NCBI GenBank assembly: GCA_017465905.1
Contig: JAFTVE010000002.1
Coordinates: 14,865 to 78,864 of the forward strand
DNA length: 64,000 nt
Direction: 5' to 3'
From: Bacteroidaceae bacterium
GTDB lineage: Bacteria > Bacteroidota > Bacteroidia > Bacteroidales > Bacteroidaceae
Translations under genes and position numbers: made by a program
The notes under the pieces: model-generated
Databases searched by the model: none
What the model was told of the DNA's origin: nothing
What the model saw: only the letters and a program-made list of their open reading frames with translations
Shown here: positions 1 to 64,000 of the stretch, in pieces
How the letters are laid out: every line of letters begins with the position of its first letter
How positions within the stretch are numbered: the stretch's first letter is position 1

Positions 1-696
1 CACGGCGGCAAACTGCCCCTCGGGAGCCACCACGGTGATGTCGGCCTTGTCCACGCTACCCTCCGTGGTGTAGGTGTCGCCATCCTTGTAGGTGGTGTTG
101 CCAATCTTGATGGTGCGCCCGTCGGGGATGCTGATGGTGTAGGTGCGCTCGGCGATGACCACCTCGGTGAAGGTGTAGCGGCTACCTCCGTCGGCCGCTC
201 CGGCATCTTGCCACAGGCCCAGCGTGTTGGGCCCGTCGTAGGGGTTACCGCCCACGCCCTGGTACCAGTTGATGTACTTGTCATTGGTGCCCGATGTGGT
301 GTAGGGCTGCAGCTCGTAGTTGTCGGCCGCATAGTTGGTCACCTTGAAGTAGGCGCCCTCGACCTTCGTGTCAGAGAATTTCACGAAATCCTTGCCGTTG
401 CTGTAGCTGCCCGCCTTGGTATAGGTGAGCCACTTCTTTGCCGTATGGCTGTAGATGTAGTAGGCATTGGTGCGTCCCTCCACGGTGTAGAAGGCAAAGA
501 GACCGTAGTTCTCGGGTGTCTGTGTCGGAGCAGTGAGCGAGCTGGAGTAGACATTGTTGCCGTTCATCATCGTATACACATGCTCGGGTCGTCCCGTTTC
601 TGGTAGTGTCGTAGAGGGTTGTACCTTGTCGGCCATCAGCTGTATGGTGGCTTGGAGCATTATCAGGCAGAGTAGGGGTAAGCGTCGTGTTTTCAT
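1..696 (-). CDS. hypothetical secreted protein (N-terminal part; rest of gene lies outside the window)
   Basis: Continuous minus-strand frame from the window edge to ATG at comp(694-696). N-terminus MKTRRLPLLCLIMLQATIQLMA resembles a signal peptide. Missing from the ORF track because the window edge truncates it. No family recognised. Confidence 0.55.
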   Translation of the reverse strand, partial: MKTRRLPLLCLIMLQATIQLMADKVQPSTTLPETGRPEHVYTMMNGNNVYSSSLTAPTQTPENYGLFAFYTVEGRTNAYYIYSHTAKKWLTYTKAGSYSNGKDFVKFSDTKVEGAYFKVTNYAADNYELQPYTTSGTNDKYINWYQGVGGNPYDGPNTLGLWQDAGAADGGSRYTFTEVVIAERTYTISIPDGRTIKIGNTTYKDGDTYTTEGSVDKADITVVAPEGQFAAV

Positions 697-885
697 GTTC
701 TTCGTATGTTTTTGTGTAGAATCTTCGTCATTGAGTTGTTTTCTCTTTGCGAAGGTACGAATAAGCGAGCATAAAGTCAAGTATCAACGAGTGAAAGTAA
801 ATAATTGCTTGCATTTTTTTGCCGAGCGAGGCAGAAACTCAATAAAATTAAGTTTCACTTGAACTTTTTTCAGCGAGAGAAAACG

Positions 886-921
886 CAAAAATAAAAAGCG
901 GTGGATGAGATGTCCACCGCT
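886..921 (-). terminator. rho-independent terminator after the lipoprotein gene
   Basis: AGCGGTGGA-tgagatg-TCCACCGCT hairpin, followed on the minus strand by TTTTTATTTTTG. Confidence 0.7.
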
Positions 922-1003
922 TTAAGCAAAAAAACTTTTACCAATAATCAGCGTGAGTTACTTGAACTCATCATAATCAATTCTTTTTTTTAGTTGTTTG
1001 TTT

Positions 1004-1624
1004 TTAATATAGCTGATACATCACGGTAGCCGTAGCCAGCGTACCCACCTCGTCCAGTGTATACTCTTTGACGTGCAGGCGGATGTATTTCAGTTCACCA
1101 TCCTCTGTTGCGATATAGCCTCTGTATCCGCACTTCGGCTGCATCTCAGCCGCGTAGTGAGGAATATACTCCACCCACGAATACTGACTGTCTACGTGGG
1201 TATCGCAATAGCATTCGGGGTGCTCGGTGATATCGGCGATGCTTCTCACCTTATCCAATTGTTCCAGATAGGGGAACACATAGCAGGTGTCAGGAGTCTC
1301 CAACACTTCGTATTGCCCTGCATCGCCCCAATGGCCAGCGGTGCGGGTATGCATAAGCAACAGCAACTGGCCTCTGCCGAGCGCCAGCGTGTATTTGTAG
1401 TTGTAGTCTTCATAGATTACCACGTTGCTCCTTGTGCTCCAGCGTTCAGGATTATATTTTATTATATGGGCTTCGTGCTTCAGCGTTGCTTCCTTGATAG
1501 CTATGCTTGCTGTATAATTCGTATCCGTGGGAGGATACAGTTCTTCTTCTTCGTCACAAGCGGTGAAGGTAAAGCCCACCACAGCAACGGCCATAAGGGC
1601 ACAAATAGTCCAAAACTTTTTCAT
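1004..1624 (-). CDS. hypothetical lipoprotein
   Basis: 206-aa ORF. N-terminus MKKFWTICALMAVAVVGFTFTAC has a signal peptide with a lipobox-like Cys. A hairpin terminator follows downstream at 886-921. Confidence 0.6.
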   Translation of the reverse strand: MKKFWTICALMAVAVVGFTFTACDEEEELYPPTDTNYTASIAIKEATLKHEAHIIKYNPERWSTRSNVVIYEDYNYKYTLALGRGQLLLLMHTRTAGHWGDAGQYEVLETPDTCYVFPYLEQLDKVRSIADITEHPECYCDTHVDSQYSWVEYIPHYAAEMQPKCGYRGYIATEDGELKYIRLHVKEYTLDEVGTLATATVMYQLY

Positions 1625-1661
1625 AATCGTTTTCTAAATGTTTGAATCTGTAAAATGTTTG

Positions 1662-2363
1662 TTATTCGGTTACAGGCCTAATTGGCAACCCATGAGAGCG
1701 ATAGGTACTTATGCTCCTATTGCCGGAAACAATGTCATTGTATGTGAAAAGAATGCTGTAGGCACTGCTTGGGAAATTGCTCAAGGTCGCAGACCAATAT
1801 GCTCCTATTATATCTGCTTCATTCGCTGTACCTATTCCTGTGGGGATGCCTGTACAAGGTAAGAAGATGCTGTTCCCATTAGGACCTGTTACTATATTTC
1901 CTTTCACCCCATTAATTTCAGTAGCTTCCCAAGAGCATTTCAAACAAAGCTCCTCAAGTTCCTCTTGTGTAGGCATACGCCAAGATCCACCCCACTTGGC
2001 GCGAACCACGTCATAGGCAGTACCACTAATGTCATTACCGATGTTCTTGTACTCTTCGGAGTTGTAATAATTACCATCCTCATTCAAATCACCCAAGTAA
2101 TATTTATAGGTGAAAGGAGTATATGCTTCCTTCTCTTCAGTTTCACCCCAAGCATAATATGCTCCAGTGGCCTCAGGAGTTGAAGCTCCTATGTTGCAAT
2201 TTGCCCATTTAACCGACAAACCGAGGTCTACAGCCTCTACGTGTGACGGAGCATTATCATGCTGCTTGTCTTCGTCTTCTTTCTTGCAAGACACAAGCAT
2301 TAAAGACATTGGTAGCAGAAATAGTAACATTGCTTGTACAAAAGATGCAAATCTATTTTTCAT
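1662..2363 (-). CDS. FISUMP (Fibrobacter succinogenes major paralogous) domain lipoprotein
   Basis: Start moved to the internal ATG (MKNRFASFVQAMLLFLLPMSLMLVSCKK, lipoprotein signal) because a -7 box lies at 2394-2401. VDLGLSVKWANCNIGA...YYAWGE is typical of this Bacteroidales lipoprotein family. Confidence 0.65.
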   Translation of the reverse strand: MKNRFASFVQAMLLFLLPMSLMLVSCKKEDEDKQHDNAPSHVEAVDLGLSVKWANCNIGASTPEATGAYYAWGETEEKEAYTPFTYKYYLGDLNEDGNYYNSEEYKNIGNDISGTAYDVVRAKWGGSWRMPTQEELEELCLKCSWEATEINGVKGNIVTGPNGNSIFLPCTGIPTGIGTANEADIIGAYWSATLSNFPSSAYSILFTYNDIVSGNRSISTYRSHGLPIRPVTE

Positions 2364-2393
2364 AATCAATTCTTTTATTATTAAAAAATTGTG

Positions 2394-2401
2394 CAAATAT
2401 A
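2394..2401 (-). promoter_or_regulatory. Bacteroidetes -7 box (TAtaTTTG) for the FISUMP lipoprotein gene
   Basis: Plus strand CAAATATA, 31 nt upstream of the ATG at 2363. Confidence 0.5.
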
Positions 2402-2841
2402 CACTATATATCCATGTCCTCCAACGAATCATACAAGATTCTATACCAACGCACAAAAAAAGCGCGGACAAAACTCTGTGTATCTGTCTTTGAGGTCTTC
2501 GACTACCTTGCACCAAATATACGAGTAAAGCCCACGCCTGATGGCGTGAGCGTCATCGCTTTACTCTTGGTGCCTAGTGAAAGTGTCGAAGTTTCAAAGA
2601 CAAGATCAAAGCTAAACGCTTTCCCAATATGTCTAAAATGTGCGTATCAGCTATACGCTAATGCTCCATAGGCAAATCATTTAATGTGTTATACTTTTGT
2701 TGTATTTACCGCAAAGATACACATTAATCGCCAACAAACAAGCAACGGCGTTTTTTTTCTTAGAAGAAAAGGTATTTGGCAATTCATAAAATTAGTAACG
2801 GGCAAATAGATTTTTCCCGATAGTACAGTAGATAAACTCAA

Positions 2842-2943
2842 ATATCCATGGATATTTTATCACGTATCCACGGATATTTACTTACGTATCCATGGATATT
2901 TCATTACGTATCCGCGGATATTTCATTAAATATCCACGGTTAC
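2842..2943. repeat. five 14-bp palindromes (RTATCCRYGGATAT) phased at exactly 22 bp
   Basis: Sites at 2842-2855, 2864-2877, 2886-2899, 2908-2921 and 2930-2943 (the last is degenerate in its right half). Centre-to-centre spacing is 22 bp each time. Intergenic. Confidence 0.9.
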
Positions 2944-3132
2944 GCAAGTTTTTCTATGCTTGGAATTTGATTTTCGGACAAGTATTTCGAAACTTTACGG
3001 AGTAATCAGAAGAAGAACTTAAACCTCCCATTTTATGGCGCGAGATTCTTTGGCCGAAGCGCAAGTAGCTCGGGTTTGCAGGCGTTCTTCCTGTTATTAG
3101 GATGGCAGTCTTTGTGTAATTTCGCTCCAGGC

Positions 3133-4002
3133 TTAGAAACTGATGCTGCACTGCAGTCCGTAGGACTGGGTGTTGCGTGGCGTGGTGTGTCGCTGTTGGT
3201 CGATGATGCTGGGTCGCACCTGTACGGTGAGGTCTTCGGAGATGTCGAAGTTGGAGAGCTCGGCATCGACATAGGCATCGATGACGGAGATGAGGTATAC
3301 GCCGATGAAGCAGAAGATGCTGAGGTCGCGCTGGCGGCGGTAGTTGTCCTTACGGTTCTTGAAGACGCGCTCCAGGTAGTCGCGGTTGGCCTCCACGTTG
3401 TAGCGGGGTGGGAGGAAGTCCTCGTAGCTGGCGGTGCCGGGGTCGTCGTCCATGAGGTCGAGGTAGCCCTGCGAGTAGTCGCTGTACATCTGGTTGTTCC
3501 AGTTGAGGGCGTAGGCGCAGCCGAGGAAGCCTCCGTAGACGATGGGTAGTTTCCAGTATTTGTGGTTGTAGATCTGTCCGCCTCCGGGGAAGACGATGCC
3601 GGCCCATGTGGCTTTGCCGGGGTCGGGGGTGAAGGTGGCTATCTTCTGCAGGCGCTGCTGGCGACGGGCACTGGGGGCCTTGGGGGCTTTTGTGGTGTCG
3701 GGGGTCGCTGTGCCGGGGGAGGGCTCGGGTGTGTCTGATGGCTTGAGTATGCCCAGCTCGGCCTTTGCGGCGCGGTGGAGCGAGTCGCCCAGGGCGATGG
3801 CGCGTGTCTCGCGCGGTGTGGGGGTGGTGAGGGTGTCGCCCAGGGTGAGACGGCTGTCGCGCAGGGGCTTGAGGGGTTGGCGGTCGCCTGCTCCGAGGGT
3901 GTCGGGCACGAGGGTGTGGGCTTGTGCTGCCAGTGTTGTGGGTAGGCATAGCATCACAAGGAGTAGGAGGGTATGTAGGGCTCTGCTGCTGTGGGGTGTC
4001 AT
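3133..4002 (-). CDS. DUF5683 domain-containing protein
   Basis: Signal peptide followed by GGGQIYNHKYWKLPIVYGGFLGCAYALNWN and C-terminal VIDAYVDAELSNFDIS. Its start overlaps the parB stop (ATGA), the usual Bacteroidales arrangement. Confidence 0.7.
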   Translation of the reverse strand: MTPHSSRALHTLLLLVMLCLPTTLAAQAHTLVPDTLGAGDRQPLKPLRDSRLTLGDTLTTPTPRETRAIALGDSLHRAAKAELGILKPSDTPEPSPGTATPDTTKAPKAPSARRQQRLQKIATFTPDPGKATWAGIVFPGGGQIYNHKYWKLPIVYGGFLGCAYALNWNNQMYSDYSQGYLDLMDDDPGTASYEDFLPPRYNVEANRDYLERVFKNRKDNYRRQRDLSIFCFIGVYLISVIDAYVDAELSNFDISEDLTVQVRPSIIDQQRHTTPRNTQSYGLQCSISF

Positions 4003-4874
4003 TTTTCCTTGAGTTTGTCAAGCAATCCGATGATGCGCTCGAGCTCGCGCTCGTTGTCGAAGGCGATGGCTATCTTGCCCTTGCCTCTGTTGCTGCAGGT
4101 GAGGATGACCTCGGTCTGGAAGTAGTTGGAGAGGTGCTTCTTGAGCATCTCGTAGTCGTTGGCGGGCTTGGGGGGTGTGGCGGCTTGCTTGGCTGCCTTT
4201 GCCTTGCTCTTCTTGATGAGTTCCTCGACCTTGCGTACGGAGTAGCCGAAGGTCTGTATCTCCTCGAAGAGGCGTATCTGCTCTATGGGGTTGTCGAGGG
4301 CGAGGAGTGCGCGGGCGTGGCCCATGTCGAGCTCGCGGTTCTTGAGGGCTACCTGTATCTGTGCGGGGAGCTTGAGCAGGCGCAGGTAGTTGGCGATGGT
4401 GGTGCGTTTCTTGCCTACGCGCTCGCTGAGCTTCTCCTGGGTGAGGCTGTACTCCTCGAGCAGGTGCTGGTAGGCGAGGGCTATCTCCATGGAGTTGAGG
4501 TCCTCGCGCTGTATGTTCTCGATGAGGGCCATCTCCATGACGTTCTCGTCGTCGGCAGTGCGTATGTAGGCGGGCACGGTGGTGAGCCCGGCGAGCTGCG
4601 ATGCACGGAAACGGCGCTCGCCGGCGATGATCTGGTAGGTGCCGTCGTCCATCTTGCGCAGGGTGATGGGCTGTATGATGCCTATCTCCTTGATGGAGTC
4701 GGCGAGCTCCTGCAGTGCCTCGGGGTCGAACTCGCGGCGCGGCTGGTTGGGGTTGGCCTTGATGTGGCTGATGGCTATCTCGCTGATGGAGGATGAGCCT
4801 TCGGTCTTCACCGTGTCGGTGGCGATGAGGGCGTCGAGGCCACGGCCTAAGGAGGGGTATTTCTTGGTTGCCAT
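3999..4874 (-). CDS. parB: chromosome partitioning protein ParB
   Basis: LGRGLDALI, IQPITLRK and GERRFRAS motifs. Start set at MATKKYPSLGRGL; the 30-aa upstream extension in the track is read from the repeat element. Confidence 0.9.
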   Translation of the reverse strand: MATKKYPSLGRGLDALIATDTVKTEGSSSISEIAISHIKANPNQPRREFDPEALQELADSIKEIGIIQPITLRKMDDGTYQIIAGERRFRASQLAGLTTVPAYIRTADDENVMEMALIENIQREDLNSMEIALAYQHLLEEYSLTQEKLSERVGKKRTTIANYLRLLKLPAQIQVALKNRELDMGHARALLALDNPIEQIRLFEEIQTFGYSVRKVEELIKKSKAKAAKQAATPPKPANDYEMLKKHLSNYFQTEVILTCSNRGKGKIAIAFDNERELERIIGLLDKLKEK

Positions 4875-4884
4875 ATCTTTTTTT

Positions 4885-5047
4885 AGTTGAAAGTTGAAAG
4901 ATGAAAGTTGAAAGTAGGCTTCGCGATGTGTTCCCTGCTGGATGACAAAACTTTTATCTTTCACTTTTCAGCGTTTCATTTTTTTAAAGTTATTTTTCTG
5001 AGTTGTAAGTAGGAAAACTTTCATCTTTCATCTTTCCACTTTTTTTA
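4885..5047. repeat. GAAAG-word hairpin element, copy 1 (between parB and the four-helix-bundle gene)
   Basis: AGTTGAAAGTTGAAAGATGAAAGTTGAAAGT ... AAAACTTTCATCTTTCATCTTTCCACT. The terminal arms are imperfect reverse complements. Roughly 90 percent identical, by eye, to copy 2. Confidence 0.9.
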
Positions 5048-5402
5048 TGTTATTATTCTGTTTGCTGGTTTTTATACTTGCAGTAAGTAGTGCTATAAGT
5101 TCTTTTAAATCACTGTACATAGAGCTGAAGTGCTGTTCATCTATAATTCCACTTTCGTGTAGAAGCTCTAACCAATAGGCAGTTTCATCTGCTTCTTTTA
5201 GGGCGATGGATAGTTTGTTGATAAAGTCAGCGCTACTTTGGGCATTGTTGCTTTCTCGTGCATTGGCACCTATGCTGGTCCCGCTACGCAGAATTTGTTT
5301 GGATATAACGCACTCATTCTTCTCTTTTTGGAGATAAGAATAGAAACGTATTATCCTTATTGCAAATTGTTTGCTTTTTTGTAACAATGGTCCGTAACTC
5401 AT
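5028..5402 (-). CDS. four-helix-bundle protein (23S rRNA intervening-sequence protein / Avd-like family)
   Basis: 124 aa. Family-typical SKQILRSGTSIGANARE...ALKEADETAYWLELL. Looks markedly AT-richer than its neighbours. The stop codon lies inside the flanking repeat. Confidence 0.85.
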   Translation of the reverse strand: MSYGPLLQKSKQFAIRIIRFYSYLQKEKNECVISKQILRSGTSIGANARESNNAQSSADFINKLSIALKEADETAYWLELLHESGIIDEQHFSSMYSDLKELIALLTASIKTSKQNNNIKKVER

Positions 5403-5411
5403 AGCTCTCTT

Positions 5412-5582
5412 AGTTGAAAGTTGAAAGATGAAAGTTGAAAGTAGGCTTTGCGATGTGTTTCCTGCCGGATGGCAATAATCTTTCTTCTTTCACTTTTCAG
5501 CGTTTCATTTTTTTAAAGTTATTTTTCTGAGTTGGAAGTAGGAAAACTTTCATCTTTCATCTTTCCACTTTCCACTTTTTTT
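5412..5582. repeat. GAAAG-word hairpin element, copy 2 (between the four-helix-bundle gene and parA; overlaps the parA 3' end)
   Basis: Direct repeat of 4885-5047, offset by 527 bp. Contains the parA stop codon and its last 8 codons. Confidence 0.9.
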
Positions 5583-6332
5583 AATGATTTCCTGTGCCAA
5601 AGTCAAGTAGTTCTGTGCTCCCTTCGACTCGGCATCGTAGAGGATGGCGGGGATGCCGTGGCTGGGGGCTTCGCTGAGGCGTACGTTGCGCTGGATGACG
5701 GTGTCGAACACCAGCTCCTGGAAGTGGCGGCGCACCTCGTCGAGAACTTGGTTGCTCAGGCGCAGGCGTGAATCGTACATCGTGAGCAGGAAGCCCTCGA
5801 TGTTGAGGCCGGGGTTGAGCTTCGACTTGATGATCTTGATGGTGTTGAGCAGCTTGCTGATGCCCTCCAGAGCGAAGTATTCGCACTGTACGGGGATGAT
5901 GACCGAGTGGGCTGCCGTGAGGGCGTTGACCGTGATGAGGCCCAGCGAGGGCGAGCAGTCGATGAGGATGTAGTCGTACTCGTTGACGAAGGGCTCGAGC
6001 ATGCGCTTGAGCACGGTCTCGCGGTGCTCGAGGTTGAGCATCTCGATTTCGGCCCCCACGAGGTCGATGTGTGAGGCTATCACTTCAAGGCCTTCGATAT
6101 CGGTCGTGTATATGGCTTCGCGAGGGTCGCGGCCGTCGATGAGGCATTCGTAGATGGAGCAGTCCACATTGTGGATGTCCACGCCGAGGCCCGATGAGGC
6201 GTTGGCCTGAGGGTCGGCATCGATGAGCAGTACTTTCTTCTCCAGCGTGGCCAGCGAGGCGGCGAGGTTGATGGCGGTAGTGGTCTTGCCCACGCCTCCC
6301 TTCTGGTTGGCCAATGCAATAATCTTTCCCAT
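5550..6332 (-). CDS. parA: chromosome partitioning ATPase ParA/Soj
   Basis: MGKIIALANQKGGVGKTTTAINLAASLA has the deviant Walker A motif, and ParA similarity runs full length. The last 8 codons (SGKWKDER) and the stop are encoded by the repeat element. Confidence 0.93.
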   Translation of the reverse strand: MGKIIALANQKGGVGKTTTAINLAASLATLEKKVLLIDADPQANASSGLGVDIHNVDCSIYECLIDGRDPREAIYTTDIEGLEVIASHIDLVGAEIEMLNLEHRETVLKRMLEPFVNEYDYILIDCSPSLGLITVNALTAAHSVIIPVQCEYFALEGISKLLNTIKIIKSKLNPGLNIEGFLLTMYDSRLRLSNQVLDEVRRHFQELVFDTVIQRNVRLSEAPSHGIPAILYDAESKGAQNYLTLAQEIIKKSGKWKDER

Positions 6333-6610
6333 TTTCTAATACTTGCTATTGTTTTCGACCGCGAAATAAACAAATATCTGTGTAACTTTGCTAAAAAACG
6401 TCCTAAACTTTCTAAAAATGTGGATAACTCCCCGTTTTTGTTAATAACTCGGGGTGGCTGTGGTTTTTTGTGCAACTGAGTTGCAAAGTTGGGCCGCGAG
6501 GGGCCAAGGTGTTGGTAATCTCGCAAAGTTGCTGTAAATTCGCGGTGTCAAAAGATGATGATGGTGATGCTGACGTTGTCGGCTGACCTTATTAAAAAAA
6601 GAAGTGTATT

Positions 6611-7909
6611 ATGCAAGAGATTATCAACCTCATCAATGAGATGTCGCCCTACCTGCTGCTGGGCTTCGGCATCGCTGGACTGATGCATACGTTTGTGCCT
6701 AACCGCCTGTATAGCCGCTACCTCTCGGGACGCAACTTCCGCTCGGTGCTCTACGCAGCTGCGCTGGGTGTGCCCCTGCCGCTGTGCTCGTGCGGTGTGT
6801 TGCCCACGGCCATGTCGCTCCGTCGGGAGGGGGCCTCGAAGGGTGCCACGACATCGTTTCTCATCGCTACGCCGCAGACGGGTGTAGACTCCATCATGGC
6901 TACCTACTCGCTCATGGGCTTGCCCTTTGCCGTCATACGCCCCGTGGCAGCGCTGGTGACGGCTCTGCTGGGCGGCACGCTGGTGAATGCCTTCGACCGT
7001 GGAGGCGAGCAGGAAGCTCATGCCCCGGCGCAGGAGAGCGAGAGGCACCTCACGCTGAAGGAGAAGGTGGTGGGGGCGCTGCGCTATGGCTATGTCGACA
7101 TGATGCAGGACATCGGCAAGTGGCTCATCATAGGTCTGCTCGTGGCTGGACTCATCACCGTGGCCGTGCCCGACGGCTTCTTTGCGGCCTTTGCCCATCG
7201 CCCCCTGCTGGGCATGCTGCTGGTGCTGGCGTGTGCGGTACCCATGTATCTGTGTGCCACAGGCTCTATCCCCATCGCTGTGGCGCTGATGCTCAAGGGC
7301 ATGACTCCCGGTGCCGCTCTGGTGCTGCTCATGGCGGGGCCGGCGGTGAATGTGGCCTCCATACTCGTCATACGCAAGGTGCTGGGTGGGCGCACCCTGT
7401 GGCTCTATCTCGCTGCCATTGTGGGTGGAGCTATCGCCTTTGCCCTGGGCGTGGACTACCTGCTGCCGCGCGAGTGGTTCACCGAGAGCCTGACAGCTAT
7501 CACGGCATCGTGCCATACGCATACCCCGTGGTTCAATATACTGTGCACAGCCGTCCTTCTGGTCCTGCTCGCTGGTGCACTGGTGCGCAGGTTTGTACGC
7601 AAGACTGCACACGAGGAGTGTGAATGTGGCGGATCGTGCCACGCGGAGGCATGTGAATGTGGCGGCGCGTGCCACGAGGAGGACCCTGTGGCGCAGGAGG
7701 TGAAGAGCCAGGAGAGGGTCTACATCGTCACCGGCATGCACTGCAACCATTGCCGCAACAGTGTGATGCGCGCCGTGGGCAGCCTACCCGGTGTGGAGGC
7801 TGTGGAGGTGGATCTCCAGAGCGGCAGGATGACGGTAAGCGGTACTGCCGAGCCGGGCGAGGTGGTGCAGGCTATCGATGCCTTGGGATTCGGAGGCGAG
7901 CTTGTGTAG
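6611..7909 (+). CDS. SO_0444-type Cu/Zn efflux permease with Cys/His-rich linker and C-terminal HMA domain
   Basis: Multi-TM permease (DUF318/ArsP-like). Contains CECGGSCHAEACECGGACHEE and then an HMA fold, YIVTGMHCNHCRNSVMRAV. Confidence 0.8.
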   Translation: MQEIINLINEMSPYLLLGFGIAGLMHTFVPNRLYSRYLSGRNFRSVLYAAALGVPLPLCSCGVLPTAMSLRREGASKGATTSFLIATPQTGVDSIMATYSLMGLPFAVIRPVAALVTALLGGTLVNAFDRGGEQEAHAPAQESERHLTLKEKVVGALRYGYVDMMQDIGKWLIIGLLVAGLITVAVPDGFFAAFAHRPLLGMLLVLACAVPMYLCATGSIPIAVALMLKGMTPGAALVLLMAGPAVNVASILVIRKVLGGRTLWLYLAAIVGGAIAFALGVDYLLPREWFTESLTAITASCHTHTPWFNILCTAVLLVLLAGALVRRFVRKTAHEECECGGSCHAEACECGGACHEEDPVAQEVKSQERVYIVTGMHCNHCRNSVMRAVGSLPGVEAVEVDLQSGRMTVSGTAEPGEVVQAIDALGFGGELV

Positions 7910-7933
7910 ATATGAACAGACAATGACGATAAT

Positions 7934-9127
7934 ATGAAAGACGACAAGACTATTTCAATGCAGGGAAACGAGCGTGTGGTATGGCTCGACTGGCTGCGTG
8001 TGGCGGCCTGCTTCATGGTAATGGTGGTGCACAGTACCGAACCCTTCTACCTCGGTGGCGAGGGAGCGCTGATTCTCACGCAGGGCGATGCCTTCTGGGC
8101 CTCGCTCTTCGATTGCTTGGTGCGCTCCTGTGTGCCTCTGTTCATCATTGCCTCCAGCTATCTGCAATTGCCGTCGCGCTACTCGGCAGGCGAGTTCTTC
8201 CGACGCCGTACGGTGAGGGTGCTCGTCCCGTTTGTGGTGTGGACGCTCGTGTATGCCTTCCTGTGGGGCGAGCCCGTGGATAACCTGAAAAACCTGCTGC
8301 TTAACTTCAACTACGCGTCGGGCCACCTGTGGTTCGTATACATGCTGGTGGGTGTGTATCTGCTCATCCCGATGCTGTCGCCCTGGGCCGAGAAGGTGAG
8401 CAAGCGCGAGCTGCAGGTGTACCTCGCCATCTGCCTCTTCACTACGGTCATACCCCTCATACGTGACTGGGCCTCTGACGAAGCGTTGGCAGTGATATAT
8501 GGCCCCTCGGGGCTGCCCCGCCAAGCGCTATACCCGCTCTGGGGCGAGTGTAGCTGGAATGGCTACGGCACCTTCTACTACCTTAGCGGATTTGTAGGCT
8601 ACGTGCTGCTGGGACTCTATCTGCGCCGCTTCGTGGGCGACCTCTCCTGGGGTAAGACCCTCGGCATTGCCATACCCTGCTACGCTGCAGGCTTTGCCAT
8701 CGCGTTTGGCGGATTCTTGCGCAGAGTGATGGAGACTGCTGCCGGTACCTTCCCTGTGGAGGGACTGGTGGAGAAGGCTGTCTGGTGGGAGACAACCTGG
8801 TGTAACGACACGTTAGGTGTGGCGCTGATGGCGATAGCGTGGGTGCTGCTCTTCCGCAAGATTAAGGCTTGTGGCGCCTTCTACCGCAAGGTGTTGCTCC
8901 CCATATCGAAGGCAAGCTACGGCATGTATCTGTGCCATCTGGTACTCCTTGTGCCCATCTGCGGAGCTATCCGTGGCTGGCTCGGCGTGGGTGCCGACGG
9001 CCTTCTCGGCTTCTGGACCACTCCGGTGGAGATACTCCTAGGGGCCGTATGCAGCTTCGTATGCGTAGCTGTGGTGTGTGTGGGGCTGCAGCGTATTCCC
9101 AAGATAGGGAAATATATCATCGGCTGA
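7934..9127 (+). CDS. acyltransferase family 3 membrane protein
   Basis: VWLDWLRVAACFMVMVVHS plus about 10 predicted TM segments, typical of Acyl_transf_3. Terminator at 9157-9190. Confidence 0.75.
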   Translation: MKDDKTISMQGNERVVWLDWLRVAACFMVMVVHSTEPFYLGGEGALILTQGDAFWASLFDCLVRSCVPLFIIASSYLQLPSRYSAGEFFRRRTVRVLVPFVVWTLVYAFLWGEPVDNLKNLLLNFNYASGHLWFVYMLVGVYLLIPMLSPWAEKVSKRELQVYLAICLFTTVIPLIRDWASDEALAVIYGPSGLPRQALYPLWGECSWNGYGTFYYLSGFVGYVLLGLYLRRFVGDLSWGKTLGIAIPCYAAGFAIAFGGFLRRVMETAAGTFPVEGLVEKAVWWETTWCNDTLGVALMAIAWVLLFRKIKACGAFYRKVLLPISKASYGMYLCHLVLLVPICGAIRGWLGVGADGLLGFWTTPVEILLGAVCSFVCVAVVCVGLQRIPKIGKYIIG

Positions 9128-9156
9128 TATGAATGTGCAGTAGAAGTAAGAATCTG

Positions 9157-9190
9157 ACTCCCGCCGACAAAAAAGCGGGAGTTTCTTTTG
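9157..9190 (+). terminator. rho-independent terminator after the acyltransferase gene
   Basis: ACTCCCGC-loop-GCGGGAGT followed by TTCTTTTGTTGTTT. Confidence 0.7.
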
Positions 9191-9209
9191 TTGTTTGGTA
9201 AGCTTCGTG

Positions 9210-9217
9210 TATATTTG
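9210..9217 (+). promoter_or_regulatory. -7 box TATATTTG for rhaD
   Basis: 40 nt upstream of the ATG at 9257, directly after the terminator of the upstream gene. Confidence 0.5.
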
Positions 9218-9256
9218 CAGAAGAAAAACACTAAAATCACTTAAGAAAATAATACA

Positions 9257-10066
9257 ATGAAATCAGTTCTTGACAATCGCCCCGCACTGGCTGCGGAGGT
9301 AAACAAGGTGGCCGAAGTGGCTGGCTACTTGTGGCAGAAGGGTTGGGCCGAGCGCAACGGCGGCAACATCACAGTGAACATTACCGAGTACGTGGATGAC
9401 GAAATCAAGGCTTTGCCCGCAATCAGTGAGGTGAAGCAGATTGGCGTTACCCTGCCCCACCTGAAGGGTTGCTACTTCTATTGCAAGGGTACCAACAAGC
9501 GTATGCGTGATCTCGCGCGCTGGCCCATGCAGAACGGCTCTATCATCCGTATCCTCGACGACTGCGCCAGCTATGTCATCATCGCCGACGAGCCCGTGAT
9601 GCCTACATCGGAGCTCCCCTCACACCTGAGCGTACACAACTGGTTTATCGAGACTGGCAAGCCCTACAAGGCTTCGGTACATACACACCCCATCGAACTG
9701 GTGGCGATGACCCACTGCAAGAAGTTCTTGGAGAAGGACGTGGCTACCAATCTCTTGTGGAGCATGATTCCCGAGACAAAAGCTTTCTGCCCCCGTGGCT
9801 TGGGCATTATCCCTTATACACTGCCCGGCTCAAACGAACTGGCTGAAGCTACCATCCGCGAACTCGATGACTATGATGTAGTGATGTGGGAGAAGCACGG
9901 CGTATTTGCCGTAGATACCGACGTAATGGCTGCCTTCGATCAGATTGACGTGCTCAACAAATCAGCACTCATCTATATCGCCGCCAAGAACATGGGCTTC
10001 GAGCCCGACGGCATGAGCCAGGAGCAGATGCGCGAGATGTCTGTGGCATTCAACTTGCCGAAATAA
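9257..10066 (+). CDS. rhaD: rhamnulose-1-phosphate aldolase (class II aldolase)
   Basis: KGWAERNGGNITVNI, PTSELPSH and VHTHP align with RhaD motifs. -7 box at 9210-9217. Confidence 0.8.
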   Translation: MKSVLDNRPALAAEVNKVAEVAGYLWQKGWAERNGGNITVNITEYVDDEIKALPAISEVKQIGVTLPHLKGCYFYCKGTNKRMRDLARWPMQNGSIIRILDDCASYVIIADEPVMPTSELPSHLSVHNWFIETGKPYKASVHTHPIELVAMTHCKKFLEKDVATNLLWSMIPETKAFCPRGLGIIPYTLPGSNELAEATIRELDDYDVVMWEKHGVFAVDTDVMAAFDQIDVLNKSALIYIAAKNMGFEPDGMSQEQMREMSVAFNLPK

Positions 10067-10091
10067 GTGTATACGGCCCTTTGCCGATAAG

Positions 10092-10137
10092 GATAAGCAA
10101 GAGAGGGTGTGTCTTTGGCACACCCTCTCTTATCTTA
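10092..10137. terminator. hairpin between convergent genes (GAGGGTGTG...CACACCCTC family)
   Basis: AAGAGAGGGTGTG-tctttgg-CACACCCTCTCTT. Confidence 0.6.
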
Positions 10138-10152
10138 TTCATTCCTCTTCGC

Positions 10153-11304
10153 TTATATCAAGCTGTAGAGCACAAAAATCCAGTGGGCCGCGAAGGCTGC
10201 TACAATACCACCGATGGTGTGGGCAATGATGGCCTTTGATGTGAGGCGACGGTAGCCCAATGAGTCAAGCATGGCGGTGTGCGTGCTCAGGTAGCCGCTC
10301 CAGCACATCCCGATGGCAGTGAACACAGCGATGGCGTTGCCGTCGACCCAACCCTCGGCAATGAAGTTGGGCACGAGGCCCAGGGCTGCTCCCACAGCGC
10401 CCAAGGCGGTGATAGGGAAGGCTATGAGGTGCGGGTCTTCGAAGCCAAAGAGCCAACGGAAGAGGAAGCCTATTTTCTCGCCCACCCAGGGCAACAGCTC
10501 CACTCCCTGATAGGCTGCACCGGTATAGGTGCCGTCAGCAGAGGGGCCAAAGGTCAGAATCATCACCAAGGTGGAGATGATGAGCACGCCGGGGATAATG
10601 GCAATACCTACATCCACACCCGTACGCCCACCATCGAGCAGAGAGTCGAGGATACGTTGAAACATGGGCTTGCGATAGCTCTTGTCCTCGGCAACCTCTA
10701 CGACAGCCTCCTCATAGGCATTCTCCTCCAGATAGTGGGGGTAGGCTTTCAAGACGGCACGCTGCATCAAGCGCGTTGATACAATACATCCGACAAAAGC
10801 ACCGACGAGGCCAATGAGCGGCTCCATGTAGAAGCCCTGGCCTATCATGAAGACTATCACCAGCAGACCCATGCCGAAGGCGGTGCCGAAGTTGGTGAGC
10901 GAGATGAACTGGTACTTCTTGAAGTAGGAACCGAATCGCTTGTCCTGTGCCAAGGAGATGATGGCAGGATTGTCGGACAGGAAGGTGAGCACGGCACCCA
11001 ATGAAGCCACACCGGGCAGATTGAAGAGCGGACGCATGAGCGGGCGCAGCAACTTCTCCAGCAGGCTCACCACGCCAAACTCCACGAATACTTTGCCCAG
11101 CGCACCCGTGAGCACACAGATGGCCATAAGGTAGAACACCGTGTTGAGCAACAGGTCGTGAGCCGTGTTCATCACCGTATTGAGCATGTTGGGCGTGCCC
11201 ATCTTATGCCCGAGGTAGCCGAACAGGGCAAATACGACAAGCAAGCAGATGATGCCCGAGGGAATGGCATCATAGCATCTGCGTAGAATGTTTTTCTTTT
11301 TCAT
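10153..11304 (-). CDS. nucleoside-recognition (Gate) domain membrane protein
   Basis: 383-aa polytopic membrane protein whose composition and motifs resemble Gate/SpmA-SpmB-like proteins. The assignment is tentative. Confidence 0.5.
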   Translation of the reverse strand: MKKKNILRRCYDAIPSGIICLLVVFALFGYLGHKMGTPNMLNTVMNTAHDLLLNTVFYLMAICVLTGALGKVFVEFGVVSLLEKLLRPLMRPLFNLPGVASLGAVLTFLSDNPAIISLAQDKRFGSYFKKYQFISLTNFGTAFGMGLLVIVFMIGQGFYMEPLIGLVGAFVGCIVSTRLMQRAVLKAYPHYLEENAYEEAVVEVAEDKSYRKPMFQRILDSLLDGGRTGVDVGIAIIPGVLIISTLVMILTFGPSADGTYTGAAYQGVELLPWVGEKIGFLFRWLFGFEDPHLIAFPITALGAVGAALGLVPNFIAEGWVDGNAIAVFTAIGMCWSGYLSTHTAMLDSLGYRRLTSKAIIAHTIGGIVAAFAAHWIFVLYSLI

Positions 11305-11317
11305 GGTAGGAGGGTTT

Positions 11318-11408
11318 TAATTCTGAATTCTGAATTCTGATTTTTGAATTCTAAACATGGCTGTTTATAATGGATAATGTAGAATTCACGATTCAGAATT
11401 AGAAATCA
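11318..11408. repeat. imperfect palindrome built from GAATTC/TGAATTC words
   Basis: TTAATTCTGAATTCTGAATTCTGATTTTTGAATTCTAAACA ... TGTAGAATTCACGATTCAGAATTAGAAATCA. Fills the spacer between two co-directional genes. Confidence 0.8.
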
Positions 11409-12419
11409 TCGTTTCAAGATACTCATCTTCCAGGTAACACCCAGCGTCAGGAACGACTGTGCATCAAACACTGTGCCGCCAGCGAGGTTGCCGTTCGTGC
11501 CCCATGTGTAGCTGTAGCCACCGTGGAAACGGATGTCGCGGCTGTCCTTGATAGGGAAGAACTCAACGCCTGCTCCCACGCGAGTAAGCTCTGTGCCAGG
11601 GAGTACGCAGTAGTCTGCTGCGTTGGTCTCATTCACGTCATACGAAAACTTGCCGAATACGTTGATCTTGTCTGAGGCGCTCCATGAGAGGTCGGCCATC
11701 ACGGAGAAGTCATAGAAGTCAAAGTTGGCCATGTCGGCGCGGTTCATCCAGTCGAGCTGCAGCTTGAAGTCGCCCATATTGAACTGGTGGCCCAAGGCGA
11801 TAAAGTTGACATACTTGCCAGGCTGGTACTCTACCATATTCACCGAGTGGAGGATGTCAATCCATCCGTGCGAGCCACTCCATAGGAGGTTATAGGAGAA
11901 CATTTCGGGCGATACGTTACGGAAGGGGCTCTGCGTAATCTGCAGTTTCAGCGCATCCTTGCCTTCGTCGCCAATCGTGTAGGTGGCGCCCACACCCCAC
12001 TGGTAGCAGGCCATGTTGTACCAATACTCAGAGCCGAAGTAGAAGTCTATCGGAGCGCGGTCATACTCGTATCCGCCCACGGCTACCGTCTGCTTACCGC
12101 CCGTGAAGGCCCATGCACCGGTAGTGTAGGTGAGGTTCAGGTGGTCAACGGCATCGAAGTAGCTCGCATCATCGTTCGGCTTGCCCATACGCTGACGGTA
12201 TACGTAGCTCCATGAGTCGTTGATGTTGCCGTTGAGGCGCAGGTTGAGCTGTTTGCCGCGGAAGCCTGTATTTGCGTCAACTACATTGCCGTCGATTAAC
12301 TCGTTCTGCAGGTCGCCACGCGCTTCAATGCGCAGGTCTACCTTCGGGTTCTCTTGTGCTGTGGTTGCCAGTGCACATAGGCTTGCTACTCCAAGTAGCC
12401 ATGTTGTCAGTTTTTTCAT
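11406..12419 (-). CDS. putative outer-membrane porin
   Basis: Signal peptide MKKLTTWLLGVASLCALATTAQ. Alternating beta-strand pattern rich in aromatic and Gly residues. -7 box at 12460-12467. Confidence 0.5.
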   Translation of the reverse strand: MKKLTTWLLGVASLCALATTAQENPKVDLRIEARGDLQNELIDGNVVDANTGFRGKQLNLRLNGNINDSWSYVYRQRMGKPNDDASYFDAVDHLNLTYTTGAWAFTGGKQTVAVGGYEYDRAPIDFYFGSEYWYNMACYQWGVGATYTIGDEGKDALKLQITQSPFRNVSPEMFSYNLLWSGSHGWIDILHSVNMVEYQPGKYVNFIALGHQFNMGDFKLQLDWMNRADMANFDFYDFSVMADLSWSASDKINVFGKFSYDVNETNAADYCVLPGTELTRVGAGVEFFPIKDSRDIRFHGGYSYTWGTNGNLAGGTVFDAQSFLTLGVTWKMSILKR

Positions 12420-12594
12420 ATTACGGTCGTGTTTAACATAATTTGTACTTTCTGAAATGCAAAGATAGTTTTTATCCTTAAAAAATAGTTAATTCCGCCC
12501 AGTTTTTTTGTGCACATAGAATTTTCGCTGCAAATAGCGAACGTAATTTTATTCATCCCTCCCATCTCGGCCTGTTCTTTGAGTGTGGTAGGGA

Positions 12595-12625
12595 TAAAAA
12601 ACATGAGGGTGTGCACACCCTCATG
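12595..12625 (-). terminator. terminator after the T9SS cargo gene (GAGGGTGTG...CACACCCTC family)
   Basis: Perfect palindrome CATGAGGGTGTGCACACCCTCATG, followed on the minus strand by TTTTTTAT. Confidence 0.7.
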
Positions 12626-12699
12626 TGAATTGTGATGTAGAGCCCCCTGTTCCATTACAGACCACTGCGGTTGAGGCTATATATAATGTATCAGTATGT

Positions 12700-14394
12700 C
12701 TACTTCACAATAATACGCGCGTTCTCTACCTTCTGTCCCTTTTCGGTAAGCGTGATGTTGTAGACACCCGATCCCATGCGGTCGGTAGTCACGGGCACAG
12801 AAGTCTGCCCTGCCTCCACGTGGCTACGGCCAATGGTTCGACCATTGCTGTCGGTGATGATAAGTTCGCCACCATTTTTAACAGTCTCTGCGTCGAGGGT
12901 TACGTTTACGGTGCTGTTACGCTCTGCAAGTGCAGGGCTTACGCGCATGGCTGGAGTAGAGGCTATCTTCTTCACGCTGCTGGCATTCTTGTCGATGCTG
13001 TAGATATTGATGAATTCCTCATAATAGTATTTACCTTCCGTATCCGGATTCCACTCGTCAGTCTCCACTCTTCTGTTTATAGACAGGCCAAAGTATGTAT
13101 CGCCATCCCACTTGACGATTCTCGGGTCATAAGAATCTCCTTCAGGTACGAGAAAACTTGAAAGCACATTGCCATCTTCGGATACAATTTCGTATGCTTT
13201 TATTTTGTCTCTATATGTTATCTCTTTATAATCTATCTCACCGTCGTCATCACGATCACTTTCTCTGGTATTGTAGACAGATTCAGTATATATAGGGCGT
13301 AAGAACTCCCACTTCTCATCATTATTAAAGAGAGTTTGTGTTGCATAGATTTCCAATTCCAATTCCCCAACATTTCCTACATAGAACGGACACAGAGTTG
13401 CATCCCATAACCATTCGTTCTCCTCATAATAACTATCTTCTTTCAATTCCTGCTTCCATTCGCCTGTATATGTTTGCTTATACTTCAATCCATGTGCTTC
13501 AAGGCTTTCCCCTTTCCAAACAAAATAGAGCACCGGATATTGTTTCCCATAAAAATAACTCTGGTAATATGCATTGGTGTAAAAATATGTTGAGCCATCA
13601 TCCTTTACGACAATAGAGTCCACTTGATAACTATCAGTAAAATAGTCATAATCTGAAAACTCAAGGATTTGCCCTAAGTTGATATATTCGATAATGTTAT
13701 CTTGAGTAAACTCTGCGATTTGCATATTATAAAAGTTATAATAGCTCTCATTATAGTGCCCTTGATCCCAAGTATCTTTTATTGCTCCTTCAAGATAACT
13801 GGCAGAAATCAGATCGTTTCCCTTAAAATAAAGGGCATAAGTTGGCGTTCCTTCTTCATTTTCGAATATGTGATTTGTAAGGAATAATGTACCACCGTCG
13901 TAGTCTGTTTTCGAGACAATCGTAATTTCCTCAAAAAATCCCTTTGTCTTCATAAACTCAAACCACTGTGGAACATATTCAGCCGTATAAGCCGTGTTGT
14001 TGCACTTGTTGCTTGCCCACCAGTTGGGGTAAGTTTGACTATAGCCATATTTGTCCACCCACAGAACTTCTCGATTTCCACAATTAAACACTCCCATTTC
14101 AATCGGTTTAATCACCGCCTCACGACTTTCCACCACCGTACGGTCATAGCTCGTAGGATTATCCACTTTAATCGTGCGGTCTACAGCAAACGACTTGTTG
14201 TATACGGTATACTCAACGGCTGATTCCGCCTCATTGATAGTGTATACCGATGACTTACCGTCGTAGGCATACTCTACGGGAATGGATTGTAGATTCCAAA
14301 ACTCACCTTGCATAGTGCCCACCTGATCAAATTTTTGCGCACTTGCCCCCATTGCCAGCAAGCAACCGAGAGCACCTAAGTAAAACTTCTTCAT
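12700..14394 (-). CDS. hypothetical T9SS cargo protein (C-terminal sorting domain)
   Basis: Signal peptide. Tyr/Asp/Glu-rich body with no recognised domain. C-terminus TVNVTLD...GELIITDSNGRTIG...GVYNITLTEKGQKVENARIIVK looks like a type A T9SS sorting domain. Confidence 0.65.
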   Translation of the reverse strand: MKKFYLGALGCLLAMGASAQKFDQVGTMQGEFWNLQSIPVEYAYDGKSSVYTINEAESAVEYTVYNKSFAVDRTIKVDNPTSYDRTVVESREAVIKPIEMGVFNCGNREVLWVDKYGYSQTYPNWWASNKCNNTAYTAEYVPQWFEFMKTKGFFEEITIVSKTDYDGGTLFLTNHIFENEEGTPTYALYFKGNDLISASYLEGAIKDTWDQGHYNESYYNFYNMQIAEFTQDNIIEYINLGQILEFSDYDYFTDSYQVDSIVVKDDGSTYFYTNAYYQSYFYGKQYPVLYFVWKGESLEAHGLKYKQTYTGEWKQELKEDSYYEENEWLWDATLCPFYVGNVGELELEIYATQTLFNNDEKWEFLRPIYTESVYNTRESDRDDDGEIDYKEITYRDKIKAYEIVSEDGNVLSSFLVPEGDSYDPRIVKWDGDTYFGLSINRRVETDEWNPDTEGKYYYEEFINIYSIDKNASSVKKIASTPAMRVSPALAERNSTVNVTLDAETVKNGGELIITDSNGRTIGRSHVEAGQTSVPVTTDRMGSGVYNITLTEKGQKVENARIIVK

Positions 14395-15360
14395 TGTGTT
14401 TGAAATGTTTTAGTTTTGCCTATAAGTTCTCCCGATTCGGCGATATGTATTATTTAAAACAAAAAAGCGTGAGAACCTGTACCTGTTGCTCGTCTCACGT
14501 TCTGAGGCCTTCGCATTGCCCGATTAGTCGAAACGAGCAACGCAGACCTCACGCCGATATGAATATATAACCACACTATACCCACCACGGTTGCGGTAAG
14601 GTATAATAAAGGAATATAAAAAACATATCCCGTGACATCTACTGTTGCTTTGTCTTTGACTAATCGTTAGAAGTTGCGAAGTTCCAGAACGTCAAAACCA
14701 AAGCGTCAAGTAAACGCCTTTCCACTATGTCGTCCCCGCCCAGCCACCCTAATCTCCAATAAAGAATCAAGGCATCGGCGCGAAGATGGAGCAAAGGTAA
14801 TAATAAATTGATAATTGACAAATGACAATTAACAATTATTTTCTTGCATCTTAAAAGAAACGCAATGAAGATATTTACACCCAACCCAGAGGGCAAGCAA
14901 CATCCACCGCAACAATCTCCAAGGTTTTCGAGGAATAGGCGTAGGTGTACCTTGAAGGCCTTGGGGATTTGCTCTCCGAATAACCTTAAGGAATCACAAG
15001 AATCATTTTGACATACGTCATAGCATGCTATCATCGCAGACTGCCTGATGGCAACCATGAAACGAAGTTCTCCATTATGAACCGTATCCAATGTTTGCCC
15101 CCGGCAAAACAGCTTGTACCCCTTGGCAGAAAGGTTTGTCAAAGGAGGTTTCTGCCAAGAGTATACAAACTGAATATGTGTATGTTATATATATTAAGGA
15201 ATCGCGCTTGCGCCTCTTGAGACCTGCATTATAGTAATTTTTCGTTTGGGGCCTGGCAGAGTTGAATTGACAATTGAAAATAGACAATTGAGAATTCCTA
15301 GTAGGCACTCACGTCAGCTTTGTCCATCAACCATCAACCACCATCCATCATCCATCAACT

Positions 15361-15425
15361 CTGCAGCGTAGCGAGAGCAATGATAGGACTACTTAGTCAT
15401 TGCCAAGCAAGCAAAGAGTCTTGAT
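15361..15425 (+). repeat. 65-nt bipartite conserved motif, copy A
   Basis: CTGCAGCGTAGCGAGAG-N23-TGCCAAGCAAGCAAAGAGTCTTGAT. Preceded by a CCATCAAC-type word array at 15324-15359. Confidence 0.8.
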
Positions 15426-15441
15426 GCGGAGCATCATAACC

Positions 15442-16083
15442 CTAAAACCTCCCCGGCGCCGGGGCATAGAAGCGGCTGTTCTTGCGGCCGAGGGCGCGTA
15501 GGTAGCCTTCGTCGACCAGCTCGTTGAGGTACTTGAGGGCAAGGTGCTTGGAGCATTCGCACAGTTGCTCCATCTGTGAGCGGTAGATGTAGGGGTGGTC
15601 GGCAAAGAAGGTAGCCAGGCGATGCTCCACGATGGTGCGGGTGAGCAGGGTGCGCACGGCATGGCCTCCGCTCACAATCTCGGCGCCGCGCAGCTCCTCC
15701 TTCAGCTCCTTGCAGGGGCGGAAGCTGATGCCCTTGACGATGACGTCGCGCTGGGTGACGCGGTCGTTGAAGTACTTGGGCTCCTTGAGGCCCAGTTTGA
15801 GGCCGAACGAACCAATCTCGTCGATCTGCACGGTGCGTCCATCGAGGAGTGCGCGGCTCAGCTCGTGCCCCAGGGCTGTAAGCACGGCCACCACGTCTAC
15901 CTTGTTGACGCTGGTGGCGAAGCCTATGCGCTCGGCCATCTCCTTGGTGGTCACTGGGGTGGAGGCTACTACGCTCACACCCATCAGGGGGTTCTTCTCG
16001 GTGGCTTCGCCCTGGAGGTCGTACCTCGGGTTCAGCTGGTAGGCAATCGTGCCACTCTTCTTTGTCGCTTTGGTCTTTCTCAT
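15442..16083 (-). CDS. HU-family (Bacteroidales HU_2-type) DNA-binding protein with C-terminal extension
   Basis: TKEMAERIG...VDVVAVLTALGHELSRALLDGRTVQIDEIGSFGLKL matches the HU-like fold. ATG at comp(16081-16083) is preferred over the upstream GTG. Confidence 0.65.
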   Translation of the reverse strand: MRKTKATKKSGTIAYQLNPRYDLQGEATEKNPLMGVSVVASTPVTTKEMAERIGFATSVNKVDVVAVLTALGHELSRALLDGRTVQIDEIGSFGLKLGLKEPKYFNDRVTQRDVIVKGISFRPCKELKEELRGAEIVSGGHAVRTLLTRTIVEHRLATFFADHPYIYRSQMEQLCECSKHLALKYLNELVDEGYLRALGRKNSRFYAPAPGRF

Positions 16084-16408
16084 AAGTTCTCTTTTTTTTA
16101 TAACCACGGATTACTCAGATTACTCAAATTTACGGCAATTCTTTGCATTGCGCCGAAGTCATAGTGTTTTTATCTGTGCAATCTGTGTAATCGGTGGTTT
16201 TTATTCGTATTTCAAGCTGTCCGTTGGCGACCATACACGCAGATTGACGCGAGCGTATGCGTGTACCGACGCGTACAAACGCACGTATGTACGCCAACAG
16301 ACGCACTCGAATTCGGTTACAAATTTAAGAAAAGACAAGCAATCTTGCAAGTCTTTTCCTCTGATTTTATGCGGATTAGTGGGTGTTGACATCGGGATTC
16401 TGATGTGG

Positions 16409-16416
16409 TATCTTTG
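16409..16416 (+). promoter_or_regulatory. -7 box TATCTTTG (distal, virE-like gene)
   Basis: One of two identical TATCTTTGCA boxes (the second is at 16512-16519). Each is followed by an ACGAT-word leader. Confidence 0.4.
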
Positions 16417-16511
16417 CAAAGAAAACGGAGTTTTCAACGATAATGAAGACGATGACGATAACTTTCTTCTGTAGCGTATCAAATGCAGAATAAACGGTTG
16501 GTGAGGTGCCG

Positions 16512-16519
16512 TATCTTTG
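16512..16519 (+). promoter_or_regulatory. -7 box TATCTTTG (proximal, virE-like gene)
   Basis: 65 nt upstream of the ATG at 16584. Confidence 0.45.
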
Positions 16520-16583
16520 CATTGTCAACGAAAAACGATAACGAAAATGAAAACGATGACGTACACCATATTTATTATATACT

Positions 16584-17912
16584 ATGAAAAGATTTTTTGT
16601 TAATGCAATCAACTGGCTGCGAAGCAGAGTAACAGCCATCATGAGGGAAGAGAGAAGAGTGAAAAGGGAAAACCCGAACCCAGAGCCATCACCAGTTACG
16701 TATGACCAAACGCCGTTTGGTCCGCATGCTGCACCGGCAGGTCACGACTCAACATTGCTCCGCGCCGAGGAGTACATCACCGAGCACTACCACCTGCGCT
16801 ACAATCGCCTGAGCCGCGAGCACGAGCTGTGCGAGCGGGAAGGTGGCGCTGCTGCATGGAAGGTACTCGACGAGGCACTGTGCTGCACGTTGCTGATGGA
16901 GATGCAGCATGCTGGCATCGGGCTGAGCAAGCCCTATCTGGTGCGCACCGTGGTGCGGGGCTACAAGCAGGTGGCGCACTACCACCCTGTATGCAGCTAC
17001 CTTGATGCGCTGCCCCAGTGGGATGGGCGCGACCATATCGGTGACCTCTTCCGCCGCATCACTCACGATGATCAGCTGCTGCTATGGCTGCGCCGCTGGC
17101 TGCTGGGCATGGTGGCGCAGGTGCAGGGCCGTCTGGGGCGGTATGGCAACAGCGTGTGTCCGCTCATCATCAGCCGCCAGCAGGGATGGGGAAAGAGCCA
17201 GTTTGCCAAGCTCATCGTGCCGCCCGAGCTGCAGATGTTCTTCGCCGACACCTTCAACCTCGCTCAGGAGGAGACCTGTCTGCGCCGCATGGCCTCGTAC
17301 TGGCTCATCAATGTGGATGAGCTGGACCGCTTCTCGACGCTGCGCATGGCCACGCTGAAAAACCTGGTGCAGCTGGCCACCATCACGCTGAAGCGCCCTC
17401 ACCGCGGACAGATGGAGGAGATGGAGCGCATGGCCTCGTTCATCGCCACCAGCAACCGCCGCTACCTGCTGCGCGACGAGACGGGTAGCCGCCGCTTCAT
17501 CTGCGTGGAGCTGGAGGCGCCCATCGATGTGGCTACGCCCGTAGGCCATGCCCAGCTCTATGCACAGGCGCTGGCAGCCCTCGCGGCAGGCGAGCGCAGC
17601 TGGTTCGACGATGCCGAGGTGCGCCTCATCGAAGCCCACAACCAGGGCTTCTCTACCCAACGAGGCGTGTGGGACCTGCTGCTCAGCACCTTCGAGCCGT
17701 GCGAGGTGCCCGACTCGATGGAGGAGCGCCAGGCACAGCTCTGGCCAGCCACGCATGTCTACGACTGCCTGCGCGAGATGTCGCCTTCGGCCATGGAGGG
17801 CATCGAGCGCACCACCTTCGGGTGGTATCTCAAGGAGATCGGTGCTCAGCAAGTGCGCGTGGACAATCGCCGGCTCTGGGCGGTGAGGAAGATTGCCAAT
17901 GCCAGGGGGTAA
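16584..17912 (+). CDS. VirE-family (virulence-associated E / primase-helicase-like) P-loop protein
   Basis: PQWDG, QQGWGKSQF (Walker A), WLINVDELD (Walker B-like) and SRRFICVEL are typical of the VirE/DUF3874-type proteins common in Bacteroidales. Confidence 0.7.
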   Translation: MKRFFVNAINWLRSRVTAIMREERRVKRENPNPEPSPVTYDQTPFGPHAAPAGHDSTLLRAEEYITEHYHLRYNRLSREHELCEREGGAAAWKVLDEALCCTLLMEMQHAGIGLSKPYLVRTVVRGYKQVAHYHPVCSYLDALPQWDGRDHIGDLFRRITHDDQLLLWLRRWLLGMVAQVQGRLGRYGNSVCPLIISRQQGWGKSQFAKLIVPPELQMFFADTFNLAQEETCLRRMASYWLINVDELDRFSTLRMATLKNLVQLATITLKRPHRGQMEEMERMASFIATSNRRYLLRDETGSRRFICVELEAPIDVATPVGHAQLYAQALAALAAGERSWFDDAEVRLIEAHNQGFSTQRGVWDLLLSTFEPCEVPDSMEERQAQLWPATHVYDCLREMSPSAMEGIERTTFGWYLKEIGAQQVRVDNRRLWAVRKIANARG

Positions 17913-18035
17913 ATACAAATCATTATAGGGTGATATGTGTTGATAATCTGTAGTGTATGGTGACGAAAACGCATTTTTGCCAAGGGGTGGTACTACCCCT
18001 TGACAGAACAAGAATTGGGCGACTTGTAGCGTCTG

Positions 18036-18071
18036 AAAAAGAGACGAGGGTGTGCCGTGCGGCACACCCTC
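18036..18071 (-). terminator. terminator after the aminotransferase gene (GAGGGTGTG...CACACCCTC family)
   Basis: GAGGGTGTGCC-gtgc-GGCACACCCTC, followed on the minus strand by GTCTCTTTTT. Confidence 0.65.
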
Positions 18072-18098
18072 CACCCAATTTATTAACTTACTAATGCT

Positions 18099-19292
18099 TT
18101 ATACCAGCTTGGCCAATGCCTCCTTGATGCGGCGCATAGACTCAACGATGTTCTCATCGCTGGTGGCGTAGCTCATGCGGATGCACTCGGGCGAACCGAA
18201 GGAGTCGCCGCCTACGCAGGCTACGTGGCCCTCCTCGAGGAGATACATGGCGAGGTCAGAGGCTGTCTCGATGACCTTGTCGCCGAACTTCTTGCCGAAG
18301 TAGGCACTGCACTTGGGGAAGAGGTAGAAGGCTCCCTGAGGCTCGTTGACCTCGAAGCCGGGGATGTCGCGACCGAGCTGTACGATGAGGTTGCGGCGAC
18401 GCTCGAAGGCCTTGCGCATCTCCTCCACAGGTTCCTGAGTGCCACGGTAGGCAGCCTCGGCAGCCTTCTGCGATACCGAGCAGGGACCGCTGGTGTACTG
18501 ACCCTGCAGCTTGTTGCACGCCTTGACAATCCATTCGGGACCGGCAATGAAGCCGATGCGCCAGCCTGTCATGGCGTAAGCCTTTGACACACCGTTGATG
18601 ATAACTACGCGGTCGCGTACGCCAGCAAACTGAGCGATGCTCTCGTGACGGCCCACATAGTTGATGTGCTCGTAGATCTCGTCGGCAATGACATATACCT
18701 GCGGATGACGCTCGAGCACGGCTGCCAGTGCGGCCAACTCCTCGCGGCTGTATACAGAACCCGTGGGGTTAGAGGGCGAGCAGAGGATGAGTGCCTTGGT
18801 CTTGTCGGTAATGGTAGCCTCGAGCTGCTCGGCAGTGATCTTGAAGTCCTGCTCGATGCCTGCAGCCACGATGACAGGAGTACCGTTGGCCATGAGCACC
18901 ATCTCGGGATAGCTCACCCAGTAGGGAGCGGGCACGATGACCTCATCGCCTTCGTTGACGAGCGCCATCACCACATTGCATACCGACTGCTTGGCTCCGT
19001 TGGAGCAAGAGATCTGATTGATAGTATACTCCAGGTTATTCTCGTTCTTCAGCTTGTCTACGATGGCCTGACGCAAAGCAGGGTAGCCCGGTACGGGTGA
19101 GTAACGTGAAAAGTTGTCGTCGATAGCCTGCTTGGCTGCCTCCTTGATGTGCTCGGGAGTGTTGAAGTCGGGCTCGCCTACACTAAGGTTGATTACGTCA
19201 ACGCCTTGAGCCTTGAGCTCGGCACTGCGTTGTGACATCGCCAGCGTGGCTGACGGAGAAAGTCGGTTGATAAGGTTGCTTGGTGTGTTCAT
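18099..19292 (-). CDS. pyridoxal-phosphate-dependent aminotransferase (aspartate aminotransferase type)
   Basis: Full-length class I aminotransferase signature, including SPSNPTGSVY and NGVSKAYAMTGWRIG (PLP lysine). Confidence 0.85.
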   Translation of the reverse strand: MNTPSNLINRLSPSATLAMSQRSAELKAQGVDVINLSVGEPDFNTPEHIKEAAKQAIDDNFSRYSPVPGYPALRQAIVDKLKNENNLEYTINQISCSNGAKQSVCNVVMALVNEGDEVIVPAPYWVSYPEMVLMANGTPVIVAAGIEQDFKITAEQLEATITDKTKALILCSPSNPTGSVYSREELAALAAVLERHPQVYVIADEIYEHINYVGRHESIAQFAGVRDRVVIINGVSKAYAMTGWRIGFIAGPEWIVKACNKLQGQYTSGPCSVSQKAAEAAYRGTQEPVEEMRKAFERRRNLIVQLGRDIPGFEVNEPQGAFYLFPKCSAYFGKKFGDKVIETASDLAMYLLEEGHVACVGGDSFGSPECIRMSYATSDENIVESMRRIKEALAKLV

Positions 19293-19380
19293 AACTATGA
19301 TCTATGATTTATGATTTCTTTTTCGGAGTTCTCGGAGCTCTCTGAGTGCTCTGAGTATCAGAGTTCTCCGAGTGCTTTGA
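19293..19380. repeat. simple-word spacer (ATGATYT and CTCGGAG/CTCTGAG words)
   Basis: AACTATGATCTATGATTTATGATTTC...CGGAGTTCTCGGAGCTCTCTGAGTGCTCTGAGTATCAGAGTTCTCCGAGTGC. Fills the whole aminotransferase-ribBA spacer. Confidence 0.8.
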
Positions 19381-20619
19381 TTATTTGGAATTCTTCAAAT
19401 GCAGCGTATGCCCCATGCGGTCCTTCTTGGTACGCAAGTAGCGTTCGTTGTAGCAGTTGGGGGCAATCTCGATGGGCACGTTCTCTACAATCTCAAGGCC
19501 GTAAGCTTCGAGTCCGATGCGCTTGACGGGGTTGTTGGTGAGCAGGCGCATCTTGTGTACGCCGAGCGAGCGTAGTATCTGTGCACCTACGCCGTAGTCA
19601 CGCTCGTCAGCATCGAACCCGAGGTGTATGTTGGCATCCACCGTATCGAGTCCCTCTTCTTGCAGTTTGTAGGCGCGTATCTTGTTCATAAGTCCGATGC
19701 CACGACCCTCCTGCATCATATACACAATGACGCCCTTGCCGGCTGCGTCAATCTCCTCCATCGCTTTGTGTAGCTGGTCGCCACAGTCGCAGCGGCACGA
19801 ACCGAAGATGTCGCCCGTCATGCATGAGGAGTGCATACGCACGAGGATGGCCTCATCTTCCTCCCATTCGCCCTTAATGAGGGCCACGTGCTCGGCTCCG
19901 TTGGAGAGTTGGCGGAAAGGAATGAGGCGGAAGTGTCCGTGTGCGGTAGGCATATCTACCTCTTCGCCACGTTCAATCATCGACTCCGTATCGAGACGGT
20001 AAGCGATAAGGTCATGGATGGTGATGATGGGGATGTTCATCTCTCGCGAGATTTCCATCAGTTGCGGCATACGTGCCATGGTGCCATCCTCATTCATGAT
20101 TTCGATGAGGGCGGCAGCGGGATAGAGTCCCGAGAGACGGGCAAGGTCGATAGCCGCCTCGGTATGTCCGGCACGGCGCAACACGCCCTTGTCCTGTGCG
20201 TAGAGCGGATTGATATGTCCGGGACGGCCGAAGTCCTCAGCGGTACGCTTGGGGTCGGCCAAAGCGCGGATGGTAGCAGCGCGGTCGGAAGCCGACACAC
20301 CGGTGGTGCAGCCCTCGATAAGGTCTACGGTCACCGTAAACGGAGTACCCAAAATACTGGTGTTGTTGTTCACCTGCGGAGCAAGGTTCAACTCCTCACA
20401 GCGCGACAACGTGACAGGTGCGCACAGCACGCCACGTCCGTAGCGGAGCATGAAGTTGACTATCTCAGGAGTTATCTTCTCGGCGGCAACGATGAAGTCG
20501 CCCTCGTTCTCGCGGTCCTCATCATCGACCACGATAACGATGCCGCCTTGGCGGAACACCTCCAAGGCCTGCTCAATGGAGCTCAGCTGCCACGTCTTCT
20601 CATTAGAGTTTTCTTTCAT
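19381..20619 (-). CDS. ribBA: bifunctional 3,4-dihydroxy-2-butanone-4-phosphate synthase / GTP cyclohydrolase II
   Basis: DRENEGDF plus [11 protein letters not shown] (RibB half), and CxCDCG plus EGRGIGL (RibA half). Confidence 0.92.
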
Positions 20620-22510
20620 ATATGATATCTTGTATTTCTTTATTGGTCTTTACAATCTGTCGCAGGTCTCCCTTCAATCTATGGCGGAAGAAGCAGGCGC
20701 GTGCATAGAAGAGTATGCCTATGGGGAAGATGATGCCGGCAGTCAGGTTCATCCATTTCCGGGGGAGCGGAGCAGCATGTGCTCCGATCGACAGTACGGG
20801 GTAATTGTTCAGTGCCTTGAGTATTTCGTGGCTACGGCTATTGCTGAGCTGCTCTACAATGCTGCTGAGCAGTCCGTTGACTTTGAGTATCTCGCGGTCG
20901 GTGTTGCTCTTGGCTGTAAATATGCGTATGTAGTGCGGGAAGAATCCACGCAAATGATTTCTGTTGTACTCCTTGCAGGCAGTGGTGAGCGCGGTGAGCT
21001 GCTCGCGTATGGTTACGTAGTCCGGGTCATCGATGATAACCTCCTTCATTGCGAGGTGACGCTTGCTGCGTATACCGAGGAGCCAGCGGAAAGCATTCTT
21101 GTAGATGTCGATGTTGAATACGCCTGAGTCCTTGTTGGCCTGGTAGGTGAGAAAGAGTCCCAAGGGTGCCAGCACGGATGTACTCATCCAGCTGCCCCAC
21201 CATACGGGTATCTCGCCCTCGCGGGCCAATTTGGTGCCCGAGGTGTCGAGGATGTAGTATACGATGAAGGTGAACACCGATGCAATGACAGGCATGCCCA
21301 GTCCGCCTTTGCGGATGATAGCACCAAGCGGTGCGCCGATGAGGAAGAATACGAGGCATGAGAGCGACATGGTAATCTTGGCAAACCACTCGGTCTTATG
21401 GCGGCGTATGTTCTTGTCGGCATTGAATACGGTCTTTGATTTCAGTGCTGTCTCATTCTTGAGATTGTTGATGCGCGACTCCTCGCTCTTGAGCCATTCT
21501 CGACGTTGCTCGCGGGTGGATGAGCGGAAGAGGCTGTCGATGTTGATGCGCGTTACCAGCTCTGTCTCTATGTGCTGCTTCAGCTTGGTGGTGTCGCTCT
21601 TGGTGAGCTTGTATGAACCATACGAGTTATTGCTGAGCTGTGCGAAGTATTCACGTCCGATGCTGTCCTGCACGGCCGAGAGGGAGTCAATGTCGTGGCT
21701 CAGACGCTCCATGTTCTTGTTCATGGCGTTGTTGCTGAGGAAACTGCCGTCCATCATGTCGAAGTCGTTGCTGAACTCGATGAGCATGGTCTTCTCACCA
21801 AACTGCTCGCGGCGGTAGGGGATGTTTTTCGAGTTGATTTGTCCGTCCTTGAGGTTCTCGAACTGTTCTCCGTGGTAGAGAATCATTCTTAGATGCTGCT
21901 TGTCCGCTGTAGCCTCAAGGCGTCCGCTATCGGCCTTCAGGATAGTGGCATTCTCGAATCCGTTGCTCATGTTGTAGATGACTACGCCGTAGAGCATACC
22001 CGTGTTGGTGTCCTTCTTCTTTACATAGAGGTTGTAGTTCTCTATGCCATCATAGAAAGCTCCTTCGGGAATTTCCAGCTCAGGAGATTTTTGTTTCATG
22101 GAGATGAGCAGCGTCTGTAGCTGTAAATTGGCGTTGGGAATGGTCACGTTCTGGAAGTAGAAAGATATGCACCCCAATATCACGCTGAAGCCTATTAGCG
22201 GACTCATCACCCTTAACAAGGGTATGCCTGCAGCCTTCATGGCAGTGAGCTCCACGCGTTCGCCAAAGTTGCCGAAGGTGATGAGCGCAGCCAGCAAAAT
22301 GGCCATCGGGAGTGCCTTGGGAACGAGTGTGATGGCTGTAAGGTAGAAGAATTTCATGAGCGCATCCATCGGGATACCCTTGCCTACGAGTTCATCAACG
22401 TATAACCACAGAAACTGCATGATGAAGATGAACAGGCAGATGAAGAATGTTCCGACAAACATGAAGCCGAAACTTTTCAGTACGAATATGTCGAGTTTCT
22501 TGATGCGCAC
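20603..22510 (-). CDS. LptF/LptG-family (YjgP/YjgQ) permease, long form
   Basis: N-terminus (M)[13 protein letters not shown] and the TM pattern fit YjgP/YjgQ. A GTG start is supported by the -7 box at 22536-22543. Confidence 0.8.
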
Positions 22511-22535
22511 AGTGACGTCAATCTATAATCACGTG

Positions 22536-22543
22536 CAAAATTA
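22536..22543 (-). promoter_or_regulatory. -7 box TAatTTTG for the lptF/G-type gene
   Basis: Plus strand CAAAATTA, 26 nt upstream of the GTG at 22510. It is embedded in the module AAAATTAGTGCAAGGCGAGCGAAAAA, which is shared with the gmd upstream region. Confidence 0.5.
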
Positions 22544-22721
22544 GTGCAAGGCGAGCGAAAAAACAAGTTTGCTTGTGTTTTTCCGAGCCGAAGCTTAATT
22601 TCTGCTTGCTTTGGTAAATTAATTTTAGTTTAGGTGAGCGAAGAAACTGGTTTCCCGAACGAGTCGAGTGCGCAAAAAAACATTCAGGCTTGCTGCAAAT
22701 ATGATGTCGTCATGTCGCTCG

Positions 22722-23099
22722 TCAGAGTCCTGCTACGCGGCGCAAGTCTTCCATTTGGCTTTCCCACATCTGTATGAGATCCTCTTCCTCTTCGTCGCGT
22801 GCCATCTCGGTGATTTCCAGTATGTGCGCTTTGGTGAGTTCGCTGACGTTGATGCGCAGCTCGAAATAGGTCTTGGGACCCTCGTCGAGCCAATGGAAGC
22901 GGATGTATACCCCTTCACGGCACCCAAGCAGTTCGGCTTCGCGTGTCTCCTCCTTGCCCCATTGGAATGTATACACTCCGTTATTCTCTGTGATTCTGTC
23001 TGCCATCCATGCTTCCAAGCCACCGGTGGTGCCTATGAAGTTCCAAATGATATTACGCGAATTGCCGTTTAGCGGATATTCCAAATGTACCTTTATCAT
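22722..23099 (-). CDS. START-like domain protein (conserved Bacteroidales hypothetical)
   Basis: 125-aa ORF with acidic C-terminus. It resembles a small conserved Bacteroidales protein, but this is from memory only. Confidence 0.5.
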   Translation of the reverse strand: MIKVHLEYPLNGNSRNIIWNFIGTTGGLEAWMADRITENNGVYTFQWGKEETREAELLGCREGVYIRFHWLDEGPKTYFELRINVSELTKAHILEITEMARDEEEEDLIQMWESQMEDLRRVAGL

Positions 23100-23241
23100 A
23101 GCATTGCTCCTTTTTTTTGCGAATATACGAAAAAAAATGGATGAAACAAATATATTCTCTCATTTTTAAGCATATTAATGCGGCTGGTAAAAAAGTTGTA
23201 AAAAAAATCACGTTTTGTTTGGCGGACAGAAAAAATAGTCC

Positions 23242-23249
23242 TACCTTTG
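23242..23249 (+). promoter_or_regulatory. -7 box TACCTTTG for tRNA-Met
   Basis: 21 nt upstream of the tRNA 5' end. Confidence 0.5.
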
Positions 23250-23269
23250 CACCCGCAAATCGCAAGGAT

Positions 23270-23343
23270 GGCGGGATAGCTCAGCTGGTTAGAGCGCATG
23301 ATTCATAATCATGAGGTCCCCGGTTCAATCCCGGGTCCCGCTA
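23270..23343 (+). tRNA. tRNA-Met (anticodon CAU; a lysidine-modified tRNA-Ile2 cannot be excluded)
   Basis: Hand-folded cloverleaf of 74 nt: acceptor GGCGGGA/TCCCGCT, D arm GCTC..GAGC, anticodon stem CATGA/TCATG with loop TTCATAA, T arm CCCGG TTCAATC CCGGG. Confidence 0.85.
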
Positions 23344-23348
23344 CACGA

Positions 23349-23382
23349 AGAGACGAAGCTTATGGCCTCGTCTCTTTTTTTG
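23349..23382 (+). terminator. terminator after tRNA-Met
   Basis: AGAGACGA...TCGTCTCT hairpin followed by TTTTTTT. Confidence 0.7.
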
Positions 23383-23592
23383 TGTCAGTATTCCTCTTCT
23401 GTTATATTTTTTTGTCCTTTGTTTCGTTCTTCTGAATCGTAGTGCTACGATGGATGAAAATGCTCGGCGCATTTCTTAAACTTCCCTAATAAAGACTTTT
23501 TGAACATTTTTGTCCTAAAATTTATTATTTTATTCCGGAAGAAACATTCTACTTTTGGTCACTAAAACAATAATCTCAAAAATCCTTATATT

Positions 23593-24291
23593 ATGAAGCA
23601 AGAACAATCTAAACGGATTCAGACGTCGGTGCTCAATGGCGTGGAAAAGAAGGTGCTCGTATGGCTTGCCGAGCGGCAACCACGCTGGATGACGTCGGAT
23701 ATCCTTACGGGTATCGGAGTGGTGGGGGCTGTCGTTGTGGCTCTGGGCTATTTCCTGTCCAATTACCGGATAGAGTGGCTGTGGCTGGCTTCGCTGGGCT
23801 TTGTCATTAATTGGTATGGCGACTCGCTTGACGGCACATTGGCTCGTGTGCGCAAGACGCAGCGCCCCATCTACGGATTCTATCTCGACCATAATATCGA
23901 TGGTGTTACAATGGCTATCATGTGTGTCGGTGCAGGACTGAGTGATATGCTCAATCTCTACATTGCCATGGCGGTATTGGCTGTTTATCTGCTGCTTTCT
24001 ATCTCGGTGTATATCAATGCTCATCTGAAAGGGGAATTTAAGCTTACCTATGCAGGTATGGGGCCTACAGAGTTTCGCCTTATTATGATAGTTGTCAACA
24101 CATTGTTCATCTTTGCTAATTCTTTGCGCGAGTGGAGTGTGAACTTTACCGTGGCTGGGGTGTCCGTTACTTTCGGCGTGTTTGACTTTATTGGGCTTGC
24201 CATCCTACTGGTGTTGGTGCTCATCTATCTGAACAACTTCAAGCACGATGCCAAGGAGTATGCCGAACTTGACCCGGTGAAACCTTTTTGA
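23593..24291 (+). CDS. CDP-alcohol phosphatidyltransferase family protein
   Basis: GDSLDGTLARVRKTQRPIYGFYLDHNID matches the DG(x2)AR(x8)G(x3)D(x3)D motif. Multi-TM protein. Confidence 0.8.
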   Translation: MKQEQSKRIQTSVLNGVEKKVLVWLAERQPRWMTSDILTGIGVVGAVVVALGYFLSNYRIEWLWLASLGFVINWYGDSLDGTLARVRKTQRPIYGFYLDHNIDGVTMAIMCVGAGLSDMLNLYIAMAVLAVYLLLSISVYINAHLKGEFKLTYAGMGPTEFRLIMIVVNTLFIFANSLREWSVNFTVAGVSVTFGVFDFIGLAILLVLVLIYLNNFKHDAKEYAELDPVKPF

Positions 24292-24330
24292 TAATCTGCA
24301 ATTGGCAACTTGCAATTTGTAAATACAGGC

Positions 24331-24771
24331 ATGAGGTTTCCGCTGCATTATATTGGTAAGGTCTCGAAGTTTGTCGTGTCCAATGCTATGGGTACGGTAG
24401 TCGATACTTTGGTGCTGTGGGTGTGCTCGCATTTCATCTTTGCGGATTATGGCTATGTGGGTGAATATTTGGTGTCGCCGCTCATTTCTTTTGAATGTGC
24501 CGTGTTTGCCAACTACCTAAGCTCATGGCATTTCGTGTGGCGCGATCGTGCGAAACGGTATGGGAAGTCTACTTTTATGCGCAAGTATCTTATGTACAAT
24601 CTCTCCTCCTCAGCTGCGTTTCTTGCCAAGATGGCTGTCCTGCTGCTACTCGAGAGGTTGTTCGGGTGGAATGTAGTAGTGTGCAACCTTGCCGCCCTGT
24701 GCCTCTCGGGGTGTATTAACTTTGCGATGGGCGAGTGGGTGATATTCAGGAAGCTGAAAGTGGAAAGATGA
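24331..24771 (+). CDS. GtrA-family membrane protein
   Basis: Four-TM small protein, KFVVSNAMGTVVDTLVLWV, typical of GtrA. Internal ATG preferred to the TTG given in the track. Confidence 0.65.
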   Translation: MRFPLHYIGKVSKFVVSNAMGTVVDTLVLWVCSHFIFADYGYVGEYLVSPLISFECAVFANYLSSWHFVWRDRAKRYGKSTFMRKYLMYNLSSSAAFLAKMAVLLLLERLFGWNVVVCNLAALCLSGCINFAMGEWVIFRKLKVER

Positions 24772-24801
24772 TAGTATAATCAAGAAGGTTAGTAATCGAA
24801 A

Positions 24802-25644
24802 ATGTCTCTGTTAACAATACAGGAACTGCAACAGGTGTCTCCCCTCTTCCGTGGACGGGTAGGGGGCGCATTGGGGCATGGGCTGATGCACCTGCTGGCA
24901 GTCGATAAACTCAATGCGCTGTATGATCGCCATGCCCACCTCAGTGGTCCCGACTTTGCTCGCAGCGTGCTCGATGACTTGGGGGTACGATACGAGGTGA
25001 TGGGGCCTGGTGCTGAAGCCTTTGCTGACGCATTGTTCGGTGTTCCGTTCATTACGATCAGCAACCATCCTTATGGTGGTATAGACGGTATTATCCTTGC
25101 CGACTTCTTCGGCCATCAGTTCCCGAATTATAAGATTATGGTGAATAAGATTTTGGGGCGCGTGGAAGCGCTATCGCCATCGTTTATCTCGGTTACTCCT
25201 ACGGGCGTGGAGCGCTCCGTGCCTACCAAAGATAGCATTGTAGGAATCCGCCGTGCATTGGGGCAGTTGCGTTCGGGAGGTGCCTTGGGACTCTTCCCCT
25301 CGGGGGCTGTGAGCGACCTCAGCCTTCGCGACCGCTGCGTGCGTGACCGTGAGTGGCAACCTGCTATTATTCGCCTTATAGCCAAGGCTGCTGTACCTAT
25401 ACTGCCAGTTCATTTTTGGGATGGGAATTCCCGTTTCTACTATTCTTTAGGACTAATCGACTGGAGGGTGCGGCTCTTGCGTCTTCCTGCCGAGTTGTTC
25501 AACAAGGCTCACCGTCCCGTGCGTTTATGTGTCGGGGAGGTTGTCAGTGTCGAGGAGCAGCAGGGGTTTCTGGCCACGCATGGCGTGGAGGAGTATGGAC
25601 TATGGCTGCGGAAGAGGGTGTATGGATGTGTGCTTGCAAAGTGA
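24802..25644 (+). CDS. lysophospholipid (PlsC-like) acyltransferase family protein
   Basis: ISNHPYGGIDG (HX4D-type motif) and LGLFPSG are typical of acyltransferases of this family. Confidence 0.65.
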   Translation: MSLLTIQELQQVSPLFRGRVGGALGHGLMHLLAVDKLNALYDRHAHLSGPDFARSVLDDLGVRYEVMGPGAEAFADALFGVPFITISNHPYGGIDGIILADFFGHQFPNYKIMVNKILGRVEALSPSFISVTPTGVERSVPTKDSIVGIRRALGQLRSGGALGLFPSGAVSDLSLRDRCVRDREWQPAIIRLIAKAAVPILPVHFWDGNSRFYYSLGLIDWRVRLLRLPAELFNKAHRPVRLCVGEVVSVEEQQGFLATHGVEEYGLWLRKRVYGCVLAK

Positions 25645-25687
25645 CAAAAATAAAGACGGCTGAAGTATTCAGTCGTCTTCACTTGTG

Positions 25688-25758
25688 TTGGGCTACCCGG
25701 ACTCGAACCAGGAAAGGCAGGACCAGAATCTGCAGTGTTACCATTACACCATAGCCCA
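25688..25758 (-). tRNA. tRNA-Gln (anticodon CUG)
   Basis: Hand-folded cloverleaf of 71 nt on the minus strand: TGGGCTA/TAGCCCA acceptor, GTGT..ACAC D arm, anticodon loop TTCTGGT, T arm CCTGG TTCGAGT CCGGG. Confidence 0.85.
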
Positions 25759-25944
25759 ATCGTTTTCGGCTGCGAAGGTACTGCTTTTTTTTTATCTGGC
25801 AAATATTTTTGTGGATTTTATGAGATTTTTTTGCTGTTTTTTCGAAAAATAGGGTGAAAAGGCTTTTTTAACCTTGCAAAAGAGGCCGGATTCAAGAAAA
25901 CAAGCTATCTTTGTACATTAATATAGTACTTGAATAAAGATTGC

Positions 25945-26304
25945 ATGAACGAAACAGAAGAATTGGTAAAAAGAATTGCCGAGGGCATTCAGGAGAAGAA
26001 GGGTAAAAATATCGTGATAGCCGACCTCAACGGTACGGACAATAGTATCTGTAAATACTTTGTCATTTGCGAAGGCAACACTCCCACGCAAGTGGCTGCC
26101 ATAGCTGATTCCGTGAGCGACTATGTACGCATCAATGCAGGTGTGAAGCCGATAGCTGTCGAGGGCTTGCGCAATGCTCGCTGGGTAGCTATGGACTATA
26201 GCGATGTGATGGTTCATGTCTTCATTCCTGAAGACCGCGTCTTCTATAACTTGGAAAATCTGTGGGCTGATGCTCACTTGACTGAAATACCTAATCTTGA
26301 CTAA
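25945..26304 (+). CDS. rsfS: ribosome silencing factor RsfS
   Basis: YFVICEGNTPTQV and WVAMDYSDVMVHVF..E.R.FYNLENLW motifs. Start placed at the ATG 32 nt downstream of the -7 box at 25906-25913. Confidence 0.85.
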   Translation: MNETEELVKRIAEGIQEKKGKNIVIADLNGTDNSICKYFVICEGNTPTQVAAIADSVSDYVRINAGVKPIAVEGLRNARWVAMDYSDVMVHVFIPEDRVFYNLENLWADAHLTEIPNLD

Positions 26305-26311
26305 GCAACCT

Positions 26312-28558
26312 ATGAGTAATCAACAGCAGCGTAGCAATAAACCTGTCAACGCTAACAAACCACCCAAATTCTCGCTGTCGTGGGTGTATGCCATCATCTT
26401 CATGGCATTGGCATTTCTTTGGATGAACGATGGCACTAAGGAGACTAGCATGAAGCGCAACATCTCCTACTCGGAGTTCAAGGAGTATGTATCGAAAGGA
26501 TATGCCGAGAAAATTACGGCTAATGACAACAACAAGATAGAGCTAACCATCATTCCCGACTCGGCAGCTCGCATTTTGGGTCAGTCGGCTGTCCAGGAGG
26601 GAGTCCCCACCATATTTATCGTGGAGATGGGCTCATTGGAGGGTCTCGACCGCTTCGTCGACGAGCAAGAGAAGTCTGGTGCCTTCAAGGGCGAGATGAA
26701 TTATAAACGGGAGGATAAGTTCCTCAGCAATCTTTTCTGGAACCTGTTCCCCTTCATTCTGCTTATAGGAATCTGGATCTTTATCATGCGCCGCATGAGC
26801 GGTGGCGGAGCTGGAGGTCCTGGTGGCGTGTTTAATGTAGGAAAGTCTAAGGCACAGCTCTTCGAGAAAGGCGGAGCCAATAGAGTCACCTTCAAGGATG
26901 TGGCTGGACAAGCCGAGGCCAAGCAGGAGGTGCAGGAGATTGTAGAGTTCCTCAAGAAACCGGAGAAGTATACCGAGCTGGGTGGCAAGATTCCCAAGGG
27001 TGCACTGCTTGTGGGGCCTCCGGGTACTGGCAAGACGTTGCTTGCCAAGGCTGTAGCAGGAGAAGCCGATGTGCCTTTCTTTTCTCTCTCGGGTTCAGAC
27101 TTCGTGGAAATGTTTGTCGGTGTGGGAGCATCACGCGTACGCGATCTCTTCCGTCAGGCCAAGGAGAAGGCTCCCTGTATTATCTTCATCGATGAGATTG
27201 ATGCCGTAGGTCGTGCCCGTGGCAAGAATCCCGCGATGGGTGGTAATGACGAGCGCGAGAATACGCTCAATCAGCTGCTTACTGAAATGGATGGCTTTGG
27301 TACCAACAGCGGTGTTATCATTCTGGCTGCTACCAACCGTGTGGACATCCTCGATAAGGCGTTGCTGCGTGCAGGACGTTTTGACAGACAGATACATGTT
27401 GACCTTCCCGATTTGAATGAGCGTAAGGAAGTCTTTGGCGTGCATTTGCGTCCCCTGAAACTCGACAAGTCGGTTGATGTGGACCTGTTGGCTCGCCAGA
27501 CACCGGGCTTCTCGGGTGCAGATATTGCCAATGTATGTAACGAGGCTGCTCTCATTGCTGCCCGACACAATAAGAAGACCGTTAACAAGGAAGACTTCCT
27601 GGCTGCGGTCGACCGTATCATCGGTGGACTGGAGAAGAAAACCAAGGTGCTCACAGCTGAGGAGAAGCATACCATCGCCTTGCACGAAGCTGGGCATGCC
27701 ACACTCTCATGGCATTTGCAGTATGCCGACCCGTTGGTGAAGGTAACCATCGTGCCGCGTGGCCGTGCGCTCGGAGCAGCATGGTACCTGCCCGAGGAGC
27801 GTCAGATTACCACTAAGGAGCAGATGCTCGATGAAATGTGTGCTATCCTTGGAGGACGCGCTGCCGAGGAGCTCTTCACAGGACGTATCTCCACAGGTGC
27901 CATGAACGACTTGGAGCGTGTGACTAAGCAGGCATATGGCATGATTGCCTATGCTGGCATGGGTGACAAGCTGCCTAACCTCTGTTACTACAACAGTCAG
28001 GAGCAGTTCCAGAAACCCTATAGCGAAAAAACTGCGGAACTTATCGACAATGAGGTGAAGAATCTTATTGCCGAGCAATATGAGCGTGCCAAACGCATGC
28101 TCATGGAGCACCGTGATGGACACCGCCAGCTAGCTGAGCTACTGATGGAGCGTGAGGTAATCTTTGCCGAAGATGCAGAGCGAATATTCGGAAAACGTCC
28201 TTGGGCATCGCGCAGCGAAGAGATTATGGATACAACTATCGATGAACCCGTAGCTGTGTCACAGAAACCTGAATTCAAGGAGCTGGAGCACGATGTGGTC
28301 GCTCCCGATATGCCCGCCGCACCTTTCGTAACCGAACCTGTTGCTGAGTCTGTTGAAGAACCGAAGGGAAATGCCGAGAGACCTGCTGAGAAAGCTCTCG
28401 AAGTGGCTTCAGAGAATGTTGTGGACGGACCAAACGCCGTGGAGGAGGCCTCGCTTACCGAGACCCCCGACTATTCGAAGCCTGCCAAGCCCCGTAGTCG
28501 GAAGGCGAAGGGCGACAGCCTGTTCGACGGGTTTGACTTTGATCAAGAAGATAAGTAG
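26312..28558 (+). CDS. ftsH: ATP-dependent zinc metalloprotease FtsH
   Basis: [13 protein letters not shown] (Walker A), IIFIDEIDA, and the HEAGHA zinc site. Long acidic C-terminal tail. Confidence 0.95.
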
Positions 28559-28594
28559 CAACGCGTAGCATAACCATAAGAACACGACAACGAT

Positions 28595-29431
28595 ATGAAA
28601 AACTTTATCATCCGCGCCCTCACAGGCATAGCCATCGTGGCTGTTCAAGTCCTGTGTACCTACCTCAGTCCGCTCTCATTGGCTGGCCTGTTCCTGCTTC
28701 TGACTGCGCTTACGGTGAATGAGTTTTTGGGCATAGTGTCCCTGAAGGGGCAGGTGCAGGTGAATCGCCCCATCGTGATTGTGGGTAGCTGTTACCTGTT
28801 CTTCGCCTTTTGGCTCAATTGCCTTACTCGTGGAGGTTCGCTTGTCGTATTCGCTCCTTATTTAGTGTTCCTGCTTTATTGCTATATCAAGGAGCTGTAT
28901 AGCCATCATGACAATCCTATTGTGAATCTTGGCGTCACGATGCTCAGCCAGATATATATCGTGTTGCCATTGTCGCTCATCAATCTCCTTGCTTTCGGCG
29001 ATTTTGCCTGCTTCTCGGGCGAGGCTCCCTTCTATGCCATCCCTCTTGCTATCTATATATTTATTTGGGCTAGCGACACTGGAGCCTATTTGTGTGGCTC
29101 TCTATTGGGACGACACAGATTATTTCCCCGCATTTCGCCCAAGAAGTCTTGGGAGGGCTCCATCGGCGGTGCCTTGCTAACGGTGGGTGCAGCGGTAGCC
29201 GTAGCCCACTTCTATAGCTTCATGAATGTATGGCAATGGATAGGCATGGCGCTTGTGGTGGTAGTTTTTGGTACCTACGGTGACCTCACGGAATCGATGA
29301 TCAAGCGTCATCTGGGCATCAAGGATTCGGGCAATATACTTCCCGGTCACGGTGGCTTTCTCGATCGCCTCGATAGCATGTTCTTTGCCATCCCGGCAGT
29401 GATTGTGTACCTCTATATGCTGTCGCTGTAG
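28595..29431 (+). CDS. cdsA: phosphatidate cytidylyltransferase
   Basis: SPKKSWEGSIGG and GHGGFLDRLDS signature of CdsA. Confidence 0.85.
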   Translation: MKNFIIRALTGIAIVAVQVLCTYLSPLSLAGLFLLLTALTVNEFLGIVSLKGQVQVNRPIVIVGSCYLFFAFWLNCLTRGGSLVVFAPYLVFLLYCYIKELYSHHDNPIVNLGVTMLSQIYIVLPLSLINLLAFGDFACFSGEAPFYAIPLAIYIFIWASDTGAYLCGSLLGRHRLFPRISPKKSWEGSIGGALLTVGAAVAVAHFYSFMNVWQWIGMALVVVVFGTYGDLTESMIKRHLGIKDSGNILPGHGGFLDRLDSMFFAIPAVIVYLYMLSL

Positions 29432-29440
29432 TAAATCAAC

Positions 29441-30634
29441 CTATCTCTTTGTTCCCATGAGCAGCTCCACCATCTTCTCGGCTGTGTGCTCAGAGGCGCC
29501 CGGCTCACCCAGCGGGGCAATCACCATTTTGTCATACTCGTCGAACATACGGTTGCGGTAGAAGTCATCAAGGAGCAAACGGTCGAGTTCCTCGGTCAGT
29601 TCACGCTCGCGCATCTCATGCGCAACAAGTTCGCGCACCAAGGGGAAGTTTGCCACGAGATTTACCAGCGAGATGTATTCAACTTTCAGCACTAGGCTGC
29701 GTAGCCACGAAACCACCTTTCCACACATGATATAGTAGCAAACTACCTGTGGCACACGGAATAGGGCTGTTTCCAGCGTTGCCGTTCCCGAGGTGACCAT
29801 GGCTGCATACGAATGGCTCAGCAGGGCATAGGTCTCGCCATAGACCACAAAGAGTCCCTCCTTGGAAGGGTATGCGTTGGAGGCTTGTCCATACATCTCC
29901 TTGTCTATGCCTGGCGCTCCGGCTATCACCCACTGGAATCCCTTGATTCGCTCTCTGCGGTGTATCCTTCCTGGCTTGAAGTGCTTGGTTGCGGTGAGCA
30001 TGACGGGGAGGTTGTCCTTGATCTCTTGCTTGCGGCTTCCTGCGAGCAGTGCCACGATGGGTAGTTCGGGGTTGAGGCCATGGCGTGCGCAAAACTCCTC
30101 GCGGGTCTCGGTATATTGGGCCTTGAATTCGGCCACTGCATCTACGCAGGGATTGCCCACATAGTGGATGGGGTAGCCGTGACTGGCGTAGAAGGGCACC
30201 TCGAAGGGGAGGATGGAGAACATTTCATCGACGTAGCGGCGTATGTCCTTGATGCGATACTCCTTCCATGCCCATATCTTGGGAGATATGTAGTAGTATA
30301 CGGGTATTTGCGTGTGGGTCTTCACATACTTGGCGATAGAGAGGTTGAATCCTGGGTAGTCGACCAGTATGACTACGTTGGGAGCCCACGCTGCAATGTC
30401 CTCTTTGCACAGGCGCATGTTGCGCAGTATGGTGCGTGCGTGTAGTGCTACCTGCACGAATCCCATGTAGGCTAGCTCACGGTAGTGCTTTACCAATGTG
30501 CCGCCTACAGCCTGCATAAGGTCACCTCCGAAGAAGCGGAACTCCGCTTCGGGATCCTTGGCCTTGAGCGCTCGCATCAGGTTCGATGCGTGCAGGTCGC
30601 CCGAGGCCTCGCCTGCGATGATGTAGTATTTCAT
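29441..30634 (-). CDS. lpxB: lipid-A-disaccharide synthase
   Basis: MKYYIIAGEASGDLHASNLM N-terminus and full-length LpxB similarity. Confidence 0.9.
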   Translation of the reverse strand: MKYYIIAGEASGDLHASNLMRALKAKDPEAEFRFFGGDLMQAVGGTLVKHYRELAYMGFVQVALHARTILRNMRLCKEDIAAWAPNVVILVDYPGFNLSIAKYVKTHTQIPVYYYISPKIWAWKEYRIKDIRRYVDEMFSILPFEVPFYASHGYPIHYVGNPCVDAVAEFKAQYTETREEFCARHGLNPELPIVALLAGSRKQEIKDNLPVMLTATKHFKPGRIHRRERIKGFQWVIAGAPGIDKEMYGQASNAYPSKEGLFVVYGETYALLSHSYAAMVTSGTATLETALFRVPQVVCYYIMCGKVVSWLRSLVLKVEYISLVNLVANFPLVRELVAHEMRERELTEELDRLLLDDFYRNRMFDEYDKMVIAPLGEPGASEHTAEKMVELLMGTKR

Positions 30635-30715
30635 TGTTTATTACTTGCTTTTTAAAGGTTTTCCTAGACAGTCCTAGGGGTTCCTAGGATAGCTAATGAC
30701 AACTTGGAATAATCA

Positions 30716-31489
30716 TCATCCCAAGTCCCAACTGTTTTCCATCTCCTCTATCATGCGATAGTCGGTCATGTCAATCTGTATGGGAGTCACGGCCACGTAG
30801 CCCTCGGTAAGGTTGGGGCGGTCGGCATCGTGCGGATGGTCGTCGCGTAAGCAGAAGCTGCCTACTAGCCAGAAGTAGTTCCCACCGCGCGGATGCGGAT
30901 GTTCTTCCCACTCCTGAGTCCACTCGCCCCGTGCCATACGGCATACCTTCACGCCTTCGTAGATGGGCGTGGCGGGGAAGTTGACATTGAGGCAGGTGCC
31001 ATTAGGCAGACCATGCTCAAGTATCTGCTCCACGATTTTCACGATATAGGGGGCACAAGGTTCGAAGTCGGCTTCGGGTGAATGGTTGTCGAGCGAGAAC
31101 CCAACCGAGGGAATGCCCTTCATGCAGCCTTCGATGACGATGCCCATGGTACCCGAGTAGTGTACGTTGACTCCTGAGTTGTCGCCGTGGTTGATGCCAC
31201 CGATAATCATGTCGGGCTGACGGTCAGCAAACTCATGCAGCGCCATCTTGATGCAGTCGACAGGAGTACCTGAGCAGCGGTAAATGGTGGTTCCCTCGCG
31301 CTCGCTTACCAGGTTGTAGTACACCGGTTGGGTGGAGGTGATGGCGCATCCCATTCCTGAACGTCCTCCGTCGGGAGCCATCACGAGAATGTCGGCTATT
31401 GGTGACAACAGCTCGGCTAAGAAGTTGATGCCTCGTGCCTTGTAGCCATCATCGTTTGAGAGCAGTATTAATGGTCTTTCGTTGTCCAT
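30716..31489 (-). CDS. surE: 5'/3'-nucleotidase SurE
   Basis: ILLSNDDGY and GINHGDN motifs. -7 box near 31567-31580. Confidence 0.9.
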   Translation of the reverse strand: MDNERPLILLSNDDGYKARGINFLAELLSPIADILVMAPDGGRSGMGCAITSTQPVYYNLVSEREGTTIYRCSGTPVDCIKMALHEFADRQPDMIIGGINHGDNSGVNVHYSGTMGIVIEGCMKGIPSVGFSLDNHSPEADFEPCAPYIVKIVEQILEHGLPNGTCLNVNFPATPIYEGVKVCRMARGEWTQEWEEHPHPRGGNYFWLVGSFCLRDDHPHDADRPNLTEGYVAVTPIQIDMTDYRMIEEMENSWDLG

Positions 31490-31834
31490 ATGTAGATCTT
31501 TTTTGAGTATCGCAAGCTGTTGTCGCTTGTCGGTGAATCGTGTTGTCGTGTAGAAGAAAACTGTACTGCAAAATTACGAAATCGTCCACATGCATGCAAG
31601 GTTTTGGATAGAAAGTTGTTTTCAAGTGCCCTGAAAATGGCAGCAATCGACTTGTTCTCTATTGCAATGTGTGAGATCTCTCACTTTCGAGATGGACACT
31701 ATCCTTCAACCCTTAACCGATAACCCTTAACCCCTCACTTTTTAGCCCTAAATAGAAGCCGCTCTACGGCTTGCCGCGCCTTCGACAAGGCTGAATAAAT
31801 GGTAAATCTCTGATGGCATGGCGATAAGAGAGCG

Positions 31835-31871
31835 CAAAAAATAGGAAGAACCTTAGTGATTCTTCCTATTT
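31835..31871 (-). terminator. terminator after the MFS transporter gene
   Basis: AATAGGAAGAA-ccttagtg-ATTCTTCCTATT, followed on the minus strand by TTTTTTG. Confidence 0.7.
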
Positions 31872-31905
31872 GTCTCAGTGGATGTCGTGTGACGACGAAG
31901 TGCTA

Positions 31906-33381
31906 TTAGAGTTCAATCTTCTTGTAGCGTGGTACGAGCACCTTCATGATAGACCATGCGATGAGGTAAGCTACGGCACATATGCAGAATACTACCATGT
32001 AGCCACCCTGCTTGCCATCGAAACCGAATACAGAGAATGCCTCGCCCAATCCTTCTGAGTAGGTGAAGAGCCAGCCTGCACCCTTGTTGATGAGGAACGA
32101 GCCGATACCACCTGCCATACCACCGATACCGGTGATGGTAGCTACCATGCTCTTGGGGAACATGTCGCCAATGGTAGAGAAGAGGTTGGCACTCCAAGCC
32201 TGATGGCCTGCACCTGCCAAGCCGATGATGATAGCGGGCCACCAAGCAGAGTTGAGGCCGATGCCAAGGGGCTGTGCAAACAGTGCGAGCAAGGGGAAGA
32301 AGGCGAAGATAAGCATGGCGAGCATACGTCCGTTGTAGGGGTTCATGCCCTTCTTCTCCACGAAAATCTTGGGCAAGTAGCCACCGCCGATAGAGATAAC
32401 GGTCACGATGGCGTAGAGCACTACGATGAGGGCCATACCTGTGCCTGATGATGACTTGTAGCCAAACTGGTCAGAGAAGTAGGCAGGTGCCCAGAAGAGG
32501 TAGAACCACCACACACCGTCGGTGAAGAACTTACCCACGATGAATGACCATGTCTGACGGAACTTGAAGCACTCCCAGATAGATACTGACTTCTCCTTAG
32601 GAGCGTTTTCAGACTTCTGCTCCTCAGCATCGTCCTGCTGCATATAGGCGAGCTCGGCCTTGTTAACGAAGCGTGAACGCTCGGGCTTGTCGTACATGAA
32701 TACCCATGCACCCATCCAAAGGAAGCCGATACCACCGATGATGATGAAGGCCATCTCCCAGCCGCCGCCTACGCCCTGGTCCTTGAAGTACTGGGCAAGC
32801 AGGGGAATGGTAGCAGGAGCCACGAGAGCACCTACCGATGCACCTGCGTTGAAGATTGAGGTAGCAAAGGCGCGGTCCTTCTTGGGGAAGTACTCGGCTG
32901 TAGTCTTGATGGCTGCGGGGAAGTTACCGGCCTCACCGAGAGCGAGGATGGCGCGTGCACCGAGGAACAACCATACGCTGACACTGGCGATAGCCAAGGC
33001 GGCAGCGCTGCCGTTCTCCACAGCTGCCATAGCAGCTACTGACTCGTAGCCCTCGATATGCATGGTAGCCCATCCGCAAGCGGCATGGATACATGCACCG
33101 AACGACCACACACCGATGGCCCAGAGGTAACCCTTCTTGGTGCCCATCCAGTCTACAAACTTACCTGCAAACAGCATGCAGACAGCATAGATAAGAGAGA
33201 ATGCCGCGGTGATGGTACCATAGTCGGCATCTGTCCAGTGGAACTCAGGAGCGATAAAGTCTTTCCATGTGAGCGAAAGTACCTGTCGGTCCATGTAGTT
33301 GACTGTTGTTGCTAAGAACAACATGGCGCACATGACCCAACGATAGTTGGTCATTTTTGCATTTCCTTTTTGATTGCTCAT
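31906..33381 (-). CDS. MFS transporter (hexuronate/ExuT-like, ACS family)
   Basis: 12-TM MFS pattern with N-terminal YRWVMCAMLFLATTVNYMDRQ, typical of the ACS/ExuT subfamily. Sits next to a GH88/105 gene. Terminator at 31835-31871. Confidence 0.75.
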   Translation of the reverse strand: MSNQKGNAKMTNYRWVMCAMLFLATTVNYMDRQVLSLTWKDFIAPEFHWTDADYGTITAAFSLIYAVCMLFAGKFVDWMGTKKGYLWAIGVWSFGACIHAACGWATMHIEGYESVAAMAAVENGSAAALAIASVSVWLFLGARAILALGEAGNFPAAIKTTAEYFPKKDRAFATSIFNAGASVGALVAPATIPLLAQYFKDQGVGGGWEMAFIIIGGIGFLWMGAWVFMYDKPERSRFVNKAELAYMQQDDAEEQKSENAPKEKSVSIWECFKFRQTWSFIVGKFFTDGVWWFYLFWAPAYFSDQFGYKSSSGTGMALIVVLYAIVTVISIGGGYLPKIFVEKKGMNPYNGRMLAMLIFAFFPLLALFAQPLGIGLNSAWWPAIIIGLAGAGHQAWSANLFSTIGDMFPKSMVATITGIGGMAGGIGSFLINKGAGWLFTYSEGLGEAFSVFGFDGKQGGYMVVFCICAVAYLIAWSIMKVLVPRYKKIEL

Positions 33382-33471
33382 GTTCTTTCGTTTTGTTTAT
33401 TTGGTTATTAAATTAGTGTTTTCTGTACACATCATCGGGCAAATGTAAGGACTTTTCTCCACAAATGCAAA

Positions 33472-34659
33472 TTATTGGTGCAACAACTCGTGTTCGAGCG
33501 ACGCATTGATGAAGGGGCCGAGGGCTTTGGGGTCGTTCGAGCGTATCTGTTCGTTGATGTAGTAGTTGTAGTCGCCGGCGCGATAAACCTTGCCTCCGAG
33601 GCCTGCTACGGCACAGGTGCGGGTGAGCGAGATGGTGCCGTCTTCGTGCTCCTCAATGAAGTTGTCGAGGATGCCTTGGTAGCCCTTCTCGGCTACGGCA
33701 AGGTAGGAACTGTCGAGGTAGCCGAGGCGTACGGCCTTGTAGAGGGCAAAGACGAACATCGATGAGCAGGACGACTCCAGGTAGTTGCCTTCACGTCCGG
33801 GACAGTCGAGCACCTGGTACCACAAACCCGTGGCGGGGTCCTGATAGTTTTTCACACCTTCGGCTACGGCATTGAGGATCTTCTTCATCGTAGCGTTGCC
33901 CGCATAGTCGGCGGGCATCTGCTCCAAGGCATCGACGATGGCCATGGCAAACCATCCCTGGGCACGTCCCCATGAGTGGGCCGACTGGCCGGTGATGCTG
34001 TCGCACCAGCGTTGCTCGCGGCTCTCGTCCCAAGCGTGACGGAAGAGTCCCGTGGCGGGGTCGTAGGTCTTCTCGGCCACTACGGCAAACTGGTGCACGA
34101 TGTCGGCATAGCAGGAGTCGGGAGTGGTGTTGTAGCCACCATAGCGACGGGTATATTCGGCATAGAAGGGCGAGCCCATATAGAGTCCGTCGAGCCACAT
34201 CTGCCAGGGATACACCTTCTTGTGCCAGAAACCTCCTGCATGGGTGCGGGGCTGATGGGTGATCTGGTCGCGCACGAGGTCGAGGGCCTTCTTGTACTTC
34301 TCCTCGCCGGTCTTGTCGTAGACGCGGTAGAAGAGTTTGGCCGTGTGGATACGGTCGAGGCTTTCCTCATGAGGGCGGTAGGTCTTGATGGTGCCGTCTT
34401 CGTTGACCATGGTGTCGCAGAAGGCGAGCACGTATTGCCAGATGCGCTCGTCGCCATAGCGCTCGTAGGTGTTGAGCATGCCTTCAAGCTCTACGCCAGA
34501 GGCATAGTCCCATTTGATCTTGTCCTTGAAGTCGAGGCGCCAGCTCTCGGGCACGCGCTGCATCTCGGACTCTGTCATGCGTACTGACATCGGTTTCTCG
34601 TGGGTGCAGGCAGCAAGGAGCGTGCATGCAGTCAGGAGGAGGAATAGTGTCTTTTTCAT
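33472..34659 (-). CDS. GH88/GH105-family unsaturated glucuronyl/rhamnogalacturonyl hydrolase lipoprotein
   Basis: Start set at MKKTLFLLLTACTLLAAC. WDYASGVELEGML, GGFWHKK and SWGRAQGW are typical of the family. The track's 102-aa N-terminal extension reads through a simple repeat. Confidence 0.75.
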   Translation of the reverse strand: MKKTLFLLLTACTLLAACTHEKPMSVRMTESEMQRVPESWRLDFKDKIKWDYASGVELEGMLNTYERYGDERIWQYVLAFCDTMVNEDGTIKTYRPHEESLDRIHTAKLFYRVYDKTGEEKYKKALDLVRDQITHQPRTHAGGFWHKKVYPWQMWLDGLYMGSPFYAEYTRRYGGYNTTPDSCYADIVHQFAVVAEKTYDPATGLFRHAWDESREQRWCDSITGQSAHSWGRAQGWFAMAIVDALEQMPADYAGNATMKKILNAVAEGVKNYQDPATGLWYQVLDCPGREGNYLESSCSSMFVFALYKAVRLGYLDSSYLAVAEKGYQGILDNFIEEHEDGTISLTRTCAVAGLGGKVYRAGDYNYYINEQIRSNDPKALGPFINASLEHELLHQ

Positions 34660-34699
34660 TGTTTCGTTGTGTTTATTGGTGTTGTTTGTTGTTTTTCTT

Positions 34700-34780
34700 T
34701 GTTTTTTCTCGGAGGACTCGGAGGATTCTGAGGACTCAGAGAACTCGGAGGACTCGGAGATCTCTGAGAGCGCTGATGCC
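34700..34780. repeat. simple-word spacer (CTCGGAGGA/CTCTGAG words)
   Basis: CTCGGAGGACTCGGAGGATTCTGAGGACTCAGAGAACTCGGAGGACTCGGAGATCTCTGAGAGC, between the GH88/105 start and the murF-alr stop. Confidence 0.8.
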
Positions 34781-34796
34781 CTGGGGCCCCAGCTCG

Positions 34797-37271
34797 TCAG
34801 CTCTCCAGCGAGTAGACGCGGCGCACGCGGGTGGAGATGCCTGTCATCACCTCGTAGGGGATGGTGCCGAGCCATTCGGCCAGTTGGGTCACAGGCAGTT
34901 CGGGACCGAAAATCTCTACCTTGTCGCCCTCTTGGCAGGGGATGTCGGTGACGTCTATCATGCACACATCCATGCAGATGTTGCCCACGTAGCGGGCTTG
35001 CTGTCCGTTGACGATGCAGTATCCGTGCCCGTTGCCCAGTCGGCGGTTGAGTCCGTCGGCATAGCCAATGGGGATGGAGGCGATGCGCGAGGGGCGCACC
35101 AGCTGTCCTCTACGGCTGTAGCCCACGGTCTCCGTTTCGGGCACGTCGTGTATCTGCAGTATGGTGGTCTGAAGCTTACTGATGGGGTGGAGCAAGCGGT
35201 CGCCCACAGGACTGATGCCATAGAGTCCGAGGCCCAGGCGCACCATGTCGTGATGGTATTCGGGGAAGCGTTCGATGCCTGCCGAGTTGCATATGTGGCG
35301 CAGTATCTTGTGGGGGAAGGCGGCTTGCAGGGCGGTAGCTGCTTCGTCGAAGCGGGCGGCCTGCAGGTGAGTGAAGGTGTCGAACTCGGGGCTGTCGCTG
35401 CCTGCAAAATGCGAGAATACCGAGCGGGGAATCACAGCCGACTGACGGCTGAGGCGACTGATGAGGCGGGGCATCTCGTCGGGACGGAAGCCGAGGCGGC
35501 TCATGCCAGTGTCGATCTTGATATGTACGGGGTAGTGCAGGTATCCTTCACGCTCGCACGCGCGAATCATCTCTTCCAGCAGGGTGAAGCTGTAGATTTC
35601 CGGTTCCAGATTGTTCTCGAAGAGGGTCTTGAAGGCTGTCAGCTCGGGGTTCATCACGAGGATGCTGGCGGTGATGCCAGCCTTGCGCAGCTGTTCGCCC
35701 TCATCGGCTACGGCTACGGCCAGATAGTCCACCCGATGATCCTGCAGCGTCTTGGCAATCTCATAGAAGCCGGCTCCGTAGGCAAATGCCTTGACCATGC
35801 AGACGGTCTTCACCGAGGGGGCCATCAAGCTGCGGTAATGGTTGAGGTTGTCGACCATGGCTCCGAGGTCAATCTCCAAAGTGGTCTCATGTACCTTAAG
35901 CGCAAGGCGCTCAGTGATGCGGTCGAAGCCGAAGCTACGGGATCCCTTGACGAGGATGAACGAACGGTGCAGGCTGTTCAGCTCATCTGATTGCAGGAAC
36001 TCCTCGGTAGTGAGGTAGAACGACTTCTTTATGTTGAAGTATGACTCGGCTGCCGAAAGGTCCTTGCCGATGCCGATGATGCGCTCTATGCCGCGTGTGG
36101 TGATGAGTCCGGCAAGCATTTTGTAGAGCGAATGGTGCTCTTGTCCGGTCTGTTGCAGGTCGGAGAGTATAAGGACCCTTTCACGACCTTCACGCTCGGG
36201 GCGCCGTGCCATGAAGTCAAGTGCAATGTCGAGTGATGCAATGTCGGAATTGTAGCTGTCGTTGATGAGCGTAGACCCGTTTTTACCCTCCTTGACCTCG
36301 AGGCGCATGGCTACAGGCTCAAGCTGTGCCATCCTCTTGGCTATGAGTACCGGAGAAACTCGTAGATATAGGCATACGGCCAAGCAATGCAATGAGTTCT
36401 CCACAGAAGCATTGTCGGTGAAGGGTATCTCATACATGCCTTGTATACCCAGGAAGTTGTATTCTACGATAGTCTTGTCGCTTTCTTTTGTTACGGAGGA
36501 TATATAGAGAGGCTTGTCGGTGTTGTGACGTGACCATGCTATCTCGCGGGCCGATTGCAGGGTACGGTTAACGCAATCGCATATTAATTCGTCGTCGCCG
36601 TTGTAGATGACAATCTCGCAGTCGCGAAATAGTGTTAGCTTCTCCATGCACTTGCTCTGCAGGGAGATGAAATTGTCCTGATGGGCTCCGCCAATGTTAG
36701 TGAACACACCGATGGTGGGCTTTATGATTTCGCGCAGACGCTTCATCTCGTCCGGTTCGGAGATTCCTGCTTCAATCAGTGCAGCTTGTGTGGACTCCTC
36801 TATCTGCCAAATGGATAGCGGTACACCGATTTGTGAGTTGTAGCTGCGAGGCGAGCGTGTTATGCGGTGGTCGGGGGAGAGGAGCTGGCTAAGCCATTCC
36901 TTGACTACGGTCTTGCCGTTGCTGCCTGTGATTCCTATGACGGGGATGTCAAAGCTTGCCCGGTGCTTCTCGGCCAGTATCTGCAAGGCTGTGAGCGTAT
37001 TTGTTACCACAAGGAAGGCGGCATCGGGCATCTGTTTCAATAGTTCTTGAGAGGGGGAGGTGGAAACTACAAATTGACGTACTCCACGGCTATAAAGCTC
37101 GGGAATATAACGATGCCCGTCGTTGCGCTTGCTTACCAATGCGAAAAACAGCGTCTCTTCGGGAAAGCAGAGCGAGCGGCTGTCGGTGAGCAACCATTTG
37201 ACCGTACCCTCAGTGTGTCCCAAATGCTCAGCGTGGACTAGGGCTGCGATGTCTTTAATAGCGTATGGCAT
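34797..37271 (-). CDS. bifunctional UDP-MurNAc-tripeptide--D-Ala-D-Ala ligase (MurF) / alanine racemase
   Basis: N-terminal half has GITGSNGKTVVKEW (Mur ligase P-loop). C-terminal half has VKAFAYGAG (PLP-lysine region of alanine racemase). Start set at MPYAIKD. Confidence 0.85.
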   Translation of the reverse strand: MPYAIKDIAALVHAEHLGHTEGTVKWLLTDSRSLCFPEETLFFALVSKRNDGHRYIPELYSRGVRQFVVSTSPSQELLKQMPDAAFLVVTNTLTALQILAEKHRASFDIPVIGITGSNGKTVVKEWLSQLLSPDHRITRSPRSYNSQIGVPLSIWQIEESTQAALIEAGISEPDEMKRLREIIKPTIGVFTNIGGAHQDNFISLQSKCMEKLTLFRDCEIVIYNGDDELICDCVNRTLQSAREIAWSRHNTDKPLYISSVTKESDKTIVEYNFLGIQGMYEIPFTDNASVENSLHCLAVCLYLRVSPVLIAKRMAQLEPVAMRLEVKEGKNGSTLINDSYNSDIASLDIALDFMARRPEREGRERVLILSDLQQTGQEHHSLYKMLAGLITTRGIERIIGIGKDLSAAESYFNIKKSFYLTTEEFLQSDELNSLHRSFILVKGSRSFGFDRITERLALKVHETTLEIDLGAMVDNLNHYRSLMAPSVKTVCMVKAFAYGAGFYEIAKTLQDHRVDYLAVAVADEGEQLRKAGITASILVMNPELTAFKTLFENNLEPEIYSFTLLEEMIRACEREGYLHYPVHIKIDTGMSRLGFRPDEMPRLISRLSRQSAVIPRSVFSHFAGSDSPEFDTFTHLQAARFDEAATALQAAFPHKILRHICNSAGIERFPEYHHDMVRLGLGLYGISPVGDRLLHPISKLQTTILQIHDVPETETVGYSRRGQLVRPSRIASIPIGYADGLNRRLGNGHGYCIVNGQQARYVGNICMDVCMIDVTDIPCQEGDKVEIFGPELPVTQLAEWLGTIPYEVMTGISTRVRRVYSLES

Positions 37272-38239
37272 AAGTCTATTTCGTTTTGGGCCTCTAAGTA
37301 AGGATATTTTTCCTTGAGGCTCACTATTTTTAACAAATTTTGACGCACAAAATCTTGATATTTCTGTGATTTGGGCTGAAAAGGCCGATGGTCGAGTGCT
37401 TTGCGTATTTTCTCCCACTCCGCTATAAAGGCTTGTGCTTGTTTGTCGATGCAGGTGTCGGTAAAGCACTGCCATACGTACTCAACCGCTTGCTCTGAAG
37501 GGTGAGCCATATCTTCGGCATAGAAGCGATAGTCGCGCAATTCGTCTATCACAATCTCATAGGCCGGGAAGTAATAGCAACGTTCGGGATACTTGTTGCA
37601 GAGTTCTTCTGTGGCTATCAGTAACATCGCTTTGCTGAGTTGGTTCTCATGCAGCCCGTCTTTAAGGTGTCGCACCGGACTTACGGTGAATATGACTTTT
37701 AGTTCAGGACGTTGTTGCCAGAGCGCTTCTAATAGCTCGGTATAAGTCTCGGTGATTTGGGATACGGTAAGTCGCTCGCGAATGAAAAATCTGTCAGGTT
37801 GTTTATGGCAATTGCCTACAATCATGTTCGTTGAGGCTAACTTGTAGACCCATGAGGTTCCCCATGTGATAATCAGTACATCTGTCTCCTTGAGAGTCTG
37901 TGAAGCGCAGGAAATGCGGTCGTTGATTCTGCTCAGAGCAGTTGCTCTATCAAGTTGCGAGAAGCGACTATGGTGTAGCCATGTGCTCCATCCTCCGTCG
38001 GGGAATTCTATGAGTTCACTCTCGGTGTACATGTACTGAGCGATGAGCTGTTGTAAAGCTTCGGCGATGGAGAGAGGGTTGTACAGCACGCCGAAAGGAT
38101 TTAAGTCGCAGCGGAACTTCGTTTGGTGTAAACGTTTCCCTATATGTTCTGCAAAGCATGAACCCATAACCATGAGTTTGTCTGCATGGTGGATATGCCA
38201 CTTTGGTGTAGGTATTAGCGTTTTTATTCTGAATTCCAT
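37238..38239 (-). CDS. GSCFA domain-containing protein
   Basis: MGSCFAEHIGKRL motif. Start set at MEFRIK because a -7 box (38263-38270) lies inside the longer ORF. Its 3' end overlaps the murF-alr start by 34 nt. Confidence 0.7.
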   Translation of the reverse strand: MEFRIKTLIPTPKWHIHHADKLMVMGSCFAEHIGKRLHQTKFRCDLNPFGVLYNPLSIAEALQQLIAQYMYTESELIEFPDGGWSTWLHHSRFSQLDRATALSRINDRISCASQTLKETDVLIITWGTSWVYKLASTNMIVGNCHKQPDRFFIRERLTVSQITETYTELLEALWQQRPELKVIFTVSPVRHLKDGLHENQLSKAMLLIATEELCNKYPERCYYFPAYEIVIDELRDYRFYAEDMAHPSEQAVEYVWQCFTDTCIDKQAQAFIAEWEKIRKALDHRPFQPKSQKYQDFVRQNLLKIVSLKEKYPYLEAQNEIDLCHTLLKTSQP

Positions 38240-38262
38240 AAATGCGAAGTAAAAAATATATG

Positions 38263-38270
38263 CAAAAGTA
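38263..38270 (-). promoter_or_regulatory. -7 box TActTTTG for the GSCFA gene
   Basis: Plus strand CAAAAGTA, 24 nt upstream of the ATG at 38239. Back-to-back with the dxs promoter. Confidence 0.5.
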
Positions 38271-38292
38271 AGCATCTTTGGGAGAAATATCG

Positions 38293-38300
38293 TAAATTTG
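38293..38300 (+). promoter_or_regulatory. -7 box TAAATTTG for dxs
   Basis: 21 nt upstream of the ATG at 38321. Confidence 0.5.
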
Positions 38301-38320
38301 TCCAATAATCTTTAATTAAG

Positions 38321-40228
38321 ATGAAGAAAGAAGCGTGTAATAGCATATTAAATACGATAGAGACTCCTGATGATTTGCGTAAACTTAAGCTGAATCAGCT
38401 ACCGAAGTTGTGCGAAGAACTTCGCCAATTTATTATCGATGAGTTGTCCCATAATCCAGGCCATTTTGGCTCTACGCTCGGTGTGATAGAACTGACGGTT
38501 GCATTGCACTATGTGTATAACACGCCAAGTGATCGCTTGGTATGGGATGTAGGCCATCAGGCTTATGCGCATAAGATACTTACGGGTCGAAGAGAACAGT
38601 TCCATACCAATCGTAAGTTTAAGGGCCTGAAGCCTTTCCCTGCACCAGAAGAGAGTGAATATGATACCTTTACCTGCGGACATGCCTCGAACTCTATCTC
38701 GGCAGCGCTCGGCATGGCCATAGCTGCCAAGAAACAGGGCGATGACAAACGTCGCGTAGTGGCTATCATCGGCGATGGCGCCATGAGTGGAGGATTGGCT
38801 TTTGAGGGTCTCAATAATGTGTCGGAGAGTGACAACAACATGCTCATTGTACTCAACGACAACAAAATGTCCATTGACCGCTCGGTGGGCGGATTCAAGA
38901 GATACTTGCTCGGTCTGACGACTACGCGAAGCTACAACAAATTCCGCTATCAGTTTGCAAGGGTACTCAACAAACTTGGGTTCATGAAGGATGGAGGACG
39001 CGAGCGCCTCATTCGCTTCAATAATAGCGTGAAGTCTCTGATTACCAATCAGCAGAATATATTTGAGGGGATGAATATCCGCTACTTCGGTCCTGTCGAC
39101 GGACATGACGTCGTAGAACTTGTTCGCGCATTGCGTACCATAAAGGATATGCGTGGCCCTAAGATGTTGCATATCCACACCGTTAAGGGTAAGGGGTTTG
39201 CGCCAGCCGAAGAGGCTGCTACTGAATGGCATGCTCCGGGACTCTTTGATGCAGAGACGGGCGAGCGTTTTGAGACCTGCGAGGAGGGCAAGCCACCCCG
39301 CTTCCAGGATGTGTTCGGACATACTGTATTGGAGTTGGCTAAGCAGAACAAGAAGATTGTGGGAGTGACACCTGCCATGCCGACTGGATGCTCGCTTAAC
39401 ATAATGATGGAAAAGTTGCCGTGTCGCTGCTTCGATGTTGGTATTGCCGAAGGTCATGCAGTGACATTCTCGGGCGGAATGGCTAAGGACGGACTTGTAC
39501 CCTTCTGCAATATATATTCATCGTTCCTGCAACGTGCCTATGATAATATCATACACGATGTGGCTATAAGCCGACTCAATGTTGTTCTGTGTATCGACCG
39601 TGGAGGTCTTGTAGGTGAAGATGGCCCTACTCATCATGGAGCTTTTGATTTGGCCTTCCTACGTCCTATACCCAACTTGACGATTGCGGCACCTTATGAT
39701 GAGCATGAACTGCGCAAACTGATGTATACAGCTCAGCTTCCCAATATGGGACCGTTCGCTATACGCTATCCTCGTGGCCGAGGTAAATTGGTTGATTGGC
39801 ATTGCCCCTTTGAGGAAGTACCCATTGGTAAAGGACGTAAACTGCGGGATGGCAATGACTTGGCTATTCTCAGTATTGGCTCTATTGGTAATCTTGCTGC
39901 TGAAGCTGTAGAGCGTGTTGCAGCGAAGGGTATCAGTGTGGCTCACTACGACATGCGCTTCTTGAAACCCATCGATGAAGATATCCTGCATGAGGTGGGG
40001 CGCAAGTATAAGCATGTCATTACGCTTGAAAACGGTGTCATTAAAGGTGGACTTGGTAGTGCCGTGCTTGAATTCATGGCCGACAATGGATACAACCCCG
40101 ACGTTCGACGTTTGGGAATACCCGACCAGTTCATTGAACACGGCTCTGTCCCTGAGTTGTGCCGTTTGTGCAACATCGATGTTGAGAGTATTGTAAAGGA
40201 GATCGAGAAGAGGGTGAATGTTGAATGA
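38321..40228 (+). CDS. dxs: 1-deoxy-D-xylulose-5-phosphate synthase
   Basis: [16 protein letters not shown] (TPP motif) and full-length Dxs similarity. -7 box at 38293-38300. Confidence 0.95.
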
Positions 40229-40282
40229 TGAGGTCTCCGAATACTCTGAGAACTGTTATGCAATAAAAAATACTACCATACA

Positions 40283-41620
40283 ATGAGAATCATCATCGCT
40301 GGCGCAGGAGCCGTGGGTACACACCTTGCAAAGATGCTTTCCGATGAGCAACATGACATCGTGCTCATGGATGCTGACGAAGAACGTATGGCAAACCTCG
40401 ACTCCAACTTCGACCTCATGACCATCGCTGCCAGCCCCACCTCCATCAGTAGTCTGAAGGATGCGAGTGTCGCCGATGCCGACCTCTTCGTAGCCGTAAC
40501 CCCTGAGGAGAGCACCAACATCACAGCCTGCATGCTCGCCCACTCGCTGGGAGCCAAGAAGACCGTTGCACGTATTGACAACTACGAATATCTGCAACCC
40601 AAGAACAAAGAGTTCTTCAACAATCTAGGTATCGACTCGCTCATCTACCCCGAGATGCTGGCCGCCAAGGAGATTGCCGATGGTCTCCACCTGAGCTGGA
40701 TACGCCAGTGGTGGGAGTTCAGTGGAGGAGCCCTCGTGATGCTTGGCGTAAAGTTACGCGACAATGCGCTGATACTCAATATACCCATTTTTCAAATCAA
40801 GAAGGAACAGCCCTACCATATCGTGGCAATCAAGCGTTCGGGAGAGACCATCATTCCCGGCGGTGACGACATACTGCAGGCTGGTGACCTCGTATACTTT
40901 ATGACTGCTAAGCGCTCGCTCACTTACATTCGCCACATCACTGGCAAGGACGAATACGAATCAGTTCGCAACGTCATGATTATGGGAGGCAGCCGCATAG
41001 CCGTACGCAGTGCCCAGCTCATCAGCGAGGACATGAGCCTCAAGATTATCGAGAGTGACCTCGCCCGCTGTCACTGGCTCACTGAAATGGTGGGCGACAA
41101 CGTCATGGTTATCAACGGTGACGGTCGCGACCACGAGCTCCTCTCCGAAGAGGGTATCGATAACGTGGATGCCTTCGTGGCACTCACCGACAGTGCCGAA
41201 ACCAATATTCTCGCCTGCCTGTCGGCCAAGCGCATGGGTGTATTCAAGACCATTGCCGAGGTGGAGAATATCGACTATATCAGCATGGCCGAAAGTCTCG
41301 ACATAGGTGCTGTTATCAACAAGAAGAAGATTGCTGCCAGCTACATCTATCAACTATTGCTTGATGCCGATGTGGAAAACGTCAAGTGCCTCACCTTTGC
41401 CAATGCCGACGTCGCTGAGTTTGTCGTCAAGGAGGGAGCACGCATCACCCGTTCGCAGGTCAAGGACATCAGCCTACCCAAGGGAGTCACCATCGGTGGA
41501 CTCGTACGCGACGGCGAAGGTATTCTCGTCACCGGTTCCACACAGATACAGCCAGGTGACCACGTAGTGGTCTTCTGCCTTGCTTCCATGATTAAACGTA
41601 TAGAGAAATATTTCAATTGA
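40283..41620 (+). CDS. trkA: Trk potassium uptake protein TrkA
   Basis: MRIIIAGAGAVGTHLA Rossmann motif. Duplicated RCK_N/RCK_C architecture. Confidence 0.9.
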   Translation: MRIIIAGAGAVGTHLAKMLSDEQHDIVLMDADEERMANLDSNFDLMTIAASPTSISSLKDASVADADLFVAVTPEESTNITACMLAHSLGAKKTVARIDNYEYLQPKNKEFFNNLGIDSLIYPEMLAAKEIADGLHLSWIRQWWEFSGGALVMLGVKLRDNALILNIPIFQIKKEQPYHIVAIKRSGETIIPGGDDILQAGDLVYFMTAKRSLTYIRHITGKDEYESVRNVMIMGGSRIAVRSAQLISEDMSLKIIESDLARCHWLTEMVGDNVMVINGDGRDHELLSEEGIDNVDAFVALTDSAETNILACLSAKRMGVFKTIAEVENIDYISMAESLDIGAVINKKKIAASYIYQLLLDADVENVKCLTFANADVAEFVVKEGARITRSQVKDISLPKGVTIGGLVRDGEGILVTGSTQIQPGDHVVVFCLASMIKRIEKYFN

Positions 41621-43071
41621 TACACCTCAAGACCATATCTCGCATCATAGGCACCCTACTGATTCTGTTGGCAGGCATATTCCTGCTGTTCAGTATCGCC
41701 TCGCCGTTCCTCGAAGGCAACGACCTGTTTGGGTTCCTCGTATCGGCACTGGCCACCACCCTTGCCGGACTATGGTGCCTCATCATCGGTAAGGGCAGCA
41801 AGGGGGAGTTCTCGCGCCGCGACAGCTATATCACCATCACGGTCTGCTGGATAGCCTTTGCCCTTTTCGGCAGCCTACCTTATTGGCTGGGCGGACACAT
41901 CCCGAGCTTCACCGATGCCTTCTTTGAGTCCATGTCGGGCTTCACCACTACGGGAGCCTCCATCCTCGACAACATTGAGAGCCAGCCACATGCGCTGCTC
42001 CTCTGGCGCAGCCTTACGCAATGGCTGGGCGGTCTGGGTATCGTGTTCTTCACCGTAGCTATCCTGCCCATGTTCGGCATCGACAAGGTGCAACTCTTTG
42101 CTGCCGAGTCCACGGGCGTAAGCCACCGTAAGGTACACTCACGCGTATCAGTAGGTTCGCGTTGGATATTCGGCATATACATACTGCTCACACTCGTTTG
42201 TACCGTATCGCTCAAGATATGTGGCATGGGATGGTTCGATGCCATCAACCACGCATTTACAGCAACAGGTACAGGCGGATTCTCTACCCGCCAAGCCAGC
42301 ATAGAAGCATTTTCTTCCCCCCTGATAGAATACGTTCTCACCCTGTTCATGTTTCTCAGTGGCATCAACTACACCCTGCTGTACCTGTTGCTGTTCAGAG
42401 GAAAGATACGCGAACTGTATCGTAACACCGAATTCCGCGTATATCTCTTCACAGTCCTGGGCTTCACTCTTGCCATCACCATCGGATTACTAGCCCAAGG
42501 AGATGTGGGCATAGAGAAGGCCTTCCGTTTGTCAATATTTCAGGTAGTATCATTACAGACCACTACAGGCTTTGCCACAACTGACTACATGCTGTGGCCA
42601 CCTTACTTGTGGATGTTACTCAGTTTCGCCATGATTTTCGGCGCCTGTGGCGGGTCATCCACTGGAGCCATGAAGTGCGGCCGCGTGGCCATCCTTGCCA
42701 AGAGCATACGCGGAGAGTTCCGCCGTATTCTTCACCCTAATGCCGTGATACCCGTGCGCATGGACGGCAACCCTATTAGTCAAGACACCCGCGCTACGGT
42801 ACTAACCTTCACTTGCCTCTACTTCCTGCTTATCTTCATCGGGTGGTTTGTTCTCATGATTATGGGACTTGACTTTCTCGAAGCCTATGGCATTTCTGTA
42901 AGTAGCATTAGCAACGTCGGTCCCGCCCTCGGCACCTTTGGACCAGCCTACTCTTGGAGTGCCCTGCCTGCCGCTGCCAAATGGCTGAGCACCCTGCTCA
43001 TGCTCATAGGCCGTCTCGAGCTGTTCACGATTTTGCTGATGTTTACCACCTCCTTCTGGAAGCGTCGTTAA
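41617..43071 (+). CDS. trkH: Trk potassium transporter TrkH
   Basis: Multi-TM protein with TTTGA/TTGFAT selectivity-filter-like repeats. TTG start overlaps the trkA stop. Confidence 0.9.
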   Translation: MIHLKTISRIIGTLLILLAGIFLLFSIASPFLEGNDLFGFLVSALATTLAGLWCLIIGKGSKGEFSRRDSYITITVCWIAFALFGSLPYWLGGHIPSFTDAFFESMSGFTTTGASILDNIESQPHALLLWRSLTQWLGGLGIVFFTVAILPMFGIDKVQLFAAESTGVSHRKVHSRVSVGSRWIFGIYILLTLVCTVSLKICGMGWFDAINHAFTATGTGGFSTRQASIEAFSSPLIEYVLTLFMFLSGINYTLLYLLLFRGKIRELYRNTEFRVYLFTVLGFTLAITIGLLAQGDVGIEKAFRLSIFQVVSLQTTTGFATTDYMLWPPYLWMLLSFAMIFGACGGSSTGAMKCGRVAILAKSIRGEFRRILHPNAVIPVRMDGNPISQDTRATVLTFTCLYFLLIFIGWFVLMIMGLDFLEAYGISVSSISNVGPALGTFGPAYSWSALPAAAKWLSTLLMLIGRLELFTILLMFTTSFWKRR

Positions 43072-43095
43072 TACAATATTAAATTCTGATACTAT

Positions 43096-44763
43096 ATGAA
43101 GAATCTTTTAATCAAAATCTGCTTGTGTGTATTGGCTGTGTGTGGTGTATCTACAGGATATGCCGATGAATATGTGTCAGAGGTATGGTGCGCCGATTTA
43201 GGTAACGGATATTATAAGAATCCAGTCCTGTATGCTGACTACTCCGACCCTGATGCTTGTAGGGTGGGTGATGACTTTTACATGACATCATCAAGCTTTA
43301 ACTGTATTCCAGGTCTACAGATACTTCATTCTAAGGACTTGGTGAATTGGGAAATTGTAAGTGCTGCTGTCCCGTATGCATTGCCTCCGGTAGATGATGT
43401 TGCTCCTCTTCATGGTATGCGTGTGTGGGCTCCCTCCATTCGCCATCATGATGGATGGTTCTATATCTTTTGGGGCGATCCCGATCAAGGAGCTTTTATG
43501 ACCAAGGCGCAGGACGTTGCTGGCCCATGGACCGAGCCGGTATTGGTTAAGGCTGGTAAAGGCATCATTGACACTACTCCGCTATGGGATGATGATGGCC
43601 GTGTATATATGGTGCATGCCTATGCTGGCAGCCGCGCAGGTTTCAAGAGCGTAATCTCTATTTGTGAACTCAATGCCGATGCTACTAAAGCTATCACGCC
43701 CAGTCGTATTATCTTTGACGGACATGGCGAACATCCGACTTGCGAGGGCCCCAAATTCTATAAGCATGATGGCTATTACTATATATTTCATCCTGCAGGT
43801 GGCGTTCAAACAGGCTGGCAGGTGGTGCAACGTTCAAAAAACATCTATGGACCTTATGAGATGAAGGTTACGTTGGCTCAGGGCGATACCGATATTAATG
43901 GTCCCCATCAAGGTGCCTGGGTAGATACTCCTACGGGTGAGCATTGGTTCCTGCATTTTCAGGATGTCGGCGCTTATGGTCGTCTGGTGCATCTGCAACC
44001 CATGACATGGATTGATGGATGGCCTGTGATGGGCGTTGATAAAGATGGTGATGGCTGTGGTGAGCCTGTACTGAAGTATAAGAAGCCGAATGTAGGCAAG
44101 AGCTATCCTATAAATAATCCACGCGAGAGCGATGAGTTCAATGGATATGAACTGGGCAAGCAGTGGCAGTGGCATGCAAACTTCAATGAGAAGTGGCACT
44201 ACTGCGCCGGTCAGAAGGGCGTGTTGCGCCTATTCTCTTATCCTGAACCAGAGGGCGGTAAGAGCCTTTGGGATGTCCCCAATCTGTTGATGCAGAAGCC
44301 TACGGCTCCTAATTTTACGTGTACAACAAAGCTGAACTTCACTACCTCAGACAAGTACCTTGGTGAACGCACTGGCTTGGTGGTTATGGGACTTGATTAT
44401 GCTGCCATCGTCATGGAGAACACGGCTGATGGTTTGGTGCTGAATCAGGTGGTATGTAAGGAGGCCGACAAGGGAAATGTGGAGAAGGTCATTGCATCTG
44501 TGCCTCTGCAGAGTGGTGAGGTGTACCTTCGTGCAAAGTTTATGGATAAGGGCATGCTCGAAAAGAATCCTTTGGATATGAAGGTGATGGTGCAGTTCTC
44601 GTATAGCCTTGACGGGAAAAAGTACAAACCATTAGGCGAGGCGTTTCAGGCTAAAGAGGGTAAATGGATAGGCGCAAAAACGGGTGTCTTCTGTACTCGC
44701 CCTGCAAAGGAACGTGTTGATGGAGGATGGGTAGATGTGGATTTCTTCCGTGTGACGAAGTAG
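43096..44763 (+). CDS. glycoside hydrolase family 43 (beta-xylosidase/arabinofuranosidase type) with C-terminal beta-sandwich domain
   Basis: YKNPVLYADYSDPDACRVGDDFYMTSSSF and EGPKFYKHDGYYYI are typical GH43 blades. Has a signal peptide. Confidence 0.8.
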   Translation: MKNLLIKICLCVLAVCGVSTGYADEYVSEVWCADLGNGYYKNPVLYADYSDPDACRVGDDFYMTSSSFNCIPGLQILHSKDLVNWEIVSAAVPYALPPVDDVAPLHGMRVWAPSIRHHDGWFYIFWGDPDQGAFMTKAQDVAGPWTEPVLVKAGKGIIDTTPLWDDDGRVYMVHAYAGSRAGFKSVISICELNADATKAITPSRIIFDGHGEHPTCEGPKFYKHDGYYYIFHPAGGVQTGWQVVQRSKNIYGPYEMKVTLAQGDTDINGPHQGAWVDTPTGEHWFLHFQDVGAYGRLVHLQPMTWIDGWPVMGVDKDGDGCGEPVLKYKKPNVGKSYPINNPRESDEFNGYELGKQWQWHANFNEKWHYCAGQKGVLRLFSYPEPEGGKSLWDVPNLLMQKPTAPNFTCTTKLNFTTSDKYLGERTGLVVMGLDYAAIVMENTADGLVLNQVVCKEADKGNVEKVIASVPLQSGEVYLRAKFMDKGMLEKNPLDMKVMVQFSYSLDGKKYKPLGEAFQAKEGKWIGAKTGVFCTRPAKERVDGGWVDVDFFRVTK

Positions 44764-44833
44764 TCCTTTCTCAAGAAACAATCCTCTCTTTGAATTGGCA
44801 ATTCATACAAGTCGCGCTATACCTTATATATAT

Positions 44834-44869
44834 AACAACAGCCCCGAAGCCGGGGCTGTTGTTTTTTTG
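44834..44869. terminator. hairpin between convergent GH43 and coiled-coil genes
   Basis: AACAACAGCCCCG-aagc-CGGGGCTGTTGTT followed by TTTTTT on the plus strand. Confidence 0.7.
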
Positions 44870-44891
44870 TGTTTATGTGGGAACTGGCTAC

Positions 44892-45770
44892 TTATTCCAA
44901 TACAAAACTTCGTTCGCCTATCATAACACCATCAGAGAAGAGGTACACGGTATATTCTCCTGCTCCGAGATACTCCTCTACATCCCAGTATACAGTGACG
45001 CTCTGCTCCTCGCCTGTATATTCGATGATTTTCTTGATGCTATATTCAAGTTGGGTGTTCTCATAGGCGAAGGTGTGGGAGGCGCTCTTTGTCAGTATCG
45101 TGCCGTCGGGCTTGGCAATGCGTACATAGATGGTGCGCTCACCGGTAGGTGCGGTGATGTTCTTGACAATGGTAAAGTCAATGGCAAACTTCACCACACC
45201 CTTTACCTTGTCTGTGTCCTTACCTCGTTTGTTGCGTGCATGAATGGTGATACCTGTAGCATCGAGTTGTGAGGCAAGTGTAACCTTGTCGCTAAGGTTC
45301 TTGGCCTCTTCTTGCAATACTTCAACTCGCTTGGTGGCTGCGGCGTATTGGGTACGTACACGCTTGTTCTCTTTACTCAGCTTCTCGTTGGCCTGATTGA
45401 GCGAGTCAATCTGCACGATGTAGCTGCGCATTACGGCACGCACAGTTTTCAGCTCCTTCTTCAGACGAGCTATCTCAGCAGCATTGCTGGCCTTGGTAGC
45501 GCGTAGCTCTTCGAGTAGGCGTTGTGTACGCAACTTTTCACGTTCGAGCTGTGCTACGAGGCTATCGTTTGAGATGAGTATCTGCATTTCGTCATATTGG
45601 GTAGCGAAGGTGCTATACTCATTCTCCATCTCCTGCTTCTCCAGTTCGAAGAGCTGTACCATTTCTTCATTGGCCTTGTTGGCTTGGCTGAGACGAATGC
45701 CCAGGAAGGTCAACGCTCCAACCAATACCATGGCTACAATGATGATTATGCTTAGGATTTTCTTGTTCAT
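44892..45770 (-). CDS. hypothetical membrane-anchored coiled-coil protein
   Basis: N-terminal TM (ILSIIIIVAMVLVGALTFLGI), about 150 aa of heptad-like E/K/L/Q-rich sequence, then a beta-rich C-terminal domain. No family recognised. Confidence 0.5.
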   Translation of the reverse strand: MNKKILSIIIIVAMVLVGALTFLGIRLSQANKANEEMVQLFELEKQEMENEYSTFATQYDEMQILISNDSLVAQLEREKLRTQRLLEELRATKASNAAEIARLKKELKTVRAVMRSYIVQIDSLNQANEKLSKENKRVRTQYAAATKRVEVLQEEAKNLSDKVTLASQLDATGITIHARNKRGKDTDKVKGVVKFAIDFTIVKNITAPTGERTIYVRIAKPDGTILTKSASHTFAYENTQLEYSIKKIIEYTGEEQSVTVYWDVEEYLGAGEYTVYLFSDGVMIGERSFVLE

Positions 45771-45775
45771 CTTTG

Positions 45776-45901
45776 TTATTTACAATTTTACAATTTACTA
45801 TTTACGATTTATTGTGCGATTTAGTTATTTACAATTTCAGCATCGCGAAATTCAAATTGACGAATAATTAAATTGTCAAATCAATTGTAAATTGTAATTG
45901 G
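45776..45901. repeat. about 125-bp imperfect palindrome built from TTACAAT/ATTGTAA words
   Basis: Left half has TTTACAATTTTACAATTTACTATTTACGATTT...; right half has ...AAATTGTCAAATCAATTGTAAATTGTAATTGG. Centre AATTTCagcatcgcGAAATT. Confidence 0.75.
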
Positions 45902-48652
45902 TTAAATAGTAAATTTCGCAATTGTCTCCTTAATCGCAGCAATCTTGCTCTCGGCATCGGCCTGCTTCTTGCGCTCGGCGGCTACTACGGCTTCGGGGGC
46001 ATTGCTTACAAAACGTTCGTTGGAAAGTTTCTTCATCACTGAGTTAAGGAAACCTTCGAGGTAGGTGAGCTCGGCCTGCAGCTTGGCAACTTCGGCCTCT
46101 ACATCGATGAGGCTGCCCAGAGGTACGGCATACTCGGTGGTGCCTACCATGAATGATGAGGTACCCTCGCTCTTGGCTTCTACTACATTGATAGCTTCGA
46201 GGTTGGCCATCTTCTCAATAATTGCATTGTAGGTAGCTACAGCGTGATTGCCTACCACTTCAAGGCTGAGCGCCTCCTTCTGCGCGATGTTCTTCTGCAA
46301 ACGGATGGTGCGCACGCCACTGATAATGCTCTTTACGGTCTCGATGTCGGCTATGAGCTGCTCGTCGTACTTGTCGGCAAAAATCTTTACGCTTTGTGTC
46401 ATGATGCTCTCGCCGGGCTTGCGTTCCTCGATAGCTTGCCACAACTCTTCGGTGATGAAGGGCATGAAGGGGTGGAGCAGGCGAAGCAGGGCGTCGAAGT
46501 AGTGAAGTGTGGCATCGTAGGTCTGCTTGTCGATAGCACAACCGTAGGCGGGCTTCACAATCTCAAGATACCAGCTGGAGAACTCATCCCAGAACAGGCG
46601 GTATATAGCCATCAGTGCCTCGCTCAAGCGGTACTTGCTCATCAGGTCGTCCACCTCGAGGGCTGTCTTGGTGAGCATAGCATCGAACCACTGGCAACCC
46701 AAGCGGGCAGCCTCGGGCTGAGCGATGGTGGCATCTACATTCCAACCCTTTACGAGGCGGAAGGCGTTCCAAATCTTGTTGTTGAAGTTACGGCCCTGCT
46801 CGCAGAGTGCATCATCGAAGAGGATGTCGTTGCCGGCAGGAGCGCAGAGCATCATACCCATACGCACGCCATCGGCACCATACTGGGCGATGAGGTCGAG
46901 CGGGTCGGGCGAGTTGCCGAGGCTCTTCGACATCTTGCGTCCCAGCTTGTCGCGTACGATACCGGTGAAGTATACATTCTTGAATGGCATGTCGCCCTTG
47001 TACTCGTAGCCTGCCATAATCATACGGGCTACCCAGAAGAAGATGATGTCCGGGCCAGTCACCAGGTCTGAGGTGGGGTAGTAGTAGTTGAGTTCGGCAT
47101 TGTCGGGGTTGTTGATACCGTCAAACAGTGAGATGGGCCACAGCCATGATGAGAACCATGTGTCGAGGGCATCCTCGTCCTGACGCAGCTCAGCAGCTGT
47201 AATATTCTCGTATCCCTCAATCTTGCGGGCCAACTCAACGGCTTCGTTAATGCTCTCGGCTACTACGAAGGCCTCCTCGGCACCCTCTGCGGTGGGCAGG
47301 AAGTAGGCCGGTATGCGGTGTCCCCACCAGAGCTGACGACTGATGCACCAGTCCTGAATGTTCTCCAACCAGTTGTTGTAGGTGGTCTTGTACTTGGCGG
47401 GGTAGAATTTGAGTTCGTCGTTCATTACGGGCGGCAGGGCGATGTCGGCAAAGTGCTGCATACGGAGGAACCACTGCATGCAGAGACGCGGCTCAACGGC
47501 TGTGTCGGCATTGCGCTCCGAGTAGCCCACCTTGTTGTCGTAGTCTTCCACCTTCTCGAGCAGACCAGCAGCTTCGAGGTCCTTGGCGATGAGGCGGCGC
47601 ACCTCCATGCGGTCCTTGCCTACATAGAGTCCGGCTTCCTCGCTCAGTGTGCCGTCGGGGTTGAAGATGTCGATAGTCTCCAGATTGTGCTTCTTGCCCA
47701 GCATGTAGTCATTGGTGTCGTGAGCAGGAGTCACCTTCAAGCAACCTGTACCGAACTCGATGTCTACGTAGCGGTCCTCGATGACAGGAATCTCGCGACC
47801 TACGAGCGGTACGATGACCTTCTGTCCCTTGAGCCAAGTGTTCTTGGGGTCCTTGGGGTTGATACACATGGCCGTGTCGCCCATGATGGTCTCGGGGCGA
47901 GTGGTAGCCACTACGGCGTAGTAACCTTTCTCGTCTTTGTGGATGACGTTGTCGAGTTGAAAGTTGAAAGATGAAAGTGGAGAGTGGCCGTCCGGATGGC
48001 AACTTTCATCTGTCATCTTTCCACTTTCCACTTGTCCTACCACATAATACTTCAGATAATACAGCTTGCTCTTCTCCTCCTTGTATATTACCTCTTCGTT
48101 GGAGAGGGCAGTCTGTGCCTTGGGGTCCCAGTTTACCATGCGCAGGCCGCGGTAGATAAGCCCCTTGTTGTAGAGGTCTACGAACACCTTGATGACGCTT
48201 GCGCTGCGCTTCTCGTCCATGGTGAAGGCCGTACGGTCCCAGTCGCATGAGGCACCCAGCTTACGCAATTGCTTGAGGATGATGCCGCCGTGCTCGTCGG
48301 TCCACTCCCAAGCATGCTTGAGGAACTCCTCACGGGTGAGGTCGCTCTTCTTGATGCCCTGTTCGGCGAGCTTCTTCACCACCTTGGCTTCGGTAGCGAT
48401 AGAGGCATGGTCGGTACCCGGTACCCAGCAAGCATTCTTGCCCAGCATACGTGCGCGGCGCACGAGAATGTCCTGGATGGTATTGTTTAGCATGTGTCCC
48501 ATGTGAAGCACACCCGTCACGTTGGGTGGGGGAATGACCACTGTATAGGGCTCGCGGCCGTCGGGCTCAGAGTGGAAGAGTTTGTTGTCTAACCAATATT
48601 GATACCATTTACCCTCAACATCCGTGGGGTTGTATTTGCTTGCTAATTCCAT
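45902..48652 (-). CDS. valS: valine--tRNA ligase (contains an in-frame repeat-derived insert)
   Basis: [13 protein letters not shown] (HIGH), KMSKSLGN (KMSKS), [10 protein letters not shown], and a C-terminal coiled coil. 916 aa. Confidence 0.95.
47954..48031. repeat. GAAAG-word hairpin element, short 78-bp copy inside the valS coding sequence
   Basis: First 24 nt AGTTGAAAGTTGAAAGATGAAAGT are identical to 4885-4908 and 5412-5435. The loop keeps CCGGATGGCAA. The right arm AACTTTCATCTGTCATCTTTCCACTTTCCAC is similar to about 5545-5575. Confidence 0.85.
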
Positions 48653-48692
48653 AGTTTATATGTCGTTTATATACAATTATCCAAATTGAGCG

Positions 48693-48700
48693 CAAAGATA
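48693..48700 (-). promoter_or_regulatory. -7 box TAtcTTTG for valS
   Basis: Plus strand CAAAGATA, 41 nt upstream of the ATG at 48652. Confidence 0.5.
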
Positions 48701-48820
48701 CGAATAAACGAGCGAAAAATATCAAGCTTGCTTGAATATTTCTCTCTGCGAGTGATAGTATCTTCACGGCATAGCCGTAAAATTAGTGCAAACCGAGAGA
48801 AAAAGCATTTAAGCTGAGCC

Positions 48821-49762
48821 TTATCGCTCGGCTCTCATCGGGTTGTTGAGGAAGTCGTCATACGAGAGTCGTATGCCCTCTTCCAGCTCGGTGCTGTACT
48901 GCCAGCCTAATCCTTTGGCTTTCGATACGTCGAGCAGTTTGCGCGGGGTGCCATTGGGTTTCGAGGTGTCCCACAGGATTTCGCCCTCGTATCCTACTAC
49001 TTTGGCTACCAGTGTGGTAAGCTCTTTTATGCTGACCTCCTTGCCGGTACCGGCGTTTACGGTTTCGTTGCCGCTGTAGTTGTTCATCAAGAACACACAC
49101 AGGTTGGCAAGGTCATCTACATAAAGAAACTCGCGCAGAGGAGTGCCGTCGCCCCAGCAGGTGACGGTGGGGAGCCCTGCCTCTTTGGCTTCGTGGAAAC
49201 GGCGTATGAGGGCCGGAAGCACATGGCTGTGTGTGGGGTGATAGTTGTCGTTGGGACCGTACAGATTGGTAGGCATCACGCTGATGAAGTCTGTGCCATA
49301 CTGCCTGTTCAGATATTCGCAATACTTGAGTCCCGAGATCTTGGCCAGTGCGTACGCCTCGTTGGTAGGTTCGAGGGATGAGGTGAGCAGACAGCTCTCG
49401 GGCATAGGCTGTGGCGCCAAGCGTGGATATATGCACGAAGAACCCAAGAACTCCAGTTTCTTGCAATCATTCTTCCAAGCTGCGTGTATGACGTTCATCT
49501 CCAGCATCATGTTCTCATACATGAAGTCGGCCAGTGCTGTCTGGTTGGCAATGATACCTCCTACCTTGGCGGCGGCGAGGAATACATATTCGGGGCGCTC
49601 CTTCTCGAAGAACTCCTCCACCTGCTCTTGGCGACAGAGGTCAAGCTCGGCGTGAGTGCGTGTGATGATATTGGTGTAGCCTTGGCGCTGAAGTTCGCGT
49701 ACGATAGCCGAACCCACCATGCCACGGTGCCCAGCGACATAAATCTTGCTGTTTCTCTCCAT
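48821..49762 (-). CDS. fcl: GDP-L-fucose synthase
   Basis: [14 protein letters not shown] Rossmann motif, SSCIYP and YAxAK motifs. Confidence 0.9.
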
Positions 49763-49790
49763 TGCTTAATTGTGAATTATGATACTTTGT

Positions 49791-49855
49791 ATCAAGATTC
49801 CTTGCTTGCTTGGCAGAGTAATAATAAGTTTTACTCTACTCTCGCTACGCTGCGG
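49791..49855 (-). repeat. 65-nt bipartite conserved motif, copy B (gmd-fcl spacer)
   Basis: Minus strand reads CCGCAGCGTAGCGAGAG-N23-TGCCAAGCAAGCAAGGAATCTTGAT. Preceded on that strand by an (AATTGTG/AATTGTC)n-type array at 49856-49920. Confidence 0.8.
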
Positions 49856-49920
49856 AATTGTGAATTGTGAATTGTCAATTGTGAATTGTGAATTGTGAAT
49901 TGTCAATTGTCAATTGTCAA
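49856..49920. repeat. tandem heptamer array (AATTGTG/AATTGTC), about 9 units
   Basis: GAATTGTGAATTGTGAATTGTCAATTGTGAATTGTGAATTGTGAATTGTCAATTGTCAATTGTCAATT, immediately after the gmd stop codon. Confidence 0.9.
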
Positions 49921-51048
49921 TTACTTCACTATTCCCTTCTCCAGATACTCCACCAGGTTGGTGCGTATGCTCTCTCCGGCACGTTCTACGGCTACCTTGG
50001 CCATATCGGCATCCACCATAATCTTTACCAGTTCCTCGAAGGTCGTTTTCTGAGGGTTCCAGCCGAGCTTCTCTTTCGCTTTGGATGGGTCGCCCCAAAG
50101 ATTGACGACGTCGGTGGGGCGGAAGAAATCGGCAGATACCTCAATCAGTACATCTCCCACTGTCAGTCGCTTATTCACAGCCGATAGCTGGGGAGTGATG
50201 CTCTTGATGACACCCTTCTCGTCGGCCCCTTCACCTACGAACTCCAGCTCGATGCCTACGTGCTTGAACGCATAGTAGCAGAAGTCGCGCACCGAGTGCT
50301 GTATGCCGGTGGCGATGACGAAGTCCTCAGGCTTGTCGTTCTGCAGCATCAGCCACATACATTCCACGTAGTCCTTGGCATATCCCCAGTCGCGCAGCGA
50401 TGACAGGTTGCCCAGATATAGCTTGCTTTGTTTACCCTGGGCAATGCGTGCCGCAGCAAGGGTTATCTTGCGTGTGACGAAGGTCTCGCCACGGCGCTCG
50501 CTCTCGTGATTGAAGAGGATGCCCGAGCAGCAAAACATGTTGTATGCCTCGCGGTACTCCTTCACTATCCAGTGGCCGTACAGCTTGGCTACAGCATACG
50601 GACTATAGGGGTGGAAGGGTGTTTCCTCGTTCTGAGGCACTTCCTCTACCTTGCCGTACAGTTCCGATGTAGAAGCCTGGTAGATGTGGCATGTATCGGC
50701 CAAGCCGCTGAGACGTACAGCTTCGAGGATGCGCAATACTCCGGTGGCATCTACATTGGCCGTAAACTCGGGTGAGTCAAAGCTCACCTGCACGTGGCTC
50801 TGTGCAGCGAGGTTGTATATCTCGTCGGGACGCACCTTGCTAATAACCCGAATCAGGCTCATGGAGTCGCCCAGGTCGGCATAGTGGAGGTGAAATTTCG
50901 GCTGCCCCTCAAGGTGTGCTATACGTTCGCGATAGTCTACCGATGAGCGGCGTATAGTACCATGTACCTCGTATCCTTTGCTTAAAAGAAACTCAGAAAG
51001 GAACGAACCGTCCTGACCGGTGATACCGGTTATCAAAGCTGTTTTCAT
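49921..51048 (-). CDS. gmd: GDP-mannose 4,6-dehydratase
   Basis: [26 protein letters not shown] and NHESERRG motifs. -7 box at 51072-51079. Confidence 0.95.
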
Positions 51049-51071
51049 ATACTTGTCCTTTAATTATTTCG

Positions 51072-51079
51072 CAAAATTA
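51072..51079 (-). promoter_or_regulatory. -7 box TAatTTTG for gmd
   Basis: Plus strand CAAAATTA, 24 nt upstream of the ATG at 51048. TTGC lies about 20 nt further upstream, in the -33 position. Confidence 0.55.
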
Positions 51080-51370
51080 GTGCAAGCCGAGAGAAAATGC
51101 AAGCTTGCTTAATATTATTTTCTTCCTTGTCACTCGGCAGAGATTGTGTAAGCCCATCTCTGCTCTCGTTCCTGCGTCAGTTGCAATTTTCCGAGGCGCA
51201 GCCTAATTTCTGGCCTGCATAGCAGGACTAAAGATAGTGCAAGCCGAGAGAAAATGCAAGCTTGCTTAATTTTATTTTCTTCCTTGTCACTCGGCATAGA
51301 GATTAGGCAAGCCCATCTCTGCTCTCGTTCCTGCATTAGTTGCAATTTTCCGAGGCGCCGCCTAATTTCT
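51079..51370. repeat. two direct repeats of about 134 bp (period 157 bp), each carrying a promoter-like module
   Basis: 51079-51211 and 51236-51370 align with few mismatches (AGTGCAAGCCGAGAGAAAATGCAAGCTTGCTTAAT...CCGAGGCGC.GCCTAATTTCT). Confidence 0.85.
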
Positions 51371-51431
51371 CCATCCCTTTGGCCCGATCAAGTACACGTC
51401 CTCGATGAAATGGACGATTTTTAGATGCTCC

Positions 51432-51845
51432 CTATATGGCGAAAGTTCATAAATCGGTTGGCTTTGGCAACGCGGAGAGAACAGAGCCAAATTCATTTGA
51501 ACTCTGCTCACGAGCAAGCAAGCACAACAAATTCAGTACTTCCCCGTCAGTACTCCAGTACTGAGCCGTAAGTACTCGAGTACTTGGTCATAAGTACTAT
51601 AGTACTTGCATGAAAGTACTGATAGTTACGCCTTTTTTCTGTCTTAAGATTGTCGTTTCAGTGTGAGTCGTGCTAAAGAAGTTTACAATATAGGGCTTAA
51701 TATACTGAAAAGGTTGACAATTATTCTTTCATTCCTATTGGCTATAGTATTAAAACAAACTCTTAATATCCGTCAAGAAGTTAACGTTATCGTTGCAGCG
51801 TTCCGCACTGCCAAAGCCAACCGATTTATGAACTTTTGCCAATAG
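51432..51845. mobile_element. 414-bp segment bounded by 37-38 bp inverted repeats (MITE-like, or invertible/ori-like segment; nature unknown)
   Basis: Left CTATATGGCGAAAGTTCATAAATCGGTTGGCTTTGGCA (51432-51469). The reverse complement of 51809-51845 is CTATTGGCAAAAGTTCATAAATCGGTTGGCTTTGGCA, with a 28-nt perfect core. Confidence 0.4.
51535..51620. repeat. eight AGTACT hexamers in a strict 14/8/14/8/14/8/14-bp start-to-start pattern (22-bp period)
   Basis: AGTACT starts at 51535, 51549, 51557, 51571, 51579, 51593, 51601 and 51615. The spacers (N8 and N2) are not conserved. Confidence 0.9.
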
Positions 51846-51930
51846 GGAATGGAGCGGAGGGGGACTCTCTTCCATCATCCATCAACCGCAGCTCCGCTCT
51901 CCTGTTTTCGTTATCGTTAGAAGATTGCTG

Positions 51931-52968
51931 TCAATCGACAGCAGTCTTTTTTCCATCCTTGATATAGATACCGCGCGCGGGATTATCCACGGGGCGACCC
52001 TGCAGGTCGTAGTAGGGTGCTTCGGTTGATTTCTCTTCTATCATTAAGCCGATGGAGGAAATACCTTGGGGTACTACTGCTGTTATAAGTCCCCAATGAA
52101 CCGTATATCTCTCTTGGGTGAGACCGGGAATCCTCACGTCTATGGCATTTACACTTCTACAATCTGCCTCATCGTTATAGGGATATCTCGCGAAGCCAAT
52201 CCGTATGTCTTCATGCTTTTCCTCGATTAATAAATAAGCTCCTCCTTCACAATAGCCTTCAATATATCCTCCGACATAGAGCGTATCGTTACGCAAATCA
52301 AATGTCATGCGGTTACCGGCATGGGCGGCTTTATATTCCTCATAACTGCCAAAATCCTCCTCGTTCACCTTTTCTCCATATCGGACAGACATGCCACGCA
52401 AGTTGTTTTCCTGAAAATCGAATTCGTAAGCGATAATATCCCTATACTCTTCCACGTATAGGCTGCTATATATTAAATGCGTGTTTCCTGCTTTGGGCGG
52501 ATTGATACCATATCGTAATGAACCAACGTCTTCAATCCATACATCGGTAAAGTCCTGCTGTTCTATTCCGCGCAGATGGAGTGTCTTGCAAACAGTTTCT
52601 TCTCCCCACCAGCATTTCATCAGCGTGTCAGTCTTTTGCTCTACTATCACATTAAGCCCGTCATACAACGCGAAGGTATCACCCACTTCCAGACCGAAAT
52701 CCATAACCATATACTCCTTCTCTTCAGTTGGACTATAGCAGTAGATTCTGTTGCCGTCTTGTCGGTAAAAATAACGCAAATCAATATCTTTGGCATATTC
52801 GATGCCATCTATAGTGTGCGTGCCAAATAGGTAATACGAAGAGCAACCGTTGTTCTCGTATAGTATGAAGCCTCTGTATGTATCGATGAATTGGCGAATC
52901 TCTTGCGCTTGCAAGGCATTGCCACAAACCATGATGATACAAATCAATGTTGTCGATAGTCGTTTCAT
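51931..52968 (-). CDS. hypothetical secreted protein with short T9SS-type C-terminal sorting motif
   Basis: Signal peptide MKRLSTTLICIIMVCGNALQAQ. C-terminus YYDLQGRPVDNPARGIYIKDGKKTAVD resembles the short T9SS CTD form. AT-rich gene. Confidence 0.55.
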   Translation of the reverse strand: MKRLSTTLICIIMVCGNALQAQEIRQFIDTYRGFILYENNGCSSYYLFGTHTIDGIEYAKDIDLRYFYRQDGNRIYCYSPTEEKEYMVMDFGLEVGDTFALYDGLNVIVEQKTDTLMKCWWGEETVCKTLHLRGIEQQDFTDVWIEDVGSLRYGINPPKAGNTHLIYSSLYVEEYRDIIAYEFDFQENNLRGMSVRYGEKVNEEDFGSYEEYKAAHAGNRMTFDLRNDTLYVGGYIEGYCEGGAYLLIEEKHEDIRIGFARYPYNDEADCRSVNAIDVRIPGLTQERYTVHWGLITAVVPQGISSIGLMIEEKSTEAPYYDLQGRPVDNPARGIYIKDGKKTAVD

Positions 52969-53027
52969 AATATTACTAATTCTTATAATTATACGGCAAA
53001 GATAGTATCTTTTATTAGAACTTACAA

Positions 53028-55376
53028 CTACGGTTTGTCTATTCTGAGGACGGCCCCCTTAGAAACCTTGGTGCCAGCTTGCAATTCCACTCTATTGCCC
53101 ACCATATTCACAGTGCCACTATTGAAGGTAACATCACCCGTTGTACTCTTGTCCGTTACATTCCTTCCAGTTTTGATAATGTTTCCCGAATAGTTCTTAT
53201 CCTCACTGGTGGTCTCATTTTGAATATACACTGGATTATTAGATATATTTGTGATATAAGGGATGCAATCGTGTCGCGATATACAAATAATCACATCGTT
53301 GGACTCTGTTTGGTAGACAACATTGCTTCTATCATATGTGGCCACTTGCTGAGTTGAGGGTGTGTAGAACGATATGTGTGCTTCGCCATCCTTAACCTTA
53401 ACATATATAGAATTATTTATACGACACACTTCAGGTATTTGTATGTTTGTTGGACAACTTGTGTAGATTTGCATGCTAGGGTCACCGAATAGATGGAATA
53501 ATTCACGGGTATATTCAGCTCCAGATGTTCGCGTTGAACCCCATGTTTCTTTCATTCGCACCATGCCTACTTCTAGAATTTGTCCCAATTCATAAGTTGG
53601 GGATGGCGTAGGAGTAACTCCTATACCATTTGAAGATGAGGGAAAAATAGAACGCAAACCTGGTTCAGGCCATATTGCATCGAACATACCAGTTGCCAAG
53701 GCATCATTATATCCAGAATAACTAATCCCTGTCGCTGCATATATAGCAACACAGCCACCGTTAACATGCTTCAAAAAAGCTTCAGCAAAACAATCGATAG
53801 TTGACGATACATGATATCTTCCTGTATTACAGTTTACACTAAACACTACAGGAAGTTTGTCTGAATTTATTAAATTAGGGATGTGATTAATCTCAAAGGC
53901 TGGCTCTTCCCAACCATAAAAGGTGCCATGGTCTCTATGTAGCACATAAAAGGCTCCTTCATTTATATAATTGGCAATATCGGTACTACTGCCATTCCAT
54001 GGAAACTCGGGCTTACGTAAATAACTAGGAATAGGTTCGCCTGAACTATATATTCCATTATTCCAAAAAAGAGGAGTAGTCTCGCTTTTTGTGAAGTAAA
54101 CTCTGTTTACCGTTTTCCCTTGACTTCTCACATATTGAAGGACCTCTTCTACTGTTTGAGCAAATCGTCTATCAGCGTAGGTGTCAGGAAGGATGACAAA
54201 ATCATCGATTTTTATTGTATCATCCTGAAAATACGCACAATTAAGTCCTGTATTATAAAAAGAAGTATCCAATGTGGGGTTTCCTTCATAGGAACGTATT
54301 TTGTCGAATACAACTTCTGCCTCAGAAGTGTTATCGGTTGGTATTCGCCCATAATAAATATCCGGCACATAATCATTAGCCCCATCTATGCAAGCGTAAT
54401 GCAAATCTGTAACGCATTCACTATCCGAATAAGAAGAACTAATTGCAGGAACAATATTCTCATCTCCAACGATAAGTAAATAATAAAGATTGTTGTTAGG
54501 GGCATTATAGTAGTTAGATACAGTATCTTTAACCGCCTGTATACTCCAATTATCATTTACCGCGATAAAGGTTCGGAAGCCCAATGTACGTTTCCACTCG
54601 GCAAATTCTTCAACAGCAGGGCTTAATGCGGAATTAGTAATAATCAGATAGTCTCGGGTCGATTGTTCTGCATCCGTTGTTTCTGATATGCATCGAACTT
54701 GATTTGTTGTTGATGGTGGGTTTATTGTCGCCAATGACAAATAATTGTCATTGATGTCAACAGCAGATGTGGCTCCATTACTTCGAGATGATGCAATGAA
54801 GGTAATTTTATATTTAATCATCTTGTATGCCCTAACAATCTGTAGCTTGTAATCATACTGCAATGGAGATATGCCCACATCTAGCAAAGGTACTCCTCTG
54901 TAAGCATTACCTTCAAAACTCTCGATTAAAGACGCTGGAAAAAAACCGTCATACGATACTATCGGAAGAACTGTCTCCAATGTATGTCCTACTGTATCAC
55001 TATCTATCAATGCAGGACGAGCTGGTGCCAATTGCATTGGAAAATCAACATAGGATGAATCAAGTACCTCAATACTTATGCGCGTATTCTGTGGCAACGA
55101 AAACGAATCCCAACGGAAAGGAGTTGATGGTTCACCAACCGTTTCATTCAGACCGAAGCCTGGAATTCTCCATAAAACACAGTCATTATACAATAAATCT
55201 TGCTGTGTAACCGCGTTATCAAAATAATAGGTAACGATAATGCCGTCTTCCACTTGCTCAACATCTCTCTTCGGCATTGTAACCTCCGAATAGGTTATGC
55301 CATTTAGGGAAATGACCGTCTGTGCATTAGTCAATGCTGCTGTAATGAATAACAGCGTGCATAGAATTGTTCTCAT
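53028..55376 (-). CDS. peptidase C25 (gingipain-like cysteine peptidase) family protein
   Basis: YLLIVGDENIVPA, DIYYGRIP, VLHRDHGTFYGW (candidate catalytic His) and VVFSVNCNTGRY (candidate catalytic Cys). Has a signal peptide. No clear type A CTD at the C-terminus. Confidence 0.75.
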   Translation of the reverse strand: MRTILCTLLFITAALTNAQTVISLNGITYSEVTMPKRDVEQVEDGIIVTYYFDNAVTQQDLLYNDCVLWRIPGFGLNETVGEPSTPFRWDSFSLPQNTRISIEVLDSSYVDFPMQLAPARPALIDSDTVGHTLETVLPIVSYDGFFPASLIESFEGNAYRGVPLLDVGISPLQYDYKLQIVRAYKMIKYKITFIASSRSNGATSAVDINDNYLSLATINPPSTTNQVRCISETTDAEQSTRDYLIITNSALSPAVEEFAEWKRTLGFRTFIAVNDNWSIQAVKDTVSNYYNAPNNNLYYLLIVGDENIVPAISSSYSDSECVTDLHYACIDGANDYVPDIYYGRIPTDNTSEAEVVFDKIRSYEGNPTLDTSFYNTGLNCAYFQDDTIKIDDFVILPDTYADRRFAQTVEEVLQYVRSQGKTVNRVYFTKSETTPLFWNNGIYSSGEPIPSYLRKPEFPWNGSSTDIANYINEGAFYVLHRDHGTFYGWEEPAFEINHIPNLINSDKLPVVFSVNCNTGRYHVSSTIDCFAEAFLKHVNGGCVAIYAATGISYSGYNDALATGMFDAIWPEPGLRSIFPSSSNGIGVTPTPSPTYELGQILEVGMVRMKETWGSTRTSGAEYTRELFHLFGDPSMQIYTSCPTNIQIPEVCRINNSIYVKVKDGEAHISFYTPSTQQVATYDRSNVVYQTESNDVIICISRHDCIPYITNISNNPVYIQNETTSEDKNYSGNIIKTGRNVTDKSTTGDVTFNSGTVNMVGNRVELQAGTKVSKGAVLRIDKP

Positions 55377-55387
55377 GGCACACCCTC

Positions 55388-56698
55388 CTACTTTGTTAAT
55401 ATCATACGTTTGGTATCAATCACCTGCCCGTCGGCAATGAGAGCATAGAGATACATGCCGGCCTCCAGACTGCGACCTTCGATAGTGATATTTGTAGCAC
55501 CACGCTCGGTAATAGCATAGACTGTGATTTGCTTGCCGTTCATGTCATAAACATAAAGGTCTGCCTTTATCACCTCCTCAGCTACATCGCACTGAATGAG
55601 TGTGCTTTCTGTAAACGGATTGGGGGTGTTCTGATAAAGAGTGGTGACGATGGCATCCATATCTGTAGCCTCCTCATCGGTCGAACGAGTCTGAGCTTTT
55701 TGAATAGGAGCATTGCTCCCCTTAGTAGCATCCAACTCTGATTTCAACTCTTGCACAGAACGGATAAGCAACGGGATAATCTCCAAATAATTGATGGCTA
55801 GATACCCATCTTGGCTTTCTATTACAAGGTCTGGATAGATTTTTTGCAGTTCTTGTGCAATAAGGCCATAATGCTTGTTCTTTATAATGGGAGAGCCTTC
55901 TTCAAACCAGCGTGCTTTCACTTCTGTGGATTTTTCATGCAGATTCATAGTGGCGATGGTAGAGTCTTGTTCTAACAATTCAGCCTCCATTTGCTCCTCT
56001 TCGTCAAGTTCGGACTTGCTGACCTCGTACTCACGTTGCTTGTTGTTGAACTCCACGACATTCATACTCATTAACTTGCCCAAACAGCCATCCGTTGAAG
56101 AAAGGGAACGCACATTCTCTTTTAAGCGATAGTCTGAGCTAGTCACTACTGCACCAGCTGTTAGAGTTCCTGTAACGCGAGTATCACCATAAAAGTAGCC
56201 AGCATAGCGACCTTCTATTGTGGGGAGAATTGTATTGGTACTATTACCCAAAATTGCTGATCCATAATAATTGTTCTCACTGGATGATATGCCATTTAGA
56301 ATTCCCACTATTCCATAGTTACGTTTGTTTAACGAAACTCCTGATTTTCCATAGACACCAACCGTGGCATAACAATCACTACCTGATGTTATCGAAGAAT
56401 GAAAGCCATATACGGAACGAGTATTGAAGAGTGCGCTGATATTCGCTCGTATTCCATGGTAAAGATTGTTTTCCATAGCTTTTCCGTATATATATAGACT
56501 ATACACGGCGTCCTTGGGAGTATCTATTGATACTGTAGCATTAGCATGACCAGTGCCATTGATTGATAGTTCTGATATAAGAGTGTCATTCGTTTCTATA
56601 CCTACTCCCGTTCTTCCATTTTCATCTACTATTAACTGCGCATTGGCCACGCCAAAACATGATGCTATTATAAGCATCGAAAAAAGAATTTTTTTCAT
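55388..56698 (-). CDS. tail-fibre-like protein with peptidase S74 (intramolecular chaperone) domain and T9SS C-terminal sorting domain
   Basis: SSDYRLKENV...HYGLIAQELQKIYPDLV...INYLEIIPLLIRSVQEL matches the S74 chaperone domain. C-terminus NPFTESTLI...AGMYLYALIADGQVIDTKRMILTK is a type A CTD. Confidence 0.75.
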   Translation of the reverse strand: MKKILFSMLIIASCFGVANAQLIVDENGRTGVGIETNDTLISELSINGTGHANATVSIDTPKDAVYSLYIYGKAMENNLYHGIRANISALFNTRSVYGFHSSITSGSDCYATVGVYGKSGVSLNKRNYGIVGILNGISSSENNYYGSAILGNSTNTILPTIEGRYAGYFYGDTRVTGTLTAGAVVTSSDYRLKENVRSLSSTDGCLGKLMSMNVVEFNNKQREYEVSKSELDEEEQMEAELLEQDSTIATMNLHEKSTEVKARWFEEGSPIIKNKHYGLIAQELQKIYPDLVIESQDGYLAINYLEIIPLLIRSVQELKSELDATKGSNAPIQKAQTRSTDEEATDMDAIVTTLYQNTPNPFTESTLIQCDVAEEVIKADLYVYDMNGKQITVYAITERGATNITIEGRSLEAGMYLYALIADGQVIDTKRMILTK

Positions 56699-56750
56699 AA
56701 TTCTGTGTGTTTTTTAATTATTTAATTGGTTACTGAGTCGTTTTACTTTA

Positions 56751-56786
56751 ATCCCCCATTTCCCCGAATTCGGGGAAATGGGGGAT
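56751..56786. repeat. perfect 36-bp palindrome centred on GAATTC
   Basis: ATCCCCCATTTCCCCGAATTCGGGGAAATGGGGGAT, located 8 nt downstream of the DUF3244 stop and 53 nt upstream of the S74-protein start. Confidence 0.9.
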
Positions 56787-56793
56787 ATAGGGG

Positions 56794-57138
56794 CTAGTCT
56801 ATGACATTGAATTCTCCCACATAAGTGTTATCGCCTTGCTTTATCTCTAATTGGTATTCACCATCAGGAAGCGAGGGTAAATTAATCACGACTAGACCGC
56901 TTGTGAACGAGCCGTTATACACTACAACTTGTGTGCCTTGACTAATGACCGTAATTTGCGATGCGGTAGCTTCACTAAACTCGATGGTTAATACTTGGCC
57001 GTCAATGGAAGCGGTAGGTAACTGGACTTCACTACGCTCATGTGGTCGTTTTTTCTTTTCTATCTTAATAGGTTTAGCTTCTGCAAACCCCGATAGCATG
57101 CAACAAAGCAACGCCAATAACATAAATACCTTTTTCAT
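56794..57138 (-). CDS. DUF3244-like small secreted protein
   Basis: 114 aa with a signal peptide. LTIEFSE...ITVISQGTQVVY...LPDGEYQLEI...YVGEFNV fits the DUF3244 pattern. -7 box at 57164-57171. Confidence 0.6.
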   Translation of the reverse strand: MKKVFMLLALLCCMLSGFAEAKPIKIEKKKRPHERSEVQLPTASIDGQVLTIEFSEATASQITVISQGTQVVVYNGSFTSGLVVINLPSLPDGEYQLEIKQGDNTYVGEFNVID

Positions 57139-57163
57139 ACTGATTAGTTTTATCGTTTTCGCT

Positions 57164-57171
57164 ACAAATAT
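57164..57171 (-). promoter_or_regulatory. -7 box TAtaTTTG for the DUF3244 gene
   Basis: Plus strand CAAATATA, 26 nt upstream of the ATG at 57138. Confidence 0.5.
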
Positions 57172-57202
57172 ATAGCGGAAACAATATTTCAGGCGAAAAA
57201 AG

Positions 57203-57223
57203 ATAGTGACAAAATAGTGACAA
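57203..57223. promoter_or_regulatory. tandem direct repeat ATAGTGACAA x2 (11-bp period) upstream of the DUF3244 promoter
   Basis: ATAGTGACAAaATAGTGACAA lies 32-59 nt upstream of the -7 box at 57164-57171. It is bracketed by GGCGAAA (57192-57198) and TTTCGCC (57233-57239). Confidence 0.4.
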
Positions 57224-57293
57224 TTTCACGGATTTCGCCCCTGATAGAAATAGGGTGTGTGGTAAAGATTTGTAATACAGGGTGTTATAAAGC

Positions 57294-58925
57294 TTAAGCA
57301 AAAATGCTGAAAATATCCGCAGGGAGCTTGCTTGAAAGGCGCTTCTTGCGCTGGTTCACCACATTGTCGGAAGAGGCGGCCAAGCATTCGCGAATAACAC
57401 CGGTGGAATAGCCCAATGCGAGATAGAGGAAAAGATGGATATCTTCGGTGCTGAGTTTGCTACCGCTTCTCATTGCTTCATCGCGTAAGTTGGTGATGAC
57501 GGTGACGAAGCAGCGCTCGAGTGCTTCGGCCAGTTGCTCGCGCTCTAGAATTGTAAGGGGGGGTATATCCTTGCTGCGCTGCTCGCTCAGTTTCCGTAAT
57601 CGTGAGGCCCACTCCTCCTTGCTCCAGAGTGTGACACTTGCTGTGAGGTTTGCCCGATAGAGAGCAAGCATCGGGGCACGCTCCAGCGTTCCATTATCGC
57701 GCTTCGCTTCGATGGATTCGTACATTTTGTAGATTCGCGCCTGATTGCGCTGTAGCTCTTGCTGCAAACGAAGATAATGCTGCTTGCGACGTTGCTCAAT
57801 AGAGAGGGATACTATTACAATAACCGCAACTATGCATACAAGCGTCAACAGCATATTATAAAGTGATCTTCGGTGACGTTCCGATAATTCACGCTGCTGT
57901 AACTCCATTTGGTGTGCTGTATGTATCTCGTCAATTTCGGTGCGGCGCTCTATGCGGTTGATGGAGTCGGACATCTGTTCGAAGCGCTTGACGTAACTAT
58001 AGAGTTCGGGCTGTACTATGGAGTCTAAGGTCAGGTATAGTAGGTTGCGGGCACAATTGTATTGGAGGTATACCTCATCATCTCCCTGCATAGCCATCTC
58101 ATAGTAATACTTGGCGGTATCGTTGTTCCCATAAGACTCAGCCATGTTCCCTTTAAACCAATAGGTCCCATCGACCTCTTCACCTCCATACAATGCTATC
58201 AGTTGGTCAAAGTACATATTGGCCTTATCGTAGTCTTTGGAGAAAGCATACTCAATCTTGCCCAAGTCAAAAAGCACAGTCTCCAAACTGAGCGTATCCA
58301 TCTCGGTACGATGCAGTAACAGTCCCTCCAATATCTCGCGAGCTTGCTTAGGTTGTTTCTTATGGATATAAGCCTGGGCCAATCCTATATCGGCATACAA
58401 ATGCGCATCACCCTCTGTTATATTATGGTATGCTGTATATGCTGCCAGTGCTTCATCGGACATATCTTTATTCAGATAGTGTCGTCCAAGATTCTGATAA
58501 CATAGCCCATAATATCGTGCCGTAGTATCAGGGAAGAGGCTTTGTGCCTGTAGATAGGCCTCCACGGCCGGTGCATCGCGCCTCAGCTCGGTATACACGC
58601 ACCCCAAGGAGTACCAGGCCATAGCTGCGCGATAGCTTTTCCTATTCCTATTATAATAGTCGGTGGCATGGCGGATGAGGGTGTCGGTAGTGAGCGGTAC
58701 GTAGCACTTATAGTCGGCCTGCGTGCGCAGTATGGCATAGAGTGCCCGCTCCTCATCGCCGAGCGAGGCGAGGGGGATGCTGTCGAGCGCGAGGCGCACG
58801 GCCTCGGGCGCGGTATCAAGCTGCGCCTCCAAGCGCTCCAGCTGGCGCATGTGGCCATGCCCGCCACCCCCCCCCATGCAGAGGGTGGCGAGAAGGAGGG
58901 TGTATAGTATGGCGCGGAGCTTCAT
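57294..58925 (-). CDS. TPR-repeat, single-TM putative transcriptional regulator with C-terminal HTH-like region
   Basis: N-terminal signal, TPR-like repeats, TM LYNMLLTLVCIVAVIVIVSLSI, coiled coil, and C-terminal LSTEDIHLFLYLALGYSTGVIRECL. It resembles Bacteroidales DUF6377-type regulators, but this is from memory. Confidence 0.6.
   Translation of the reverse strand: MKLRAILYTLLLATLCMGGGGGHGHMRQLERLEAQLDTAPEAVRLALDSIPLASLGDEERALYAILRTQADYKCYVPLTTDTLIRHATDYYNRNRKSYRAAMAWYSLGCVYTELRRDAPAVEAYLQAQSLFPDTTARYYGLCYQNLGRHYLNKDMSDEALAAYTAYHNITEGDAHLYADIGLAQAYIHKKQPKQAREILEGLLLHRTEMDTLSLETVLFDLGKIEYAFSKDYDKANMYFDQLIALYGGEEVDGTYWFKGNMAESYGNNDTAKYYYEMAMQGDDEVYLQYNCARNLLYLTLDSIVQPELYSYVKRFEQMSDSINRIERRTEIDEIHTAHQMELQQRELSERHRRSLYNMLLTLVCIVAVIVIVSLSIEQRRKQHYLRLQQELQRNQARIYKMYESIEAKRDNGTLERAPMLALYRANLTASVTLWSKEEWASRLRKLSEQRSKDIPPLTILEREQLAEALERCFVTVITNLRDEAMRSGSKLSTEDIHLFLYLALGYSTGVIRECLAASSDNVVNQRKKRLSSKLPADIFSIFA
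58867..58875 (-). repeat. G9 homopolymer tract (coding strand) in codons 17-20 of the TPR regulator gene
   Basis: Plus strand has CCCCCCCCC at 58867-58875. The coding strand reads ATG GGG GGG GGT GGC GGG, encoding MGGGGG. Confidence 0.9.
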
Positions 58926-59001
58926 AAACGCGTGCTCTTATTCATTGCCGCGAGGATAGGCATAAATCATGATACTACAAATAAAATCCAAGCAGATTCA
59001 T

Positions 59002-59042
59002 AAAAAGATAGCGGCACTGGCTATGAAAGCCGGTGCCGCTAT
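59002..59042 (-). terminator. terminator after asd
   Basis: ATAGCGGCAC...GTGCCGCTAT hairpin, followed on the minus strand by CTTTTTAT. Confidence 0.65.
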
Positions 59043-59090
59043 GATGAATCGCCTTGTTGCGTGATTTGCTTGATGCCAAGCTATGTGCGG

Positions 59091-60101
59091 TTACTTCACC
59101 ACACCCTCGGCTACGAGGTATTCGGCTATCTGCACGGCGTTGAGGGCTGCGCCTTTCTTGATTTGGTCACCTACAATCCAGAAGGTGAGTCCGTTGTCGT
59201 TGGTGAGGTCCTTGCGGATGCGGCCTACGTATACGGGGTCTTTGCCGGCAAGGAAGAGGGGCATGGGGTATTCCTTCTCGGCGGGGTTGTCCATGAGCAC
59301 GAGACCATCGCCAGCAGCAAAGGCTTCGCGGGCTTCCTCCACGCTGATGGGGCGCTCGGTCTCGAGCCAGATGCTCTCGGAGTGTGAACGCAGGGCGGGC
59401 ACACGTACGCAAGTGGCGCTGACGCGGATGTCGGAGTGCATGATCTTCTTTGTCTCGTGATACATCTTCATCTCCTCCTTGGTGTAGCCGTTGTCGGTGA
59501 ACACGTCGATCTGGGGGATGAGGTTGAAGGCGAGCTGGTAGGCAAACTTCTCTACGGTCACAGGCTCATCGGCCAATACCTGACGGTACTGCTCGTAGAG
59601 CTCGGCCATGGCTGCTGCACCGGCGCCACTGGCAGCCTGGTAGGTCGACACGTGGACGGTCTTGATATGTGAGAGCTGCTCGATGGCTTTCAGGGCAACG
59701 ACCATCTGTATGGTGGTGCAGTTGGGGTTGGCGATGATGCCGCGCGGACGGGTGAGCGCATCGGCTGCATTCACCTCGGGCACTACGAGGGGTACATCCT
59801 CGTCCATACGGAAGGCGCTGCTGTTGTCGATCATGATGGCGCCATGCTTGGTGATGGTATCGGCATACTCCTTGGAGGTGCCGGCACCAGCCGATGTGAA
59901 GGCTATGTCAATGTCTTTGAAGTCGTCGTTGTGTTGCAGCAACTTGACAGTAATCTCCTTGCCGCGGAAGGTATAGGTACTACCGGCACTGCGGGGCGAA
60001 CCGAACAGCACCAATTCGTCGATGGGGAAGTTTCTCTCTTCGAGCACGCGGAGGAACTCCTGTCCTACAGCTCCGCTGGCTCCTACAATAGCTACTTTCA
60101 T
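59091..60101 (-). CDS. asd: aspartate-semialdehyde dehydrogenase
   Basis: [23 protein letters not shown] (active-site Cys) and full-length Asd similarity. Confidence 0.93.
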
Positions 60102-60199
60102 TCGTTTGAGTTATTAATTATGAATATTGCGTGCAAAAATACTATATTTTTATGAAATATTCTCTATTTATGCCTTGTAAACCACTTGATACTCCTTAT

Positions 60200-61393
60200 T
60201 TATGCCAACATGGCTTCGGCAAGAGCCTCCATAGCAGGTTGGTCGGTGGGCTTCATGGTGGAGCGGATGGTGACGATGGGCTCTGCAAGCTCAAGCTCTT
60301 TCATCTGCGTGAGCATCTCCTTCATCACACGTCCTGCGGTGGGTGCCCACGAGCCGTTCTCGATGATGCCTACGCGGCGGTGCTGATACCCCTTGAGCTG
60401 CAGGTGGTGGAGGAAGTCGTACATCGGGGGGAATACTGAGGCATCGTACGATGAGGCGGCTACGATGAGCCGTTTGTGGCGGAAGGCCTCGGCTACGGCT
60501 GCCGACATGTCGCTACGGCTGAGCTCGATGACCGTGACCTCTGAGGCTCCCCTGGCACGGAGAAGGTCGGCCATGTGGTGGGCTGCCCTGCCGGTGCCGC
60601 CATGGATGGTGGCGTAGGCGATGAGCACACCGTCGGTCTCGGCCTCGTAGCGGCTCCAGCGGTCGTACATACTGATGTAGTGGTCGAGGTCGGCTGTCAG
60701 CACAGGCCCATGGAGGGGGCAGATGGTGGCGATGTCGAGTGCCGAGAACTTCTTGAGCAGTGTCTGCACCGGAGCACCATACTTGCCGCAGATGTTGTAG
60801 TAGTAGCGGCGTGCCTCGTCGGGCCAGGCAGGGCTGCTGGTGGCGCTATCGGCGATGATGGCTCCACGCAGTGCACCAAAGGTGCCGAAGGCATCGGCCG
60901 AGAAGATAACCCGCGCAGCCTGATCGTAGGTGACCATCACCTCGGGCCAGTGCACCATGGGGGCCATCACAAACTGCAGGGTGTGGTGGCCGAGGCTGAG
61001 CGTGTCGCCCTCCTTCACGGCTATCGTGCGCTGGGCAAAGTCGGTGGTGCCAAAGAACTGTGGCAGCATCTGCACCGCACGTGCTGAAGCTACTACTTGC
61101 AGTCCGGGGTAGCGCTCTACGGCTTCGGCAATGGTGCCTGTATGGTCGGGCTCCATGTGCTGTACGATGAGGTAGTCGGGAGTGCGCCCATCGAGCAGGT
61201 GCTCTATGTTGCTCCACCAAGCTGCACTCTCGCGACGGTCTACGGTGTCCATGATGGCAATCTTCTCATCCATGATAAGGTATGAGTTGTAGGAGATGCC
61301 ATCGGGCACAGGGTACTGGCTCTCGAAGAGGTCAATATTGGTGTCGTCAACACCGATGTAGTGTATGGTCTCAGTAATATTGGTTCCTTTCAT
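60200..61393 (-). CDS. FprA-family flavodiiron protein (rubredoxin:oxygen/NO oxidoreductase type)
   Basis: Metallo-beta-lactamase-like HMEPDHTG di-iron motif plus a C-terminal flavodoxin-like domain. Start set at MKGTNITE because of the -7 box at 61424-61431. Confidence 0.85.
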   Translation of the reverse strand: MKGTNITETIHYIGVDDTNIDLFESQYPVPDGISYNSYLIMDEKIAIMDTVDRRESAAWWSNIEHLLDGRTPDYLIVQHMEPDHTGTIAEAVERYPGLQVVASARAVQMLPQFFGTTDFAQRTIAVKEGDTLSLGHHTLQFVMAPMVHWPEVMVTYDQAARVIFSADAFGTFGALRGAIIADSATSSPAWPDEARRYYYNICGKYGAPVQTLLKKFSALDIATICPLHGPVLTADLDHYISMYDRWSRYEAETDGVLIAYATIHGGTGRAAHHMADLLRARGASEVTVIELSRSDMSAAVAEAFRHKRLIVAASSYDASVFPPMYDFLHHLQLKGYQHRRVGIIENGSWAPTAGRVMKEMLTQMKELELAEPIVTIRSTMKPTDQPAMEALAEAMLA

Positions 61394-61423
61394 CTTATGG
61401 TCATTTTGTATGATAATCGGGTG

Positions 61424-61431
61424 CAAAGGTA
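61424..61431 (-). promoter_or_regulatory. -7 box TAccTTTG for the flavodiiron gene
   Basis: Plus strand CAAAGGTA, 31 nt upstream of the ATG at 61393. Confidence 0.5.
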
Positions 61432-61550
61432 ATGCTTTTTCTTGGGAATGGACTTACTACGCCCGTTGTTGCAATAAACTTTAACGGTTTTTTCAGCTTG
61501 TCAAGAGCAGTGCACTCAATTGTGTATAATAAAGGGGAGTAGCCCTAAGG

Positions 61551-61718
61551 CTACTCCTCCACGATTTCGAACATGTCTTTTGTTACGCCACAGACAGGGC
61601 AGGCCCAGTCGTCGGGGATGTCTTCAAACTTGGTTCCTGGCGCAATGCCGCTATCGGGGTCACCTACTGCTGGGTCGTATACCCAATCACATACTGTGCA
61701 ATAATACTTCGTTGTCAT
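61551..61718 (-). CDS. rubredoxin
   Basis: Not in the ORF track (55 aa). My translation is [55 protein letters not shown], with two CxxC pairs. -7 box at 61782-61789. Confidence 0.85.
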
Positions 61719-61865
61719 AGTTATCTTTTTTTTTAATTGTTACGTACTTCTTTTATGTTTGTTTATCATCTTTTGACAGTGCAAAGATAGAGCATAAATA
61801 CATATCGGCCAACAGACCTTGACTATGAAGAGATAGGGCTTGCCTATAATGTCGTCTGAGTAAAG

Positions 61866-61904
61866 AAAAAAAAAGCGGTACAGGCTGCGAGAGCTTGTAC
61901 CGCT
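61866..61904 (-). terminator. terminator after the aminopeptidase gene
   Basis: AGCGGTACA.GC...GC.TGTACCGCT hairpin, followed on the minus strand by a T9 run. Confidence 0.7.
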
Positions 61905-61926
61905 ATTATGTGTAGTAATGTTCGGA

Positions 61927-63129
61927 TTACTTGATGCCGAGCTTCTTGCGGAGAGCCTTGGGCACTGCGTCCTTATGAACGACGATGTTCATGGTCTTGT
62001 AGCGTGCGAATGCCTTTGAAGCATACCAGATGCCTTCGTACTTGCCGCTCTTGCCCCATGAGTTCTTTACCATGTAGTACTCATTGCCGGCCTGATCCTT
62101 GGCGATACCATAGATAAGCATACCGTGGTCATCGGTAGTCTCCCAATTGTCATAGCCGAGCTGACGCTCCTCTTGTGTGCACCATTTCTGGGGCTGGGGC
62201 TTCTCGTTGAGCTTCTTCTCTGCGGGAGAGAGCTTGAGCCAGTGTGCCATGTCTGAACCGCTGAGCTCCTGAGCCTTCTCTGCATCGGGCATTACAGCTA
62301 CACCATTACGTGTGAAGCCGCTTTCGCTCACGTCGGAACCCCATGCGATGGTGTAGCCATTCATGATGGCATTGTCAAATACCTCCATCAGCTCGTCGAT
62401 GGGGAGGTTGTATGACTGTGCCCAACGCCAGTTGTCCTGAATCTCAAGGACGAATGGCTCGTAGAAGGGGTGGTGTGTGTAAGAAGTAAGTGATACATAG
62501 TCGTCGGCGTTGAGGCCAGTAGACTCATAGTATGACTTCGGAGTGTACTCCTTACCGTTTACAGTGAAGCTCTCGGGACGCTCGCCGAGGTAGATGTCGT
62601 GAATACTCTCGATAGCCTTCTTCCAAAGCATGTTGCCCTCGGCATCGCTCTGAAGCTTGCTGTGGCGGCCCTTGGCGATAGCGGCTACAACAGCATCGCT
62701 TACAGCAGAGAGCTCGGTGTGGTTGCTCAATGAGTCGCCATACATGACACCGGGACGCATCTCAGCCTCGGGTACGAGACCGAAGTGCTCCATGCCATAG
62801 AGTACGTCGTAGAATGAACCGCCCTGTGAGAAAGAGGCGTCACCATGAGTGCGCACAGCCTTGTCGGCACGGTCAAGGTAGGTGTTGTGTACGATAAACA
62901 TTTCAGAGAAGTCGTACTCGCCCTTGCCCATACGGAGCAACTCGGCCTCGAGGAAAGCCATGGTAGAGTAGCACCAGCAAGTACCGGCACGGTTCTGATT
63001 CTTGATAGAGGTGATGGGATTCTCTTTCACGGTAGTGAATACGAAGCCCTCATCCTGCTTTGCATCTTGTGCGAAAGCACTGAAGGTTGCTAAACCTGCA
63101 AGTGCAATTGATAAAAAGCGCTTTGTCAT
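61927..63129 (-). CDS. C1-family aminopeptidase (PepC / bleomycin hydrolase type)
   Basis: NQNRAGTCWCYSTMAFLE has the catalytic Cys context. Has a signal peptide. -7 box at 63165-63172. Confidence 0.85.
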   Translation of the reverse strand: MTKRFLSIALAGLATFSAFAQDAKQDEGFVFTTVKENPITSIKNQNRAGTCWCYSTMAFLEAELLRMGKGEYDFSEMFIVHNTYLDRADKAVRTHGDASFSQGGSFYDVLYGMEHFGLVPEAEMRPGVMYGDSLSNHTELSAVSDAVVAAIAKGRHSKLQSDAEGNMLWKKAIESIHDIYLGERPESFTVNGKEYTPKSYYESTGLNADDYVSLTSYTHHPFYEPFVLEIQDNWRWAQSYNLPIDELMEVFDNAIMNGYTIAWGSDVSESGFTRNGVAVMPDAEKAQELSGSDMAHWLKLSPAEKKLNEKPQPQKWCTQEERQLGYDNWETTDDHGMLIYGIAKDQAGNEYYMVKNSWGKSGKYEGIWYASKAFARYKTMNIVVHKDAVPKALRKKLGIK

Positions 63130-63203
63130 ATTAATTTGTTGTTAGGTTATTGTTTTGTAGGGTGCAAAGGTAATAAAAACAAGCGAATAAAACCAAACGG
63201 CCT

Positions 63204-63725
63204 CTAAGAATCTTTGATTTTCTCTATTATCTTCTCGTCAATCTTCATGATGGCACTGCCAAGGAGGTCGACCTTGAGGGCAAAATAGTGCTTGCCCTTG
63301 CTGTGGGCGATGACACCTTCGAGGCCCGTCAGTGGCCCTTCGGTGATACGTACACGGTCGCCCTCCTTCAGGCGCTCTTCGGTGAAGTCGACTTGTTGGT
63401 TGGCGTTGGTGACGAAGAAGATGAGGGCCTGCATCTGGCTTTCGGGGATGTGGGCAGGGGTGGACTTGCCTGGGATGCAGACGGTGTATGTCACTGAACT
63501 CAGCTTAAGTACCTCGATGCGCTCCTTCTCCGTAGCATGCACGAAGATGAGTTGGGGAGTGAGTACACGATCCTTGATGACACGGCGGTCGTGCCATACG
63601 CGTACTTCACTGCGTACCGGCACGAAACACTCGATGCCCATCTTGGCAAGATTGTCCCTGGTCTTCAATTCGTGGAACAACCGTACGTGTATGGCAAACC
63701 AATATTTGGGTAGCTCTGTATTCAT
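63204..63725 (-). CDS. UpxY-family NusG-like transcription antiterminator
   Basis: WFAIHVRLFHELKTRDNLAKMGIECFVP (NGN domain) and GDRVRITEGPLTGLEGVI (KOW). Confidence 0.8.
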   Translation of the reverse strand: MNTELPKYWFAIHVRLFHELKTRDNLAKMGIECFVPVRSEVRVWHDRRVIKDRVLTPQLIFVHATEKERIEVLKLSSVTYTVCIPGKSTPAHIPESQMQALIFFVTNANQQVDFTEERLKEGDRVRITEGPLTGLEGVIAHSKGKHYFALKVDLLGSAIMKIDEKIIEKIKDS

Positions 63726-63734
63726 GTCGCTATA

Positions 63735-64000
63735 TTACCGCGCAGCATACATTCGTTCGTAGTAGTGTTGGTAGTCGCCGCTGGTAACTTCGTCGACCCA
63801 TGCCTGATTGTTGAGATACCACTCAATCGTTTTTACGATACCCACTTCGAAGCAGGTCTCAGGGTACCAGCCCAGTTCCTCCTTTATCTTGCTGGGGTCA
63901 ATGGCATAACGCTGGTCGTGTCCGAGGCGGTCTTTGACGAAGGTGATGAGATCATCGTTTATCCAGTCTATTGTAGGCAGTCCATCTTCTCCCTTGATGA
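63735..64000 (-). CDS. rfbB: dTDP-glucose 4,6-dehydratase, C-terminal fragment (gene continues beyond the window)
   Basis: Minus-strand translation ...[65 protein letters not shown] matches the RmlB/RfbB C-terminus. Confidence 0.75.

Follow-up and report, generated by a model that had tools for sequence, protein, structure and literature searches.

What recognizes the eight AGTACT hexamers that stand in a fixed register upstream of gmd, and what such a lattice does there, is the question raised by the 64-kb stretch of Bacteroidaceae DNA analysed here (64,000 nucleotides of a 135-kb contig, hereafter the window). An initial annotation, made from the letters of this DNA, had described the hexamers as a protein-binding array and had offered several known systems as models. 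The lattice was re-examined in the window, in related genomes and from the side of the protein gene found next to other copies.

The lattice and its setting in the window

A direct site count placed AGTACT at 51535, 51549, 51557, 51571, 51579, 51593, 51601 and 51615, exactly as first annotated. As read from the flanking bases, each of the four repeats is in fact one uninterrupted palindrome of 22 bp, C-AGTACT-N8-AGTACT-G; flank position −1 was C in 89% of 150 lattice flanks, and TRF reported a 22-bp period at the lattice. The N8 spacers had been said to share no sequence, and this was so for all four within the array. The array as a whole forms a weak palindrome with 45-nt arms that are 71% complementary. 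The impression that AGTACT is otherwise rare was borne out by counting (six sites outside the lattice in the 64-kb window), and the total of 14 was ordinary against an expectation of 9.9 ± 3.3; the distinctive property is the clustering and register of the hexamer, not its number. A register-aware score over eight slots gave 48/48 at the lattice and 26 at the second-best independent position of the window, and was 30 or less in 50 block shuffles of the window, which puts the register beyond any shuffle.

The lattice is one part of a larger element. A 40-nt inverted repeat (IR) around it had been overlooked in the initial annotation. The features, with the evidence for each in brackets, are as follows.

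51399–51423, plus strand: degenerate remnant of a hairpin and T-run, CGATGAAAT..CGATTTTT (sequence comparison with DUF6078b-linked copies)
51429–51849, no strand assigned: whole IR-bracketed element, comprising left arm, lattice, filler and right arm, an orphan copy (alignments)
51437–51476, plus strand: left inverted-repeat arm, IR-L, with core AAAGTTCATAAATCGGTTGGC (IR search; 40 nt, 93% complementary)
51534–51621, no strand assigned: lattice of four contiguous 22-bp palindromic units, C-AGTACT-N8-AGTACT-G (register score, flank profile, lattice comparison)
51625–51800, no strand assigned: A/T-rich filler between lattice and right arm, GC 0.35 (alignment, GC content)
51802–51841, minus strand: right inverted-repeat arm, IR-R (IR search, locus alignment)

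Weaker similarity around IR-L reaches about 51429–51479. The IR core AAAGTTCATAAATCGGTTGGC was invariant in all seven aligned loci (the window and L112, L010, L025, L089, L107 and L037), and is also carried by L266 and L269, the right arm of L266 being mismatched. The outer edge of IR-R, at about 51849, is the point at which related strains lose synteny: in the reversed intergenic region, homology to L242–L250 sets in at position 82, corresponding approximately to window position 51849. The A/T-rich stretch noted at 51625–51810 is real (GC 0.35, compared with 0.51 for the window). The filler was seen only in the window and L112, the other aligned copies having 46–115 nt at that place; it is specific to the lineage of the window and lies outside the conserved element.

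The gene downstream of the lattice, on the coding strand, is gmd, part of the sugar-nucleotide operon gmd-fcl. A sigma-70 and terminator scan of this intergenic region returned nothing informative and no terminator, and a search of window positions 50500–52500 against Rfam gave no match at E ≤ 1.

Copies in other Bacteroidales and the DUF6078 family

The search for further lattices that had been proposed as a check was performed as a pattern search of genome contigs (596 Gb). At least 116 loci matched, all of them Bacteroidales by record title and differing in their spacers, against a chance expectation of about 0.002 by our own calculation for a pattern of 24 specified bases. The modal lattice is 86–88 bp long with eight hexamers. 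Among the matches listed, 44 lattices lay between convergent, 32 between tandem and 9 between divergent genes; the convergent background is 12–21%, and the excess there has a binomial p of about 1e-19. Lattices are nearly always intergenic, orphan copies lie mostly at gene 3′ ends, and on contigs with several lattices the spacing is roughly one per 35–290 kb, with at least 5–10 loci per genome. The lattice is thus a dispersed chromosomal repeat, mainly intergenic at gene 3′ ends. Sister species share orthologous copies through stable inheritance, L020 and L050 being an example. An IR is missing from most lattices, and around these no defined termini or target-site duplications were found beyond flanking YC/GR. 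Viral contigs with lattices numbered 44, and viral contigs with DUF6078 none.

No functional theme was found among the genes beside orphan lattices. Conservation of the lattice upstream of gmd in relatives, also suggested as a check, was found in part: the species-level orthologue L112 and the contigs L241–L251 carry the locus, and adjacency to gmd is restricted to close relatives. The lattice of the window has counterparts elsewhere and is not specially linked to gmd. Literature searches for the AGTACT lattice, DUF6078, Bacteroides MITEs and Bacteroidales 22-bp repeats returned no description of it, and it is a previously undescribed repeat of gut Bacteroidales.

The sole recurrent neighbour family was DUF6078 (PF19555), with 9 of 139 neighbours among the matches listed; about 12 of the 116 loci listed have a DUF6078 gene nearby, and in 8 of the 116 the gene ends 3–20 nt before the lattice. 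A reverse test was started from the protein, with 74 DUF6078 genes, and a motif-independent version was run on 28 non-redundant genes. Within 160 nt downstream, at least two AGTACT were present for 72/74 genes and at least four for 59/74; upstream of the same genes there were none (0/74). Lag-22 identity of at least 0.5 was found within 300 nt downstream for 26 of the 28 non-redundant genes (median 0.67) and upstream for none of them (median 0.34), and the best lag among 15–30 was 22 in 25/28. In 484 kb of DUF6078 loci, all lag-22 arrays lay directly 3′ of a DUF6078 gene. DUF6078 genes therefore almost always have a 22-bp-periodic array directly downstream. In the main clade the array begins 2–5 nt after the stop codon and is therefore probably transcribed at least partly. 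The other neighbours of DUF6078 genes vary, and no ParA-type partner was found nearby.

DUF6078 proteins are of about 144 aa, with five conserved Cys and an RNPYFERRRG motif, and match PF19555 only in Pfam; the family comprises 1,033 clusters at 50% identity. Residues 61–110 carry a net charge of +7 and the median pI of the family is 8.2, values compatible with nucleic-acid binding. The AlphaFold model was confident (pLDDT 88), and Foldseek of this model against the PDB gave nothing below E = 0.5, with no DNA-binding fold recognized. A sequence profile against the PDB, PADLOC, PHROGs and NCBIfam yielded no function, no signature of a nuclease or transposase (HUH/Y1, DDE or other) was found, and a profile search of 1.84 billion proteins returned no domain fusions, the protein always standing alone. 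DUF6078 is probably the binder of the arrays.

The half-site differs with the protein. In the 'HWSRNPYFERRRG' DUF6078 clade AGTAAT occupies the odd slots, paired with AGTACT or AGTACC, so that the stem is broken and the register kept. More remote arrays have AGTCCT-N8-AGGACT, AGTACA-N7-TGTAYT, TTCCCAA/TTGGGAA, TGTGCCA..TGGCACA or GTTTCYC-TTAG-GRGAAAC as half-sites, and a Treponema homologue has three TGTTTCA-type units. The 22-bp period was kept in all remote arrays (99th percentile of the null, 31/66), and at this exact 22-nt period the half-sites differ in length and the spacers in their split (8/2, 7/3 and others). Across the family the 22-bp period is thus invariant and the half-site sequence differs by protein clade; the clade-specific half-sites represent few independent events, and the co-variation is therefore suggestive, not statistical proof. 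Parabacteroides distasonis has two DUF6078 paralogues with different arrays, WP_011966740.1 with a GTTTCYC array and a second one of the AGTACT type.

Changes within the stems were rarely compensated: of 189 deviating pair positions one was, and G.T (71) and A.C (67) were balanced. Complementarity within single spacers was no more than column composition predicts. Since arrays have been kept with uncompensated changes and a constant period, what is conserved is the hexamer sequence and its phasing, as for an array bound by a cognate protein. The first interpretation, that conservation of only hexamers and spacing is the signature of a protein-binding array, is upheld by this together with the differing spacers of at least 116 copies and half-sites that track the protein family at a fixed period.

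With four contiguous units at the 22-bp period, where the class has four to five, and dyad-symmetric AGTACT-N8-AGTACT units carrying the half-site of a DUF6078-linked array, the window lattice matches the gene-linked arrays in unit type. No DUF6078 gene lies within about 0.5 kb upstream of it, and tblastn of the 64-kb window found none. The remark that no candidate binding protein adjoins the lattice is thus right for the window and does not extend to sister copies elsewhere, which DUF6078, a strong candidate, adjoins. Orphan status is typical of the lattices found by motif. By non-hexamer identity the window lattice is 75% identical to the DUF6078b-linked L037 and L089, compared with 25–42% to main-clade lattices, and it belongs by descent to the 40-nt-IR-bracketed subfamily found after DUF6078 b-clade genes. 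Related MAGs encode DUF6078 (L037, L089, L108, L266 and L269), and in L037, L089, L266 and L269 this is DUF6078b with the same IR-lattice element. In DUF6078b-linked copies a hairpin and T-run precede IR-L, and the remnant in the window no longer forms a stem. A terminator-like site, CCGATGAAATCGG followed by T6, is present in L266 and L037, with a related site in the orphan L025. In the b-clade a terminator-like hairpin thus lies between the DUF6078 gene and the IR and lattice, so that the lattice can sit past a terminator.

Alternatives to the proposed DUF6078-binding array

Two of the properties described above count against binding as the explanation: dyad symmetry and 3′ position are equally expected of RNA or single-stranded-DNA hairpins, and enrichment at convergent ends is also expected of a selfish element settling in harmless places.

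A selfish, non-autonomous element of the REPIN or MITE kind survives best of the alternatives, and is considered unlikely. The lattice and, in the IR subfamily, the 40-nt terminal IR would be recognized by a mobilizing enzyme, DUF6078 would take the role of a RAYT, and copies would pile up in harmless intergenic sites with no service to the host. The many dispersed copies with a single cognate gene beside one of them fit this, as does the distribution at convergent gene ends, which is a safe-haven pattern. Copies at unrelated loci within one MAG share spacers and IRs (L010/L112; L025/L037), the outer edge of IR-R coincides with the synteny breakpoint between strains, and L037 is a nearly perfect palindrome of about 476 bp. 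Against mobilization, DUF6078 is small, never fused and without a nuclease or transposase signature, most lattices lack both IR and termini, the IR edges in the window show no target-site duplication, orthologous lattices are stable between sister species, and copy number among the matches listed is tens per genome, not hundreds.

The likeness to REP/REPIN-RAYT systems extends to short palindromic extragenic repeats dispersed on the chromosome with a bias to gene 3′ ends, and to one cognate gene with repeat copies directly beside it, repeat and protein clade changing together. REPs are marked by an imperfect hairpin that has a conserved tetranucleotide, GT[AG]G (or CGTC), at its foot (PMC3733652, PMC6006769), and atypical REPs occur beside the Bacteroidetes-specific RAYT subclass 2.6 (Quentin et al. 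2018, PMC6006769). The flank profile of the lattice has no GT[AG]G or CGTC foot, and subclass 2.6 is a different protein family from DUF6078, which has no Y1_Tnp domain and fails the HUH/Y1 criterion. In contrast to the single hairpin or inverted pair of a REP or REPIN, the lattice consists of four palindromes in rigid 22-bp phase; it lies only 3′ of the gene, whereas REPtrons have repeats on both sides, and its stems show no compensatory changes. REPs are extragenic and exceed 100 copies per genome; the lattice has the extragenic bias, with at least 5–10 loci per genome among the matches listed. Membership of the RAYT/REP class was rejected, the neighbouring ORF being DUF6078 and not a Y1 transposase.

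An RNA or single-stranded-DNA element, in which four tandem AGUACU-N8-AGUACU stem-loops terminate transcription or guard mRNA 3′ ends and DUF6078 is, if anything, a hairpin binder, appears improbable. The start of the array just past the DUF6078 stop codon and the general position at gene 3′ ends speak for it, as does the dyad symmetry of all units, even in remote clades where both arms have changed together. Folding of the lattice in transcript sense is more stable than that of shuffled sequence (z = −4.5), which follows from the palindromes themselves. The scarcity of compensated pairs, with no excess of G.U over A.C, weighs against a conserved stem, as do the stem-breaking AGTAAT slots of the 'HWSRNPYFERRRG' clade, and the exact 22-nt period at varying half-site and spacer lengths is explained by helical phasing on a duplex, not by a string of hairpins. 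A U-tract is missing after most lattices, the terminator scan and Rfam search of the window were empty, and the b-clade has its own terminator-like hairpin before the element.

The models offered in the initial annotation, namely a ribbon-helix-helix (RHH) operator for gmd-fcl, an iteron origin with an A/T-rich unwinding region or a cluster of restriction-modification sites, are together highly improbable. The position upstream of gmd on the coding strand favours the operator. Against it, the only TAnnTTTG (Bacteroidetes-type −7) box is separated by 31 nt from the gmd ATG and by over 450 bp from the lattice, MetJ/RHH operators are tandem 8-bp boxes overlapping a promoter, unlike units of 22 bp, and other copies stand beside functionally unrelated neighbours, mostly at gene 3′ ends; the operator model is not supported. 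The 22-bp period followed by an A/T-rich stretch recalls an origin, and theta-plasmid iterons (such as those of R6K, seven 22-bp iterons by pir) likewise have a period of about 22 bp, several phased repeats and a gene for the binder, here putative, adjacent. Iterons, which lie around rep or upstream of it, are direct repeats, whereas the lattice units are palindromes downstream of a gene for a 144-aa protein without a Rep domain; lattices occur in multiple copies on chromosomes, for the most part between convergent genes, and have no conserved A/T-rich unwinding element. Since a chromosome carries several copies, the ±20 kb around the lattice contain no rep gene, no GC-skew switch is seen and other copies lack the A/T-rich stretch, the iteron proposal is not supported either. 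AGTACT is the ScaI site, and some DUF6078 genes lie beside a putative NPPY methyltransferase and an HNH protein (motifs read by eye); in sister arrays, nevertheless, half-sites of wholly different sequence stand in the same geometry, and AGTAAT and AGTACT alternate in one clade.

Promoters of Bacteroides capsules are invertible switches, and the 40-nt IRs could be read as invertase sites at which flipping of the 325-bp segment toggles gmd-fcl expression, the 93% complementary arms bracketing 325 nt upstream of a sugar-nucleotide operon and the IR core being conserved at several loci, as with invertons that share an invertase; this is scarcely credible, since the window, L112 and the eleven contigs L241–L251 from other samples have one orientation (assemblies show the majority form only), no recombinase lies within ±20 kb and the segment has no TAnnTTTG promoter on either strand, and the same IR-lattice-IR arrangement occurs at 3′ ends of DUF6078b genes, where a promoter switch is senseless. 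The invertible promoter switch was rejected on the single orientation and the lack of a recombinase and an internal promoter.

Proposed function and significance

The preferred reading is that the lattice is an orphan copy of a cis-element of four phased 22-bp dyads that accompanies DUF6078-family genes and is bound by DUF6078; its probability is put at roughly 0.6. A DUF6078 protein encoded elsewhere in the genome would bind the array, most likely as duplex DNA and most likely as dimers, one per 22-bp palindrome. As 22 bp is about two helical turns, the four units would lie on one face of the helix and cooperative binding is possible. The same DUF6078 would have its home site in the array beside the gene and further sites in the dispersed copies. 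At a best guess, the complex acts where transcription units end, as a protein-dependent barrier of the transcriptional roadblock or insulator type, or else it helps to structure the chromosome; the lattice probably does not regulate gmd.

Two kinds of known system resemble the proposed one. In F sopB-sopC and P1 parB-parS, the gene of a DNA-binding protein is followed by an array of dyad sites, whose occupation by the protein is believed to seed a higher-order complex. A DUF6078 gene is similarly followed, directly, by repeated dyad-symmetric sites that its product putatively binds, but it has no nearby ParA-type partner, is unrelated to ParB or SopB, and is accompanied by many orphan lattices scattered over the chromosome; a canonical parA-parB pair is present in the window itself, 47 kb from the lattice. 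In Tus-Ter and RTP-Ter (the latter of Bacillus subtilis), a small binder has its gene beside one site and about ten or more sites elsewhere, at which a translocating machine meets a barrier. The symmetric lattice differs from Ter sites, which are asymmetric and polar, and DUF6078 has no sequence or detected fold similarity to Tus or RTP; the resemblance is only a lead.

In a wider form, held tentatively and at rather less than even odds, DUF6078 and its arrays may constitute an unrecognized protein-DNA system found throughout the Bacteroidales lineage and in outliers, Treponema among them. A small protein, rich in Cys and with a new fold, would act cooperatively on four to five phased dyads, with co-evolving specificity, orthogonal pairs of paralogue and array in a single genome, and a few dozen sites at the ends of transcription units, as a barrier or architectural element and not a transposon relic.

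The array is a concrete functional lead for a large DUF that has no solved relative or recognizable fold. Its hosts include cultivable human-gut genera (Phocaeicola, Bacteroides, Parabacteroides and Prevotella) in which EMSA, ChIP-seq and deletion are feasible, and the paralogue pair of P. distasonis is a natural specificity-swap system. In annotation, 88-bp arrays can be recognized as a repeat class, with no need to call them local operators. Transcription signals of Bacteroidota differ from the E. coli model, and should the arrays turn out to be barriers that stand at gene ends and depend on a protein, they would inform the question of what sets the limits of transcription units or chromosome domains in this phylum.

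The AGTACT array and its relatives

Eight AGTACT hexamers start at 51535, 51549, 51557, 51571, 51579, 51593, 51601 and 51615, as claimed in the initial annotation, whose impression of few further copies in the 64 kb also held (six were counted); the total is ordinary and the arrangement unusual. Register scores were calculated as the sum of AGTACT matches in the eight slots that the 14/8 register defines, giving 48/48 at the lattice, 26 at the next independent window position and at most 30 in block shuffles (n = 50), and the scan located exactly one lattice in the window. Because the first hexamer is preceded by C at −1 in 89% and by C/T at −2 in 96% of cases (150 flanks, 75 full lattices), the most apt notation for the array is four contiguous 22-bp palindromes, C-AGTACT-N8-AGTACT-G, in which the N8 spacer has the symmetric consensus T-C-C-n-n-G-G-A. 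A 40-nt inverted repeat (IR), 93% complementary and overlooked in the initial annotation, surrounds it.

51437–51476, IR-L, arm left of the lattice
51534–51621, lattice of four 22-bp palindromes
51802–51841, IR-R, arm right of the lattice

Exact matches to two consecutive units of the same register (24 specified bases) were searched for in genomes chosen at one per species, and at least 116 loci were found, against a calculated chance expectation of ~0.002. All matches listed are, by record title, from Bacteroidales genomes (Phocaeicola, Bacteroides, Parabacteroides, Prevotella, Paraprevotella, Alloprevotella, Mediterranea and MAGs), with as many as ten loci per genome among them. The modal copy is 86 bp with eight slots, spacers vary between copies, and copies on the same contig are spaced 35–290 kb apart. 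Lattices are nearly always intergenic; the 85 with classifiable gene context were convergent (44), tandem (32) or divergent (9), while convergent regions made up 12–21% of background intergenic regions in the same loci with the same ORF caller (enrichment p ~1e-19). The lattice is thus a repeat family and not a local operator.

Short two-unit lattices (AGTACT-tgccgcag-AGTACT-cg-AGTACT-tgccgcaa-AGTACT, spacers near-palindromic) were present at least ten times in the Paraprevotella MAG CALULQ01 (loci L004, L027, L035, L039, L043, L048, L054, L062, L073 and L102), several within long predicted ORFs, and may be a distinct derivative family. Standard 86-bp AGTACT lattices were also seen in 44 IMG/VR stretches classified as viral (L197–L240), some contigs having two; these stretches may be of phage or prophage-flank origin or may be host DNA wrongly classified, and no DUF6078 gene was found in them.

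Arrays beside DUF6078 genes

A recurrent ORF of ~144 aa, with its stop codon 3–20 nt from the lattice, was assigned to DUF6078 (PF19555; no NCBIfam name), the sole recurrent family among lattice-flanking proteins (9/139), the others being mixed housekeeping genes. To guard against ascertainment bias, 30 homologues were aligned and the alignment was used to fetch 80 metagenomic loci. Of these, 74 had 100 nt or more of downstream sequence; at least two AGTACT lay within 160 nt 3' of the DUF6078 stop in 72 of the 74 and at least four in 59, with none in the 160 nt upstream (0/74); in most, the array begins 2–5 nt past the stop. Periodicity was then scored independently of motif at 28 non-redundant DUF6078 genes, taking the highest lag-22 self-identity of any 88-nt window; remote members, a Treponema protein among them, were sampled to as low as 21% identity. 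Self-identity reached at least 0.50 downstream of 26/28 genes (median 0.67) and upstream of 0/28 (median 0.34), and lag 22 was best among lags 15–30 in 25/28. At the two misses the lattice lies ~530 nt downstream, beyond the scanned stretch (L089), and an array lies ~240 nt downstream (L185). Over 484 kb of DUF6078 loci, the lag-22 scan found arrays only just past DUF6078 genes. We put the probability that the window lattice belongs to this DUF6078-associated array family at about 0.9.

The DUF6078 family (1,033 clusters at 50% identity, E ≤ 1e-3) is always stand-alone. Invariant or near-invariant cysteines (C16, C21, C27, C51, C57) and a conserved RNPYFERRRG core were seen in the 30-homologue alignment; residues 61–110 are strongly basic (net +7) and the family median pI is 8.2. 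The AlphaFold model is confident (pLDDT 88, pTM 0.71), with no significant Foldseek neighbour among solved structures (best E = 0.59) and nothing significant in the PDB sequence profile, PADLOC or PHROGs searches. Gene neighbours vary between loci. In one clade (L166, L170, L173, L191) the DUF6078 gene either overlaps at its start with the stop of a gene for an 830–1000-aa protein or begins shortly after it; that protein has a GNPPYQ motif, N6-adenine methyltransferase-like as read by eye. Beyond the L173 array comes a 252-aa protein whose HNH-like motif was likewise read by eye.

Across the family the period is fixed and the half-sites are variable. In a clade with HWSRNPYFERRRG replacing HFGRNPYFERRRG, odd slots are all AGTAAT and even slots AGTACT/AGTACC, with the register unchanged. 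Units of remote members all have the 22-bp period (lag-22 identity 34–60, against a null 99th percentile of 31/66), and in most of them the arms are reverse-complementary, the dyad being kept while the sequence shifts.

Table. Units beside remote DUF6078 members, by locus.
L257: AGTCCT-N8-AGGACT-N2
L255: AGTACA-N7-TGTAYT-N3
L262: AGTTTCTCCCTGTAAGGACTGG
L260: TACTGCGGTTTCCCCTAAGGGT
L253: TTCCCAA/TTGGGAA
L263 (B. finegoldii): TGTGCCA..TGGCACA
L264 (second P. distasonis paralogue): GTTTCYC-TTAG-GRGAAAC
L265 (Treponema saccharophilum pTS1, NZ_AP025289.1 1922–2437; homologue outside Bacteroidota, 21% identity): three TGTTTCA-type units, 22 bp each, from the stop codon

This co-variation of site and protein is strong circumstantial support, from few independent events and short of proof, for a cognate protein–site pair. 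P. distasonis (L033, L264; PLSDB NZ_OY725834.1, NZ_OY725757.1) has at least two DUF6078 paralogues, with AGTACT and GTTTCYC-TTAG-GRGAAAC arrays, respectively, which suggests, in the different strains sampled, orthogonal pairs within one species and would provide a natural specificity-swap system.

The window element and its surroundings

The IR core AAAGTTCATAAATCGGTTGGC is invariant around the lattices of seven aligned loci (the window, its species-level orthologue L112, L010, L025, L037, L089 and L107) and is present at L266 and L269, the right arm of L266 being mismatched. At L037, L089, L266 and L269 the element lies 3' of a gene of the DUF6078 b-subclade, ~40% identical to the main clade, in the order gene, terminator-like hairpin, IR-L, lattice, IR-R. 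Outside the hexamers the window lattice is 75% identical to L037 and L089, 81% to L010 (an orphan, with no DUF6078 gene nearby) and 25–42% to main-clade lattices, and the 3' flank ...AGTACTgatagttacg is shared as well. The window element (~51429–51849) thus descends from the b-clade cis-element, of which it is an orphan copy. The initial annotation had seen no candidate binding protein adjacent, and indeed no DUF6078 is encoded in the window. The A/T-rich stretch that it pointed out is real, and the sequence at 51625–51800 is confined to the window's lineage.

Orientation of the element is identical in all contigs with an identical Gmd protein. Homology to strains with a different upstream gene begins at the IR-R outer edge (~51849), where a low-GC block (41–45% against 51% for the window) also starts. 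Strains L242–L250 carry an OMP beta-barrel gene in place of the window's genes there, which puts the element at the border of a strain-variable island.

~51849–58900, low-GC block: 345-aa protein without Pfam match, C25 peptidase, T9SS-sorted protein, DUF3244, TPR protein
63204–63725, minus strand, NusG-domain protein (173 aa) at the window edge

Such NusG paralogues head polysaccharide loci in Bacteroidales. Between the IR element and gmd lies a 159-bp tandem repeat (51078–51370, 1.9 copies, 93% identity), whose gmd-proximal end holds the sole Bacteroidetes-type −7 box; its copy number varies between strains, as contig L247 has one copy fewer.

A second array of 22-bp period (2836–2940; TRF: 4.4 copies, 84% match) comprises five TATCC-NN-GGATA 12-bp palindromes with A/T-rich 10-bp spacers, 193 nt downstream of a DUF5683 gene that itself follows chromosomal parB and parA; no DUF6078 gene is near. 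TATCCAC resembles the DnaA box, TTATCCACA, and this array may be an origin-proximal DnaA-box cluster. Short tandem heptamers were found at 4885–4915, 5412–5442, 5545–5578, 11319–11352, 14806–14837, 15265–15296, 15324–15359, 45778–45811, 47955–47978 and 49855–49922, several of which look intergenic; they include GAATTGT (×9.7, between fcl and gmd), AGTTGAA (~4.4×, three places) and AATTGAC (~4.6×, two).

Mode of action and possible role

Arm pairing was examined in 539 non-redundant AGTACT-type units, in which 189 arm-pair positions were off consensus. Compensated Watson–Crick changes accounted for 1/189, deviating pairs were balanced (G.T 71, A.C 67), and complementarity inside single spacers did not exceed the column-composition prediction. 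In the AGTAAT/AGTACT clade the putative stem is broken in every unit. The period of 22 is constant despite differing half-site length and spacer split; 22 bp is about two turns of B-DNA, so a constant period is natural for B-DNA phasing, and tandem hairpins offer no evident reason for it. The b-clade has a separate terminator-like hairpin (CCGATGAAATCGG + T6), facing the gene, between stop codon and element. Single-stranded folding is indeed better than in shuffled sequence (lattice, z = −4.5; IR element, z = −10), an outcome that palindromes guarantee. On uncompensated pairing, the stem-breaking clade, the fixed period and the separate hairpin, duplex DNA is the favoured form of action, at roughly even odds when RNA and single-strand readings are counted as alternatives.

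A cluster of restriction sites is unlikely, since the geometry persists with other half-sites. The initial annotation had compared the lattice with MetJ met-boxes; a gmd operator is not supported: the sole TAnnTTTG −7 box of the 882-bp intergenic region (51072–51079) is 31 nt away from the ATG, with the lattice at a distance of >450 bp, and a lattice upstream of gmd was found in near relatives but is confined to them. An iteron array or replication origin is not supported, for want of a rep gene within ±20 kb and of a GC-skew switch and given several copies per chromosome. An inverton is improbable, a single orientation being seen in the assemblies, which show the majority form, with no recombinase within ±20 kb and no internal promoter.

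Since the array is obligately adjacent to the gene, site and protein co-vary and sequence is conserved in preference to pairing, a DUF6078 protein probably binds the lattice. A possible role would be as a barrier where transcription units end, in accord with the bias towards 3' ends and convergent genes, with the element's symmetry and with the terminator-like hairpins that face outward in the b-clade element. A selfish element persisting where harmless fits the same distribution, and the two readings are compatible, not mutually exclusive.

The layout in which a gene adjoins its cognate repeat while orphan repeats are dispersed over the chromosome is already known (REPtrons, centromere arrays, iterons, Ter sites), and the DUF6078 system follows it. 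Atypical REPs adjoin a Bacteroidetes RAYT subclass (Quentin et al. 2018, PMC6006769), whose protein is separate from DUF6078; neither DUF6078 nor the AGTACT repeat is described in the literature searched. The protein family, the rigid four-unit 22-bp palindrome array and its distribution appear undescribed, and the chance that DUF6078 and its arrays constitute a genuinely new protein–DNA system of gut Bacteroidales is appreciable, though below even.

Follow-up and report, generated by a model that had tools for sequence, protein, structure and literature searches.

The question raised by this locus is what a 414-bp segment, bounded by inverted repeats and situated upstream of gmd, represents. 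The stretch of DNA analyzed here, called the window in the following, comprises 64,000 nucleotides. Between the start of gmd (51048) and the end of the gene for a 345-aa T9SS cargo protein (51931) it holds 882 bp of non-coding DNA, in agreement with the 880 bp given in a preliminary description made from the sequence. That description left four readings for the segment: a MITE-like element, an invertible segment, a relic iteron origin or the stem of a long RNA hairpin. According to our data, the segment is probably one copy of a dispersed, non-coding, mosaic repeat family of an uncultured animal-gut Bacteroidaceae clade, an assignment that we hold with moderate confidence.

The left arm (CTATATGGCGAAAGTTCATAAATCGGTTGGCTTTGGCA, 51432-51469, plus strand) and its inverted copy, the right arm (51809-51845, minus strand), are reverse complements with the exception of one indel and one mismatch. 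The arms are about 38 nt long and 93-97% complementary in the window, with an exact core of 28 nt at 51442-51469. A repeat search stretched the pair inward to 40 nt at 93% (51437-51476 and 51802-51841, with 325 nt between). A 27-nt core occurred exactly twice in the 64 kb, against no occurrence in 100 shuffles, and an nhmmer profile of 64 arms of the family found only these two arms in the window (E ~1e-16), the next match having an E value of 2.3. The preliminary description of the arms, with its one indel, one mismatch, 28-nt core and 339 bp inside, held in every point on re-check.

The 339 bp between the arms are composed of four modules. Next to the left arm, module H (51470-51534, plus strand) forms a hairpin GAGAACAGAGCCAAAT..TTGAACTCTGCTC followed by GAGCAAGCAAGC and recurs beside the arms of loci L034, L040, L042 and L036. 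It is followed by an AGTACT lattice (51535-51620), where eight hexamers spaced by 14, 8, 14, 8, 14, 8 and 14 bp make up four 20-bp AGTACT-N8-AGTACT units with a 22-bp period. The AT-rich module T (51621-51779; 159 bp, 32% GC) was found more than 90% identical in the paralogous L028 and the orthologous L022. The lattice and the AT-rich tract announced for the interior were thus both recovered. Module D (51780-51808), with AACGWT-type 6-nt repeats and a GCAGCG..CGCTGC-like inner end, is the most frequent sequence just inside the arms of the family, and its length differs from copy to copy. Outside the left arm, module A (CGATGAAATGGACGATTTTTAGATGCTCC, 51403-51431, plus strand), a small hairpin with a T-run, accompanies many arms. 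Outside the right arm stands module B (51846-51905; 60% GC) with a GGAGCGGAG...CTCCGCTC hairpin, which recurs outside the arms of L002, L007, L014, L015, L019 and L030. A 159-bp tandem repeat of 1.9 copies (51078-51370), situated between the element and gmd and outside the arm-bounded unit, varies in copy number among L022, L036 and L051.

No open reading frame of the segment exceeds 60 aa. The longest candidate, a 60-codon frame at 51663-51845 that runs into the right arm (…AKANRFMNFCQ*), is open in four copies. We rejected it as a gene: its substitutions look neutral (about 3 synonymous vs 6 non-synonymous in our own count) and it has no Pfam match, which bears out the earlier judgement that the segment has no convincing ORF. 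Comparison of 51380-51900 with PLSDB plasmids and INPHARED phages gave no match.

On one side, the element is neighbored by gmd-fcl-valS. On the other side lies a low-GC cluster. It encodes the 345-aa protein, which combines a signal peptide with a C-terminus of the T9SS type, as well as a C25 peptidase, a T9SS-tailed protein, DUF3244 and a TPR protein whose C-terminus is LuxR-like and which contains a membrane segment. The GC content drops from 0.53 over valS-fcl-gmd to 0.41 over 51931-57139, so that the change in base composition suspected at the segment is real. The element accounts for the edge of this strain-specific T9SS cargo island; a second arm was not found at the distal end of the island.

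An exact Bacteroidetes -7 box, TAATTTTG, was observed at 51072-51079 on the minus strand, which is that of gmd, 24 nt upstream of the ATG of this gene. It is the only exact TAnnTTTG box in 51040-51940 and lies some 350 bp outside the inverted-repeat segment. Inside the segment (51432-51845) neither strand carries such a box, as had been noted before. The module that carries TAATTTTG recurs in the window at 22535-22574 and 48776-48807, and by their position these two further copies precede the starts of an LptF/G-family gene and of valS by about 25-125 bp. As judged from the sequence, the element is probably no switch for gmd, the promoter-like box of which stands outside it. This removes a false lead, namely that GDP-fucose synthesis at this locus would be run by an invertible promoter.

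The preliminary description proposed to search the arm core in other genomes and considered that its readings would lose ground if the core were unique. This is not the case; the arm is multi-copy. An exact arm 20-mer, searched against the GTDB species representatives (one genome per species, 596 Gb), matched 44 loci, 42 of which belong to about 10 species-level Bacteroidaceae/Bacteroidales MAGs recovered from gut samples of deer, cattle, buffalo and other animals. CAZMZC01 carries 12 of these loci, JAGAQY01 9 and CANBEE01 8. The remaining two matches were in Idiomarina and lacked the rest of the arm; about one match is expected by chance. Many arm matches lie at contig ends, as expected of a repeat that breaks assemblies. 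The arm core had no match in the IMG/VR viral contigs. We also observed two short contigs, binned as Lysinibacillus and Eubacteriales, that match a Bacteroidaceae locus almost exactly; their binning is probably wrong.

Scored with up to 4 mismatches, the arms nearly always form head-to-head pairs, plus then minus, mostly 83-650 bp apart. A few pairs are 1-2.8 kb apart, and a few members of the family enclose genes (L009, L035, L044). Aligned on the core, the arms share the consensus block (C)CTAT(A)TGGCGAAAGTTCATAAATCGGTTGGCTTTGGCAG. Mean pairwise identity over 64 arms was 96% within a 29-nt block and about 31-33% just outside and inside of it. This conservation is partly ascertained by the 20-mer pattern used for the search, and the unselected 9-18 nt outside the 20-mer are still at least 90% conserved. 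Intergenic positions were found for 40 of the 44 elements, between tandem, convergent and divergent genes, and elements lie 3' of genes as frequently as 5'.

Relatives of the gmd locus were collected as contigs that encode an identical gmd protein, L045 and L055 being the window's own scaffold. In L046-L054, which stem from other samples, the element is present in unchanged orientation, with 95% identity over 50900-51849. These contigs and the window cease to be homologous at 51849, a few bases after the right arm has ended. From there on, an A-type module and a gene for an outer-membrane beta-barrel protein take the place that the B-type module and the T9SS cluster occupy in the window; the beta-barrel gene is absent from the window. 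L022, from CANBEE01, whose genes are 94% identical, shows the layout of L046-L054 with the same element and orientation. In L036, from JAGAQY01 (genes 95-97% identical), the left arm is kept in place, followed by a different interior with a TATCCRYGGATA array and by the stump of a right arm. As far as these layouts tell, the element is old at the gmd site and has undergone changes of its interior, and the breakpoint at which three lineages differ falls exactly on its right tip. The dispersed arms would constitute portable homology where flanking DNA gets exchanged, and such an exchange of flanks by recombination between arms would give rise to the breakpoint pattern seen here.

These comparisons also bear on the second reading, a phase-variable inverton in which the arms would be the sites of a master invertase flipping the 339-bp interior here and corresponding segments at other loci. 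In a regulon served by one invertase, many intergenic loci would be expected to share an almost identical inverted repeat around differing interiors, as is the case here. The segment of a few hundred bp is framed as in invertons, target duplications are lacking, and L028 and the window have the lattice in opposite orientations with regard to the AT-rich module. The internal TAnnTTTG promoter is, however, missing, and the sole exact box of the roughly 900-bp intergenic region is the one next to gmd. Moreover, a single orientation was found in about 12 assemblies of the locus (L022, L045-L055), and no member was flipped in five apparently orthologous groups (L012/L024, L005/L017/L042, L018/L041/L043, L019/L030 and L034/L040). 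The position of the elements, as often 3' as 5' of genes, does not fit either. No recombinase was detected among 20 window proteins scanned, the adjacent 345-aa protein being T9SS cargo. A metagenome scan returned no flipped left junction, a count that carries no information, since the 23-nt locus control likewise gave 0 despite the existence of JGI contigs with the locus (L048, L053, L054), which the scanned collection apparently does not include. Altogether we consider an inverton highly improbable, and the proposal of an invertible segment found no support in the assemblies.

The favored reading, a dispersed repeat family, calls for a look at how its members multiplied. L014 and L026, which lie on two contigs of the same MAG, match at about 93% over the whole stretch between the outer tips of their arms, whereas the DNA on either side is unrelated; a further 62-bp D-type module is present in one of the two. 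Homology limited to the arm-bounded DNA indicates that this unit was a unit of duplication. Homology likewise ended at the tip on the right side of the window element when compared with L046-L054. It did not in L028 and L038, where module A stands outside both arms and the inverted repeat continues outward through CGATGAAATSGGCGWTTTTT and further, showing that the arm tip is not always the outer limit. Interiors across the family are mosaics of short modules that recur in varied combinations and orientations.

Of the hallmarks of a MITE, the elements thus show inverted repeats, a small size without coding capacity and a multi-copy distribution, with 8-12 loci in each of three MAGs. A target-site duplication is not among them. 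Comparison of the flanks confirmed its absence in the window, as described before, and none of at least 3 nt was found in any of 24 pairs, the best direct repeats measuring 0-2 nt at offsets of 4-13 nt from the anchor. Crude checks of the 42 arm-bearing 8-kb blocks revealed neither a recurring transposase-, integrase- or RAYT-like ORF nor, in ORFs of up to 260 aa, an HUH...Y pattern. A search for an autonomous parent with matching ends gave no match in plasmids, phages and viral contigs and no transposase family recurring in the 42 blocks, and no empty site of the arm-bounded unit was found. Since neither a target duplication nor a transposase or recombinase was found, the elements are MITE- or BIME-like, but atypical. 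Of the four initial readings the MITE-like one came closest: dispersal in multiple copies stood up to analysis, as did, for the paralogous L014 and L026, homology from arm to arm, whereas a target duplication did not materialize and the interiors, being mosaic rather than one conserved sequence, make this no textbook MITE.

The arms may be the recognition sites of a recombinase or transposase that acts in trans and leaves no target duplication, which would explain why they are near-identical across species. The interior is interchangeable cargo made of shorter repeat modules, usually with a four-unit palindrome array. Elements are kept at apparently orthologous loci across species-level MAGs, and this retention marks them as old and stable rather than visibly mobile. 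Conservation of the arms could also result from a cellular rather than a mobility function.

About four-fifths of the arm pairs enclose a palindrome array of around four units with a 22-bp period, according to Tandem Repeats Finder and our own tally. At least five types exist: AGTACT-N8-AGTACT, TATCCRYGGATA, CACCGCGGTG, AAACTRYAGTTT and TGAYAAA..TTRTCA. Similar arrays occur outside arms too, including a TACATATATGTA type, and the window itself contains one TATCCRYGGATA array at 2843-2939. The 14/8 geometry of the AGTACT type was found at 10 bacterial and 40 viral loci, with 32 distinct sequences. Conservation of hexamers and geometry together with freely varying spacers argues for sequence-specific recognition of the DNA. 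On sequence grounds, the AGTACT array would most likely be a phased protein-binding array, present as an independent module with conserved hexamers and variable spacers. Every array type being palindromic, a structural reading, with four small stem-loops in RNA or single-stranded DNA, keeps its place beside it. A literature search on AGTACT arrays brought up nothing relevant.

One candidate for a binding partner could be dismissed. TPR-TM-LuxR-like regulators are encoded within 8 kb of the arms in 10 of 42 loci, and the arrays might have been their operators. Similarity of the regulators' C-terminal domain does not track array type: regulators with 70-80% identical C-terminal domains adjoin different types, and some with 25% identity adjoin the same one.

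Another association was seen in L035, a 2.8-kb arm-bounded cassette with a VapE-like (primase/helicase-type) gene and a gene for an HU-HIG DNA-binding protein. There, a CACCGCGGTG array separates the start codon of the HU-HIG gene from an exact TAnnTTTG box. The gene-less L014 and L026 retain this box and array at 85-89% identity.

The viral occurrences came from a search of IMG/VR for four hexamers at the spacing of the window. All 40 loci had the full eight-hexamer 14/8 geometry, with spacers unlike the bacterial ones, while the second and third array types had no match in viral contigs. Most of the lattice phages form one siphovirus-like group, with a tape-measure protein and a portal protein 24% identical to that of Polaribacter phage Leef_1. 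Within this group, a bidirectional intrinsic terminator comes after the lattice, with the portal gene about 1.2-2.4 kb farther along. Its other flank consists of four or five alternative sequences with accessory genes, such as those for a DUF4041-T5orf172 protein and a DnaQ-BRCT exonuclease. Across the phage contigs, recombination has shuffled lattice variants and flanks, and three of these contigs contain two lattices each. In the variant AGTACAGCTGTACT both neighboring hexamers are altered symmetrically. An explanation of the phage lattice by a tRNA or att site was discarded, no tRNA having been found. A stretch of about 95 nt immediately behind the terminator (L058, 5201-5291) is similar to a non-coding sequence that adjoins the integrase of Bacteroides phage BS-TP3.

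The architecture of the arrays bears on the reading as a relic or satellite replication origin, with the 22-bp units as iterons for an initiator and the 32%-GC tract as the unwinding element, either a remnant of an integrated element or in the service of one. Four units phased at 22 bp next to the 159-bp AT-rich tract are indeed the layout of an iteron origin, and this part of the earlier proposal stood. The L035 cassette, with its VapE-like and HU-HIG genes beside an array of the same geometry, L014 and L026 as what resemble gene-less derivatives of it, and the AGTACT array in phage genomes point in the same direction. Yet there are many arrays per genome and at least five palindrome types, too many for origins, where one per replicon would be expected, and no initiator gene is linked to any AGTACT copy. 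The position of the L035 array between promoter box and start codon is rather that of a leader or operator, and the phage array lies between the last gene of an operon and the terminator, without an AT-rich tract of comparable size. An origin is thus very unlikely.

The same observations can be combined differently. The elements would carry docking arrays, with AGTACT as a phage recognition site and the other types as HU-HIG operators. In the gut siphophages, AGTACT may be a pac-like, partition or recombination site at the junction of modules upstream of the head genes; TATCCRYGGATA, CACCGCGGTG and the other arrays may be operators of paralogous Bacteroidales HU-HIG proteins. Taken as a whole we regard this docking hypothesis as unlikely. 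If it were true, phage-mediated packaging or recombination would be coupled to strain-specific islands, such as the T9SS cargo island, through the chromosomal AGTACT copies beside them.

The last of the initial readings places the function of the element in RNA. In the transcript of the T9SS cargo operon the arms would form a 38-bp stem and the palindromes hairpins, as a 3'-UTR that terminates or stabilizes the transcript or is cut by RNase III. For the minus strand of 51400-51880, RNA folding gave -172 kcal/mol (z = -10.4), and 84 bp lie between the upstream gene's stop codon and the start of the element, with gene and element on the same strand. The phage lattice, too, lies between a stop codon and an intrinsic terminator, and a structural need would explain how palindromic arrays of differing sequence share a constant geometry. 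On the other hand, Rfam returned nothing for 50950-52050 even at E <= 5 and, at the gathering threshold, two tRNAs only over the whole window. The lattice spacers are complementary at only about 8/19 positions on average, leaving a conserved long hairpin across the lattice unsupported; hexamers are invariant while spacers drift, which speaks for sequence-specific recognition; and elements also lie between divergent genes. We consider this reading unlikely, although it would be compatible with the dispersed repeat family as a consequence of insertion.

For a repeat family of this kind several consequences follow. It breaks assemblies, with many arm copies at contig ends, and it marks synteny breakpoints in abundant uncultured Bacteroidaceae of rumen and hindgut. 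The part that deserves follow-up are the phased palindrome arrays, of which the AGTACT type is common to bacteria and phages.

How does this family compare with known systems? BrickBuilt and MITEPgRS of Porphyromonas gingivalis are MITEs that contain minisatellites (PMC4596501). They share with the arm family the occurrence in Bacteroidales, the intergenic position, about 10-20 copies per genome, inverted-repeat ends, an internal tandem repeat of about 22-23 nt, partial copies and inconsistent or absent target duplications (PMC4596501). The ends of BrickBuilt, however, are 12-nt IS5-type repeats, GAGACCTTTGCA, that match resident ISPg elements (PMC4596501), whereas the arms measure 38 nt and match no IS. 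In BrickBuilt, 1-23 monomers of 23 nt, all of a single sequence, stand side by side (PMC4596501); in the arm family there are around four palindrome units of at least five types. Arm and array were unrelated to the BrickBuilt sequences printed in PMC4596501.

The BIMEs and REPINs of Proteobacteria resemble the arm family as intergenic mosaics of motifs in which the repeats are conserved and the linkers vary; in both, inverted doublets can form a long hairpin and target duplication is lacking. A REP is an imperfect palindrome with a GTAG/CGTC head, whereas the arm is not palindromic and has the tip CTAT... The arm as a REP-like hairpin was rejected: alone it folds at -2.5 kcal/mol, no better than shuffled sequences (z = +0.4). 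REPIN linkers measure tens of bp and the repeats are mobilised by RAYT, a Y1 transposase with a single-copy gene that the repeats flank; our arms are 80-650 bp apart, and a crude check of the arm-bearing blocks revealed no RAYT-like gene.

With the promoters of the Mpi system of Bacteroides fragilis the family has in common a repeat shared, in inverted orientation, by many intergenic loci and a few hundred bp enclosed. Mpi segments contain a TAnnTTTG promoter and are found in both orientations, neither of which was seen in the assemblies of the gmd locus. We know of no likeness between the arm and the Mpi repeat, ARACGTWCGT.

Centromeres of the RHH type are exemplified by the 20-bp tandem repeats of pSK41 parC. 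Like iteron origins, they resemble the arrays in their four or so units, the period of 20-22 bp and a short motif on one face of the helix. By contrast, the arrays described here would seem to lack a linked Rep or Par gene, occur in multiple copies in each genome and fall into several motif types.

Correia elements of Neisseria and ERIC elements of Enterobacteria, finally, are likewise small, dispersed and intergenic, have terminal inverted repeats and lie at synteny breakpoints. Co-transcription and hairpin folding are possible in both cases, and for Correia and ERIC elements effects at the RNA level (termination, stabilization, cutting by RNase III) were shown. The terminal repeats of Correia elements measure 26 nt, a TA is duplicated and there is a single conserved interior, in contrast to the modular interiors and the lack of duplication seen here. 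The family is best described as a new, lineage-restricted and previously undescribed one of arm-bounded, mosaic intergenic elements.

Upstream of gmd, the window carries a 159-bp tandem repeat in 1.9 copies (51078-51370). The GCAAGCTTGCATTTTCTCTCGGCTTGCAC-TAATTTTG end of this repeat contributes a Bacteroidetes -7 box, an exact match located 24 nt ahead of the ATG of gmd. Further copies of the -7-box module lie upstream of an LptF/G gene (22535-22574) and of valS (48776-48807), and the module is also present in loci L003, L007, L036 and L042. This recurring unit looks like a portable promoter module. Short heptamer tandem repeats were another intergenic feature of the window: GAATTGT is repeated 9.7 times in the fcl/gmd gap (49855-49922), and the heptamers AGTTGAA and AATTGAC are repeated three to five times in other gaps (4885-4915, 5412-5442, 14806-14837, 15265-15296 and 47955-47978). 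In several MAG loci, the arms are flanked by CAATTGACAATTGACAATT-type runs as well.

A second phased array (2843-2939), consisting of 4.4 units of TATCCRYGGATA with a 22-bp period, is intergenic and has no arms close by; this array type is enclosed by arms in L009, L012, L020, L021, L024, L036, L038 and L044. The divergent genes for an HU-HIG protein (221 aa) and a VapE-like protein (442 aa) at 15442-17912 have neither arms nor array. They are homologous, with 75% DNA identity for VapE, to the arm-enclosed pair of locus L035 and to a pair adjoining an arm in L037.

The low-GC cluster (0.41) at 51931-57139 and 57294-58925 comprises T9SS cargo genes and DUF3244. Its leading gene encodes a lipoprotein-like TPR protein, which has a single membrane segment and carries a LuxR-like helix-turn-helix at its C-terminus. 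TPR genes paralogous to this leader were present within 8 kb of the arms in 10 of the 42 family loci, and the window's order of regulator, DUF3244, cargo and element recurs in L029.

Two family members carry labels from another phylum, namely L005 (JAZUQF01, a "Lysinibacillus" MAG) and L017 (JAZSDJ01, an "Eubacteriales" MAG). Both are short contigs, and their elements are near-identical to that of L042, a Bacteroidaceae MAG locus from the same study series. Their placement probably reflects binning errors, not cross-phylum spread.

The AGTACT lattice of the IMG/VR contigs L070 (10123-10208) and L072 stands in a differing context, and its flank is similar to the bacterial B-type module. This suggests that the two "viral" contigs represent DNA that is bacterial or otherwise mobile. 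The lattice lies upstream of a three-gene operon (411, 196 and 1232 aa), the largest product of which is a coiled-coil P-loop protein, SMC/Wadjet-like by appearance. On another contig, of 25.9 kb (IMGVR_UViG_3300029526_000006, loci L069 and L096), two AGTACT lattices that differ from each other are separated by 17,038 bp. About 655 bp following the second lattice repeat the sequence following the first, so this contig may be a join of two variants or may hold a long direct repeat.

In the viral contig L058, the lattice and a terminator are adjoined by about 260 bp of non-coding DNA (5146-5411), in which Rfam and tRNA searches returned no match. This region may be att-like or RNA-coding. It shares 78% identity with MT835542, an unannotated faecal phage record, and 77% identity over 95 nt with DNA beside the integrase of Bacteroides phage BS-TP3.
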